Source: a virus
Taxonomy: Duplodnaviria > Caudoviricetes
Length of the DNA: 39,252 nt
IMG/VR virus record: IMGVR_UViG_3300047669_002405
Location: 1-39,252 of that record
Reading direction: 5' to 3' (one strand)
Shown here piece by piece: positions 1 through 39,252 of this stretch. Both the position numbers and the translations under genes were made by a program. The notes beneath the pieces were generated by a model. The model did not search any database, was not told the DNA's origin, and saw nothing but the letters and a program-made list of their open reading frames with translations. Position 1 is the stretch's first letter, and each line of letters opens with the position of its first letter.

Positions 1-310
1 GTCCTCTTGGTCCTACTGGCGTTCTTGGCCCTACTGGTACTCTTGGTCCCACTGGAGCTAAAGGTGATCAAGGTATTCAAGGCATTCTTGGCCCTACTGG
101 TCCTCTTGGCCCTACTGGTACTCTTGGTCCCACTGGTCCTGTTGGTCCTGTTGGGGCTAGCGGAGGTCCTGTTGGTCCTACTGGTCCTCTTGGTCCTACT
201 GGCGTTCTTGGCCCTACTGGTACTCTTGGTCCCACTGGAGCTAAAGGTGATCAAGGTATTCAAGGCATTCTTGGCCCTACTGGTCCTCTTGGCCCTACTG
301 GTACTCTTGG
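1..310 (+). repeat. 127-bp direct repeat (1-127 and 184-310) in the collagen region
   Basis: Identical sequence gtcctcttggtcctactggc...ctcttgg with a period of 183 bp. Confidence 0.85.
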
Positions 311-2027
311 CCCTACTGGTACTCTTGGCCCCACTGGTCCTCTTGGTCCTCTTGGTCCTCTTGGCCCTATTGGGCCTAGCGGAGGCCCCACTGGTCCTCT
401 TGGCCCCCTTGGTCCTACTGGCTCCGTTGGAGCTAAAGGTGATAAAGGTGATACTGGAGATGAAGGCGCACTTGGTCCTACTGGCCCAGTAGGTCCATTA
501 GGTCCAACGGGATGCCCTACATGCGAAACGGTGTCGATTACCGTTAACGGGAGTACTATAGAGATAGCTACCCTTGACTTAAGTACCGCTTGCTGGGGGT
601 CCGCGACAGTTTACTTACGTTCTAACGGATATAAAGCTAGCGGAAGCTTAAGCTACGAAAGTAGCGAAGATAAGTGGGAGGTTACGGGGAGTGGTGGTGA
701 CTGGGATGACCTCATAGCTAACGCAAACGGTACGGCGGTAATTTGCCACGATGATGTCATTGGTGAGATAGGGCCAGTAGGACCAACAGGTCCAATAGGT
801 CCAATAGGTCCAATAGGTCCAATAGGTCCAATAGGTCCAATAGGTCCAATAGGTCCAACGGGATGCCCTACATGCGAAACGGTGTCGATTACCGTTAACG
901 GGAGTACTATAGAGATAGCTACCCTTGACTTAAGTACCGCTTGCTGGGGGTCCGCGACAGTTTACTTACGTTCTAACGGATATAAAGCTAGCGGAAGCTT
1001 AAGCTACGAAAGTAGCGAAGATAAGTGGGAGGTTACGGGGAGTGGTGGTGACTGGGATGACCTCATAGCTAACGCAAACGGTACGGCGGTAATTTGCCAC
1101 GATGATGTCATTGGTGAGATGGGTCCAATAGGCCCAACAGGTCCAATAGGCCCAACAGGTCCAATAGGTCCAACAGGCCCAATAGGCCCAACAGGCCCGA
1201 CGGGATGCCCTACGTGCGAAACGGTGTCGATTACCGTTAACGGGAGTACTATAGAAATACCGGGAATTGACTTAAGTACCGCTTGCTGGGGGTCCGAGAC
1301 AGTTTACTTACGTTCTTCTAACGGGTACAAAACTAGCGGAAGCTTAAGCTACGAAAGTAGCGAAGATAAGTGGGAGGTGGCAGGGGCTAGTTCTGATTTC
1401 TTAGATAACGCGAGCGGTTCGGCAGTAATTTGCCACGATGATATCTTTGGTCTCCTAGGCCCGAAAGGAGCGAAGGGGGACATTGGCCCCACTGGCCCCG
1501 TTGGACCAATTGGCCCGCGAGGCGTACTTGGCCCAATGGGACCGCGAGGCGTACTTGGCCCAATGGGACCGCGAGGTATACTTGGTCCACAAGGTAATAG
1601 TATACTTGGCCCACGAGGCCCGCAAGGCTCCCCCGGAGCGAAATACGCTATGGTCAAGTCTTCTCTAACGAGAGATCACCTAGGCCTTTATTGTACTGAA
1701 ATGCCAGAGGCGATATTTGAAGATATAATTTCCTTAGAAATAAGAGGGGAAGAAACTAAGGTGAAGATTGACCCGTTTTACTTAGATGTGTGCGAGCCAG
1801 CCTCATTGAGGGTGGTAAGTATGGTATGCGATACTCCGTGTGCGTTCGGTGCAGAAATAAAGAATAACGTACTAATAGTTAAAGTAGCTGCTTGGGCAGG
1901 TAAAATCCCAACGAATGCAAATATTAAGTTGGCTGGAACAAGAAAAGGGGTTGTCGAAAGATTCCCGAGGTATTCGCAAAAAGAAGCTTCGCAAAATACT
2001 AAATTTTGGGATTCTTGGAAAGAATAG
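3..2027 (+). CDS. Collagen-like fibre/tail protein, 5' truncated; Gly-X-Y tracts, three ~88-aa repeated globular domains, C-terminal domain
   Basis: Frame 3 is open from the window edge (CCT CTT GGT CCT ACT GGC..., giving GPL/GPT/GPI triplets) and continues in frame into ORF 531..2027. The C-terminal [13 protein letters not shown]...FWDSW resembles phage fibre C-terminal domains. Confidence 0.85.
501..1445 (+). repeat. Three tandem domain-coding repeats: 501-769 and 852-1120 identical; ~1194-1445 diverged
   Basis: [14 protein letters not shown]...AVICHDD occurs three times; copies 1 and 2 match at nucleotide level (period 351). Confidence 0.95.
789..851 (+). repeat. (GGTCCAATA)x7 minisatellite encoding Gly-Pro-Ile
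   Basis: Seven perfect 9-bp units. Confidence 0.95.
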
Positions 2028-3143
2028 ATGAAGTTCGACTTTCTTTTAAGGCTGAAAGGAGGTGGTTTTCTAGGACTGGTCGCTTCAGGGCGTAAGCGTA
2101 ATTCGTCACAAATCTTAGAAATTCCTAACTTGGATATGGTAGAGGGACTGCCTTCTCTCTTGAATGAATTCCAATCACAAGACCTCACAAAGCTCCAAAA
2201 TATTTTAGCGGGAAAAAATAAAGAAAAGATTGATAAGTTGGGAAAGGAACGTGAGAGGTTATACCATTTGACTCAATCCTTAATAAACTCATCTGGAGAC
2301 TGCTCTCCTAAGGAGGAAAAAAATATTGAGTCTTTTTGTTTAGTGGTTAGTGGGGAGGTTAAGAGGGAGGGGCTTGTTACTTTAAGGACTATTAGGTTAC
2401 TTCACGAACAGCCTATTTATGTTATAGCCGACCAAGAGACTAAGGACTTCCTCCTGCCTTCGGGCATACCAGACTTACATATAAAGGTGGATATAAATGA
2501 AAAATCTAAAAAAAGGATAATGAAAAGATTTTTCAAGGAAAGGTTTAAGAATTTAAATACTTTTCATAGGCAGGAATATATCTTCAAGAAGATGGACGCT
2601 ATGTCCTTAGCTTTAAAAAAGCATGATAATACTTTCTTCTTAGACGCGGATATCGTGCTGTGTGAAAAATTAAGAGTTAATTCCAATGCGGATATCGTCC
2701 TTTCCCCTCATTACTCTCCTCCGTCTAGGTTTTTCCAGAGTTTTGGAAATGGATTTTTTAATGCTGGTTATGTTTTTTGTTCCGATAAAACATTTCCTAG
2801 ACATTGGCGTAGAATATACCTTACAGACTCAAGGTTTTACGAACAGCAGGGAATGGACTACATAGCGGAGAAGTATAGTGTCGATATATTTAACCAAACT
2901 CATAACGTGGGCTGGTGGAGACACGAAAGTGACGACTTCAATCTTCCCCTAAAAATAAGCTTGCCGAAAAATGTCGTGTCTTTCCACTTGCATCTTGAGG
3001 ACAAATACAACTTTGGGGGTAACTCAATTGTCAAGGGTAAGAATCAGGAAATTTTTAGAATTATGGAAGACTACTTAAAATGTAACGAAAAAAGGGAGGT
3101 CATCGACGCGATAACCTCCGTGTTTCCCAGTAAGATGGCTTAG
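2028..3143 (+). CDS. Putative GT-A fold glycosyltransferase
   Basis: FFLDADIV DxD motif, FNAGYVF, YEQ and HNVGWW motifs typical of nucleotide-diphospho-sugar transferases. Confidence 0.7.
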   Translation: MKFDFLLRLKGGGFLGLVASGRKRNSSQILEIPNLDMVEGLPSLLNEFQSQDLTKLQNILAGKNKEKIDKLGKERERLYHLTQSLINSSGDCSPKEEKNIESFCLVVSGEVKREGLVTLRTIRLLHEQPIYVIADQETKDFLLPSGIPDLHIKVDINEKSKKRIMKRFFKERFKNLNTFHRQEYIFKKMDAMSLALKKHDNTFFLDADIVLCEKLRVNSNADIVLSPHYSPPSRFFQSFGNGFFNAGYVFCSDKTFPRHWRRIYLTDSRFYEQQGMDYIAEKYSVDIFNQTHNVGWWRHESDDFNLPLKISLPKNVVSFHLHLEDKYNFGGNSIVKGKNQEIFRIMEDYLKCNEKREVIDAITSVFPSKMA

Positions 3144-3880
3144 TTGATAGCTTGAATTCGGCTGATTAAATTAAATACTTTTGGCTTGGGAATGTCTTTT
3201 AGTTCCCCAATGTCTTCAGCCCCTTCGTACCCATCTTTGAGCAAGGCCTTCTTAATCTTGTCTAAGTCAACCCCCTTTTCGGACATTACTTTCTCGAGAA
3301 GAAAGTGGGGGTCGCTTTCGCTTAGGTTGCTTGAGAAAGCTTTCGAAGAAGATTGGTGAGTCGCGACCTCTTGAGCCTTAGCAGCTAGTTCGTCTTGCGC
3401 TACGATGTTAATTCTCAAAAAGTTCCTTACGCACCTCACGAATGCACGGTTTTCTGCTATGGCTCCTAGGAAGTTTCTGGCGAAATCTGAAGTGTTAGAA
3501 ATGGAAGCGTCTCCGATGGCGGAGAAGGTGACGGGCGTACCTTCTGTTTCATAATTTGGAAGCCAAGTTATTTTACAAGTAGCTATAACGTAATCTATAC
3601 TGGGGGACGTTACCTCGTAAGTTAGGTCAGTGTATCCCCTTATTTGAGCTAGCTCCTTTATCCCCCCAAGGAGGATTATTAACTGGCTATCACTCAGCTT
3701 TGATACATTCGTCTCCGAGGTTCTGTCTCTGTTTGGAACGAGCCACTTCTTGTCAATCATTCCTCGCCAATCCACTAATCCGTTATCGTCAAATTTGTAG
3801 CTTATATCACTTGACACAAGTAACCCAGAGGCATTTCGTGAGAAAGACGGAGGCTTGGTCCCTTCAGTTTGTTTAGGCAT
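3140..3880 (-). CDS. Putative Rad52/Sak-like single-strand annealing protein
   Basis: GGIKELA...ATCKITW...IGDA..SN...AIAENRAFVRCVRNFL...DEL resembles the annealing-protein core. Confidence 0.55.
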   Translation of the reverse strand: MPKQTEGTKPPSFSRNASGLLVSSDISYKFDDNGLVDWRGMIDKKWLVPNRDRTSETNVSKLSDSQLIILLGGIKELAQIRGYTDLTYEVTSPSIDYVIATCKITWLPNYETEGTPVTFSAIGDASISNTSDFARNFLGAIAENRAFVRCVRNFLRINIVAQDELAAKAQEVATHQSSSKAFSSNLSESDPHFLLEKVMSEKGVDLDKIKKALLKDGYEGAEDIGELKDIPKPKVFNLISRIQAIN

Positions 3881-3886
3881 AAGTCG

Positions 3887-3915
3887 ACATTAAGGCTTTT
3901 CTGGCTTTTGGTCAA
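3887..3915 (-). promoter_or_regulatory. sigma70-like promoter, probably leaderless
   Basis: TTGACC-N17-TAATGT-N6-ATG(3880). Confidence 0.6.
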
Positions 3916-5050
3916 GCATCTTAAGTATGTATAGATTATCCAAGCTTCTCCATATGAGGGGATCGTCTTTGAATTTTACGACCTCTCCTTTGCCTCCTAT
4001 CTCCTGATTATTTTTCCATGCTGATTCGCTTGGGAATGTTTTTCCGTTAGAAAGCGTAAATTTATTTGACTTATAATAAAGGTTTTCAATTCCGTGGGAA
4101 AGGATTTTTTCTTTATCTTTATCTTTGATTGATTCGGAGAATATAAGGTCGATGTCCAAGTAATTTATTTTCTTTTTATTTAATTGCTTAGGCGAGAGTC
4201 TAGAGAATAAGAACAGGTTTAATCCTAAATTTTTTACGTTTTCAGCGAACTTAAAGTCGTCCTTTTCCTCTACGACGTAAACCAATTGGGGAATATTTTT
4301 TTTGTATTGTTTTAAGATTTTCAAGTCAATTGGCTTGTTCGTGACTATATTAACTGGTCCTATCTCAAGTTGCTCGCGGAGTAGTTTTTCGTTGAAGATT
4401 AAATCCATCCTAAACATTATGGACTTTATATTCATGGATTCTATGCTGACTGCTTGGTCAGGAAGGGTTTCTACAAATTCTTGGCCATCGGTAAACTTTT
4501 TCCCTATATGAATTGTCTCGACGCTAGGGTCAAATTTTATATCTAATTTACTTAAAACTTTTCTAGCTATTTGTTCAGGCTTAAGAAGTTCGTCTGGTTG
4601 TTCGGACTCAAATATAGTTTCGACCTCAGCGTTTCCTTGCCAGTACGGGGAATGGCTCGCGTTTTTAGGGGAGTCTACCATGCATATTATCTGAGCGTTG
4701 TAAGCGTTAGCTATGTGAGCGGAAACCGCGTCTGTCGATAAGTGGAGAAGGCTATTCTTAAGTACGTAGGCTGCTTGGCCTAGGTTAATCCTCCCGTTCA
4801 GCCTGAGAGCCCCGTTGAGGTTGGGGGCAGCCTCATCTCCGAGTTGGATGATTGAGATTCCTTTCTTCGCTAAGGGAGCGTCGAGAAAGTTTACTGTTTC
4901 TTGCCAGTTCTGGAACTTAGGAGGGCTATTCTCTCGAGTATTGTCTACGGTAATGTATTGATCGCAATCTAGTGGGAAATACTTTTCGTAGAAAAAGGGC
5001 TTAGACAACCTTAGTCCGGTCACGGCAGAAAATGATTCTAATACATGCAT
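3890..5050 (-). CDS. GT9 (heptosyltransferase)-like C-terminal domain plus unknown domain
   Basis: IIQLG...LNGRINLGQAAYVLKNSLLHLSTDAVSAHIANAYN matches the GT9 C-domain pattern. Confidence 0.6.
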   Translation of the reverse strand: MHVLESFSAVTGLRLSKPFFYEKYFPLDCDQYITVDNTRENSPPKFQNWQETVNFLDAPLAKKGISIIQLGDEAAPNLNGALRLNGRINLGQAAYVLKNSLLHLSTDAVSAHIANAYNAQIICMVDSPKNASHSPYWQGNAEVETIFESEQPDELLKPEQIARKVLSKLDIKFDPSVETIHIGKKFTDGQEFVETLPDQAVSIESMNIKSIMFRMDLIFNEKLLREQLEIGPVNIVTNKPIDLKILKQYKKNIPQLVYVVEEKDDFKFAENVKNLGLNLFLFSRLSPKQLNKKKINYLDIDLIFSESIKDKDKEKILSHGIENLYYKSNKFTLSNGKTFPSESAWKNNQEIGGKGEVVKFKDDPLIWRSLDNLYILKMLDQKPEKP

Positions 5051-5051
5051 G

Positions 5052-6926
5052 TTAAAGGCTTACCTCGAGGGAAAGGCGGTCTTTTTGATTGTGTTCGTAA
5101 TTTGCGGTATTTAAGTCGAAGACCACCTCGAAATCTTCTTCTTCGAGCCTCTCGATATACCCTTCTGTCCTTTCGTAGGGAGGGAGAATTTTGTGAATGA
5201 GTTCGTTAGGAGCAAAGAAATCGGCGAATGGCTTTTCGGTAGATATGTATATATTGTGATCTGGGTAAGTATTCTTGGCGCTCTCGAGTAGGCTAGTAGC
5301 TAGGACGGCTTCTGATAGATTTATTGGAAATACGAAAAGTATTCTTTTGCCTTTATCGTCTTCGGATAAAAATTGGCTAAGACCCTGCTCTTTTATGTTT
5401 TCCTTCGCTGCAACTTGCCTAAAGTATTGCTCCACCGCTGGAGGAGTCATTCCTTCTTTGAGTTTCTTGAGCCAATGAATTAAGCCTTGGTCATCATCAT
5501 CCACTTTAACCTTGAGGATATCACGGTATAAATTCTTAACCCATGTTGCTCCGTCTTGGTTAAACTCGACTTGAGCATTCGGGTCTTTCTTTTCTGGTGT
5601 TGGATATTTTTCTTCGTCTATGAGGGGGGAGTTATCTATGAAGGACTCTAGAGTTAGGCCTATGCGAGATATCGAAAAGTTCTCAATAGTCCACTCGCGG
5701 GCTTTTGCTCCAATTTCGGAGCGGGCCTCAGGAGACATTTTGTAAACTTTCTCTAGCTGCGTAGCTATGGACTCAGGTTTAGTGTTAGCTTTTCTGAAGT
5801 TCGTTCCAATTTCTCTGAACTCGTCCCATTCGAGAGCTAAGGAATGAGCTTCGGGCTCACACATTTCTTCTCCGCAGCTATAGTTGGTGACTAAGGTGAT
5901 TAGCTCAGTGAGTTTAGCTTCTTGGATTGGAATTTCTTGCCCTCCCGAGGTGAAAGGATGGCAGTATGTGTCCATTAAGTTATATATTTCATTTAATTGA
6001 CATTCAGTCACTCCCTTCCCTACGCTTACCGTATCTAGTGAGTTTTTCGCTCCGCAAGATTTGCACTCACAGTCTGCATTAATAAAGGACCTGACTTCGT
6101 AGCTTAGGCAATCCTCGCAAATGTAAGTAAATAATACATCTTTGGGGTTGATGTTATTTTCTTCAATCAAATTCCTAATGTCCCACCCTTCTTTTAGGTG
6201 AGTGTGAAGTAAAAGTTTTGCTCTAGATGATGAGTTTTCGGATTTGAACTGCTTGAATCCTTTTATGAGATTAGGCACTGATTTACGTAATTGGTTCCTA
6301 AACACGAACCCAATAACGAAATCATCCTTGTCTATATTATTGTATAACCTTAGGGAATTCTTTTTGTCTTTTTCTAGTTTAAAAAAATCATCCTCCTCAA
6401 GAGCTCCGTGGAGAGTCTTGACGTTCTTGATTCCCATCTTGTGCATTTCTTTTTGCGCGAAATTGCTCCATACCCAAAAATTATCGCATTTTTTAGCTGT
6501 TTTAATTGCTGCTGGGAGGATTGGAAGCGAATCTAAGGTCGTCCATATTACAGAAGTTATTTTATCAAACCAGCTACGCTGAGCAGCGAAATCTACTCCC
6601 CAGATATCTTGTGCAGCGATGTACACGTCGGGCTTTTCTTTCTCGATAACTTCGTCTAGCTTAAATGCGCCATAAGGAGTTATGTGTTTTAGTTTAGGGT
6701 CCCTTTCTATTAGTTGGGTTTTTTCTTTATCAGTAGGTATGCAGCCTATGGATTTCCAAGGGGTTTTTTGGAGCTCATAGTAGTTTTCAACTATACCAGC
6801 GCAGTAGTTCACCAAATCATATTTACCAGTTTTGTACAGGTAAGTTAAAATGGATTTAGCGTTGCGACCAAAACCAGATTTAACTAAAGAAAAATCAGTT
6901 TGGATTAAGACTTTCTTTTTCCTCAA
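5052..6926 (-). CDS. Multidomain GT4-family glycosyltransferase with Cys cluster, DUF4214-like segment and GT9-like N-domain at the C-terminus
   Basis: SGFGRN, IGFVFRNQLRKSVPNLIKGF and SGGQEIPIQEA (GT-B); CxxC...CxCxxC insertion; TTG start overlaps the upstream TGA. Confidence 0.75.
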   Translation of the reverse strand: MRKKKVLIQTDFSLVKSGFGRNAKSILTYLYKTGKYDLVNYCAGIVENYYELQKTPWKSIGCIPTDKEKTQLIERDPKLKHITPYGAFKLDEVIEKEKPDVYIAAQDIWGVDFAAQRSWFDKITSVIWTTLDSLPILPAAIKTAKKCDNFWVWSNFAQKEMHKMGIKNVKTLHGALEEDDFFKLEKDKKNSLRLYNNIDKDDFVIGFVFRNQLRKSVPNLIKGFKQFKSENSSSRAKLLLHTHLKEGWDIRNLIEENNINPKDVLFTYICEDCLSYEVRSFINADCECKSCGAKNSLDTVSVGKGVTECQLNEIYNLMDTYCHPFTSGGQEIPIQEAKLTELITLVTNYSCGEEMCEPEAHSLALEWDEFREIGTNFRKANTKPESIATQLEKVYKMSPEARSEIGAKAREWTIENFSISRIGLTLESFIDNSPLIDEEKYPTPEKKDPNAQVEFNQDGATWVKNLYRDILKVKVDDDDQGLIHWLKKLKEGMTPPAVEQYFRQVAAKENIKEQGLSQFLSEDDKGKRILFVFPINLSEAVLATSLLESAKNTYPDHNIYISTEKPFADFFAPNELIHKILPPYERTEGYIERLEEEDFEVVFDLNTANYEHNQKDRLSLEVSL

Positions 6927-7408
6927 GATTTTTCCTTACGTTCTGCGGAGAAAGAATGTTTAAGTGCTGCCTCTAAGTATAGAGAAAGCAGTTTAGCTTC
7001 GTTGAAGTAAAACCCAATTATGTAGCTCTGCTTGTTGGTCGAGTCCTCTTTATCTTCTTTCGCTACGGAAAGAGAAAAGCCGACTTGCTCGCCTCCCTTC
7101 ATGTAGGGGCAAAACTTGAACTTCACTACTTGATTCTGGCTCCCGTGATAACCTGAGAATTCGCTATTCCTTTCTATGGCGTCTATTATTCCAGCGTATT
7201 CACCGTCGCTAAATTTGATGATAACCCTTTTCTCAGGGTTTTTTTTATTCTCGACGAAGGAGCCTTGTCTTCGTTTCGCGTCGTAAGAATACTGTTTAAT
7301 TAAGCTACACCAAAAACTAACTCCATCTTTTTCGTCGGACTTTATCCAAAAAGAACAGGCAGTTCCGGTTGACTTAGGGTTGGGCTTGTAGAATTGTAGC
7401 TGGTTCAT
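6923..7408 (-). CDS. Putative Whirly/PC4-fold ssDNA-binding protein
   Basis: LQFYK...IKFSDGEYAGII...SGYH...GFSLSV...FNEAKLL has the duplicated beta4-alpha pattern of Whirly proteins; lies in the replication operon. Confidence 0.5.
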   Translation of the reverse strand: MNQLQFYKPNPKSTGTACSFWIKSDEKDGVSFWCSLIKQYSYDAKRRQGSFVENKKNPEKRVIIKFSDGEYAGIIDAIERNSEFSGYHGSQNQVVKFKFCPYMKGGEQVGFSLSVAKEDKEDSTNKQSYIIGFYFNEAKLLSLYLEAALKHSFSAERKEKS

Positions 7409-7410
7409 TG

Positions 7411-8355
7411 TTATATCGTACTATTTTTTAGCTTAAAGTCAACCAAGTACTGCTCTAGTTTGTGCTGGGGAGACCACTTAAGGATGGCTTTGGCTTTAGA
7501 GTTGTCGCAAAGCGTATCTTGAGCTTCCCCTTGCCTTGTGGGTATGTGAGTTATGTTGGTGCTGATTTTTTTAGCTATGTCTAGTATGGAAAAAGATGTG
7601 CCTGAACCTATATTAAAAACTTCTCCAAACGCATCACTATTTTCGCATGATGCGCTGAGTAGGTTTGCTTCAACCACATCTTTTACGTGAGTAAAGTCGC
7701 GTGTCTGGAGACCACGCCCGACGACGGTGAGTGGCTCACCTTGTGAATGTTGGCGTTGGAATAAGCCTATCACCGGCGAATAGAGGCCCTTCGTTGGTTC
7801 CCTCTCGCCGTAAACATTAAAATACCTAAGAGTTATTGTCTTAAGGCCATATATATCGTTGTACACCCTGCAAATCTCTTCCCCCGCTGTTTTAGAGACC
7901 GAGTATGGGTTTAGGCAGTCTTTTGGCATGTCTTCCGTTAACGGGGGTGTATTTTTTCTTCCGTAAGCTGATGAGGTGGATGAGTAGATGACTTTTTCAA
8001 CTTCGTTTTCTCTGCTTGCTTGAAGCACGTTGCATGTACCTACGAAATTCGTGGAGCAAGCTAGTTGGGGGGAATTTACCGTAGGTTGGATTCTGGCTTC
8101 AGCAGCTAGGTGGAATACAGTCTTTGGTTTTTCGTGAGAAAAAATCCAACTTAGAGACTGGGGGTCATTGATGTCTACTGGGTAATTTCTGGCATTGTTA
8201 TTCCAGTAGAACTTTTCATTATGCTCCGCTGATTCATTGTCTACGCAAATTACATTAACGCCGATTCTAACTAATTGGTCTACGAGGTTGCTGCCTATGA
8301 AGCCAGCTCCCCCTGTGACTAGGGCTGTTTTAGATTGTAATAGCTTTAGATTCAT
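7411..8355 (-). CDS. NAD-dependent nucleotide-sugar epimerase (extended SDR)
   Basis: TGGAGFIG, HLAA, SSTSSAYG, YSVSK (YxxxK), LRYFNVYG, RDFTHV. Confidence 0.92.
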   Translation of the reverse strand: MNLKLLQSKTALVTGGAGFIGSNLVDQLVRIGVNVICVDNESAEHNEKFYWNNNARNYPVDINDPQSLSWIFSHEKPKTVFHLAAEARIQPTVNSPQLACSTNFVGTCNVLQASRENEVEKVIYSSTSSAYGRKNTPPLTEDMPKDCLNPYSVSKTAGEEICRVYNDIYGLKTITLRYFNVYGEREPTKGLYSPVIGLFQRQHSQGEPLTVVGRGLQTRDFTHVKDVVEANLLSASCENSDAFGEVFNIGSGTSFSILDIAKKISTNITHIPTRQGEAQDTLCDNSKAKAILKWSPQHKLEQYLVDFKLKNSTI

Positions 8356-10916
8356 TTTTTTAATTCAGATAGCTTGGAATATATTTTAGTGTTCTGGACG
8401 GCTATAGAGTCGGCGAAGACCACTTCGTCTTGCCTCGTGCCTGAGACTATTACGATGTCGCCCTCTTTTGGCAGGGCTCCGTTTGACTCCCTGCAAGTCT
8501 CTAGCTTTTTTGAAAAAATCATAGTCTTAGTCGTCCCTGTTTCGTCGGAACAAAATGCCATGAGGTATTTATTCCCGTTTCTGCTGCGACTCTGGACGAC
8601 CTTATCCCCTATGTAAGATATAAATTTCACCCTTGTCCCCGCAGTCATTTCGTTTATCTGGCGAACGGTATCAAGATTTCGTGTCGTGTTGGAGAAGCAG
8701 TCCCTAAGTGTTCTGTTATACGTGTAGCCAAGTAAGTTCTTTTCGTAATACCAATTAGCGAAGCTTTCAGATTTTCTGTTCTGAGAATAGATTTCCTTAT
8801 ACCCTTGAGCTTTCTTTTTTATGGTTCCCATTCTGCTTTCTTTTATAATGGGCTTGGGCTCTTTCCCCGTTTTGGAGGTTGTCATGGTTTCGGATAATCG
8901 GGTAATTATTTTCACTAGGTCAAAGTCGAGCTTTTCCCCCAGCCCAAGGACTAAGGTCTTCTCTCTCTGAGTTAAGATGTTCCATACTTGAGCTTCGTAA
9001 GCGACCTTTGTCCTGCTTTGCTTGAATCCCTCTAGGGCTCCAGCTTGGATAAGTGCGCTTAATATCCCTATGGGTATTTCGCAATGATTAGCTGCTTCGA
9101 ATATTTGAAATTTATTTGTATATTCCCCCTTGAAGTTCATAAGTTTTTCTAGAGATTTATCGGAAATGCCCTTGATGGATAGCAGTCCAAATCTGATATC
9201 ATCGCCTTCGACACTGAAGTCTATTTTGGATTTAATTAAATGAGGGGGTAGCATTTTTATGCCGAAAAAGTCCATCTCTTTATGTATCTTTGAGATTTCA
9301 GAAATTGGGTCAGGTTCATGCCTCGACATTTTAAGTAAACCCAAAAAGAACTCCTTTGGGTGCTTGAATTTTAAATATACCGTGGCAGCAGCCAGTGCTG
9401 CGTAAGAAATTGAGTGAGACTTATTGAATGAGTAGTTTGCGGAGTCTTCGAGGACTCTCCACAGCACTTCTCCGACCTCTTTATTGAGCTTGTTTTCAGA
9501 GACTTTATCTTTGATTTTCTTTTTCCACTTCCTGACCTCTGAAACTTTTTTCTTACCGACTATTCGTCTTAAAATTTCAGCTTCGTCGAGGGTGAATCCA
9601 ACCTTATGAGCCATCTGCATCATTTGTTCTTGGTAGAGGCAAACTCCGCCCGTTGAGGACAAAATGTCATCGAAGAAGGGTTCTATGGATTCTTTTTCTC
9701 CGTTATTCGTATAGTTTGCGTATTGGTCCACAAAGGCTAGTGCTCCGGGTCGAGCCAGAGCTAGAACCGCGCTTAATTCGTCCAAGTTTTTGGGTCTGAC
9801 TTTCTGGCAAACCCTAAAGTTGGTGTCTGCTTCAATCTGAAATAGTCCGTGAGGTGTACGCAAGTATTGTAGGTTTTCGTATATGATTTCATCATTGAAG
9901 TCTATTTCGTGAGCCTTTATATTCACTTGTTTGCATACATCATCAACCACAGAGACGGCCCTTAGTCCTAGGATGTCCAGCTTAACGTTGAAGATTGAAA
10001 CCCAGTTCATATCGTAAGAGGACACGAATCCGTCTTTTTTTGACGTAAGTTCTGTGGGATAAGATTCTTCGATCTCCCCATAAGAAACAGATATAGCGGA
10101 AGGGTGAACGCCTTTATTTTTTATGAGCTTACTTATTTTAAGGGCCACTTTGTAGGCGTCTTGGTTTTCGTCACACCAAGTGCGGAAGTCAGCAACTTCT
10201 TCGTAAGCTTCTTCTAGACTCTTAACTTGCCCGAACACTTTTGGTATCATTGCGGACACCATGTTCATTTCGGCTTCAGTTTTGCCCCCCACTGTCTTGC
10301 CAGCCTCCTTTATGCAGAGCTTGCCAGTGAAGGTATTTAAGGTAAGAATCTTAGAGGTGCGACCGTGATATTTTTTTTCCAAGTATTTAATCACTTTATG
10401 GCGATTGTGGAAGCAGATGTCTATGTCTACGTCGCACATTAACGCTCCGTCTAAGTAAGTAATGCCATCTACCACCTTTTTCTTGGCGCGTATTTTAGAG
10501 ACGAACCTCTCAAAGAAAAGCCCATGTTTTACTGGGTCTATTTTCGTGACTCCCAGCAAGAACAGAACTATGCTTCCAGCAGCACTTCCCCTCCCTAGCC
10601 CAACGGGAATGTCTTCTTTATCGCAAAACTGAATTACGTCCCATACCATTAGTATGTAATCGACAAAGCCAAGCTCTTTAAGCGTACTGAGTTCGTGCTT
10701 TACTCTGTCGCGATATTTTTCGTAAGCTGGGCTTCCTTTTTCTAGGTCTAGCGAGGTAAATTTTTCCAGACAGGCGTACCGAAGAAAGTTGTAGTTGCTG
10801 AAGTCTCCTTTCAGTCGACTCTTCTCTACGTATTCCTGCGGAACCTCAAAGCGGGGAAGTCTTACGCCGTGAATTTCGAGGTCAATTGATTCAAATTGTT
10901 CTGAAAAATTTTTCAT
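8352..10916 (-). CDS. dnaE: DNA polymerase III alpha-like catalytic core lacking the PHP domain
   Basis: GRGSAAGS, LFFERF, DVDID, KLDILGL, LFQIE, YQEQMM, YSFNKSHS, IRFGLLSIKG and a C-terminal OB-like region. Confidence 0.95.
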   Translation of the reverse strand: MKNFSEQFESIDLEIHGVRLPRFEVPQEYVEKSRLKGDFSNYNFLRYACLEKFTSLDLEKGSPAYEKYRDRVKHELSTLKELGFVDYILMVWDVIQFCDKEDIPVGLGRGSAAGSIVLFLLGVTKIDPVKHGLFFERFVSKIRAKKKVVDGITYLDGALMCDVDIDICFHNRHKVIKYLEKKYHGRTSKILTLNTFTGKLCIKEAGKTVGGKTEAEMNMVSAMIPKVFGQVKSLEEAYEEVADFRTWCDENQDAYKVALKISKLIKNKGVHPSAISVSYGEIEESYPTELTSKKDGFVSSYDMNWVSIFNVKLDILGLRAVSVVDDVCKQVNIKAHEIDFNDEIIYENLQYLRTPHGLFQIEADTNFRVCQKVRPKNLDELSAVLALARPGALAFVDQYANYTNNGEKESIEPFFDDILSSTGGVCLYQEQMMQMAHKVGFTLDEAEILRRIVGKKKVSEVRKWKKKIKDKVSENKLNKEVGEVLWRVLEDSANYSFNKSHSISYAALAAATVYLKFKHPKEFFLGLLKMSRHEPDPISEISKIHKEMDFFGIKMLPPHLIKSKIDFSVEGDDIRFGLLSIKGISDKSLEKLMNFKGEYTNKFQIFEAANHCEIPIGILSALIQAGALEGFKQSRTKVAYEAQVWNILTQREKTLVLGLGEKLDFDLVKIITRLSETMTTSKTGKEPKPIIKESRMGTIKKKAQGYKEIYSQNRKSESFANWYYEKNLLGYTYNRTLRDCFSNTTRNLDTVRQINEMTAGTRVKFISYIGDKVVQSRSRNGNKYLMAFCSDETGTTKTMIFSKKLETCRESNGALPKEGDIVIVSGTRQDEVVFADSIAVQNTKIYSKLSELKK

Positions 10917-11569
10917 ATATCTATCTGGTATTTAATCTTATCCCATACCTTAATGTTTAATTCTAAGTCAATCAGAGCGTTGTGGAGATTTTCGTAATCA
11001 TGTTCGATTCCGAACTCTTGACCGAGAGCCTTTAGGTTAGTTCTTATCCCCTTGATTCTCCGGTTGTTCATGCAGTATTGATACTCCATTAAGTCCGAGT
11101 TTCTGTCATATTTAAAATTGCTTTTCACTCCGCGAGCTAACGCGTTTGTGTCGAGGACTTTACTTACTAGGTGCTTGTAGCAAAATCCGAAACGCTTATA
11201 TAGGTCCTTTATCAGGTACAAATCAAATCCTAGCACGTTGTGTCCGACTATGTAATCTGCGTCATCTAGCCATTCCTTAACGGTTGGGAAAATCTCTTCT
11301 GGAGACTTACCTTTTCTGTCTACTGTTTCTTGAGAGTATCGCGTGATGCGGGCTGCGTCGTCGCTAATTTTTAAGTTAGTGTCCCATTTTATCAAAAAAT
11401 CTTTGCTATCGAGGGTTTCTGAGTCTGCTCCAGATTTTCCGCTGCGACATTTTATCATAGCTATTTGCCAAGGAAGGTTATGGCAAGAGTTTAACGCTAG
11501 GTTGAGCGTTTCACAATCCACAAAGACGTACGTGCTTTTCCTGTCGAATCTTATAAGCGGGGCTGTCAT
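10913..11569 (-). CDS. DEDDh 3'-5' exonuclease (DnaQ/epsilon-like)
   Basis: VDCET, GHNVLGFD, HNALID. The start at 11569 (MTAPL) overlaps the PHP gene stop as ATGA. Confidence 0.9.
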   Translation of the reverse strand: MTAPLIRFDRKSTYVFVDCETLNLALNSCHNLPWQIAMIKCRSGKSGADSETLDSKDFLIKWDTNLKISDDAARITRYSQETVDRKGKSPEEIFPTVKEWLDDADYIVGHNVLGFDLYLIKDLYKRFGFCYKHLVSKVLDTNALARGVKSNFKYDRNSDLMEYQYCMNNRRIKGIRTNLKALGQEFGIEHDYENLHNALIDLELNIKVWDKIKYQIDI

Positions 11570-12315
11570 CGTTGAAGTGCCTCCATGCAAAATTCGTTGC
11601 TGCTCATATGGTCTAAGTTCGGTTTGTCTAGGCAACTTCGGGAGTTAATACATCTGAACGCTAGGTAAGACTTAAAGTCATCTTTTTTCTTATAAAATAT
11701 GCTCTTAACTTTTAATATGTTGTCTTTGGACTTGTTGTATTTTTGCATAGCCCTGTCTATTAGGTAGTTGAAGGGGAGGTCGTTATCTTCCGAGAGGAAA
11801 ATCGGTTCACAAAAAGAGAGGTCTGGTGTGCAGGATTTACAGTTCAGGGTATTCTGATGAATGAATGAATCATAGAATGGAATCGCCACTATTATGTCGT
11901 CAGGGGAATACTGCTCTCGAATAGACTTATAATCAGTTCTGGGGGCATAATAAAAGCCGTCGAGACTGGCTTTGGTGTAAATTTTAATTAATTTTTTGTA
12001 CCCATTTTTGTTCCTCGCGAATAAAACGACTTTCGAGGTCCCCTGAAGGGATTCTTCGTCTTTCTGAAATAGGTCCGAGCATACATTCATGCGTAAACCA
12101 AAGATGAATTTTATTTTGTTTTCCAAACAGTTGTGGTAGGCCTGAAGGTAGCCACTCATATTGTCATCTACTAGATATAATTCTTTAAGACCGTTCTCTA
12201 TACATATATCTATTATAGAGTCGGGCCCGTTACCTGAGCCTGTGGATGCTTCGTTTAGGGTTAATATGGACTTGCCTAGGCTGTAGTGAGATTTAAACAG
12301 AGGTATTGTGTCCAT
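11566..12315 (-). CDS. Stand-alone DnaE-type PHP domain with degenerate metal ligands
   Basis: FKSHYSLGKS, FIFGLR, VLFARNKNGYKKLIKI, GFYYAPRTD align with the DnaE N-terminus. Confidence 0.85.
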   Translation of the reverse strand: MDTIPLFKSHYSLGKSILTLNEASTGSGNGPDSIIDICIENGLKELYLVDDNMSGYLQAYHNCLENKIKFIFGLRMNVCSDLFQKDEESLQGTSKVVLFARNKNGYKKLIKIYTKASLDGFYYAPRTDYKSIREQYSPDDIIVAIPFYDSFIHQNTLNCKSCTPDLSFCEPIFLSEDNDLPFNYLIDRAMQKYNKSKDNILKVKSIFYKKKDDFKSYLAFRCINSRSCLDKPNLDHMSSNEFCMEALQR

Positions 12316-12323
12316 ACAATAGG

Positions 12324-12352
12324 ATTCTAATAATTTTCTGCTCTTCCTTCAA
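12324..12352 (-). promoter_or_regulatory. sigma70-like promoter for the polymerase operon
   Basis: TTGAAG-N17-TAGAAT-N8-ATG(12315). Confidence 0.6.
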
Positions 12353-12353
12353 G

Positions 12354-13397
12354 TTAAAAATCGAAATCATCTCTAATTTTCGGGACCTTTGAGTCGGGTG
12401 GCGAGAAGTCTTGAGGGTGTGCTGGGCATCCTGAATATGATTTTTTTTCTATTTTGCCATCAAGGCGAAGTAGTTCGGATTTGTCCTGAGAACTTCCTAT
12501 CTGCTTCCCTTCTTCGTCCAAGCAGACGTAGTAGTCGAATGCGAATTTATGCTCGCAATGCCACATTAAGGTTCCGTCTTTTTTAAGCTGACCCGGATGT
12601 TTGGCAAATCCACAATTGAGTGGTCCCTTAAAACCTTCGCCTTTCTTGGGGAAGGGCTGACGAGCAGCGAAGTTAGACTTTGCTTTGTGTTCGTCATAAT
12701 TATTAATTAATTTAAATACATGCTCGAGGAAGTGTTCGAAGCCTTGTAGTTCTTCGTCGGGGACCTTGATTGTTATGCTAGGGTCTTCTGGGAACCTCAA
12801 GAATTGAAATTCCACACTGCATTCTTTAACGTCCGGCCACACTTCTTTGGCTGCGAGCAAATAGACTAAGGCTTGTATGTTGTAGTCTACCTCAGGTTGG
12901 ACAAACTTTACTTTGCTCGTTTTATAATCAATTATAATTAATTTTTTGCCCTTTTTGTAAGCTACCGGCTTATCCATGTAGCCCAAAACTTTATATTTAG
13001 GCTCGGAGCTGTTAAGCAAAAACTTTTTCTCAGGCTCCGTTATCTTTGCTCCTCTGCCCCCTAAGAAATCACAGTTAAGCGCGACTAGAATCATTTCATC
13101 GCACATTTCCGCGTTCTCTTCTGAGTAATAGCCTTCTTTCTTAAGGTTTTTTTCTACAAGCTTAAATACTGAGGGCACGCTGCGTATGCTGGGAGATTTA
13201 AGAAGTTTCTTGATATATTTTCTGTGGCGAGGGTTGAGAAGCATCTCTAGAACGGTATGGCAAACAGTACCTCTTGAGCTTCCGGGGTTTTTAGACCTCG
13301 GTAGCCCTAGGTGATAGGTCCCCCAGTATTTCCAAGAGCAACTATCTAATGTTTTAATCCTCGACGCCGAGAGAATGCGTTCTGTTGGTTTTGGCAT
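12354..13397 (-). CDS. PD-(D/E)XK RecB/Cas4-like exonuclease
   Basis: LSASRI...C..KY, RGTVCH, GYMDK, IIDYKT, Q...Y; Cys residues at both termini may bind an Fe-S cluster. Confidence 0.85.
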   Translation of the reverse strand: MPKPTERILSASRIKTLDSCSWKYWGTYHLGLPRSKNPGSSRGTVCHTVLEMLLNPRHRKYIKKLLKSPSIRSVPSVFKLVEKNLKKEGYYSEENAEMCDEMILVALNCDFLGGRGAKITEPEKKFLLNSSEPKYKVLGYMDKPVAYKKGKKLIIIDYKTSKVKFVQPEVDYNIQALVYLLAAKEVWPDVKECSVEFQFLRFPEDPSITIKVPDEELQGFEHFLEHVFKLINNYDEHKAKSNFAARQPFPKKGEGFKGPLNCGFAKHPGQLKKDGTLMWHCEHKFAFDYYVCLDEEGKQIGSSQDKSELLRLDGKIEKKSYSGCPAHPQDFSPPDSKVPKIRDDFDF

Positions 13398-13403
13398 AAT
13401 TTT

Positions 13404-13985
13404 TTATCTGAAAGGGTGACCGGAGACCCATAAAACTAAAGAGTTTCTTTTTCCTTTCGTGACGGGAGTAACTTTATGGAGCAAGAAGGACGGAAATAAG
13501 ACGCAGGAGCCCATCGTTTTATCTCCAACAAACGGTTTATCCCATGTGTAAACCTCTAGTTCTCCGCCTTCGTAGTCTTCGGGGTCGGTTAGCTGAACTA
13601 CTATGCTTATTTTCCTAGAGCAGTTCCCATCAAAATCAAGATGAGCACCGTAATGGTCGCCTTTCTCCTCCCCGTTTGCGTTATAAGTTGTATACTGTAA
13701 GTCCTCCAAGAATCCAGTTAGCTCAAAGTCCCACAATTCATCATTCGCAGCGTTAACCAAGGTTAGTATCTTGTCGTAAATCCATTTACTTTGTTCTGAT
13801 TGGGGAATCCATGCGGTAGAACCCTGTCTTACGGGATTATCTCCGCCACCAAAAGTCACAGCGTTGTCTTGTGGGATGTTGTCTCCCATTTTTTTTATAT
13901 CAATCACTTCCTCGGGGGTAAAGGCAATGCCTCCGTAGAAACGACAAAAGGATAATTCCCTTTTCGGCTCAAATATGTATTTCAT
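13404..13985 (-). CDS. 2OG-Fe(II) oxygenase (prolyl-4-hydroxylase/PKHD-like)
   Basis: HLD...RKISIVVQL...YEGGEL...FPSFLLHKVTPVTKGKRNSLVLW. Confidence 0.9.
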   Translation of the reverse strand: MKYIFEPKRELSFCRFYGGIAFTPEEVIDIKKMGDNIPQDNAVTFGGGDNPVRQGSTAWIPQSEQSKWIYDKILTLVNAANDELWDFELTGFLEDLQYTTYNANGEEKGDHYGAHLDFDGNCSRKISIVVQLTDPEDYEGGELEVYTWDKPFVGDKTMGSCVLFPSFLLHKVTPVTKGKRNSLVLWVSGHPFR

Positions 13986-14934
13986 TGTTTTTTCTCCATT
14001 CCTCTATTTCCCCTTTTTCCATTTCGCCAAAGTCATTCGACGACAAGGGGAGGGCTACTTTAATTTTGTCAGGCCTAATAACTCTTTGCAGGGCCTCTCT
14101 CGCTTTATGCGCTGCGATGTTTCCTGCGTCGTTTTTATCACTATCGTTATTGAAGGATATAAATATATCATCCATCCCTGAGTTAATCAATAAGCTTCTG
14201 ATTCTAGAGGAGATACTTAAACCAAAGGTGACTATCGTATTCATAACGCCATTTTCCCATAAGGACAGCATATCGCCTATACTTTCCACTAAGATGATTT
14301 GATTTAATTTTTTAATGTGGTTTTTATTGCAAAAAAATGGGTAAAGCCAGTCGCTTTTTTTTCCAAGAATTTTCCATTTTAAGGGATGTCTGTTAGTTAA
14401 GTCTCGGCCAGTAAATCCAAGTATTCTCGAGGTGCTTGTGTCGAAAATAGGAAAAACATACCGATTGTAAAGCTTACCCCCTTCTACCCCGTCGTCAACG
14501 CCCCCCTTAAACTTGGCGAGGGTTTCCGAGCTTACTCCCCTGTCTTCCCAGTAAGAGTGGTCTTTAATTAAACCGCGAGCGTCAGACGGTCTGAACGTCT
14601 TCTTGAGCTCCAGAGTCTTTTCTATTTTATCAGGTTTCGAGTTGCTGAATTCCTTTATATCGAGCCACTCAAGAGCCTTTCGCCTACTGCAACCTAGATG
14701 CAGGGATACAAGCTTTGCTATGTCTCCTTTGTATCTTGGGTCTCCTGCTCGCGCCCAGTCATTAAAGGAGCCGTTGGCTTCATTTACGCTTAGAGCCCCT
14801 TTGGAGCTAGATTTTCTGTATTCGGGGTCCATCCTATAGTACCCACCAGAAGGAATTAGGTTTGCGTAGCCAAGTTTTACAAGGACGTCGTTAATGTCTA
14901 GGTCTTTCGTTGGACTTTTATAAGAGGTTTCCAT
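13969..14934 (-). CDS. DnaG-like DNA primase (TOPRIM)
   Basis: YWEDRGV, RYVFPI, GFTGR, LVESIGD, FNND, NDFGEM. Confidence 0.85.
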   Translation of the reverse strand: METSYKSPTKDLDINDVLVKLGYANLIPSGGYYRMDPEYRKSSSKGALSVNEANGSFNDWARAGDPRYKGDIAKLVSLHLGCSRRKALEWLDIKEFSNSKPDKIEKTLELKKTFRPSDARGLIKDHSYWEDRGVSSETLAKFKGGVDDGVEGGKLYNRYVFPIFDTSTSRILGFTGRDLTNRHPLKWKILGKKSDWLYPFFCNKNHIKKLNQIILVESIGDMLSLWENGVMNTIVTFGLSISSRIRSLLINSGMDDIFISFNNDSDKNDAGNIAAHKAREALQRVIRPDKIKVALPLSSNDFGEMEKGEIEEWRKNNEIHI

Positions 14935-16540
14935 CTTCTTGAGTGTCGTTGCGAGCGTTGTTGTTTTCGGGTCCAGCGTTAGGGCTGTTTTGGTCAGAGT
15001 TAGGATTGTTATTTCGTTGATATTCTATAACTTCCTCCAGAGTCCCTTTTTCTATTACTTTACCCCGCGCCAAGCAAATGTTTATATAGAATGGCGTCAA
15101 CTCATATGTATCGTTATATTTCCTCTTGGAAGCTTGATACATTTGACTACGCCAGCGTTTTCCCGGCCATCTAACCTTATGAATAAGAAACTTGTGCGTT
15201 CCGAATTGAAACAATGAGTCGTCTCCTGTTTGGTGGAATTCAGCGATGAGTTGTTGCACGGCGTCGAGGGTTATGCATTCGTCTTCGGCAATTTCCTCTG
15301 GGCCTTTGGGCTCGAAAAACATAGAATGATTAGCGTCTTCACACGCCTTAAAAGACCCGCCAATAGAGGCTGAAGCACCGGAGTTGTTATTTCTGTTCCT
15401 GATGTCTCCAGAGCGATTCGTCTGCATCGCGGTTAGGACGATAATATTTAACTCCTTGGCAACCGTCATGATTTTGGTTATTTGGTCGGACATGTCAAGG
15501 TGGGTTCCTTCGTTCCTGTTTCTTTCCGCGCCAATGTTTAAGTAATCGTACATAACCATAGCTGGTTGAGACATGTCGGTATGCTTCATCCTCCACATCC
15601 TCATGAAGTCTACCTTTTGGTTTATAGATAAAGGCTTACAGAGTTTATGGGCTAGCTTTTTTAGCTTAACGTCTTTTTTTACAGATTCTATGTGGGCGAT
15701 TATTTTTTCTTTGTCTTCGTTAGTGCAGTATTTTCCAGACTGGATGTCTTCATGGTGAATTCCCGTGGTAGCCATGGTGGTCCTAACTATTTGGTCGTGA
15801 AAGGATAATTCAGTGTCGAGATACAAGCACGAGAGTCCGGTGTTTCTCACAAACTCCATCGCTATCTGCATCATTAAGCTACTCTTACCTACTCCTTGGT
15901 TGGCATGAAAAATGTGCAAATCTTTTGGCCTGAAGCTGCCAAACATGGCGTGGTATATGGAAAGCGAGGAGCGGAAGCCTACGTCGTCAATTGGGTTATT
16001 TAGCCTGTGTTCGAGAAGGTCCGCGCTGTCTCCAAATGTGTCGAAGTCGTGTTCGTCCGAAGCGAAACTAGACGCTTTAATTAAGCTTCCGTTTAGTTTG
16101 CTTATTTGCTCGCTAAGGATTTTATGAGAAGCTCCTTTAGCTTTTCCGCTTAGCCAAGAGTACATCTTGTCTAGGATTCCTTTGGTGGAATGTACTTTAT
16201 ATTTCAGAAGCAAGGAAGATATCGAAGCTTGAAGTTCTGACGCTCCAATAGACCACTCAACAGCGTCGTCGATAAAGCAAGAAGCCTCCACTCCGTGAAC
16301 GAATTTTATGTTGTGATTCAATACCTTATCCTTAAAGGCTTGGATCGAAAACGATGCGCCGTTTAAGTTTAAGAGTTCGTTCCTTAATATCCCAAAGACT
16401 TTGCTGTTCATCGGGTCGAAGAAGTGCCCCTCTTCTAGACTCGAGTACTTAAAGAATTCATTTGGATTCTTAATCAAGCATCCAATTATTTTATTTTCCA
16501 GTTCAAAATCGTGAGCTTCGTACTCTTCAGGAGTTCCCAT
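14918..16540 (-). CDS. DnaB-like replicative helicase
   Basis: Walker A HANQGVGKS, YLDTEL, MYDYL, AMQTNR. Start moved to 16540, just downstream of TTGCGT-N16-GATAAT. Confidence 0.85.
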   Translation of the reverse strand: MGTPEEYEAHDFELENKIIGCLIKNPNEFFKYSSLEEGHFFDPMNSKVFGILRNELLNLNGASFSIQAFKDKVLNHNIKFVHGVEASCFIDDAVEWSIGASELQASISSLLLKYKVHSTKGILDKMYSWLSGKAKGASHKILSEQISKLNGSLIKASSFASDEHDFDTFGDSADLLEHRLNNPIDDVGFRSSLSIYHAMFGSFRPKDLHIFHANQGVGKSSLMMQIAMEFVRNTGLSCLYLDTELSFHDQIVRTTMATTGIHHEDIQSGKYCTNEDKEKIIAHIESVKKDVKLKKLAHKLCKPLSINQKVDFMRMWRMKHTDMSQPAMVMYDYLNIGAERNRNEGTHLDMSDQITKIMTVAKELNIIVLTAMQTNRSGDIRNRNNNSGASASIGGSFKACEDANHSMFFEPKGPEEIAEDECITLDAVQQLIAEFHQTGDDSLFQFGTHKFLIHKVRWPGKRWRSQMYQASKRKYNDTYELTPFYINICLARGKVIEKGTLEEVIEYQRNNNPNSDQNSPNAGPENNNARNDTQEDGNLL

Positions 16541-16565
16541 ATGCACATTATCTACATTTTTGGAA

Positions 16566-16844
16566 TTAACGCAAGCCTTCGTTTTCGTCGTCGTCGTCGT
16601 CGTCATCTAGGCCAACAGGGGGCTCCATTCCAGCAAGGGTCGCTTCTATGTTGTATGCCTCTATCGCCTTATTGTAGTTCTCGATGAAAAACTGAAGCCC
16701 CAGTTCGTGAGCGTGTGAGTCGGACCCGCAGTGTATGGCCGGTTTCCCTTCACCGTCGTAGTTGAAGAGTATATATCCGCCGTTGCTGCACTCGGATATT
16801 TGATTTAAGAGCTGTTTAGGGAATTTGAAGTTCTTCTTTTTCAT
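16566..16844 (-). CDS. Hypothetical protein with acidic (poly-Asp) tail
   Basis: Open frame; start 16844 lies 9 nt after a GTGTA motif. Confidence 0.65.
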   Translation of the reverse strand: MKKKNFKFPKQLLNQISECSNGGYILFNYDGEGKPAIHCGSDSHAHELGLQFFIENYNKAIEAYNIEATLAGMEPPVGLDDDDDDDENEGLR

Positions 16845-16858
16845 GCTCATATATACAC

Positions 16859-17278
16859 TCACAGGGTAATGTCGAAGTTTTTTTCTATAAATTCTTTACT
16901 CATAAAGGGCACGTCTTCGGGGTAAATTTCTATTAAAATAAATCCATTCCTATCTAGCCATCTTTTTTTATCCACATCCCTTTTGATGGATTTGAGAAAA
17001 TTTGCTCTGGATTTGCCGTGAAAAAAGGGATTATACTTTACGTGTTGCTCCCCGTTTACTTCTACGGCGATTTTTGTGGTAGCGTTAAGGATGTCCACCT
17101 TCATCCGAGTGCCGTAAACGGGAAACTCTTCATAGACCACATGATTAAGCCAGTACTTAGAGAAAAAATCTTTAATGTTTTTCTGAAATTTCGATCTGCA
17201 CCCAGCTTCCCAGTTCACTAAGTATTTATTAACGTTTTTATAGATGGGAGTCTTACCGTTTAAGGTGTGCAGCCTCAT
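16859..17278 (-). CDS. DUF559/Vsr-like endonuclease
   Basis: EEFPV...VDIL...IAVEVNGEQH...RDVDK..WL. Confidence 0.75.
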   Translation of the reverse strand: MRLHTLNGKTPIYKNVNKYLVNWEAGCRSKFQKNIKDFFSKYWLNHVVYEEFPVYGTRMKVDILNATTKIAVEVNGEQHVKYNPFFHGKSRANFLKSIKRDVDKKRWLDRNGFILIEIYPEDVPFMSKEFIEKNFDITL

Positions 17279-18363
17279 TTTGAGCCCTTAAGTATGTTCT
17301 TAAACTTTTCGTATAAGTATTTGGAGACCTCTTTATTCTCTTCGAAGTACTGATAGAACCTATCCACTCCGTGGTGCTGCTTGGGCATTTCTTTCTTCGT
17401 CTCTTTCTTCACCTCGTTTATTAGGTCGTCAGACACGGTAATCCATGCTCCCTTGGCGACAGCAAGAGTCCAAGACAAAAGCATATCCACTATCTCGTAC
17501 TCTACCCATATACTCTTGCCGTCTTCCCTTCCGTACCTAATTGGGTACTTAACCTCTACTCCTGTTTTTTCATTTGGACTTTTCCTGAACACAACCTTGC
17601 AGTGGTGACCTAGTTTTTCTTTCTTGTCGGTAGACATGATTGAGTCTTTCGTCCATCTGGGTTGAAATTCCAGAATCCAATCGCTGTAGTGAAGAATTGC
17701 GTTGCCTCCTGATGCGTTTGTCACCTTGGGGTCTCCCTTTTCGTACGGATTAATTCTTACCGAACTTCTAACTTGGGAGATCATATAGCAAATATGTCCT
17801 CTAGTTGCTAGCCCTAGAGCCATTTTTCTAAGGAAGTCGGAACTAAGGAGCGACCCCCCAGCCACCTTAAGCGCGTCGTCAGAACTCTTGTTTAAGTCTC
17901 CCTTCGGAACTAAGGCGTCCATTGAGTCTACAATAAACATGTATTTTTTCTCGTCTGGGTTGTTTTTTACGAGCTCTCTCATGAGGTCGATTGCGGTTTC
18001 GTACACATTACTTTTAAATATAAACCACTTGTCGTCCGTAGTCTGCACTCCTGATCTCTTGACCATGTCTTCGGAAAGCCTTCCTTCTGACTTTATGTAT
18101 ATCACCATAGCGTTGGGCATCTCTTGGAAGTTTCTAGCGAAAGCTAGACCGCAAGACGTCTTTCCTCCCTCAGTGACTCCAGTCGCCCTGACAACTCCCG
18201 GCTTTATGCCACCTCCCATCTCTACGTCTAGCAGAAGGCTTCCACTAGACACTGTGTAGTCGTGCTCTTGCTCGAAGTTATAATGGTAATCTTTATTCTG
18301 CTTTAAGTAGTTCTGTACTTGATTCAGGGTGGAGCTAGAGTCGTTTTTTTCGTTTTTTTTCAT
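17275..18363 (-). CDS. recA: RecA/UvsX-like recombinase
   Basis: SSGSLLLD..MGGG, Walker A GVTEGGKTS, FIVDS, ISQVR, SGGNAILHY. Confidence 0.9.
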   Translation of the reverse strand: MKKNEKNDSSSTLNQVQNYLKQNKDYHYNFEQEHDYTVSSGSLLLDVEMGGGIKPGVVRATGVTEGGKTSCGLAFARNFQEMPNAMVIYIKSEGRLSEDMVKRSGVQTTDDKWFIFKSNVYETAIDLMRELVKNNPDEKKYMFIVDSMDALVPKGDLNKSSDDALKVAGGSLLSSDFLRKMALGLATRGHICYMISQVRSSVRINPYEKGDPKVTNASGGNAILHYSDWILEFQPRWTKDSIMSTDKKEKLGHHCKVVFRKSPNEKTGVEVKYPIRYGREDGKSIWVEYEIVDMLLSWTLAVAKGAWITVSDDLINEVKKETKKEMPKQHHGVDRFYQYFEENKEVSKYLYEKFKNILKGSK

Positions 18364-18794
18364 AGAAAGTCGAATTTATCCTTTGATTTATAGGCGTTTC
18401 CCAGTTCACTGGAAATTGATTTGGGGTAATCAAGTATATCAGTTTTGTTGGGTTTTTCAAGGGTATTAAACGATTTAAAAGAGGCGTATTTTTCTTTTAG
18501 GACTTCACTCCATTTTGATTCTTTTTTAATTATGAACTTAAGGCTCGGAAAGTAGTCTCCCATATCTACGCTGCGCCAGAAATCGAATTCTGGATACTTT
18601 TTAAGCAATTTTTTAGCTATCCCTAGCTCTATAATTATTTGGTCAGCAGGGAGCTTAAAGAGGGCGTAGGGGTCTTGTATTAGTAGCCACACCAAGAACT
18701 GAGCTTCTGTGTTTATGGCGGGTGGATTTTTGAATCTTTTAAGTATTTGTAAAGACGGCTTAATTTTTCCTTTGCATTTCCTCATTGATATCAT
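18360..18794 (-). CDS. Hypothetical protein
   Basis: 144-aa ORF filling the gap between gmd and recA, with ATGA coupling to recA; start uncertain. Confidence 0.6.
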   Translation of the reverse strand: MISMRKCKGKIKPSLQILKRFKNPPAINTEAQFLVWLLIQDPYALFKLPADQIIIELGIAKKLLKKYPEFDFWRSVDMGDYFPSLKFIIKKESKWSEVLKEKYASFKSFNTLEKPNKTDILDYPKSISSELGNAYKSKDKFDFL

Positions 18795-19875
18795 GTTTTA
18801 CCATCTTTTCTACAAGGTTGTCAAAGCTATTTTTCGGCTTCCATCCTAACTCTTTCCGTATTGGGCCGGAATCCCCCAATAATAAGTTAACTTCCGCCGG
18901 TCTATAGAATTTTTCGTTGATAGCCACGTACGCTTCCTTTGTATTCTTATCTATGTACTTAGTCTGTTGCGGTATCTTAATGTAGTGACCGTCAACTAAC
19001 TCTTCAACGTGGGACCATTCGCCGTTTATGCCAGCTTTAGAAAAAGCCTTAACCACAAACTGTTCTATGGAATAAGTTTCGTTGCTAGATAGAACGTAGT
19101 CTTTAGGTGATTCTTGGTTGAGCATCATCCACACTCCCTCTACGAAGTCTTCGCTATCACTCCAATCCCTCCTAGGGGAAAGGTTACCTAGCTCAATGGG
19201 GTCAAACTTTTCCTTATTCTTTAATGCTTTATAAATTCTAGCGACGCCTTTCGTTATCTTCCTAGTGACGAACTCCTCTCCTCTTTTAGTTCCTTCGTGG
19301 TTAAAGAGTATCCCATGAACGGCGTATAGTCCGTAAGATTCCCTGTAGACCTTAACTAGGTGTCTAGCTGCTGCCTTGGCTGCTCCGTATGGGCTGCGGG
19401 GCTTTACGGGGTGTTTTATGTCTTGGGGGACATAGTCTACGTCCCCAAACTCTTCGCTGCTTCCTGCGCTGTAGAATTTACACTTTGGGGCGTGCTCTTT
19501 GATGGCCTCCAAACATCTCAGAACTCCCATCGCGTTTGTATCGAAGACTTGCTCGGGCATTTTCCAACTTACGCCTACGAAGGAATTAGCAGCGAAATTT
19601 ATGAAAAAATCTGGCTCGATTTGTTTAACTAGCCCAGTAATGCTAACTGAATCAGTAAGGTCTCCTTCTACGAATTCAAAATTGGGATCGCGCTTGAAAA
19701 GCTCGCAATTCTTGAGGTTGGGATTCGCGGTCCTTCTGACCATTCCGAAGATGGAGTAGGGCTCTTTTGGGGCCTCGTCGTGATACCCTATCCCTGCGTT
19801 AAGTCGGGTTAGGAACTCGCACATATTTGCGCCGTCTTGGCCCGTAACTCCTGTAATCAACACCTTTTTTCCCAT
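18760..19875 (-). CDS. gmd: GDP-mannose 4,6-dehydratase
   Basis: ITGVTGQDG, NSFVGVSW, SSEEFG, PRSPYGAAK, GILFNHE, FVTRKIT, RDW, YRPAEV. Confidence 0.95.
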   Translation of the reverse strand: MGKKVLITGVTGQDGANMCEFLTRLNAGIGYHDEAPKEPYSIFGMVRRTANPNLKNCELFKRDPNFEFVEGDLTDSVSITGLVKQIEPDFFINFAANSFVGVSWKMPEQVFDTNAMGVLRCLEAIKEHAPKCKFYSAGSSEEFGDVDYVPQDIKHPVKPRSPYGAAKAAARHLVKVYRESYGLYAVHGILFNHEGTKRGEEFVTRKITKGVARIYKALKNKEKFDPIELGNLSPRRDWSDSEDFVEGVWMMLNQESPKDYVLSSNETYSIEQFVVKAFSKAGINGEWSHVEELVDGHYIKIPQQTKYIDKNTKEAYVAINEKFYRPAEVNLLLGDSGPIRKELGWKPKNSFDNLVEKMVKHDINEEMQRKN

Positions 19876-19896
19876 ACCGCAATGGGAAATGTACTC

Positions 19897-20181
19897 TTAT
19901 TTCTTCAGTTCGTCAATTTTTTCCTCCAGCCTATCGAACCTGTGATGCACTGTTTTCACTAGTTGGTTGAAGTCGTTTTTACTCACGTATTTTTCAGGGA
20001 CGCTCAAGGCGAGGTCGGTGATTTTTTCGTTTAACTTGCGGTAATCATCAGATTGTCTACGAGAATTCATAGAGCAGTCGTCTTTAATCTTACTTAAGTA
20101 AGAGAAAAGTATCTTTAGAGCCCACCCCGCTCCGAAAGATATAATAGAAAAGGCGATATTGATTAAGCTTTGATTTTCCAT
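19897..20181 (-). CDS. Small membrane protein with coiled coil (holin/XhlA-like)
   Basis: N-terminal TM helix, then YVSKNDF...RFDRLEEKIDEL, a common phage pattern. Confidence 0.55.
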   Translation of the reverse strand: MENQSLINIAFSIISFGAGWALKILFSYLSKIKDDCSMNSRRQSDDYRKLNEKITDLALSVPEKYVSKNDFNQLVKTVHHRFDRLEEKIDELKK

Positions 20182-20284
20182 GTCTGTGTAGATATATACA
20201 CCTACTAAGCTTGTTCTGGGATTAAAAATACGAAAGCACTTGTAGATTAAACATATGTTAAATATAACTTTACTGGAATAAATA

Positions 20285-20298
20285 GTGTAGTTATATGT
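20285..20298 (+). promoter_or_regulatory. GTGTA-N9-ATG upstream motif
   Basis: GTGTAGTTATATGT-ATG; the same geometry recurs before at least 7 genes. Confidence 0.6.
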
Positions 20299-20571
20299 AT
20301 GAGAAAGAACAAGAAACTAGTGGAATTTACCAGCCACTCCGAGAAGTGGTGGGGAAAGGAGGACGTTGAGTGGGCTGTAAAGGATAAGGACGGCGGTTGG
20401 TGGCTAATCGCAGGATCAGAGTTTCCTGAAAAAAAAACACCAAGCCCTTCTGGTCGCACCCCTAAGAGAGGTCGAAATAACAGTTTGGTAATGGTCCTGA
20501 GCGCTTTGCTGGGGGCTAGCATGGGGCTTAATACCGCTTTCGTTTATTTTTTATTTAAAATAATACTCTAG
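20299..20571 (+). CDS. Hypothetical protein with C-terminal TM helix
   Basis: ORF preceded by the GTGTA motif; hydrophobic C-terminus. Confidence 0.65.
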   Translation: MRKNKKLVEFTSHSEKWWGKEDVEWAVKDKDGGWWLIAGSEFPEKKTPSPSGRTPKRGRNNSLVMVLSALLGASMGLNTAFVYFLFKIIL

Positions 20572-20595
20572 AGCTCCGTCGTTTTTAGGGAATTT

Positions 20596-20802
20596 ATGCA
20601 CTCTAAGATATGTCCTTATTGTTGGGAAGAAGGCTCCAGAGAGAACCCCCTGAGAAAGAAGAGGGTGGACTATCTGTCGTGTAGCGGAATCTCTTCTCTG
20701 GAGAAAATATTCAAGAGAGCAAGGTCGTGTGACTGCGGTGATAACGGGGATTGCGTTACGGTGTGGGCTTGCGACAGGTGTGGTGAACACTTTAGGGATT
20801 AG
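20596..20802 (+). CDS. Small Cys-rich (Zn-finger-like) protein
   Basis: CPYC...CDC...C...CDRC. Confidence 0.55.
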   Translation: MHSKICPYCWEEGSRENPLRKKRVDYLSCSGISSLEKIFKRARSCDCGDNGDCVTVWACDRCGEHFRD

Positions 20803-21809
20803 AAGTCGTCTTCTAGTACTCCAGAACTCTGGTAATCCTTGACTTGTCTTTCGAAGAAGTTAGTCATTGCGCCTGTATCGACAACCTCAGAAAGCCAAGG
20901 AAATGGGTTGTTGTCGCTATCAAAGCGAAAATCTACTCCTATCCCTTCGAGTCTTCGATTACCTATGTATTTCATGTAGTCAACGAACATGTCCGCGTTT
21001 AATCCGAGTATTCCTCTGGGTAGGACGTCGTGGGCGTAAGAGATTTCAAGTTCGACAGCCTTCTTGACGTGTTCTACGGTTTCTTCCTCGAATTTTTTCG
21101 TCCATAAGTTCGGGTACTGTTCTTTTATGGTGTTTATCAAGTATGTTCCAAACTTAATGTGTAGACTTTCGTCGCGTAGCGTATATCTAATTTGGTCAGA
21201 CAGTCCCGGAAGTTTATTTTGCCTACCCAAGGCGAGTAGCATTGCAAAACCGCTAAAGAAGAATGTACCCTCGCAGATTATGTAGTAAGTTATAAGGCTT
21301 CTTAGGAATTCTTTTTTACCCTCTACGGTTTTGGTGGAGAAATCTTGTCGGTTTATGTTCGTGCTAATTTCCATCAAAAAATCATCTTTAGCTTTGATGG
21401 TGGGAATGTTCGAGTACGCTTCGTAAACCTCGGACACCTTGAGGGAGTAAGACTCACAGCACGTAACAACAGTCCAGTTATGAAGGGACTCCTCGTAAGC
21501 TTGGCGCATTATGTATTGACCGCATTCAGCGTCAGTTATCCATTTTGCCACATTAAGCAGCAAGTTGTTACCAACTAGAGACTCGCTTCCGGCAAAAAAG
21601 CCAAGACACCTTTTGACTAGCAGCTTCTCATCATCCGTTAGCGCTCCCCCTTTCCATTGGTTTATGTCGTCTCCCATGTTGATTTCGGAGGGAGACCAGT
21701 TGTTAGCTACTCCTTTTAGAAATAGGCTCCATGCGTACTCGTGCTTATGGGGTAAGATTTGGTTAACTCCCGTCGTATTTTCTTCTAATAGTAGTCCTGT
21801 TTTACTCAT
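20799..21809 (-). CDS. nrdB: Ribonucleotide reductase beta subunit, class Ic (R2c)-type
   Basis: GFFAGSE, EESLHNWTV, EGTFFFSGF, YTLRDESLH, NFFERQVKDYQ; start taken at MSKTG (21809). Confidence 0.92.
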   Translation of the reverse strand: MSKTGLLLEENTTGVNQILPHKHEYAWSLFLKGVANNWSPSEINMGDDINQWKGGALTDDEKLLVKRCLGFFAGSESLVGNNLLLNVAKWITDAECGQYIMRQAYEESLHNWTVVTCCESYSLKVSEVYEAYSNIPTIKAKDDFLMEISTNINRQDFSTKTVEGKKEFLRSLITYYIICEGTFFFSGFAMLLALGRQNKLPGLSDQIRYTLRDESLHIKFGTYLINTIKEQYPNLWTKKFEEETVEHVKKAVELEISYAHDVLPRGILGLNADMFVDYMKYIGNRRLEGIGVDFRFDSDNNPFPWLSEVVDTGAMTNFFERQVKDYQSSGVLEDDF

Positions 21810-21832
21810 TTTCAATGTCTTTGCTAGTTGTT

Positions 21833-24271
21833 TTATTGACAGCTTTCGCATGTGGGGTCTATAACGGAACATGCCTTGGGGGTGGCTTCGGAATCATCGG
21901 GAGTTGCTGGGCTTGCGGACTTTTCTATTGTGCTGGCACTCTTGTTTCTTAGGTAGTAAGTACTTTTTAGACCTCTGTTCCTAGCGTGTATGTATAAGTC
22001 GTTCAAATATTTTAACGAAGTCTCCTTGTTGAAGAGGTTTAGGGATTGCCCCATGTCAATCCATTTTTGCCTAGCAGCAGCAGCGTCAATTAACTTAAAT
22101 TGGTCTTGGTCGAAGGCCGTCTTAAACAATAACTGCATGTCGGGCGGTAGGTTCAAGGAGGAGACGTCTCCGTCCACCGCCTTTAGGGCTTCTATCAATT
22201 CAGGCTTCCACAAGCCTTTCTCTTTGCATCGCTTAACGAACCATTCGTTTACAACGCTAAGGTTTCCGCTTTTATTTTCGTAAACAAAATACATAGAGAA
22301 ATCTGGTTCGATGCATGGGGAGCAGCCTTGGATATAGGAGATAGTCGCCGTGGGGGCGATAGCCATTGTATTGCTGTTCCTCATTCCGTGTTCGGATATG
22401 TGATGGCGGACTTTTTTCCAGTCTACCTCTGGGCAGAACTTTTTCCCCCTGTGAATTATTGGCTTTTGGTCTAAGTAAGCCATTAGGCTTTTGTACGTGT
22501 CTATGGGTAGGGTATCTTGCTTCCATAGGGAACCTTCGTACGTTTTGTAAGAGCCTCTTTCTTCGGCAAGTTTACTTGAGTTAAGGATGCAGTGGTAAGA
22601 TATGAATTCATAAAGTTCGTCCGAAAACTTAACTGCGTCTTCGGAAGAGAAGTCGACGCCGTAACAGTAAAATACGTCAGCCCACCCCATGCTCCCAGCG
22701 CCCACTGGGCGATGTTTTAAGTTCGATTTAGACGCTTCTTTGGTCGGGTAGTAGTTGATATCGATAACGTTATCAAGCATACGCATCTGAGTCGCTATGG
22801 TTTTCTCCAGTAGGTTGAAATCGAGCTTGCCTTTCTCGTCTAGGTGCTGCTTAAGGTTCAAGGAGCTTAGGTTACAGACCGCTGTCTCTCCTACTTCTGA
22901 CTTTTCCCCGTCTTCGAACAGGGACGGTTTAGTGTGGAGGAAAATTTCCGTGCAGAGATTAGAGCTGTGAACTACCCCTTCGTGAGAATTAGAATATCGC
23001 ATATTCGCGTTATCTTTAAAAGTTATCCAAGGGTGACCTGTTTCAAATAAGGTGCGAAGCATTTTTTTCCATAAATCCTTAGCTCTGACAATCTTGTGGT
23101 TGGTTAATTGCCCTTCGTCCGCAAGCTTGCAGTGCTTTTCATAAGCTTCGTCGAATAGTTTGCCGTGGAGTTCGTGTAAGTCTCTAGTATCGGAAGGAGA
23201 AAACAAGTACCAGCTTCCATCTTCTTGAATCCTGCGTATGAAAAGGTCAGGTATCCAGTTGGCGGTATTCATATCATGACACCTTCTTCGTTCATCGCCA
23301 GTGTTCTTTTTGAGTTCGAGGAAGTCCTCTATATCTAAGTGCCAAGGTTCTATGTAGGCGCATCCCGCTCCCGGACGTTTCCCTCCTTGGTCTACGGCGA
23401 TGAGAGTGTCGTTGTAAATTTTTAGCCAAGGAATTAGTCCTGAAGATTTGCCGTTAGTTCCTTTCACATAAGAGTTGGCTGCTCGAAAGTTGGTAACATC
23501 GAATCCTAATCCTCCCGCGAATTTAGATTTTCGAGCTTCTTGCCACAGACCCTCAAAAATTCCATCAATTGAATCGTCAAAAGTATTAAGATAACAACTG
23601 GAAAGCTGACTATGAGTACTACCGCTATTAAAAAGGGTAGGAGTAGAGCAACACAGGCGAAACTCAGAAAGCGCGTTATAAAATTCAATAGCCTTTTCAT
23701 TTTTATCCTTTTCGTCGATGGAGAGCCCCATCGCAACTCTCATCCAGAAAGCTTGAGGAGTTTCCGTTATGTGGTCGTCAATCCTGTGGAGGTATCTGTC
23801 TTTCACTATTTGAAGCCCAAGGTACTTGAACCTTAGGTCTCTGGAAGGGTTAATTTTCTCTGAGAGTTTAGTGAGGTCGAATTCAAGAAGTCGTTTATCT
23901 AGGATTTCATGGTCTACCAGTCTTTTGATGTTCTTAGTGAAGGATAACCTATACTGGTGGTCAAACCCGTCTCTGTCTCGGCTTTCTTTAAAGACTTCTT
24001 TATGTAGTGTCGCTAGGAGTAGTCGAGACGCTGCGTATGAGTAATTCGGTTCCTTCTCTATCTTTTCGCGAGCCGACATTATTAAGGCTTTGTCGATTTC
24101 CTTAGTGGTGATTTTGTCAAAAAGCTGGACGTGTGCGTCTAGTATTATTTCGCTCGCCGATACGTTTTCTATGCCTCCCACCGCCCTTTCCACGCAGAGG
24201 TTAATTTTGTTTATGTCCAGCTTCTCGAGCCTTCCGTTTCTCTTTTTTACGTTAAAGTTTTGCAGATTCAT
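21833..24271 (-). CDS. nrdA: Class I ribonucleotide reductase alpha subunit with ATP cone
   Basis: VKKRNG ATP cone, TPTLFNSG, QLSSC, SNLCTEI, AIAPTATIS, KSTYYLR, C-terminal CESCQ. Confidence 0.97.
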   Translation of the reverse strand: MNLQNFNVKKRNGRLEKLDINKINLCVERAVGGIENVSASEIILDAHVQLFDKITTKEIDKALIMSAREKIEKEPNYSYAASRLLLATLHKEVFKESRDRDGFDHQYRLSFTKNIKRLVDHEILDKRLLEFDLTKLSEKINPSRDLRFKYLGLQIVKDRYLHRIDDHITETPQAFWMRVAMGLSIDEKDKNEKAIEFYNALSEFRLCCSTPTLFNSGSTHSQLSSCYLNTFDDSIDGIFEGLWQEARKSKFAGGLGFDVTNFRAANSYVKGTNGKSSGLIPWLKIYNDTLIAVDQGGKRPGAGCAYIEPWHLDIEDFLELKKNTGDERRRCHDMNTANWIPDLFIRRIQEDGSWYLFSPSDTRDLHELHGKLFDEAYEKHCKLADEGQLTNHKIVRAKDLWKKMLRTLFETGHPWITFKDNANMRYSNSHEGVVHSSNLCTEIFLHTKPSLFEDGEKSEVGETAVCNLSSLNLKQHLDEKGKLDFNLLEKTIATQMRMLDNVIDINYYPTKEASKSNLKHRPVGAGSMGWADVFYCYGVDFSSEDAVKFSDELYEFISYHCILNSSKLAEERGSYKTYEGSLWKQDTLPIDTYKSLMAYLDQKPIIHRGKKFCPEVDWKKVRHHISEHGMRNSNTMAIAPTATISYIQGCSPCIEPDFSMYFVYENKSGNLSVVNEWFVKRCKEKGLWKPELIEALKAVDGDVSSLNLPPDMQLLFKTAFDQDQFKLIDAAAARQKWIDMGQSLNLFNKETSLKYLNDLYIHARNRGLKSTYYLRNKSASTIEKSASPATPDDSEATPKACSVIDPTCESCQ

Positions 24272-24354
24272 ATCGTTGAGGTGCGTAGTTAATTACTCTA
24301 CGTTTTTTCTGAGAATTTGGGAATCAGAAAATTGAAAAACTTGATCTTTTTTTC

Positions 24355-24442
24355 CGTCTTAGGCGAAGCGATAAAACGGCTATCGAGAAAGGTTCTGCCG
24401 TTTTCGTTAGAGCCAAGGTCTGCCCTACGACGCCGTGTGGCC
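24355..24442. other. Structured intergenic element upstream of nrdA
   Basis: CGTC-T-TAGG(24355-63)/CCTA-C-GACG(24424-32); AAAACGGC(24373-80)/GCCGTTTT(24397-404); possible pseudoknot GCCA(24412-15)/TGGC(24438-41). Confidence 0.4.
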
Positions 24443-24445
24443 TTA

Positions 24446-24790
24446 TCAGCAAGATGAGGGGCGTTTCATACCCTTTCTTTCTTTGCTGTAGTCCTTATCG
24501 GACTTAACTTTTACTGGGTCCACTCCTCCGTTTTCTTGAGCTCTTTTTCGGGATAGTTCCTTGGATTTATCCCACAGATCACCAATAGTGCCTCCTTTGT
24601 TTTTAGTTTTAGCTACGAAATCCTTGGAAGACCAAGGGTCTATTTTGGTATCTATTGAGGCGTTAGGGTTAACCCATACTCGGCTCCATTCCGTACCTTT
24701 TTCGTCTACGTAGGTGTGATCGTGCTTCATGGACTGAAGGACTTCTTTAGTTTCCTTGGTCTCGGGGTGCTGAAAGATATAGAGGGGCAT
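24446..24790 (-). CDS. FmdB-like small protein with Cys-less ribbon
   Basis: MPLYIFQHPETKE..EVLQSM...WSRVW resembles the MPxYxY FmdB N-terminus. Confidence 0.6.
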   Translation of the reverse strand: MPLYIFQHPETKETKEVLQSMKHDHTYVDEKGTEWSRVWVNPNASIDTKIDPWSSKDFVAKTKNKGGTIGDLWDKSKELSRKRAQENGGVDPVKVKSDKDYSKERKGMKRPSSC

Positions 24791-24791
24791 C

Positions 24792-25877
24792 TTAGGGAGC
24801 TAGATTCTCTTTAATGGTTTGTATAGTGTTGTCTATGGTGAACTTTTTCGCCATCCTTAATCCAGCTTCGTTAGTTTTAGATTCTTCTACCCTAGCTATA
24901 GCCTTCTCACAGGCGAAGATGAATTCCTCCTCCTCCCAAGTAAATATATTACCTTGGTTCCAATCTTGTCCTTTACTGAAAAACATGCCATCATAGACCT
25001 CTTCTTTTCCAGAAGACTTTACTAACACGGAATTCTCTTCGTCTGCCCAATCTTGATAAGCGTGAGCGTCAAGTATGACTGCGTGTTTTCCTATTCCGAG
25101 GGAGTGAAATTCAGGTAATCCCCACCCCTCTCCTCCAGACATCCCCAATACAATATCTCCAGAGTTCAAGAAGTCGTTATAGGTTTTGTTTTGGGGTAAA
25201 AAGTTTACAAATTGAACATTCCAAGGTGGCTCAGCCCCGACTGCCTCTCTGAAGAGAGCCTTGTTTTGATCTTCGGATATAAAGTTATTGTACAAAGCGC
25301 ATTGTAGGTTAAATCTTTTGTTGTTTCCGAATTTTTTAATCCAAGCTTGGATGGTCTTCTTGTGGTGTTTGCGCTTCTCAAACTTACCGCACAGATTGAA
25401 TACTATCCTGTCGTCTGAGTAATATTTTTTATTTAATTTAAAGAAATTAAATTTATCAAATGCTAATGGGACTTTGATTGAGTGTATATCGTGGGAGCTT
25501 AATACATTTTTCGAGAATTCAGAGGTGACGAAGATTTGGTCTACGCTTTTGCATACGTTCTTCTCTACGTTCGTAAGGTCGTCTAGCTCGTGGAAAGTGA
25601 GAAGATTGGTGGTTTTACTGGGCGACTCCATCGCCCCGTTGAGATGCCACAGTTTCAAGCATGGTTTATTTCTGCTGTGAGAGGATAAGAACTCTTTAAT
25701 TCCAGACTCCAAGGAGGCCTTGAATTTTTCGTCTACTGGTTGAGAGGAGAGGTCGACTCGCCCTCCTATCGGTAAGATAGAGGGAAATACGCTATCGCGA
25801 AAAAAACCCCTTAATAGGTGCGTGGCTACTTGGCCAAAGGACACACTATTAAGAGGCGCGTTAAAACAGAAGTTCAT
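24792..25877 (-). CDS. GT4-family glycosyltransferase
   Basis: SFGQV, GKFEKRKH, SGGEGWGLPEFHS (EX7E-like GT-B motif). Confidence 0.8.
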   Translation of the reverse strand: MNFCFNAPLNSVSFGQVATHLLRGFFRDSVFPSILPIGGRVDLSSQPVDEKFKASLESGIKEFLSSHSRNKPCLKLWHLNGAMESPSKTTNLLTFHELDDLTNVEKNVCKSVDQIFVTSEFSKNVLSSHDIHSIKVPLAFDKFNFFKLNKKYYSDDRIVFNLCGKFEKRKHHKKTIQAWIKKFGNNKRFNLQCALYNNFISEDQNKALFREAVGAEPPWNVQFVNFLPQNKTYNDFLNSGDIVLGMSGGEGWGLPEFHSLGIGKHAVILDAHAYQDWADEENSVLVKSSGKEEVYDGMFFSKGQDWNQGNIFTWEEEEFIFACEKAIARVEESKTNEAGLRMAKKFTIDNTIQTIKENLAP

Positions 25878-25885
25878 AGAGTAGT

Positions 25886-26221
25886 TTACAAAACTTCCTC
25901 GTTTTCTACGACCGCTACAGCTTCTGCTTTGGGCTCGCTGGGTTGCGAGTTAGAATCAGACGCTTCGTCAGGGTCTTTAGACAGATACATTTTGTAGTCT
26001 GGGGCCTTTTCGTTGTATCTTTCGGAGTTGGGGTCGCTTTTGTCCTTGTTGGAGAACATAACCACCTTGACTCTCTGTTCCATGCCGAATTCGTCTTGAA
26101 TCGTAATGTGTCCAGATAGATAGGTCTGTTGGCCATCTTTCGATTGGCGACGCCAGAACGCACCTTTCTCTCGTTTTGCCCATTCGCCCTTAGGCTTGGT
26201 TTCTTGTTTTGTTTCACTCAT
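25886..26221 (-). CDS. DUF736-like protein with acidic tail
   Basis: KGAFWRRQSKDG..YLSGHI...APDY; start taken at MSETK (26221). Confidence 0.6.
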   Translation of the reverse strand: MSETKQETKPKGEWAKREKGAFWRRQSKDGQQTYLSGHITIQDEFGMEQRVKVVMFSNKDKSDPNSERYNEKAPDYKMYLSKDPDEASDSNSQPSEPKAEAVAVVENEEVL

Positions 26222-26289
26222 AGTTTTATAGGGTTTCGCGCTTTTGTCGTAGTCGCGATTACGTATAGTCGATTTTTTTTGCAGTAGTG

Positions 26290-26970
26290 TCAAGCATGTT
26301 TTTCTGAAAAATAATTAATTCGACTTTTTCGGTGGGCTCCTCGGTTGAATTCAGCCCTCATGACTAGCCATTCGCTTATGCGTTTAGATATCTTTTTAAG
26401 CATTAGTTCCTTAGATGCTTCGTCTGGAGCGGTTTGCCACCTTATTTCTAGGTCACTTTTAGCTCTTAGTTTCGGGTCATTATTCTTCTCGTCTAGATTA
26501 GCGGGGGCGTGAGTTATAATATCGTCGCCTTCATAATCGAATTTGCTTAAATGTATTAAATAGCCACCTAGGCTTTGGGTTAGCCACTGGACCTCGTCGC
26601 CTTCGTATTCGTCGTATCTTATGTCGGTTACGCAGATGGTGGTTGAGTCGTGGACCTTACTCTTCAGATCGTCTATAACTGAAGAGGCTCTTTCTGTCCA
26701 GTGTTTGCCGTTTGTTTTTTTACGCATTATCGTCCCGTGGGCAACCATCATCGGCCTAACTAGGTTCTTCTCTTCTCTGGAACAATTAAAGACGTCTACT
26801 CCGTAATAGTTTTTAATAGCTGGCGCTATATTAGCTTTCAGTTCTTGAGCGAGGGACACTTTTTCAACCGTGCCGAATGCTGGATTTGATTTAATAGCTT
26901 TGAAGAGCAAGTCCTTCCCCGCTCCCGCCACTCCTGCTAGTCCAATAATTGTGCCTTTATTAATTTTCAT
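26290..26970 (-). CDS. Deoxynucleoside monophosphate kinase
   Basis: IIGLAGVAGAGKD P-loop, SLAQELK, R.MMVAHG..MR, VTDIRYDE; start at MKINKG. Confidence 0.8.
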   Translation of the reverse strand: MKINKGTIIGLAGVAGAGKDLLFKAIKSNPAFGTVEKVSLAQELKANIAPAIKNYYGVDVFNCSREEKNLVRPMMVAHGTIMRKKTNGKHWTERASSVIDDLKSKVHDSTTICVTDIRYDEYEGDEVQWLTQSLGGYLIHLSKFDYEGDDIITHAPANLDEKNNDPKLRAKSDLEIRWQTAPDEASKELMLKKISKRISEWLVMRAEFNRGAHRKSRINYFSEKHA

Positions 26971-26972
26971 TT

Positions 26973-27803
26973 TTAAAAATCGACACCAGAAAGGGCGTCG
27001 CACATTTTTTTGAGTTCTGTCGTGTCTGGGCGGAACCCTAGTCTTCCGTGGTGAGTCAAGCTTATCTCTGGGTCTAGCCAAATATTTCCACCGATATCAG
27101 ACCATCTTTTGCAGAACGTATAGTCTTCGGACAGGTAGTGGTTGTTATCTTCTATATTGTGAGATGTGTCGAATAAGCTGTAAAGGTTTTCCCTGCACTT
27201 ACTTATAGTATCTACGGACGCAGACTTACTGTTTAGTAACCCACGGTCTATATCTGTAGTGTAATGTAAGTCAGGGTGAGCCTCCTGAAGTTTTTTTATC
27301 ACTTTTCTGTTTATGCACATAAACCCTGTTCCTGAATTTAGTACTGGGTATACAGTTTGGCGTTCAGAAATAATTGAGGGTTTCGCTCCCTTCGCTGGGT
27401 TGACTACGTATCTTTGTTTACCGCCGTCTTTTTCTTGGGGCAACATCTTCAATGGATAAGCGCCAACTGATACGCCCTTGTTGCAGGAGATCAACCTAAG
27501 TATATCTTCTGGTTTCCACTCAATGTCTCCGTCTATAAAAAGTAGGTGAGTCGCATCACTGGCCATAAAGAAGGAGCACAAATGATTCCTTCCCCTAGTA
27601 ATTAAGCTCTCACCTCCGATGAACCTGATTTCGCACCTAATGCTATGTTTATGCAGCAGGAAAACGCTTCCAAGTAAAGACATGACGTACTCTTGCATCA
27701 TGTTTCCGCCGTAGCACGGAGTAGCTATGTAAAGGTGTACGTCCTTAAAGGCCTCTGGCGGTAGCTCAGGTGATTCCGAATCGTTAAGAACGTCTAATTC
27801 CAT
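26973..27803 (-). CDS. GT2-like glycosyltransferase
   Basis: IATPCYGG, ESLITRGRN, THLLFIDGDI, GTGFMCI, LSEDYTFC..W...GG.IWLD; start 27803 (or 27812). Confidence 0.85.
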   Translation of the reverse strand: MELDVLNDSESPELPPEAFKDVHLYIATPCYGGNMMQEYVMSLLGSVFLLHKHSIRCEIRFIGGESLITRGRNHLCSFFMASDATHLLFIDGDIEWKPEDILRLISCNKGVSVGAYPLKMLPQEKDGGKQRYVVNPAKGAKPSIISERQTVYPVLNSGTGFMCINRKVIKKLQEAHPDLHYTTDIDRGLLNSKSASVDTISKCRENLYSLFDTSHNIEDNNHYLSEDYTFCKRWSDIGGNIWLDPEISLTHHGRLGFRPDTTELKKMCDALSGVDF

Positions 27804-27810
27804 GAGCGTC

Positions 27811-27839
27811 ATACTGCGCTTTACTTGCTCGTAGGTCAA
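27811..27839 (-). promoter_or_regulatory. Possible sigma70-like promoter
   Basis: TTGACC-N17-CAGTAT-N7-ATG(27803); weak -10. Confidence 0.4.
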
Positions 27840-27869
27840 GGTTCGTGTGATAATTTTTCTTCTAGAAGA

Positions 27870-28224
27870 ATACAACACCCCCCCTGTTTAAGAGGGGAAG
27901 TGTTGCAAAGCGTGTGCTGCTTTTTCTACTTAGCCCAGTGTTTTTAACATGGATGGGTCATTCCACTACACGCTGCAAATCAGTTTAGAACTGAGCCTAA
28001 CTACCTTTCGGCGGGAGAAACCGTACCACAGAAAACTCCTCTTACGTTAAGCCACCTAGCTTTCGCTAACGATGGGGCAAACCTTGGTAATTAACCAAGT
28101 GTTTTTTTGATTATATGCAGTTTATAATCGGTCATCCCTTGATTCAGAGGTAGACCAGCCTCCACTCCTACTTTACTTCAGATATCTCAGGGAAACTCTA
28201 CTGTTTTCTCTCAGCGAGCTTAAC
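27870..28224 (-). ncRNA. Candidate large structured non-coding RNA of unknown class
   Basis: ORF-free ~355 nt with about 10 stems, two GAAA tetraloops, G-U pairs favouring the minus strand, a long-range stem and possible pseudoknots. Confidence 0.65.
27871..27907 (-). terminator. Terminal hairpin or possible intrinsic terminator of the candidate ncRNA
   Basis: CAACAC-UU-CCCCU...AGGGG-GG-GUGUUG followed by UAUUCUUCU on the minus strand. Confidence 0.5.
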
Positions 28225-28653
28225 TCAAAGTTGATCCAAATCATCACTCGTTTTTTTATCTGAGTCAAGAAGGAAAGTGGCCATGAACGCTAAGTTCCTC
28301 AAATCCTTAACGGTTAAGCTCAACGGGTTAGCTTCACTTTCGAAGGTTTCGGTTTTAGCGCAGAATTGATTTATACTTCCCGCCACTAAATTAGCCGTGT
28401 CTAAATCTAGCTCTAAGTCTTGAGACATGGACTGAAGCGATTTATTTAAAACAAAATATTCAGTCCCTCCAACTTTTTGAGATGAAATTACCTTATGGTC
28501 TTCTAGGTCCTTTAACGCTGCCTGAACCGCTGCCAACTCAGCGTTTTCGTCTTCAGAAATAAGTAAAACCGTTGACAGGTCCCTCCCCAAAACGAACACG
28601 TCGTTTTCTTTGTAGTATTTTAAAAGTTCCTCAGTCGCCTCGCAAACTGTCAT
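28225..28653 (-). CDS. Hypothetical protein directly upstream of the candidate ncRNA
   Basis: 142-aa ORF with its own promoter; N-terminal half has a winged-helix-like pattern (weak). Confidence 0.7.
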   Translation of the reverse strand: MTVCEATEELLKYYKENDVFVLGRDLSTVLLISEDENAELAAVQAALKDLEDHKVISSQKVGGTEYFVLNKSLQSMSQDLELDLDTANLVAGSINQFCAKTETFESEANPLSLTVKDLRNLAFMATFLLDSDKKTSDDLDQL

Positions 28654-28658
28654 CTAGA

Positions 28659-28687
28659 AGCATGGTTCAGCTTTCCGGTAAAGTCAA
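28659..28687 (-). promoter_or_regulatory. sigma70-like promoter (leftward of divergent pair)
   Basis: TTGACT-N17-CATGCT-N5-ATG(28653). Confidence 0.55.
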
Positions 28688-28702
28688 ACAAGATCACCGA
28701 GC

Positions 28703-28731
28703 TTGACATTGCCCCATGAATTGGATATATT
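28703..28731 (+). promoter_or_regulatory. sigma70-like promoter (rightward of divergent pair), probably leaderless
   Basis: TTGACA-N17-TATATT-N6-ATG(28738). Confidence 0.75.
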
Positions 28732-28737
28732 AGAAGA

Positions 28738-28983
28738 ATGATAGATACAGAATTATCAGAAAAAAATAAACGAGGACGCAAGCCTATTCAGGTAACATGG
28801 CCAGAAGGCGACTTCACCGCTCAAGAATTTCTGAAACTGAACTCGGGACGCATGTCGCGAGCAAGCGCACACAGTAAGATTAATCAAGCGGTAGAATACG
28901 GTTCCGTGAACTTAATCCGCAAAGAAAACCCAGCAATCGGGAGACCCATAAACATCTACCGCGTTAGTTCGAAGTCTGCTTAA
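28738..28983 (+). CDS. Small winged-helix-like DNA-binding protein
   Basis: KRGRKP, FTAQE...MSRASAHSKI, wing IGRP.NIYRV. Confidence 0.55.
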   Translation: MIDTELSEKNKRGRKPIQVTWPEGDFTAQEFLKLNSGRMSRASAHSKINQAVEYGSVNLIRKENPAIGRPINIYRVSSKSA

Positions 28984-28985
28984 AA

Positions 28986-29843
28986 ATGCACTACTTGAGC
29001 ATATGCTCCTGTGTTAAGTTCGACAGGGAGCACGAGCTCCTACAATGGTACAAGTACCACCTTGCTACTGGCGTAGAGCACTTTTATTTAGTGGATGATT
29101 TTAGCTCAATAGACATAAAATCTCTTATGGAGGAGAAGCACCTTACGCTAACAAGCTCTCGTGTGTTTGTCCCAGAGAAAAAAGAGAGGGATCACCAGAG
29201 CAGCGTTCAGAGAAAGATGATCAATGAGTTAGGGGCTCTTCGCGGTAAGAGTAAATGGGTGTCCTATACGGATTCTGACGAATTCCTTTTTACGAAAGAG
29301 AAAACGTTTTCAGACTATTTAAGAACAATGGAGGAGCATGAAGGGGTCGAGCTAAAGCATCGAAAGTTTTTTTGTCAAGGTCACCGCGTGGCCCAGAAGA
29401 GTCGAATCTTTATTGAGTTCTTGGATAAATATAAGAAAACTTACATAACGAAATGCGTGGTGAATAATGAAAAATACAAAAGAATAGAACTTCACCCGCC
29501 CTTTCCCTGTTCAGTGCACAGGATTACGCCGAATTCAGTTGATGCTCTCGGAAACAGACCCTATCGTCCAGTTGAAGCCGGAAAATGCTCACCCTACGGA
29601 GGGGCTCATCACTGTCCGCCAGACCCCAAAGATCAACCAGCGTGGACTCAGCACTACCCCATAAGAGACCTCGAGCAAGTCGCAGCTAAACAGAATAGGA
29701 TATTAACCCCGCACCGCAAAGGTGGGTACGTGCTGAGGCAAGCATGGTCGTGCTTTGCTGGCCCCTTCGATGAGGTTGAACACTTTTCTTTCAGAGAAGA
29801 ACATCCCTACGTCTACGAGAAGTTCATGAAGCTTTATCATTAA
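28986..29843 (+). CDS. GT2/GT92-like glycosyltransferase
   Basis: LSICSCVK..E..LLQW..YH...GVEHFYLVDDFS, WVSYTDSDEFL. Confidence 0.8.
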   Translation: MHYLSICSCVKFDREHELLQWYKYHLATGVEHFYLVDDFSSIDIKSLMEEKHLTLTSSRVFVPEKKERDHQSSVQRKMINELGALRGKSKWVSYTDSDEFLFTKEKTFSDYLRTMEEHEGVELKHRKFFCQGHRVAQKSRIFIEFLDKYKKTYITKCVVNNEKYKRIELHPPFPCSVHRITPNSVDALGNRPYRPVEAGKCSPYGGAHHCPPDPKDQPAWTQHYPIRDLEQVAAKQNRILTPHRKGGYVLRQAWSCFAGPFDEVEHFSFREEHPYVYEKFMKLYH

Positions 29844-29848
29844 ATTAA

Positions 29849-30259
29849 ATGAAAATACCTTGGGAAGAATACGCTCTCAACTTAGCTGCAACGGCTTCTC
29901 TTAGGAGTGAAGACCCATACATAAAAGTCGGAGCTTGTGCCTTAAACGGAAACCGCATGGTGTTAGCGTTAGGATATAACGGGCTAGCTTCAGGAAAAGA
30001 CGTTTCTTCTGAATTTTGGGAAGACCGAGATTCTCGCCGTAAGTACATGATTCACGCGGAGGCGAACTGTTTATCTATGTGTACTAAGGGGATGGTCGAT
30101 TTATTAGCGGTAACACTTCTCCCTTGCTCCTACTGCGCGACCATGATTGCTTCCTACGGAGTGAAGAAAGTCGTTTACAAAGAGGAGTATGAGCTAGATA
30201 CTAAAGCGAAGGAAATTTTTAACTTTTACAACATTTCTTTAAAAAAATATGGAAAATAG
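29849..30259 (+). CDS. dCMP deaminase
   Basis: RSEDP..KVGA, LGYNG, HAEAN, PCSYC. Confidence 0.92.
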   Translation: MKIPWEEYALNLAATASLRSEDPYIKVGACALNGNRMVLALGYNGLASGKDVSSEFWEDRDSRRKYMIHAEANCLSMCTKGMVDLLAVTLLPCSYCATMIASYGVKKVVYKEEYELDTKAKEIFNFYNISLKKYGK

Positions 30260-30761
30260 CGACCGAAGCCTAATTATACCCATATCAAACATAAACCCAG
30301 AAGCTACGCTACCCGAGAGGGCTCATAGCTCTGACGCTGGTCACGATTTGTTTAGCTTGGGTGATTGTCGCCTAAACCCTCTTGAGAGGAGGCTGGTGAA
30401 GACGGGGGTAAGAATGGCTATCCCCGAGGGGTATTACGGCAGGATAGCTCCTAGGAGTGGTCTAGCCCTTAAGAAGGGGATCGACGTCATGGCTGGAGTA
30501 ATAGACCCAAGCTATAGGGGCGAAATTGGCGTAATTCTTGTAAACTTATCGGATTCTCGGGTAGAACTAAAGGCTAAGTCTAAAATTGCCCAGCTTATTA
30601 TAGAGCGTTACTGGGGGGCCGAATGGTACGTAACGGAAGACCTTGATGACACCGAAAGGGGGGAAGGCGGGTTCGGCAGTACTGACACTGCTCAGGAGCA
30701 GTCTATATCCAATAAAAGACCAGTCAACTTAGGCGATTGTTTGGGAGAAAATGGAAACTGA
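30249..30761 (+). CDS. dut: dUTPase (trimeric)
   Basis: AGHDL, RIAPRSGLA, GVIDPSYRGEI, IAQL, RGEGGFGST. Confidence 0.96.
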   Translation: MENSDRSLIIPISNINPEATLPERAHSSDAGHDLFSLGDCRLNPLERRLVKTGVRMAIPEGYYGRIAPRSGLALKKGIDVMAGVIDPSYRGEIGVILVNLSDSRVELKAKSKIAQLIIERYWGAEWYVTEDLDDTERGEGGFGSTDTAQEQSISNKRPVNLGDCLGENGN

Positions 30762-31107
30762 TTTTATAATTCAGGCATTAACTATCTCGCTAGTGCTAAA
30801 TATTTGGTTCAACACCAATGCGGTGGTAGAGTATTTAGATTATTTTCACCTAGGGACTCATGCGCTTTTGGTGTTCAAGTACATGGAATCCCGGCGAGAA
30901 GGCTCGCTTTTGGGCTACCCAGCGTTCTTATTAACGGAGAGTCCCGACTCTCTCTTTGTTAAAATAATTTCGTGCCCAATATGCTTTGCTACATGGGCCA
31001 ACTTGTCAACGCTTTTAATGGGTTGCGGTTTCGTCGACTTCATTTTTTCATACAGCTTGTCGTTAGTTTTCTTCTTTACGTTAACAAAGCTCAAGAATGC
31101 ACATTAA
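30751..31107 (+). CDS. Hypothetical membrane protein with CPIC..W motif (DUF1360-like)
   Basis: Hydrophobic segments; ISCPICFATW. Confidence 0.6.
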   Translation: METDFIIQALTISLVLNIWFNTNAVVEYLDYFHLGTHALLVFKYMESRREGSLLGYPAFLLTESPDSLFVKIISCPICFATWANLSTLLMGCGFVDFIFSYSLSLVFFFTLTKLKNAH

Positions 31108-31116
31108 AGAAGATCA

Positions 31117-31422
31117 ATGATTTTTAAAATAAAAGGCCATCACCACTTTCTTAATATTCTCAAGGAGCAGCTATCCCATCCAGAGATAAGAGAGGAGGAG
31201 ATTTTTACGAAACTAAACACCCTCTCCAAGAGTATGTCTTCTAGCTGTTGCAACACGGTAGGAGAGCTTTACGAAGAGTCAATTCGAACCTACGACAACT
31301 ACGTTAGTGAGGTTCCAGAGCACATAATGAAAAAAATTAAGAAAATTTGCATGGCAGAAAAGATAGTTTTCTGTTGTGTTAATTCCAAAAATGAGATAGA
31401 AAAGGAGATACCTTATGAATAA
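31117..31422 (+). CDS. Hypothetical protein
   Basis: 101-aa ORF in operon context. Confidence 0.6.
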   Translation: MIFKIKGHHHFLNILKEQLSHPEIREEEIFTKLNTLSKSMSSSCCNTVGELYEESIRTYDNYVSEVPEHIMKKIKKICMAEKIVFCCVNSKNEIEKEIPYE

Positions 31423-31672
31423 GCAGGAAGAACTAGAGAGCATTCGACTCAAATCTACTAGAGCGGAAGTCATAGACGCAAATAAATCCATGCTTGGCCT
31501 ACCTGTTTGGGTAAGTGGTCCAGCGCACCTAACGGATGTTCTCCCTTGGCGAGGGACTGTCACCAGAGTGGTTGATGAAGAATATTTCATAGTCAAACCT
31601 TTCGGCAGAGGACGAAGGGAAGAGAAAGCGAGTATGTATGACCTTCGCTCTGTCTCTTCTAAGAAAAAATAA
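31415..31672 (+). CDS. Hypothetical protein, possible SH3-like beta barrel
   Basis: GGAG upstream; G.PVWV...WRGTVTRV..EEYFIV. Confidence 0.6.
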   Translation: MNKQEELESIRLKSTRAEVIDANKSMLGLPVWVSGPAHLTDVLPWRGTVTRVVDEEYFIVKPFGRGRREEKASMYDLRSVSSKKK

Positions 31673-31748
31673 GCGAGTGTAGCTCAATTGGTAGAGCATC
31701 TGCTTGCCAAGCAGAAGGTCGTCGGTTCGAAGCCGATCACTCGCTCCA
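31673..31748 (+). tRNA. tRNA-Gly(GCC)
   Basis: Cloverleaf GCGAGTG/CACTCGC; anticodon arm TCTGC-TTGCCAA-GCAGA; TTCGA; CCA end. Confidence 0.97.
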
Positions 31749-31754
31749 CTTTGA

Positions 31755-31831
31755 GGGTGAGTAGCTCAATTGGATAGAGCATCTGCCTTCTAAGCAGAGG
31801 GTTGTGGGTTCGAGTCCCGCCTCGCCCACCA
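31755..31831 (+). tRNA. tRNA-Arg(TCT)
   Basis: GGGTGAG/CTCGCCC; anticodon loop CTTCTAA; CCA end. Confidence 0.96.
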
Positions 31832-31834
31832 AAC

Positions 31835-31911
31835 GCTCCAGTAGCTCAACTGGCTAGAGCACGTGCCTTATAAGCGCGAGGTTACGGGTTCAAGGCCCGT
31901 TTGGAGCACCA
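31835..31911 (+). tRNA. tRNA-Ile(TAT)
   Basis: GCTCCAG/TTGGAGC; anticodon arm CGTGC-CTTATAA-GCGCG; CCA end. Confidence 0.92.
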
Positions 31912-31928
31912 CGGTTTACATACCGAAC

Positions 31929-32014
31929 GGGGAAGTGGTGAAATTGGTAAACACATCAGACTTAAAATCTGACGACCCTTAAAAGTCTTGCGGGTTCAAG
32001 TCCCGCCTTCCCCA
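31929..32014 (+). tRNA. tRNA-Leu(TAA), no encoded CCA
   Basis: GGGGAAG/CTTCCCC-A; long variable arm; anticodon arm TCAGA-CTTAAAA-TCTGA. Confidence 0.94.
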
Positions 32015-32103
32015 CCGCCCTACCTCGTTAATCCCTTCTTCGAGAATTAGGAATCTTTCGATTTGCCGAGCCTCATAGACTGTAAAATGTGTATACCTGT
32101 TAC

Positions 32104-32538
32104 ATGGGGAGAAAACCTAAAGCTAACCCGAAAAGAAAAAAATGTTCTGACTGCGGGAGAAACCGTTCTTTAACTTTCTTTATTTATGGCCAAAGTCGCC
32201 ACTCTTCTAAGCCGAGATGCGTCCGCTCAATATGTATTAATTGCAGCAACGTAGCGAGAGGTCGCCGGAAAGCTGAAATCAGACAGAGATTGGCGTCTCT
32301 ACAAAAGAAAAAAAAATGTAAAAAATGCGGATTTAGCGACCCAAGAGCCCTATTGTTTCACCACGTAAACCCCCAAAATAAAAAAAAATGCGTATCCGTG
32401 TTGATTTCTATGGGGTACAAGGAGGAGACCGTCTTAGAGGAAGTGAAAAAATGCATAGTCCTTTGCGCTAATTGTCATTCGATTCTTCACAGCAAGAAGC
32501 CTTCTGAATCATTTAAAAAAAAGAAAAAAAATACATAG
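32104..32538 (+). CDS. HNH endonuclease with Zn-binding motifs
   Basis: CSDC, CINC, CKKCG...LLFHHVNP...CIVLCANCHSILH; ATG 10 nt after GTGTA. Confidence 0.85.
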   Translation: MGRKPKANPKRKKCSDCGRNRSLTFFIYGQSRHSSKPRCVRSICINCSNVARGRRKAEIRQRLASLQKKKKCKKCGFSDPRALLFHHVNPQNKKKCVSVLISMGYKEETVLEEVKKCIVLCANCHSILHSKKPSESFKKKKKNT

Positions 32539-32576
32539 CAATTCTGGAACAAGTGTATTTTATACAAAGGAAAACT

Positions 32577-33527
32577 ATGAAAATTCTACAGATAACAGCG
32601 TTAGCACTTACGCTTATTCTAACATCGCCGTCCGTCTTCTCGGAGGAAAAAAAGAATTCCACAGCGGAACATTTGCAGAACGTATCGGTCACCATTAGGT
32701 CCGAAGGCGAATTTTCGAACGGAGAAGGCTCAGGGGTGGTCTTTACCCGAAAAGACCCCAAGGGAAACTTGGTTAACTTTGTATGGACAGCAGGGCATGT
32801 GATAGACAACCTAAGGAAAGAAAGGAAGGTCGTCGTAGATGGTAGCCCAAAAACTATCATTGAGTTTAAAGACCCAATGGTAGTTAAGGAGATTCGTCAA
32901 AATGGTCGTACGGTGGGTAGGCTGCAAATGGACGCGGAGGTGTTAAAGTACTCTGATGCTGATGACGGTCATGACTTAGCTCTCTTAAGGATCAGAAAAT
33001 TCAACTTCGTGAAAGACACGGTTACTTTCCACCTTAAAGAGGACATTCCCGCCCTTGGAGCGGACCTTCTTCACGTTGGTTCTCTTTTGGGTCAAATGGG
33101 AGCTAACAGCATGACGGACGGAATTTATTCTCAACACGGAAGAATAATTAAGAGCCTAAATAAGCACGTTTTCGATCAAACCACATGCACCGCTTTTCCG
33201 GGCTCTTCGGGTGGGGGAGTTTACAGGAAGGATGACGCGGAATATATAGGCATGCTCGTTCGTGGGGCGGGAGAAGGGTTTAATCTAATCGTCCCAGTGA
33301 GAAGGATGAAAGAGTATTGCGAGGAGAATAAGATCATGTGGGCCTTGGACTCGAAGGTTAAAATGCCTACCGATGGAGAATTGAAGAAAATGTCAATAGA
33401 AAATAGCCCGAAGGAAAGGGAGGAGGCTGACGCCGAAAAGGTCGCAGCTAAAAAACTCTTCCCTTATATGCTTAGAGTAACATACCCTAAGGTTATAATC
33501 TTAAAGGAGATGAGGCGAAATGATTAA
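32577..33527 (+). CDS. Secreted trypsin-like serine protease
   Basis: Signal peptide; triad motifs TAGHV, DLALL, PGSSGGGV. Confidence 0.88.
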   Translation: MKILQITALALTLILTSPSVFSEEKKNSTAEHLQNVSVTIRSEGEFSNGEGSGVVFTRKDPKGNLVNFVWTAGHVIDNLRKERKVVVDGSPKTIIEFKDPMVVKEIRQNGRTVGRLQMDAEVLKYSDADDGHDLALLRIRKFNFVKDTVTFHLKEDIPALGADLLHVGSLLGQMGANSMTDGIYSQHGRIIKSLNKHVFDQTTCTAFPGSSGGGVYRKDDAEYIGMLVRGAGEGFNLIVPVRRMKEYCEENKIMWALDSKVKMPTDGELKKMSIENSPKEREEADAEKVAAKKLFPYMLRVTYPKVIILKEMRRND

Positions 33528-33675
33528 ATTGATCCTCTTAGTTTCGGTTTGTTTGCTTTTAGGCTGCAAGGACGGGGTGGACTCTTGCCCTAGTTGCTCT
33601 TGTGAATTGGGGTGTTGTAATAACCCCAAAGTCTGCGATTATAGAGATTCATGCTCGTGTGAATGCAAAGGTTAA
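33520..33675 (+). CDS. 51-aa Cys-rich lipoprotein (absent from ORF track)
   Basis: MIKLILLVSVCLLLG-CKDGVDSCPSCSCELGCCNNPKVCDYRDSCSCECKG; lipobox LLGC; GGAG/GAGG upstream. Confidence 0.7.
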   Translation: MIKLILLVSVCLLLGCKDGVDSCPSCSCELGCCNNPKVCDYRDSCSCECKG

Positions 33676-33677
33676 TT

Positions 33678-34418
33678 ATGAACATAAGAAAGAAAAGATT
33701 CGAATTTGAAATTGATTTCTCCGAAGAGATATCCTCCGCTTACCTTAAGGAGTGCGAACACGACACCTGTTCAAGCTCCTCTTGTGATTGCGATTGTCAC
33801 AATGATGCGACAGCTCAGAAACGCTTTGGGGGCGAAAAGCGGAGCTCTCTTAAGGATAGTGATTTTCTAGACCCTAAGAGGAGGTCTTTTCCCGTTATGT
33901 CGTGCCAAGACGTAGTTGACGCTGTTAGTTCTTGGGGGAGGTATACGGGAGAGATGACGTTCGAAGAATTCAAGGGTAAATTAACCCGTAGAGCTAAAAG
34001 CTTAGGATGCGAAAACTCATTGCCTAAAAAATGGAGAGAGGAATCTAAGTCTGCCGAGGAAACGAAGAAAGAATGGGATAAAACCGACAAGAAAGAACTC
34101 AAACGAGACTCCAAGAAAGAGAAGGGCGAACATGAAAAAGACGCGATTAAAGATGACGAGGATAAAATCAAGAAACTAAAAAAAGGGAAACCCTCTGAAA
34201 AGAAAAGCGTCATGGTACACGATCTTAAAAAAGACGAAAAGCTTGACAAGAAAGACGAGGTTTCAATCTCCAAAAAGAAGCTTCCACCGTGGCTCGAAAA
34301 ACTGGTGCTAAACAAGAAGAAGAAGGGTGACAAGAAGGACGACAAGAAGGACGACAAGAAGGGTAACAAGAAAGGTGACAAGAAGGACGACAAGAAGGGC
34401 GAGAAGAAAAAAAAGTAA
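33678..34418 (+). CDS. Charged protein with Cys/His motif, DUF6582-like domain and Lys/Asp repeats
   Basis: CEHDTC....CDCDCH; RSSLKDSDFLDPKRRSFPV...DAV; KKGD/KKDD tail. Confidence 0.65.
   Translation: MNIRKKRFEFEIDFSEEISSAYLKECEHDTCSSSSCDCDCHNDATAQKRFGGEKRSSLKDSDFLDPKRRSFPVMSCQDVVDAVSSWGRYTGEMTFEEFKGKLTRRAKSLGCENSLPKKWREESKSAEETKKEWDKTDKKELKRDSKKEKGEHEKDAIKDDEDKIKKLKKGKPSEKKSVMVHDLKKDEKLDKKDEVSISKKKLPPWLEKLVLNKKKKGDKKDDKKDDKKGNKKGDKKDDKKGEKKKK
34320..34403 (+). repeat. 12-bp coding tandem repeat x7 (consensus AAGAAGGACGAC)
   Basis: Encodes KKGD KKDD KKDD KKGN KKGD KKDD KKGE. Confidence 0.85.
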
Positions 34419-34439
34419 AGGACGAAACTATACCAGTAA

Positions 34440-34961
34440 ATGGATACAAGGCTCTACAACCAAAACGTCTTAGCGGACTTAAAACTCCTTGAGGAGATTA
34501 TTGAGGCGAAAACTTTAAATAAGCCCTTTAGGACCCCAAAGGGGCCGAAGAAGTTTTCTGTTTACGTGAAGAACGAGAAGGGCAACGTTGTGAAGGTTAA
34601 CTTCGGCGATCCAAATATGGAGATAAAGAGGGACGACCCAAATCGCCGTAAAAACTTTCGCGCAAGACACAATTGTGATAATTCTGGCCCTAAAACTAAG
34701 GCTAGGTACTGGTCGTGTAAAATGTGGGAGGCTAAAAAATCTGTTACCGACTACACCAAAGGGGGAATTGATTCTTGGGACGGCGAAGAACTTCATGATT
34801 ATAAATTGCTACTGCTTCTTAACCCTAGTCTAGCTAACGCTCAAGACTCCTCAGGAGAGCTCGAAGAAAAAGAAGAAGGTTGCTGTGGCGGAGGTTGCGG
34901 TTGTCACGAAAACAAGAAACAGCCGACGAAACAACCCTCAAGCGAGCCTTGTGACGAATAA
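34440..34961 (+). CDS. Conserved phage protein (KKF.VYV...FG...FRARH.C...YWSC family) with Cys-rich tail
   Basis: Motif recurrent in large aquatic phages; function unknown. Confidence 0.7.
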   Translation: MDTRLYNQNVLADLKLLEEIIEAKTLNKPFRTPKGPKKFSVYVKNEKGNVVKVNFGDPNMEIKRDDPNRRKNFRARHNCDNSGPKTKARYWSCKMWEAKKSVTDYTKGGIDSWDGEELHDYKLLLLLNPSLANAQDSSGELEEKEEGCCGGGCGCHENKKQPTKQPSSEPCDE

Positions 34962-35883
34962 TCAAGCTAACCCACTAGAGCTTGCTGCTCAATGGATCGA
35001 AAGCGATACGGCACACGTACTTAGAAAAAAAGATCGCCCAGAAATCGATGTATTTTATGTAGGACTTGGCAAAAGTGGTTCGACATCTTTCCGACGCGGT
35101 TTCCCTGATTGTAACACCGCTCACTTTCATGACACTTATGATGCTTTTCGTCGTAATGAAAAACTTCACGAAAAGATTACCAACGCCAATTTAAACATCT
35201 ATGATGTAATTGCGTACATTGCTAAGCGTGATGGCTACAAACCTCTTGTCGCGGAGACGATAAGAGAGCCTATGTCTCGAACCTTTTCCGAAGCGTTGCA
35301 ACATCTAAAAAACCACCACCACTCCGAAACGGGTTGCGAGTGTACCCTTTGCGATTGGAGGCGAGGAGAAGAGATAAGCCCTGAAAAATTACACGACACA
35401 ATCAGAGACTATATCAAACTCACAATTCGCTCAAGAGGCTTAATAACCCTCCCCTTAGCAAGTCTTTCCGAAGATTTCATAAAGTCGAAAAAACTCCCTC
35501 TTTCTATACTCGCATCAGAACGTTTCAATATAAATTTCCTTAATGAATTTAGTTTGGAAAAAAAGTTCTTTTATAAAGAAACGGAAGATATAAAATTTTT
35601 ATTTACGCGCTTTGAGGAAATTCAAAATCGAGAATTATTACTTAAATCTATCGGCTATAACTATGCCTCGACTCACCAAAACAATGCAAAATCGAAAAAG
35701 AATTGGAGTAGATATTCCGGTGCAGATAAAGTGTTCGAGTGTTACGAAATCATCAAAGACAATCCTGATTTATTAAAATTTGACGCCGAAGACATAGAAT
35801 TGCTGTACGGCGACGAAGTTCTTCGAAAATTTTATTCCCCAGAGGAAATAGAATTCTTCATGGAAAAACATACAAAAAAATAG
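34951..35883 (+). CDS. Sulfotransferase-like protein
   Basis: 5'-PSB-like VGLGKSGSTSF and 3'-PB-like IREPMSRTFS; GTG start at 34951 inferred. Confidence 0.6.
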   Translation: MTNNQANPLELAAQWIESDTAHVLRKKDRPEIDVFYVGLGKSGSTSFRRGFPDCNTAHFHDTYDAFRRNEKLHEKITNANLNIYDVIAYIAKRDGYKPLVAETIREPMSRTFSEALQHLKNHHHSETGCECTLCDWRRGEEISPEKLHDTIRDYIKLTIRSRGLITLPLASLSEDFIKSKKLPLSILASERFNINFLNEFSLEKKFFYKETEDIKFLFTRFEEIQNRELLLKSIGYNYASTHQNNAKSKKNWSRYSGADKVFECYEIIKDNPDLLKFDAEDIELLYGDEVLRKFYSPEEIEFFMEKHTKK

Positions 35884-35953
35884 ATGCACATAGTTAACGT
35901 GACTTCAATTAGCTTCTAAGATGATTATCTAATAATCTTTTAGCTCTTTTTAG

Positions 35954-35967
35954 GTGTATTTATATAC
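35954..35967 (+). promoter_or_regulatory. GTGTA-N9-ATG upstream motif
   Basis: GTGTATTTATATAC-ATG(35968). Confidence 0.6.
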
Positions 35968-36192
35968 ATGAAGGAACTGGAGGTACAAGGATTCCTTATC
36001 CACGTATATGAAGACGTTAGCGCTGAGGACGAGGAAGAGCTAGGGGAAGACTTTCAGTGCGTTGACGGTAAAGTCGTCATATATGACCCCCTTCAAGAAC
36101 TGACTGACGAAGGAGCTCTAATACTTGTAAAATACCTTAAGGACGAGGGCTTGATTGAATCTCTTTCGGTGTGGTGCGAGATTATAATTTAG
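35968..36192 (+). CDS. Hypothetical acidic protein
   Basis: 74-aa ORF behind the GTGTA motif. Confidence 0.65.
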   Translation: MKELEVQGFLIHVYEDVSAEDEEELGEDFQCVDGKVVIYDPLQELTDEGALILVKYLKDEGLIESLSVWCEIII

Positions 36193-36511
36193 AGTTTATT
36201 TGGTGCAAATTTTTTATTTGACCAGCTAAGGTTAAACAGTTAGAGCAGTCTATGGATTTAGTTTTTACCGTCAATGGGTAACTCAATTCCCTGTCGACTC
36301 TTATTCCCTCTATCCTCCACTCGGGCTCTACAAATTCATCCACGAAGTCTCCCCAGCCCTTCGCCTTCAGCATCTTAAAATATGAATCAATGTCTTTCTT
36401 GGGGCTTTCCACTACAATATCCATGTTTAAATCGATTTTGCAGAGCATCGTTAAATGCCTGAAGAACAGCCCCTCCTTGCAGGATAATTTGTCCACAATT
36501 AACAAAACCAT
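36182..36511 (-). CDS. Hypothetical protein
   Basis: ATG at 36511 lies 10 nt after a minus-strand GTGTA (36526-36522). Confidence 0.65.
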   Translation of the reverse strand: MVLLIVDKLSCKEGLFFRHLTMLCKIDLNMDIVVESPKKDIDSYFKMLKAKGWGDFVDEFVEPEWRIEGIRVDRELSYPLTVKTKSIDCSNCLTLAGQIKNLHQINSKL

Positions 36512-36547
36512 CGGATATATATACACTTGATAGGTGTATAAATATGT
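36512..36547. promoter_or_regulatory. Back-to-back divergent GTGTA motifs
   Basis: Minus: GTGTATATATATCCG-ATG(36511). Plus: GTGTATAAATATGT-ATG(36548). Confidence 0.65.
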
Positions 36548-36790
36548 ATGAAATCTGAGGTCGAAGAGCTCAAGCGAGTCTTTGAGGAAAACGTGTCAAG
36601 TCATTGGGTCCCTTGGGGGAGAGCGTTTGACAATTTTCTTGACTACGCTGTACAGTTAAAAAAAAGTAAACTCACAGATAGGTTCGTGTCTCACGAGCTT
36701 TCTAGATGCACAACCCTATTAGTTGTAAAAAAGATTGACCCAAAGGGGATAGCGTCGAGCTTTACCCTCAGGGATAATGTACAAAAATAA
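36548..36790 (+). CDS. Hypothetical protein
   Basis: 80-aa ORF behind the GTGTA motif. Confidence 0.6.
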   Translation: MKSEVEELKRVFEENVSSHWVPWGRAFDNFLDYAVQLKKSKLTDRFVSHELSRCTTLLVVKKIDPKGIASSFTLRDNVQK

Positions 36791-36965
36791 AATGAAAAAC
36801 CTCTCAACAGCCCTAAGATTAGTGAGCCAAATACTGGAAGAATCCCAAAGAAAAGATAAGCTGGACAAAGTTAATCCAGAAATTAAATTCCAAGACAAGA
36901 TCGGAGAAAGCTTCACGACCTTCCATTTAAAGCAGTTAAAAGAGCTCCTAGAGTCAGAAAGCTAG
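36777..36965 (+). CDS. Hypothetical protein
   Basis: 62-aa ORF overlapping the previous gene; start may be the second Met. Confidence 0.55.
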   Translation: MYKNKMKNLSTALRLVSQILEESQRKDKLDKVNPEIKFQDKIGESFTTFHLKQLKELLESES

Positions 36966-36991
36966 TCCGCTAAGCTCTATTTGTGGAAAAA

Positions 36992-37005
36992 GTGTATATA
37001 TATGT
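36992..37005 (+). promoter_or_regulatory. GTGTA-N9-ATG upstream motif
   Basis: GTGTATATATATGT-ATG(37006). Confidence 0.6.
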
Positions 37006-37284
37006 ATGAGAAAGGGAGTAAGTAAGGCTAGTCGTAAGCATCCGCCAGTCAGCGATGACGTAGTGGAGATATACTGGGTGGACATAGTCGGGTTTGTCCA
37101 AGAAGAAACGTCTCAATGGAAGCCAGCGGTGGCTTGGTCCGTGGGGAGAGTTTTGGAGGTTATCTCAGAGAGTGAAGATGTCCCTTATCTACTAATAGCT
37201 TCTAGCGGGTATGAAGATGGTGACAAAACTGCTGACGGATTAGCTATACCATTAGGTTGCATAAAGTCTTGGAAGAAAGTATAA
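37006..37284 (+). CDS. Conserved small phage protein (V.I.W.D...SVG...IP..CI family)
   Basis: Recurrent phage hypothetical motif pattern. Confidence 0.65.
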   Translation: MRKGVSKASRKHPPVSDDVVEIYWVDIVGFVQEETSQWKPAVAWSVGRVLEVISESEDVPYLLIASSGYEDGDKTADGLAIPLGCIKSWKKV

Positions 37285-37291
37285 TCTTTCT

Positions 37292-38023
37292 GTGAGACAT
37301 GTAATAGGAGGAATCGGAGATTTTCTTCAGAGCGTTGACTCTGTACGAGAGGGCGAAGAACTTAATGTTTTTTCCCACTTTAAGGCGTCGGAGTCTTTTT
37401 TTAGTGGTCTTGGGATAAAATGCAATTTCCACCCCTTTGATAAGGTTGAAGAGTTAAGCGATCACGGATTCTATCTTGGTCAAAGCGAACAAGTCGAAAG
37501 AGCTCACTTTCAGAAAATCCTTTCCCTTCCTGAGTCGAGCTACGCGCTAGCTCGCTCAAACACGGAGGACTTTTATTTTGATGAGATCATTGGGATTCAT
37601 CCCGTTGGTAGTAGATTTTCCAACGATTTCTGGGATAAGCTCGGCGAACCTCTTAAGATTATCCCACCTTGGCTCTTGAAAGAGGGGCTGGAGAATACGA
37701 AAAACTACTTCATCTTTGGCACTAAAGAGGAGCTAAAGCCGTACAGAGAAGAACTGGGCGAACCAAAAAACATAAAGTATGTTGACTATGATTATATATG
37801 GGATAGTTTAGCTCATGTCTTAATGTGTAAAAAGATTATCGCGATAGATAGCTCGATAAAATCCATGGCTGCCGTGAAGAGGATACCGAGCGTGGTATTT
37901 ATTGGCGACTATGAAGACGAATTTAGAGACGCTAATTTTATTAATCCCTATGTTCGGGAAGGGCTTATGCGTCCGGTTAGATTCAAGACTATGGAGAGAA
38001 GGCATTTAGATTTTTTTAAATAA
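37292..38023 (+). CDS. GT9-like glycosyltransferase
   Basis: GGIGDFL, IGIHPVGS, IIAIDSSIKSMAA..RIPSV. Confidence 0.7.
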   Translation: MRHVIGGIGDFLQSVDSVREGEELNVFSHFKASESFFSGLGIKCNFHPFDKVEELSDHGFYLGQSEQVERAHFQKILSLPESSYALARSNTEDFYFDEIIGIHPVGSRFSNDFWDKLGEPLKIIPPWLLKEGLENTKNYFIFGTKEELKPYREELGEPKNIKYVDYDYIWDSLAHVLMCKKIIAIDSSIKSMAAVKRIPSVVFIGDYEDEFRDANFINPYVREGLMRPVRFKTMERRHLDFFK

Positions 38024-38034
38024 AATAAAATAAA

Positions 38035-38790
38035 ATGAAAGTAATACTCAGAGCTTGCGATAGTAAAGATAGCGTTAACGGCTTGCCTCGCCCGTGGGGT
38101 TTATCGAAGAGAGAAGTTATTGAAACTTGCTTTCGGACATTGCACCTATCGCTCAAAGGACATCCTTATGAACTTCATATAATTGGAGATGGCCTCTCAG
38201 ATGAGATAAAGGAGTTTTTTAAGTCTTTGGAGCCTAATTCGACCTTGCATGAGTATAACGGTCTGGGAAATGACGGCAGCATAATGAAATCTTTCGAGTT
38301 GGCGGAATCTTTCGAGGATGAGGATTTGATCTATTTTTGCGAAGATGACTATATACATGTGTTTGATAGTTTTTATGATAAGATAAGTTTTTTCATGGAT
38401 ACTTACAAGGACCATGAAACTCCCTTTTTCGTGCACCCTAGCGACTACCCAGATCAATACAGTAGGTTGATGAAAAAGTCTTTCGTGCTCCTTTCCAGAG
38501 ATTGTCACTTCAGGGAGGTCTGCTCCAGTACTTTCACTTTTTTGGTTCACAAAAAGAATTTTATGAAGTTCGCGGACGTCTTTAAAAAATCTAGCGATGG
38601 AGCTCAAGATGGTGAATTTTCTAAAATTTTTGGAGATAAAGCTCTTTGCTTCAGCCCTATTCCCGGATTAGCTTCGCACATGCACCAAGGCACGATGGGG
38701 CCTTATACCTTATGGGACATGGTCCAACATTACGCGAATGATTTATGCGGTGTGAACCAGCAGATAACCACTCTAGAGATTAATAGATGA
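38035..38790 (+). CDS. GT-A fold glycosyltransferase
   Basis: IIGDG, LGNDGS, IYFCEDDYIH, SPIPGLASHMH. Confidence 0.7.
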   Translation: MKVILRACDSKDSVNGLPRPWGLSKREVIETCFRTLHLSLKGHPYELHIIGDGLSDEIKEFFKSLEPNSTLHEYNGLGNDGSIMKSFELAESFEDEDLIYFCEDDYIHVFDSFYDKISFFMDTYKDHETPFFVHPSDYPDQYSRLMKKSFVLLSRDCHFREVCSSTFTFLVHKKNFMKFADVFKKSSDGAQDGEFSKIFGDKALCFSPIPGLASHMHQGTMGPYTLWDMVQHYANDLCGVNQQITTLEINR

Positions 38791-39252
38791 TAGACTTCAT
38801 TAACAACATTAACAAAACTACCTTAAGTCTTAACTTAAGGTTCTTTTTGTATAAAAACTCAAAAGGTGAGATGCGAGTACAATGTAGACCCTCCGAAAAA
38901 GGTCTCTTAAAAAAAGGTCACGAGGAAAAGACCGTCGCTTGCTTAGTGGGGTTACCTAAAACGGGTCACAGCACTGCTCGAGAAAAGCTTAAAGGTATGT
39001 CTCCAGAATGGAAAATGGATGTTCCCTCGCCTAGCGAAATGTTTATTTACGCCAGCGACCACCATCTTTTCGACGGATTAGTGCCACTTTCACCAGAACG
39101 CGTAATTGAGAAAATGCAGGAATGGTTTCATAAGACTGAGTTCGAGAAAGCTAAGCAGACGATGAAATGTGTTCTAGAAAAACATTCTTTAACTCATGAT
39201 GATGTTTTGTATTTTTCATTTGTAAGAAATCCATTTGATCAAGCTTACTCTG
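38787..39252 (+). CDS. Sulfotransferase family protein, 3' truncated (absent from ORF track)
   Basis: ATGA-coupled start; VGLPKTGHST and FSFVRNPFDQAYS PAPS-binding motifs. Confidence 0.75.
   Translation, partial: MIDFINNINKTTLSLNLRFFLYKNSKGEMRVQCRPSEKGLLKKGHEEKTVACLVGLPKTGHSTAREKLKGMSPEWKMDVPSPSEMFIYASDHHLFDGLVPLSPERVIEKMQEWFHKTEFEKAKQTMKCVLEKHSLTHDDVLYFSFVRNPFDQAYS

Follow-up and report, generated by a model that had tools for sequence, protein, structure and literature searches.

The locus and its homologs

The window, the whole stretch of 39,252 nucleotides that was analysed, is a 25%-complete virus record encoding DnaE-type polymerase subunits, a DnaB-like helicase, a primase, RecA, ribonucleotide reductase and four tRNAs; the records of its relatives reach 158–178 kb. 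The RNA runs that contain the stretch are labelled aquatic or seawater. Between a 142-aa gene on one side and a phrog_1574 gene, followed by a dNMP kinase gene, on the other, the called ORFs leave a gap of 346 nt (27879–28224). As a preliminary description had noticed, this is the longest stretch free of ORFs and tRNAs, and it holds no tmRNA. Here lies a structured noncoding RNA, called family A, 430 nt from the point where the genes of the window diverge and at the head of a 25-kb arm of genes on one strand. The features of the locus are the following, with X and X' denoting the two copies of a repeat:

28654–28737, no strand: point from which the replication-gene arm runs leftward and the other arm rightward; long relatives are arranged alike
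28225–28653, minus: 142-aa gene with a predicted N-terminal winged-helix fold, the usual upstream neighbour of the RNA
28240–28268, minus: promoter-like site of sigma70 type (a 9-of-12 match), which overlaps the 142-aa ORF at its end
27844–28233, minus: structured noncoding RNA element, family A, seen from homologs and covariation and, weakly, from RNA-library contigs at 27952–28224 and 27845–28087
27910–27933, minus: X, the purine-rich internal counterpart of X', in most homologs longer by one base close to the 5' end
27844–27865, minus: X', downstream copy, followed by AT-rich DNA in homologs; proposed landing site of X on the template strand

We infer a 5' end at about 28233–28224; the 3' end would fall either just past a terminator-like hairpin or, through X', at 27844. 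The interval of 27870–28224 given earlier is too short, as the element reaches to X'. At this edge, a 301-aa ORF (26973–27878) is called from a GTG at 27878, and its homolog at locus L001 begins at the equivalent of 27812. The ORF is probably called too long and, given the start in L001, X' is probably noncoding.

Homologs were collected with pattern scans, whose pattern favours one subgroup, and with scans anchored on neighbouring genes, giving at least 443 loci. An iterated HMM (E < 1e-5) matched at least 196 of 444 sequences, the window included, of which 180 were full-length and 16 partial; collapsing the 180 left at least 114 distinct full-length copies of family A. With five truncated copies dropped, 109 copies (effective number 68) entered a wide alignment with a mean identity of 58% and a minimum of 40%; this alignment is sequence-based and its variable helices are misaligned. 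Eight close homologs are 80% identical by alignment column, and in the five more distant of them the upstream protein is only 28–39% identical. Among 20 pattern matches in prokaryote genomes, one was a true homolog; it matches phage locus L229 and is probably a phage contig within a bin.

Searched at gathering score with Rfam 15, including GOLLD, ROOL, OLE, HEARO, raiA, ribozymes and introns, the window gave its four tRNAs only, and the novelty suggested earlier stands against this collection. A local Rfam scan of the element yielded five chance-level matches and no family, 20 short homolog loci at E ≤ 10 yielded nine weak matches, all far under gathering, and 20 diverse homolog loci yielded two tRNAs only. 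The lack of tmRNA, RNase P, tRNA and intron hallmarks that had been reported was borne out by Rfam and by ARAGORN, which found no tmRNA in the window. A tmRNA would be recognised by a tRNA-like domain with G3-U70 and CCA and by a tag reading frame, and indels in close homologs of the element shift the frame. RNase P RNA is characterised by the P4 pseudoknot and the conserved regions CR-I to CR-V; Rfam gave no match to it, and the invariant columns of family A do not fit CR-I to CR-V. Nor did Rfam match the Polynucleobacter-1 motif (RF01718; available text of PMC2864571) in the window or in 40 homolog loci. Searches of the openly accessible literature turned up no description of family A or of the family B RNAs introduced below. 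Searches by motif and contig id in the supplements of PMC10690425 other than files 1 and 2, which may list fragments, were empty, and bioRxiv 10.64898/2026.09.15.751765 held no passage matching the search terms.

The 142-aa gene lies within 700 nt upstream of the RNA in 65 of 84 homolog loci. The N-terminus of its protein is predicted with a pLDDT of 89.5 and superposes with Z up to 9.2 and an rmsd of 1.6 over 67 residues; Foldseek gave no match at E ≤ 0.001 for this protein and the Atlas gave sub-0.9 leads only. We also note a DUF736-like gene three genes downstream of the RNA, a family that we take to have a single-strand-binding fold. No nuclease, recombinase or reverse transcriptase gene of the kind found with OMEGA, bridge, DGR or retron RNAs adjoins the element, the neighbours being winged-helix, dNMP kinase and phrog_1574 genes.

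On its own, the promoter-like site of the window is not significant. Across the family, a TTGAC-17-TAnnnT-like site is found directly upstream in 85 of 114 homologs, against 7.2 (maximum 13) in shuffles, and the RNA is likely to have its own promoter. Cotranscription with the 142-aa gene, proposed in the preliminary description, is therefore probably not the main mode, and some homologs are away from, or opposite to, that gene. In the window, no plus-strand promoter-like site faces the RNA within 27700–28700. Nine contig pieces were found in four RNA libraries, five of them on the element, which is covered in three of the four runs; one piece ends at 28224, one reaches 27845, and one contig runs unspliced through X and X'. 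The flanking genes are partly covered too, and stretches without a contig carry no information. RNA reads had been suggested earlier as a source for strand and ends: the contigs cover the element and display neither, and they are weakly suggestive of transcription.

Fold of the family A RNA

The minus strand folds better than its shuffles (−108.4 kcal/mol, z −2.88, 0 of 100 shuffles as good) and better than the plus strand (−93.5 kcal/mol, z −2.12, 3 of 100). The earlier remark that A–C mismatches of the plus strand become G–U pairs on the minus strand agrees with the homologs, in which one-sided changes keep the pairs as G–U there. Against a null of 12 tree-shuffled alignments, 20 column pairs of the wide alignment (n = 109) covary at E ≤ 0.1, and covariation among homologous intervals, named earlier as a check, is thereby found. 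Nineteen of the pairs are at least 81% canonical, the one without explanation being 28100:28028. The covarying pairs define P1, P4, P7, P8, P10, stem 1 of an H-type pseudoknot, a 2-bp helix and a linker pairing between 28101–28104 and 28018–28021. These data support family A as a novel large structured phage noncoding RNA on the minus strand. For the eight close homologs, a model of 96 pairs is 97.8% paired and has 21 compensatory pairs, against 8.2 in shuffles (0 of 500), figures that lean in the model's favour, as it was drawn from the same eight sequences.

We complemented these statistics with anchored tests on 69 nonredundant homologs, in which strands are compared with their own and with other homologs' partners in pairs below 65% identity and the outcome is given as better/tie/worse counts; four mismatched control combinations were flat. 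The elements of the fold, in the order of the RNA, are as follows:

28193–28221, minus: first hairpin, P1/P1a, with covarying pairs 28217:28197, 28216:28198 and 28213:28202
28130–28192, minus: multiloop P2 with hairpin P2b (28147–28162), 3 of 4 P2b pairs compensatory
Within 28130–28192, minus: pseudoknot 1, P2b loop 28153–28156 with 28130–28133, 3 of 4 pairs compensatory
28109–28129, minus: hairpin P3, missing in a few homologs (anchored tests 24/5/1 and 10/19/1 are listed for this entry)
28116–28120 with 27973–27977, minus: kissing pseudoknot 2, formed by the P3 loop, covarying
28018–28104, minus: core, with pseudoknot 3 between the A-rich linker 28101–28104 and 28018–28021 (28103:28019, G = 73)
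28083–28099, minus: P4 (28099:28083, G = 100)
28053–28082, minus: 2-bp helix, invariant CCC/GG segment and candidate bulge-loop contact (28081:28072, E = 0.08; 28068:28025, E = 0.33)
27981–28052, minus: three-way junction of P7 (28046–28052/27995–28001), P8 (28036–28039/28014–28017) and P9 (28003–28012), then P10 (27981–27993), from covariation and the close-homolog model
27968–27973, minus: strand Z, pairing with 27910–27915 (25/1/8)
27934–27973, minus: H-type pseudoknot, stem 1 (27962–27966/27949–27953) covarying, candidate stem 2 at 27954–27957/27934–27937
27871–27907, minus: terminator-like hairpin with an invariant G run, with covariation among homologs

Among the tertiary contacts, the kissing pseudoknot 2 scored 24/5/1, a covariation compatible with an intramolecular or an intermolecular contact, and the linker pseudoknot 3 scored 14/20/0. 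Pseudoknot 1, the GGUC/GACC pairing already proposed, is moderately supported (21/3/10); stem 2 of the H-type knot scored 13/10/10 and the bulge-loop contact 6/23/5. The U-rich strand 28032–28035 may form base triples at pseudoknot 3. Column 28053 has possible alternative pairings, as it covaries with 27899 (E = 0.17) and matches 27876.

Part of the secondary structure read from the single sequence survives this comparison. Covariation among homologs backs the hairpins at 28078–28104, 28109–28129, 28147–28162, 27980–27994 and 27871–27907. The AGCGTGT/ACACGCT stem is invariant in the eight close homologs but covaries only moderately in the wide set, and the stem closing 28136–28192 is 85% paired but has zero compensatory pairs. 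The presumed hairpin 27934–27957 is better read as one stem, candidate stem 2, of the H-type pseudoknot; the two GAAA loops belong to the window's subfamily and are not conserved beyond it. Two long-range proposals are not upheld. The GTTAAGC/GCTTAAC pseudoknot has 0 compensatory pairs and 500 of 500 shuffles are as good, because 28046–28052 pairs with 27995–28001 instead (5 of 7 pairs compensatory), and the strands of the supposed helix between 28192–28210 and 28015–28039 covary with other partners.

Three further candidates were rejected. A stem closing the 5' and 3' ends, seen in five close homologs, is absent from the top covarying pairs of the wide set; a permuted tRNA-like domain lacks a CCA, and the closest relatives of the window do not have its T-arm-like hairpin; and the GGU loop that might bind a tRNA CCA varies. 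Many homologs (e.g., L206, L221, L239 and L261) do start at the 5' end with a 5-bp hairpin carrying a T-loop-like loop of 7 nt, which is absent in the window, L001 and L002.

A repeat at the RNA's end and other RNAs at the locus

Missing from the preliminary description were a repeat pair, internal and 3'-terminal, and an alternative RNA family at the same locus, which together point to a cis-acting role of the RNA at its own DNA. The repeat is about 22 nt long, with X placed after the H-type pseudoknot and X' after the terminator-like hairpin, and the two copies are separated in family A by 52–77 nt. In 109 homologs, X scored 26.7 against its own X' and 15.2 against the X' of other homologs, a control segment further downstream giving 11.3 and 11.0, respectively. 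Across 54 disjoint pairs, the own X/X' match was better in 45, tied in eight and worse in one. Both halves of X match by lineage, with counts of 31/1/2 and 32/2/0 for pairs below 65% identity and 18/15/1 and 20/11/3 for pairs below 85%. On average, 19.7 of 24.4 aligned positions are identical, and the extra base falls within the first five of X in 62 of 69 homologs. The substitutions between X and X' (G>A 48 versus A>G 10; C>T 20 versus T>C 11) reveal no clean wobble bias.

Such an identity might arise if both copies paired with a third strand of the RNA. The 3' half of X does pair with strand Z, and Z modestly resembles the strand after the hairpin (19/8/7). Z and X' do not covary, however (17/3/14 and 14/10/10), nor does X' with the U-rich strand (13/6/15), and a sliding search inside the RNA detected no partner for either copy's 5' half, leaving none overall beyond Z. 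As no covarying partner was found, a third RNA strand does not explain the X/X' identity; with same-strand identity and no such partner, X is favoured to pair with the complement of X', the template strand. By its sequence, X could thus form pairs with the template strand close to where the RNA ends, a statement about capacity. The 5' half of X is purine-rich, and purine-rich RNA favours RNA–DNA hybrids; the 40 nt after X' have an AT fraction of 0.72–0.80, and among motifs there only −35-like words are enriched. In two records (G001 and G017), X finds its best genome-wide match at X'. This does not hold for the window, G036 and G022, and targeting, if it occurs, would have to depend on proximity. 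Further copies of X' sought in the flanks or the window were no better than chance. Similarity of X' tracks that of the neighbour protein, but no better than it tracks the kinase, and may be plain kinship.

In many relatives without family A, the 142-aa gene is followed by another conserved RNA of about 430 nt, family B, found at 31 loci (26 distinct):

L197:2030–2470 and 30 other loci (e.g., L203, L227, L231, L256, L262 and L265): family B, with its own promoter-like site

No cross-match was obtained between families A and B (best E 0.76 and 2.4), and the family B loci scanned gave no Rfam match. Family B is without the G-run hairpin. It has internal and terminal copies of its own, mostly 175–198 nt apart, the own copy being the best match in 7 of 11 divergent members (two of those rows are mis-parsed), and in its alignment the internal copy is seen to have one base more, close to the 5' end. 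Among 80 kinase-anchored loci, which include near-duplicates and in which seven A labels were given for a match at another place in the record, 43 carried A, 31 B, six neither and none both. With both HMMs, four of 11 long records, most of them incomplete, had one A, four one B, three neither and none both; those with neither are 83%, 54% and 19% complete. In a quick tree of 55 neighbour-protein rows, A and B are interleaved, with five to seven changes, at least two of them forced by well-supported branches.

Two loci add variants of the same place. At L252:2104–2520 stands a third candidate structured RNA, family C, with a short internal/terminal repeat differing by one base and then short tandem repeats; it has no homolog among the collected loci. 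At locus L246 (G028:125530–125650), which has neither A nor B, the stretch from the 142-aa gene to the kinase still has a promoter-like site, AT-rich DNA, short repeats and a run of purines resembling X'.

The position of the RNA recurs as well. It is within 3 kb of the strongest gene-strand divergence in seven of eight long records, the eighth lying at the 97th percentile, and GC-skew switching at the RNA is at the 97th percentile or higher in six of the eight. GC skew otherwise tracks gene strand. A test of skew at fourfold-degenerate sites, setting replication against gene strand in three near-complete genomes, placed an origin near the RNA in G036 (two of three measures) and placed none there in G001 and G023.

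Candidate roles and the phages that carry the RNA

Our tentative reading, possible though well short of established, is that family A is a cis-acting replication-origin RNA in which X pairs anew with the template strand at X', starting an R-loop. Past the X/X' sequence match, every step is conjectural. The RNA would be transcribed from its own promoter, with read-through of the terminator-like hairpin to X', and its cotranscriptional folding would present the purine-rich X after the pseudoknot. X would invade behind the RNA polymerase at X', freeing its own 3' half from strand Z, and the R-loop would spread into the AT-rich DNA. The phage DnaB-like helicase and primase could then load on the displaced strand, and the RNA end, with or without trimming, could prime the phage DnaE polymerase. 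A broader version, which we regard as doubtful, sees interchangeable large RNA machines of at least two unrelated folds at one locus, performing protein-free, self-guided strand invasion through a bulged internal guide, origin opening and priming.

The fold, the lineage-matched X/X' with its one-base insertion, the AT-rich DNA after X', the single copy per record examined, the position at gene divergence, the replacement by an unrelated RNA of the same design and a phage that encodes DnaE, a DnaB-like helicase and a primase all fit an origin RNA. Less favourable to it are the strand-corrected skew, which agrees in one of three genomes only, the six of 80 loci and three of 11 long records with neither RNA, the three of five correctly parsed records in which X' is not the best genome-wide match of X, the ambiguous X/X' substitutions and the pairing of the 3' half of X to Z. 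The scan of 109 of the 151 ORFs of G001 revealed no RNase H, and divergent early promoters would place the RNA identically without an origin.

The closest functional parallel is ColE1 RNA II. In the sections available of PMC5043065 and PMC4412123, it is a noncoding RNA with a dedicated promoter that uses its fold and a template-pairing segment to form a persistent hybrid at the origin, and its rG stretch must pair with a template dC stretch (PMC4412123); the origin reading of family A follows this logic. The promoter-like site upstream of family A resembles, as a pattern match, the dedicated promoter of such a primer RNA. The two RNAs have no sequence or Rfam relation. ColE1, as those sections describe it, employs a simple rG/dC stretch, host Pol I and the antisense RNA I, whereas family A has a mixed, lineage-specific, bulged copy of about 22 nt, a pseudoknot-rich core and a phage of about 160 kb with its own DnaE, and priming is a proposal. 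In T4, a phage with its own replisome, oriF and oriG consist of a promoter and an AT-rich unwinding element, and oriE, oriF and oriG lie near transcription divergence (PMC3016281, parts accessible); family A likewise has a promoter-like site, then AT-rich DNA, near divergence. According to the same parts of that source, T4 R-loops are sequence-independent, with minimal origins of about 100 bp and no conserved RNA fold, in contrast to the conserved fold and X/X' of family A. Taken together, family A might tentatively be seen as the logic of an origin-primer RNA in a previously undescribed fold.

The X/X' identity has been read above as a guide, and it could instead belong to an RNA switch or self-processing ribozyme in which X and X' alternately occupy one surface of the core and drive 3' cleavage, ligation or hairpin excision: the 3' half of X would pair with Z or with the strand after the G run, and X' would displace X. 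The alternative pairings of column 28053 (with 27899 and 27876), the modest likeness of Z to the post-hairpin strand and a ribozyme-like complexity of six candidate pseudoknots and invariant unpaired bases speak for such a switch. We consider it unlikely, as Z and X' do not covary, the search revealed no RNA partner for either 5' half and Rfam matched no ribozyme or intron; moreover, the nine contig pieces from four RNA runs contain no X–X' joint and one contig is unspliced through both, which is weak evidence. Improbable to a similar degree is a trans-acting ornate RNA in the sense of GOLLD and ROOL (a scaffold, oligomer or protein sponge), with X and X' serving as tandem sites for a phage protein such as the winged-helix neighbours. 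A promoter and a terminator-like hairpin of its own, a kissing loop that might join two molecules, contigs in three of four runs, the winged-helix neighbour and the tracking of X' with neighbour proteins would suit such an RNA. Still, that tracking is no better than with the kinase, the fixed one-base insertion and the spacings of 52–77 nt (A) and 175–198 nt (B) are odd for one protein site, and a one-for-one swap with an unrelated fold at one locus is not obviously expected. GOLLD and ROOL are likewise large multi-pseudoknot phage RNAs without assigned function (PMC12286853, available text), and the likeness to them drawn in the preliminary description holds for family A as an ornate phage RNA and no further. 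It is about 340–400 nt long, against 659 and over 800 in the examples cited there, has no Rfam match and a self-matching repeat, and occupies a winged-helix/dNMP-kinase locus, not tRNA islands.

A hybrid of X with the template at X' could also terminate, antiterminate or activate transcription of the downstream replication operon. The RNA heads a 25-kb gene arm, its terminator-like hairpin has a possible alternative pairing and, in a large minority of homologs, a promoter-like site follows closely after X'. Many homologs are nevertheless without such a site, the −35 box lies at distances from X' that differ by tens of bases, the downstream genes differ, some homologs face away from the operon and family B is without the G-run hairpin, and we deem such control quite unlikely. 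Descent from a known family, be it tmRNA, RNase P RNA, Y RNA, group I or II intron, GOLLD or ROOL, is highly improbable. The length is near that of tmRNA and RNase P, and many homologs start with a T-arm-like hairpin stacked on P1, but the window and its closest relatives have no such hairpin, two of four family A records (G001 and G023) have a tmRNA gene besides, and the window and 40 homolog loci gave no Rfam match at gathering or at a useful E-value.

For most large ornate RNAs of phages there is neither an assigned function nor a handle for testing one. Family A has such a handle in its lineage-specific X/X' match, which can be broken and restored, and in the second, unrelated fold of the same layout that substitutes for it. 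If true, the origin reading would extend RNA-primed initiation from plasmids to large phages and provide a natural RNA guiding itself into duplex DNA. Even if it fails, two uncatalogued RNA classes of about 350–450 nt with several covarying pseudoknots are good targets for cryo-EM and ribozyme screens.

BLAST against 50,697 GenBank phages returned no match for the RNA, for homolog L222 or for the 142-aa protein, and DnaE was at most 32% identical among the matches listed; on these grounds no cultured relative or host was identified. A search with RNR-beta homologues indicated no host. In the window (8352–12315), and likewise in relatives, separate genes encode the PHP, exonuclease and polymerase parts of the DnaE-type polymerase. 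The window also encodes a tRNA-Ile with a UAU anticodon (31835–31911), a type rare in bacteria, and G023 has one too. The 158-kb relative G001 encodes a tubulin/FtsZ-like protein, three sigma-70-type proteins and a TnpB-like gene (for the set jointly, L461:9983–11143, L458:14123–14740, L459:17040–17990, L461:2242–2949 and L459:8130–9635), its TnpB lying about 18 kb from the RNA. Four records carry phage-encoded tmRNAs with unusually long, related tag peptides (G001:63676–64080, G023:70910–71327, G022:16002–16402 and G017:28732–29158), which could help to identify the host.
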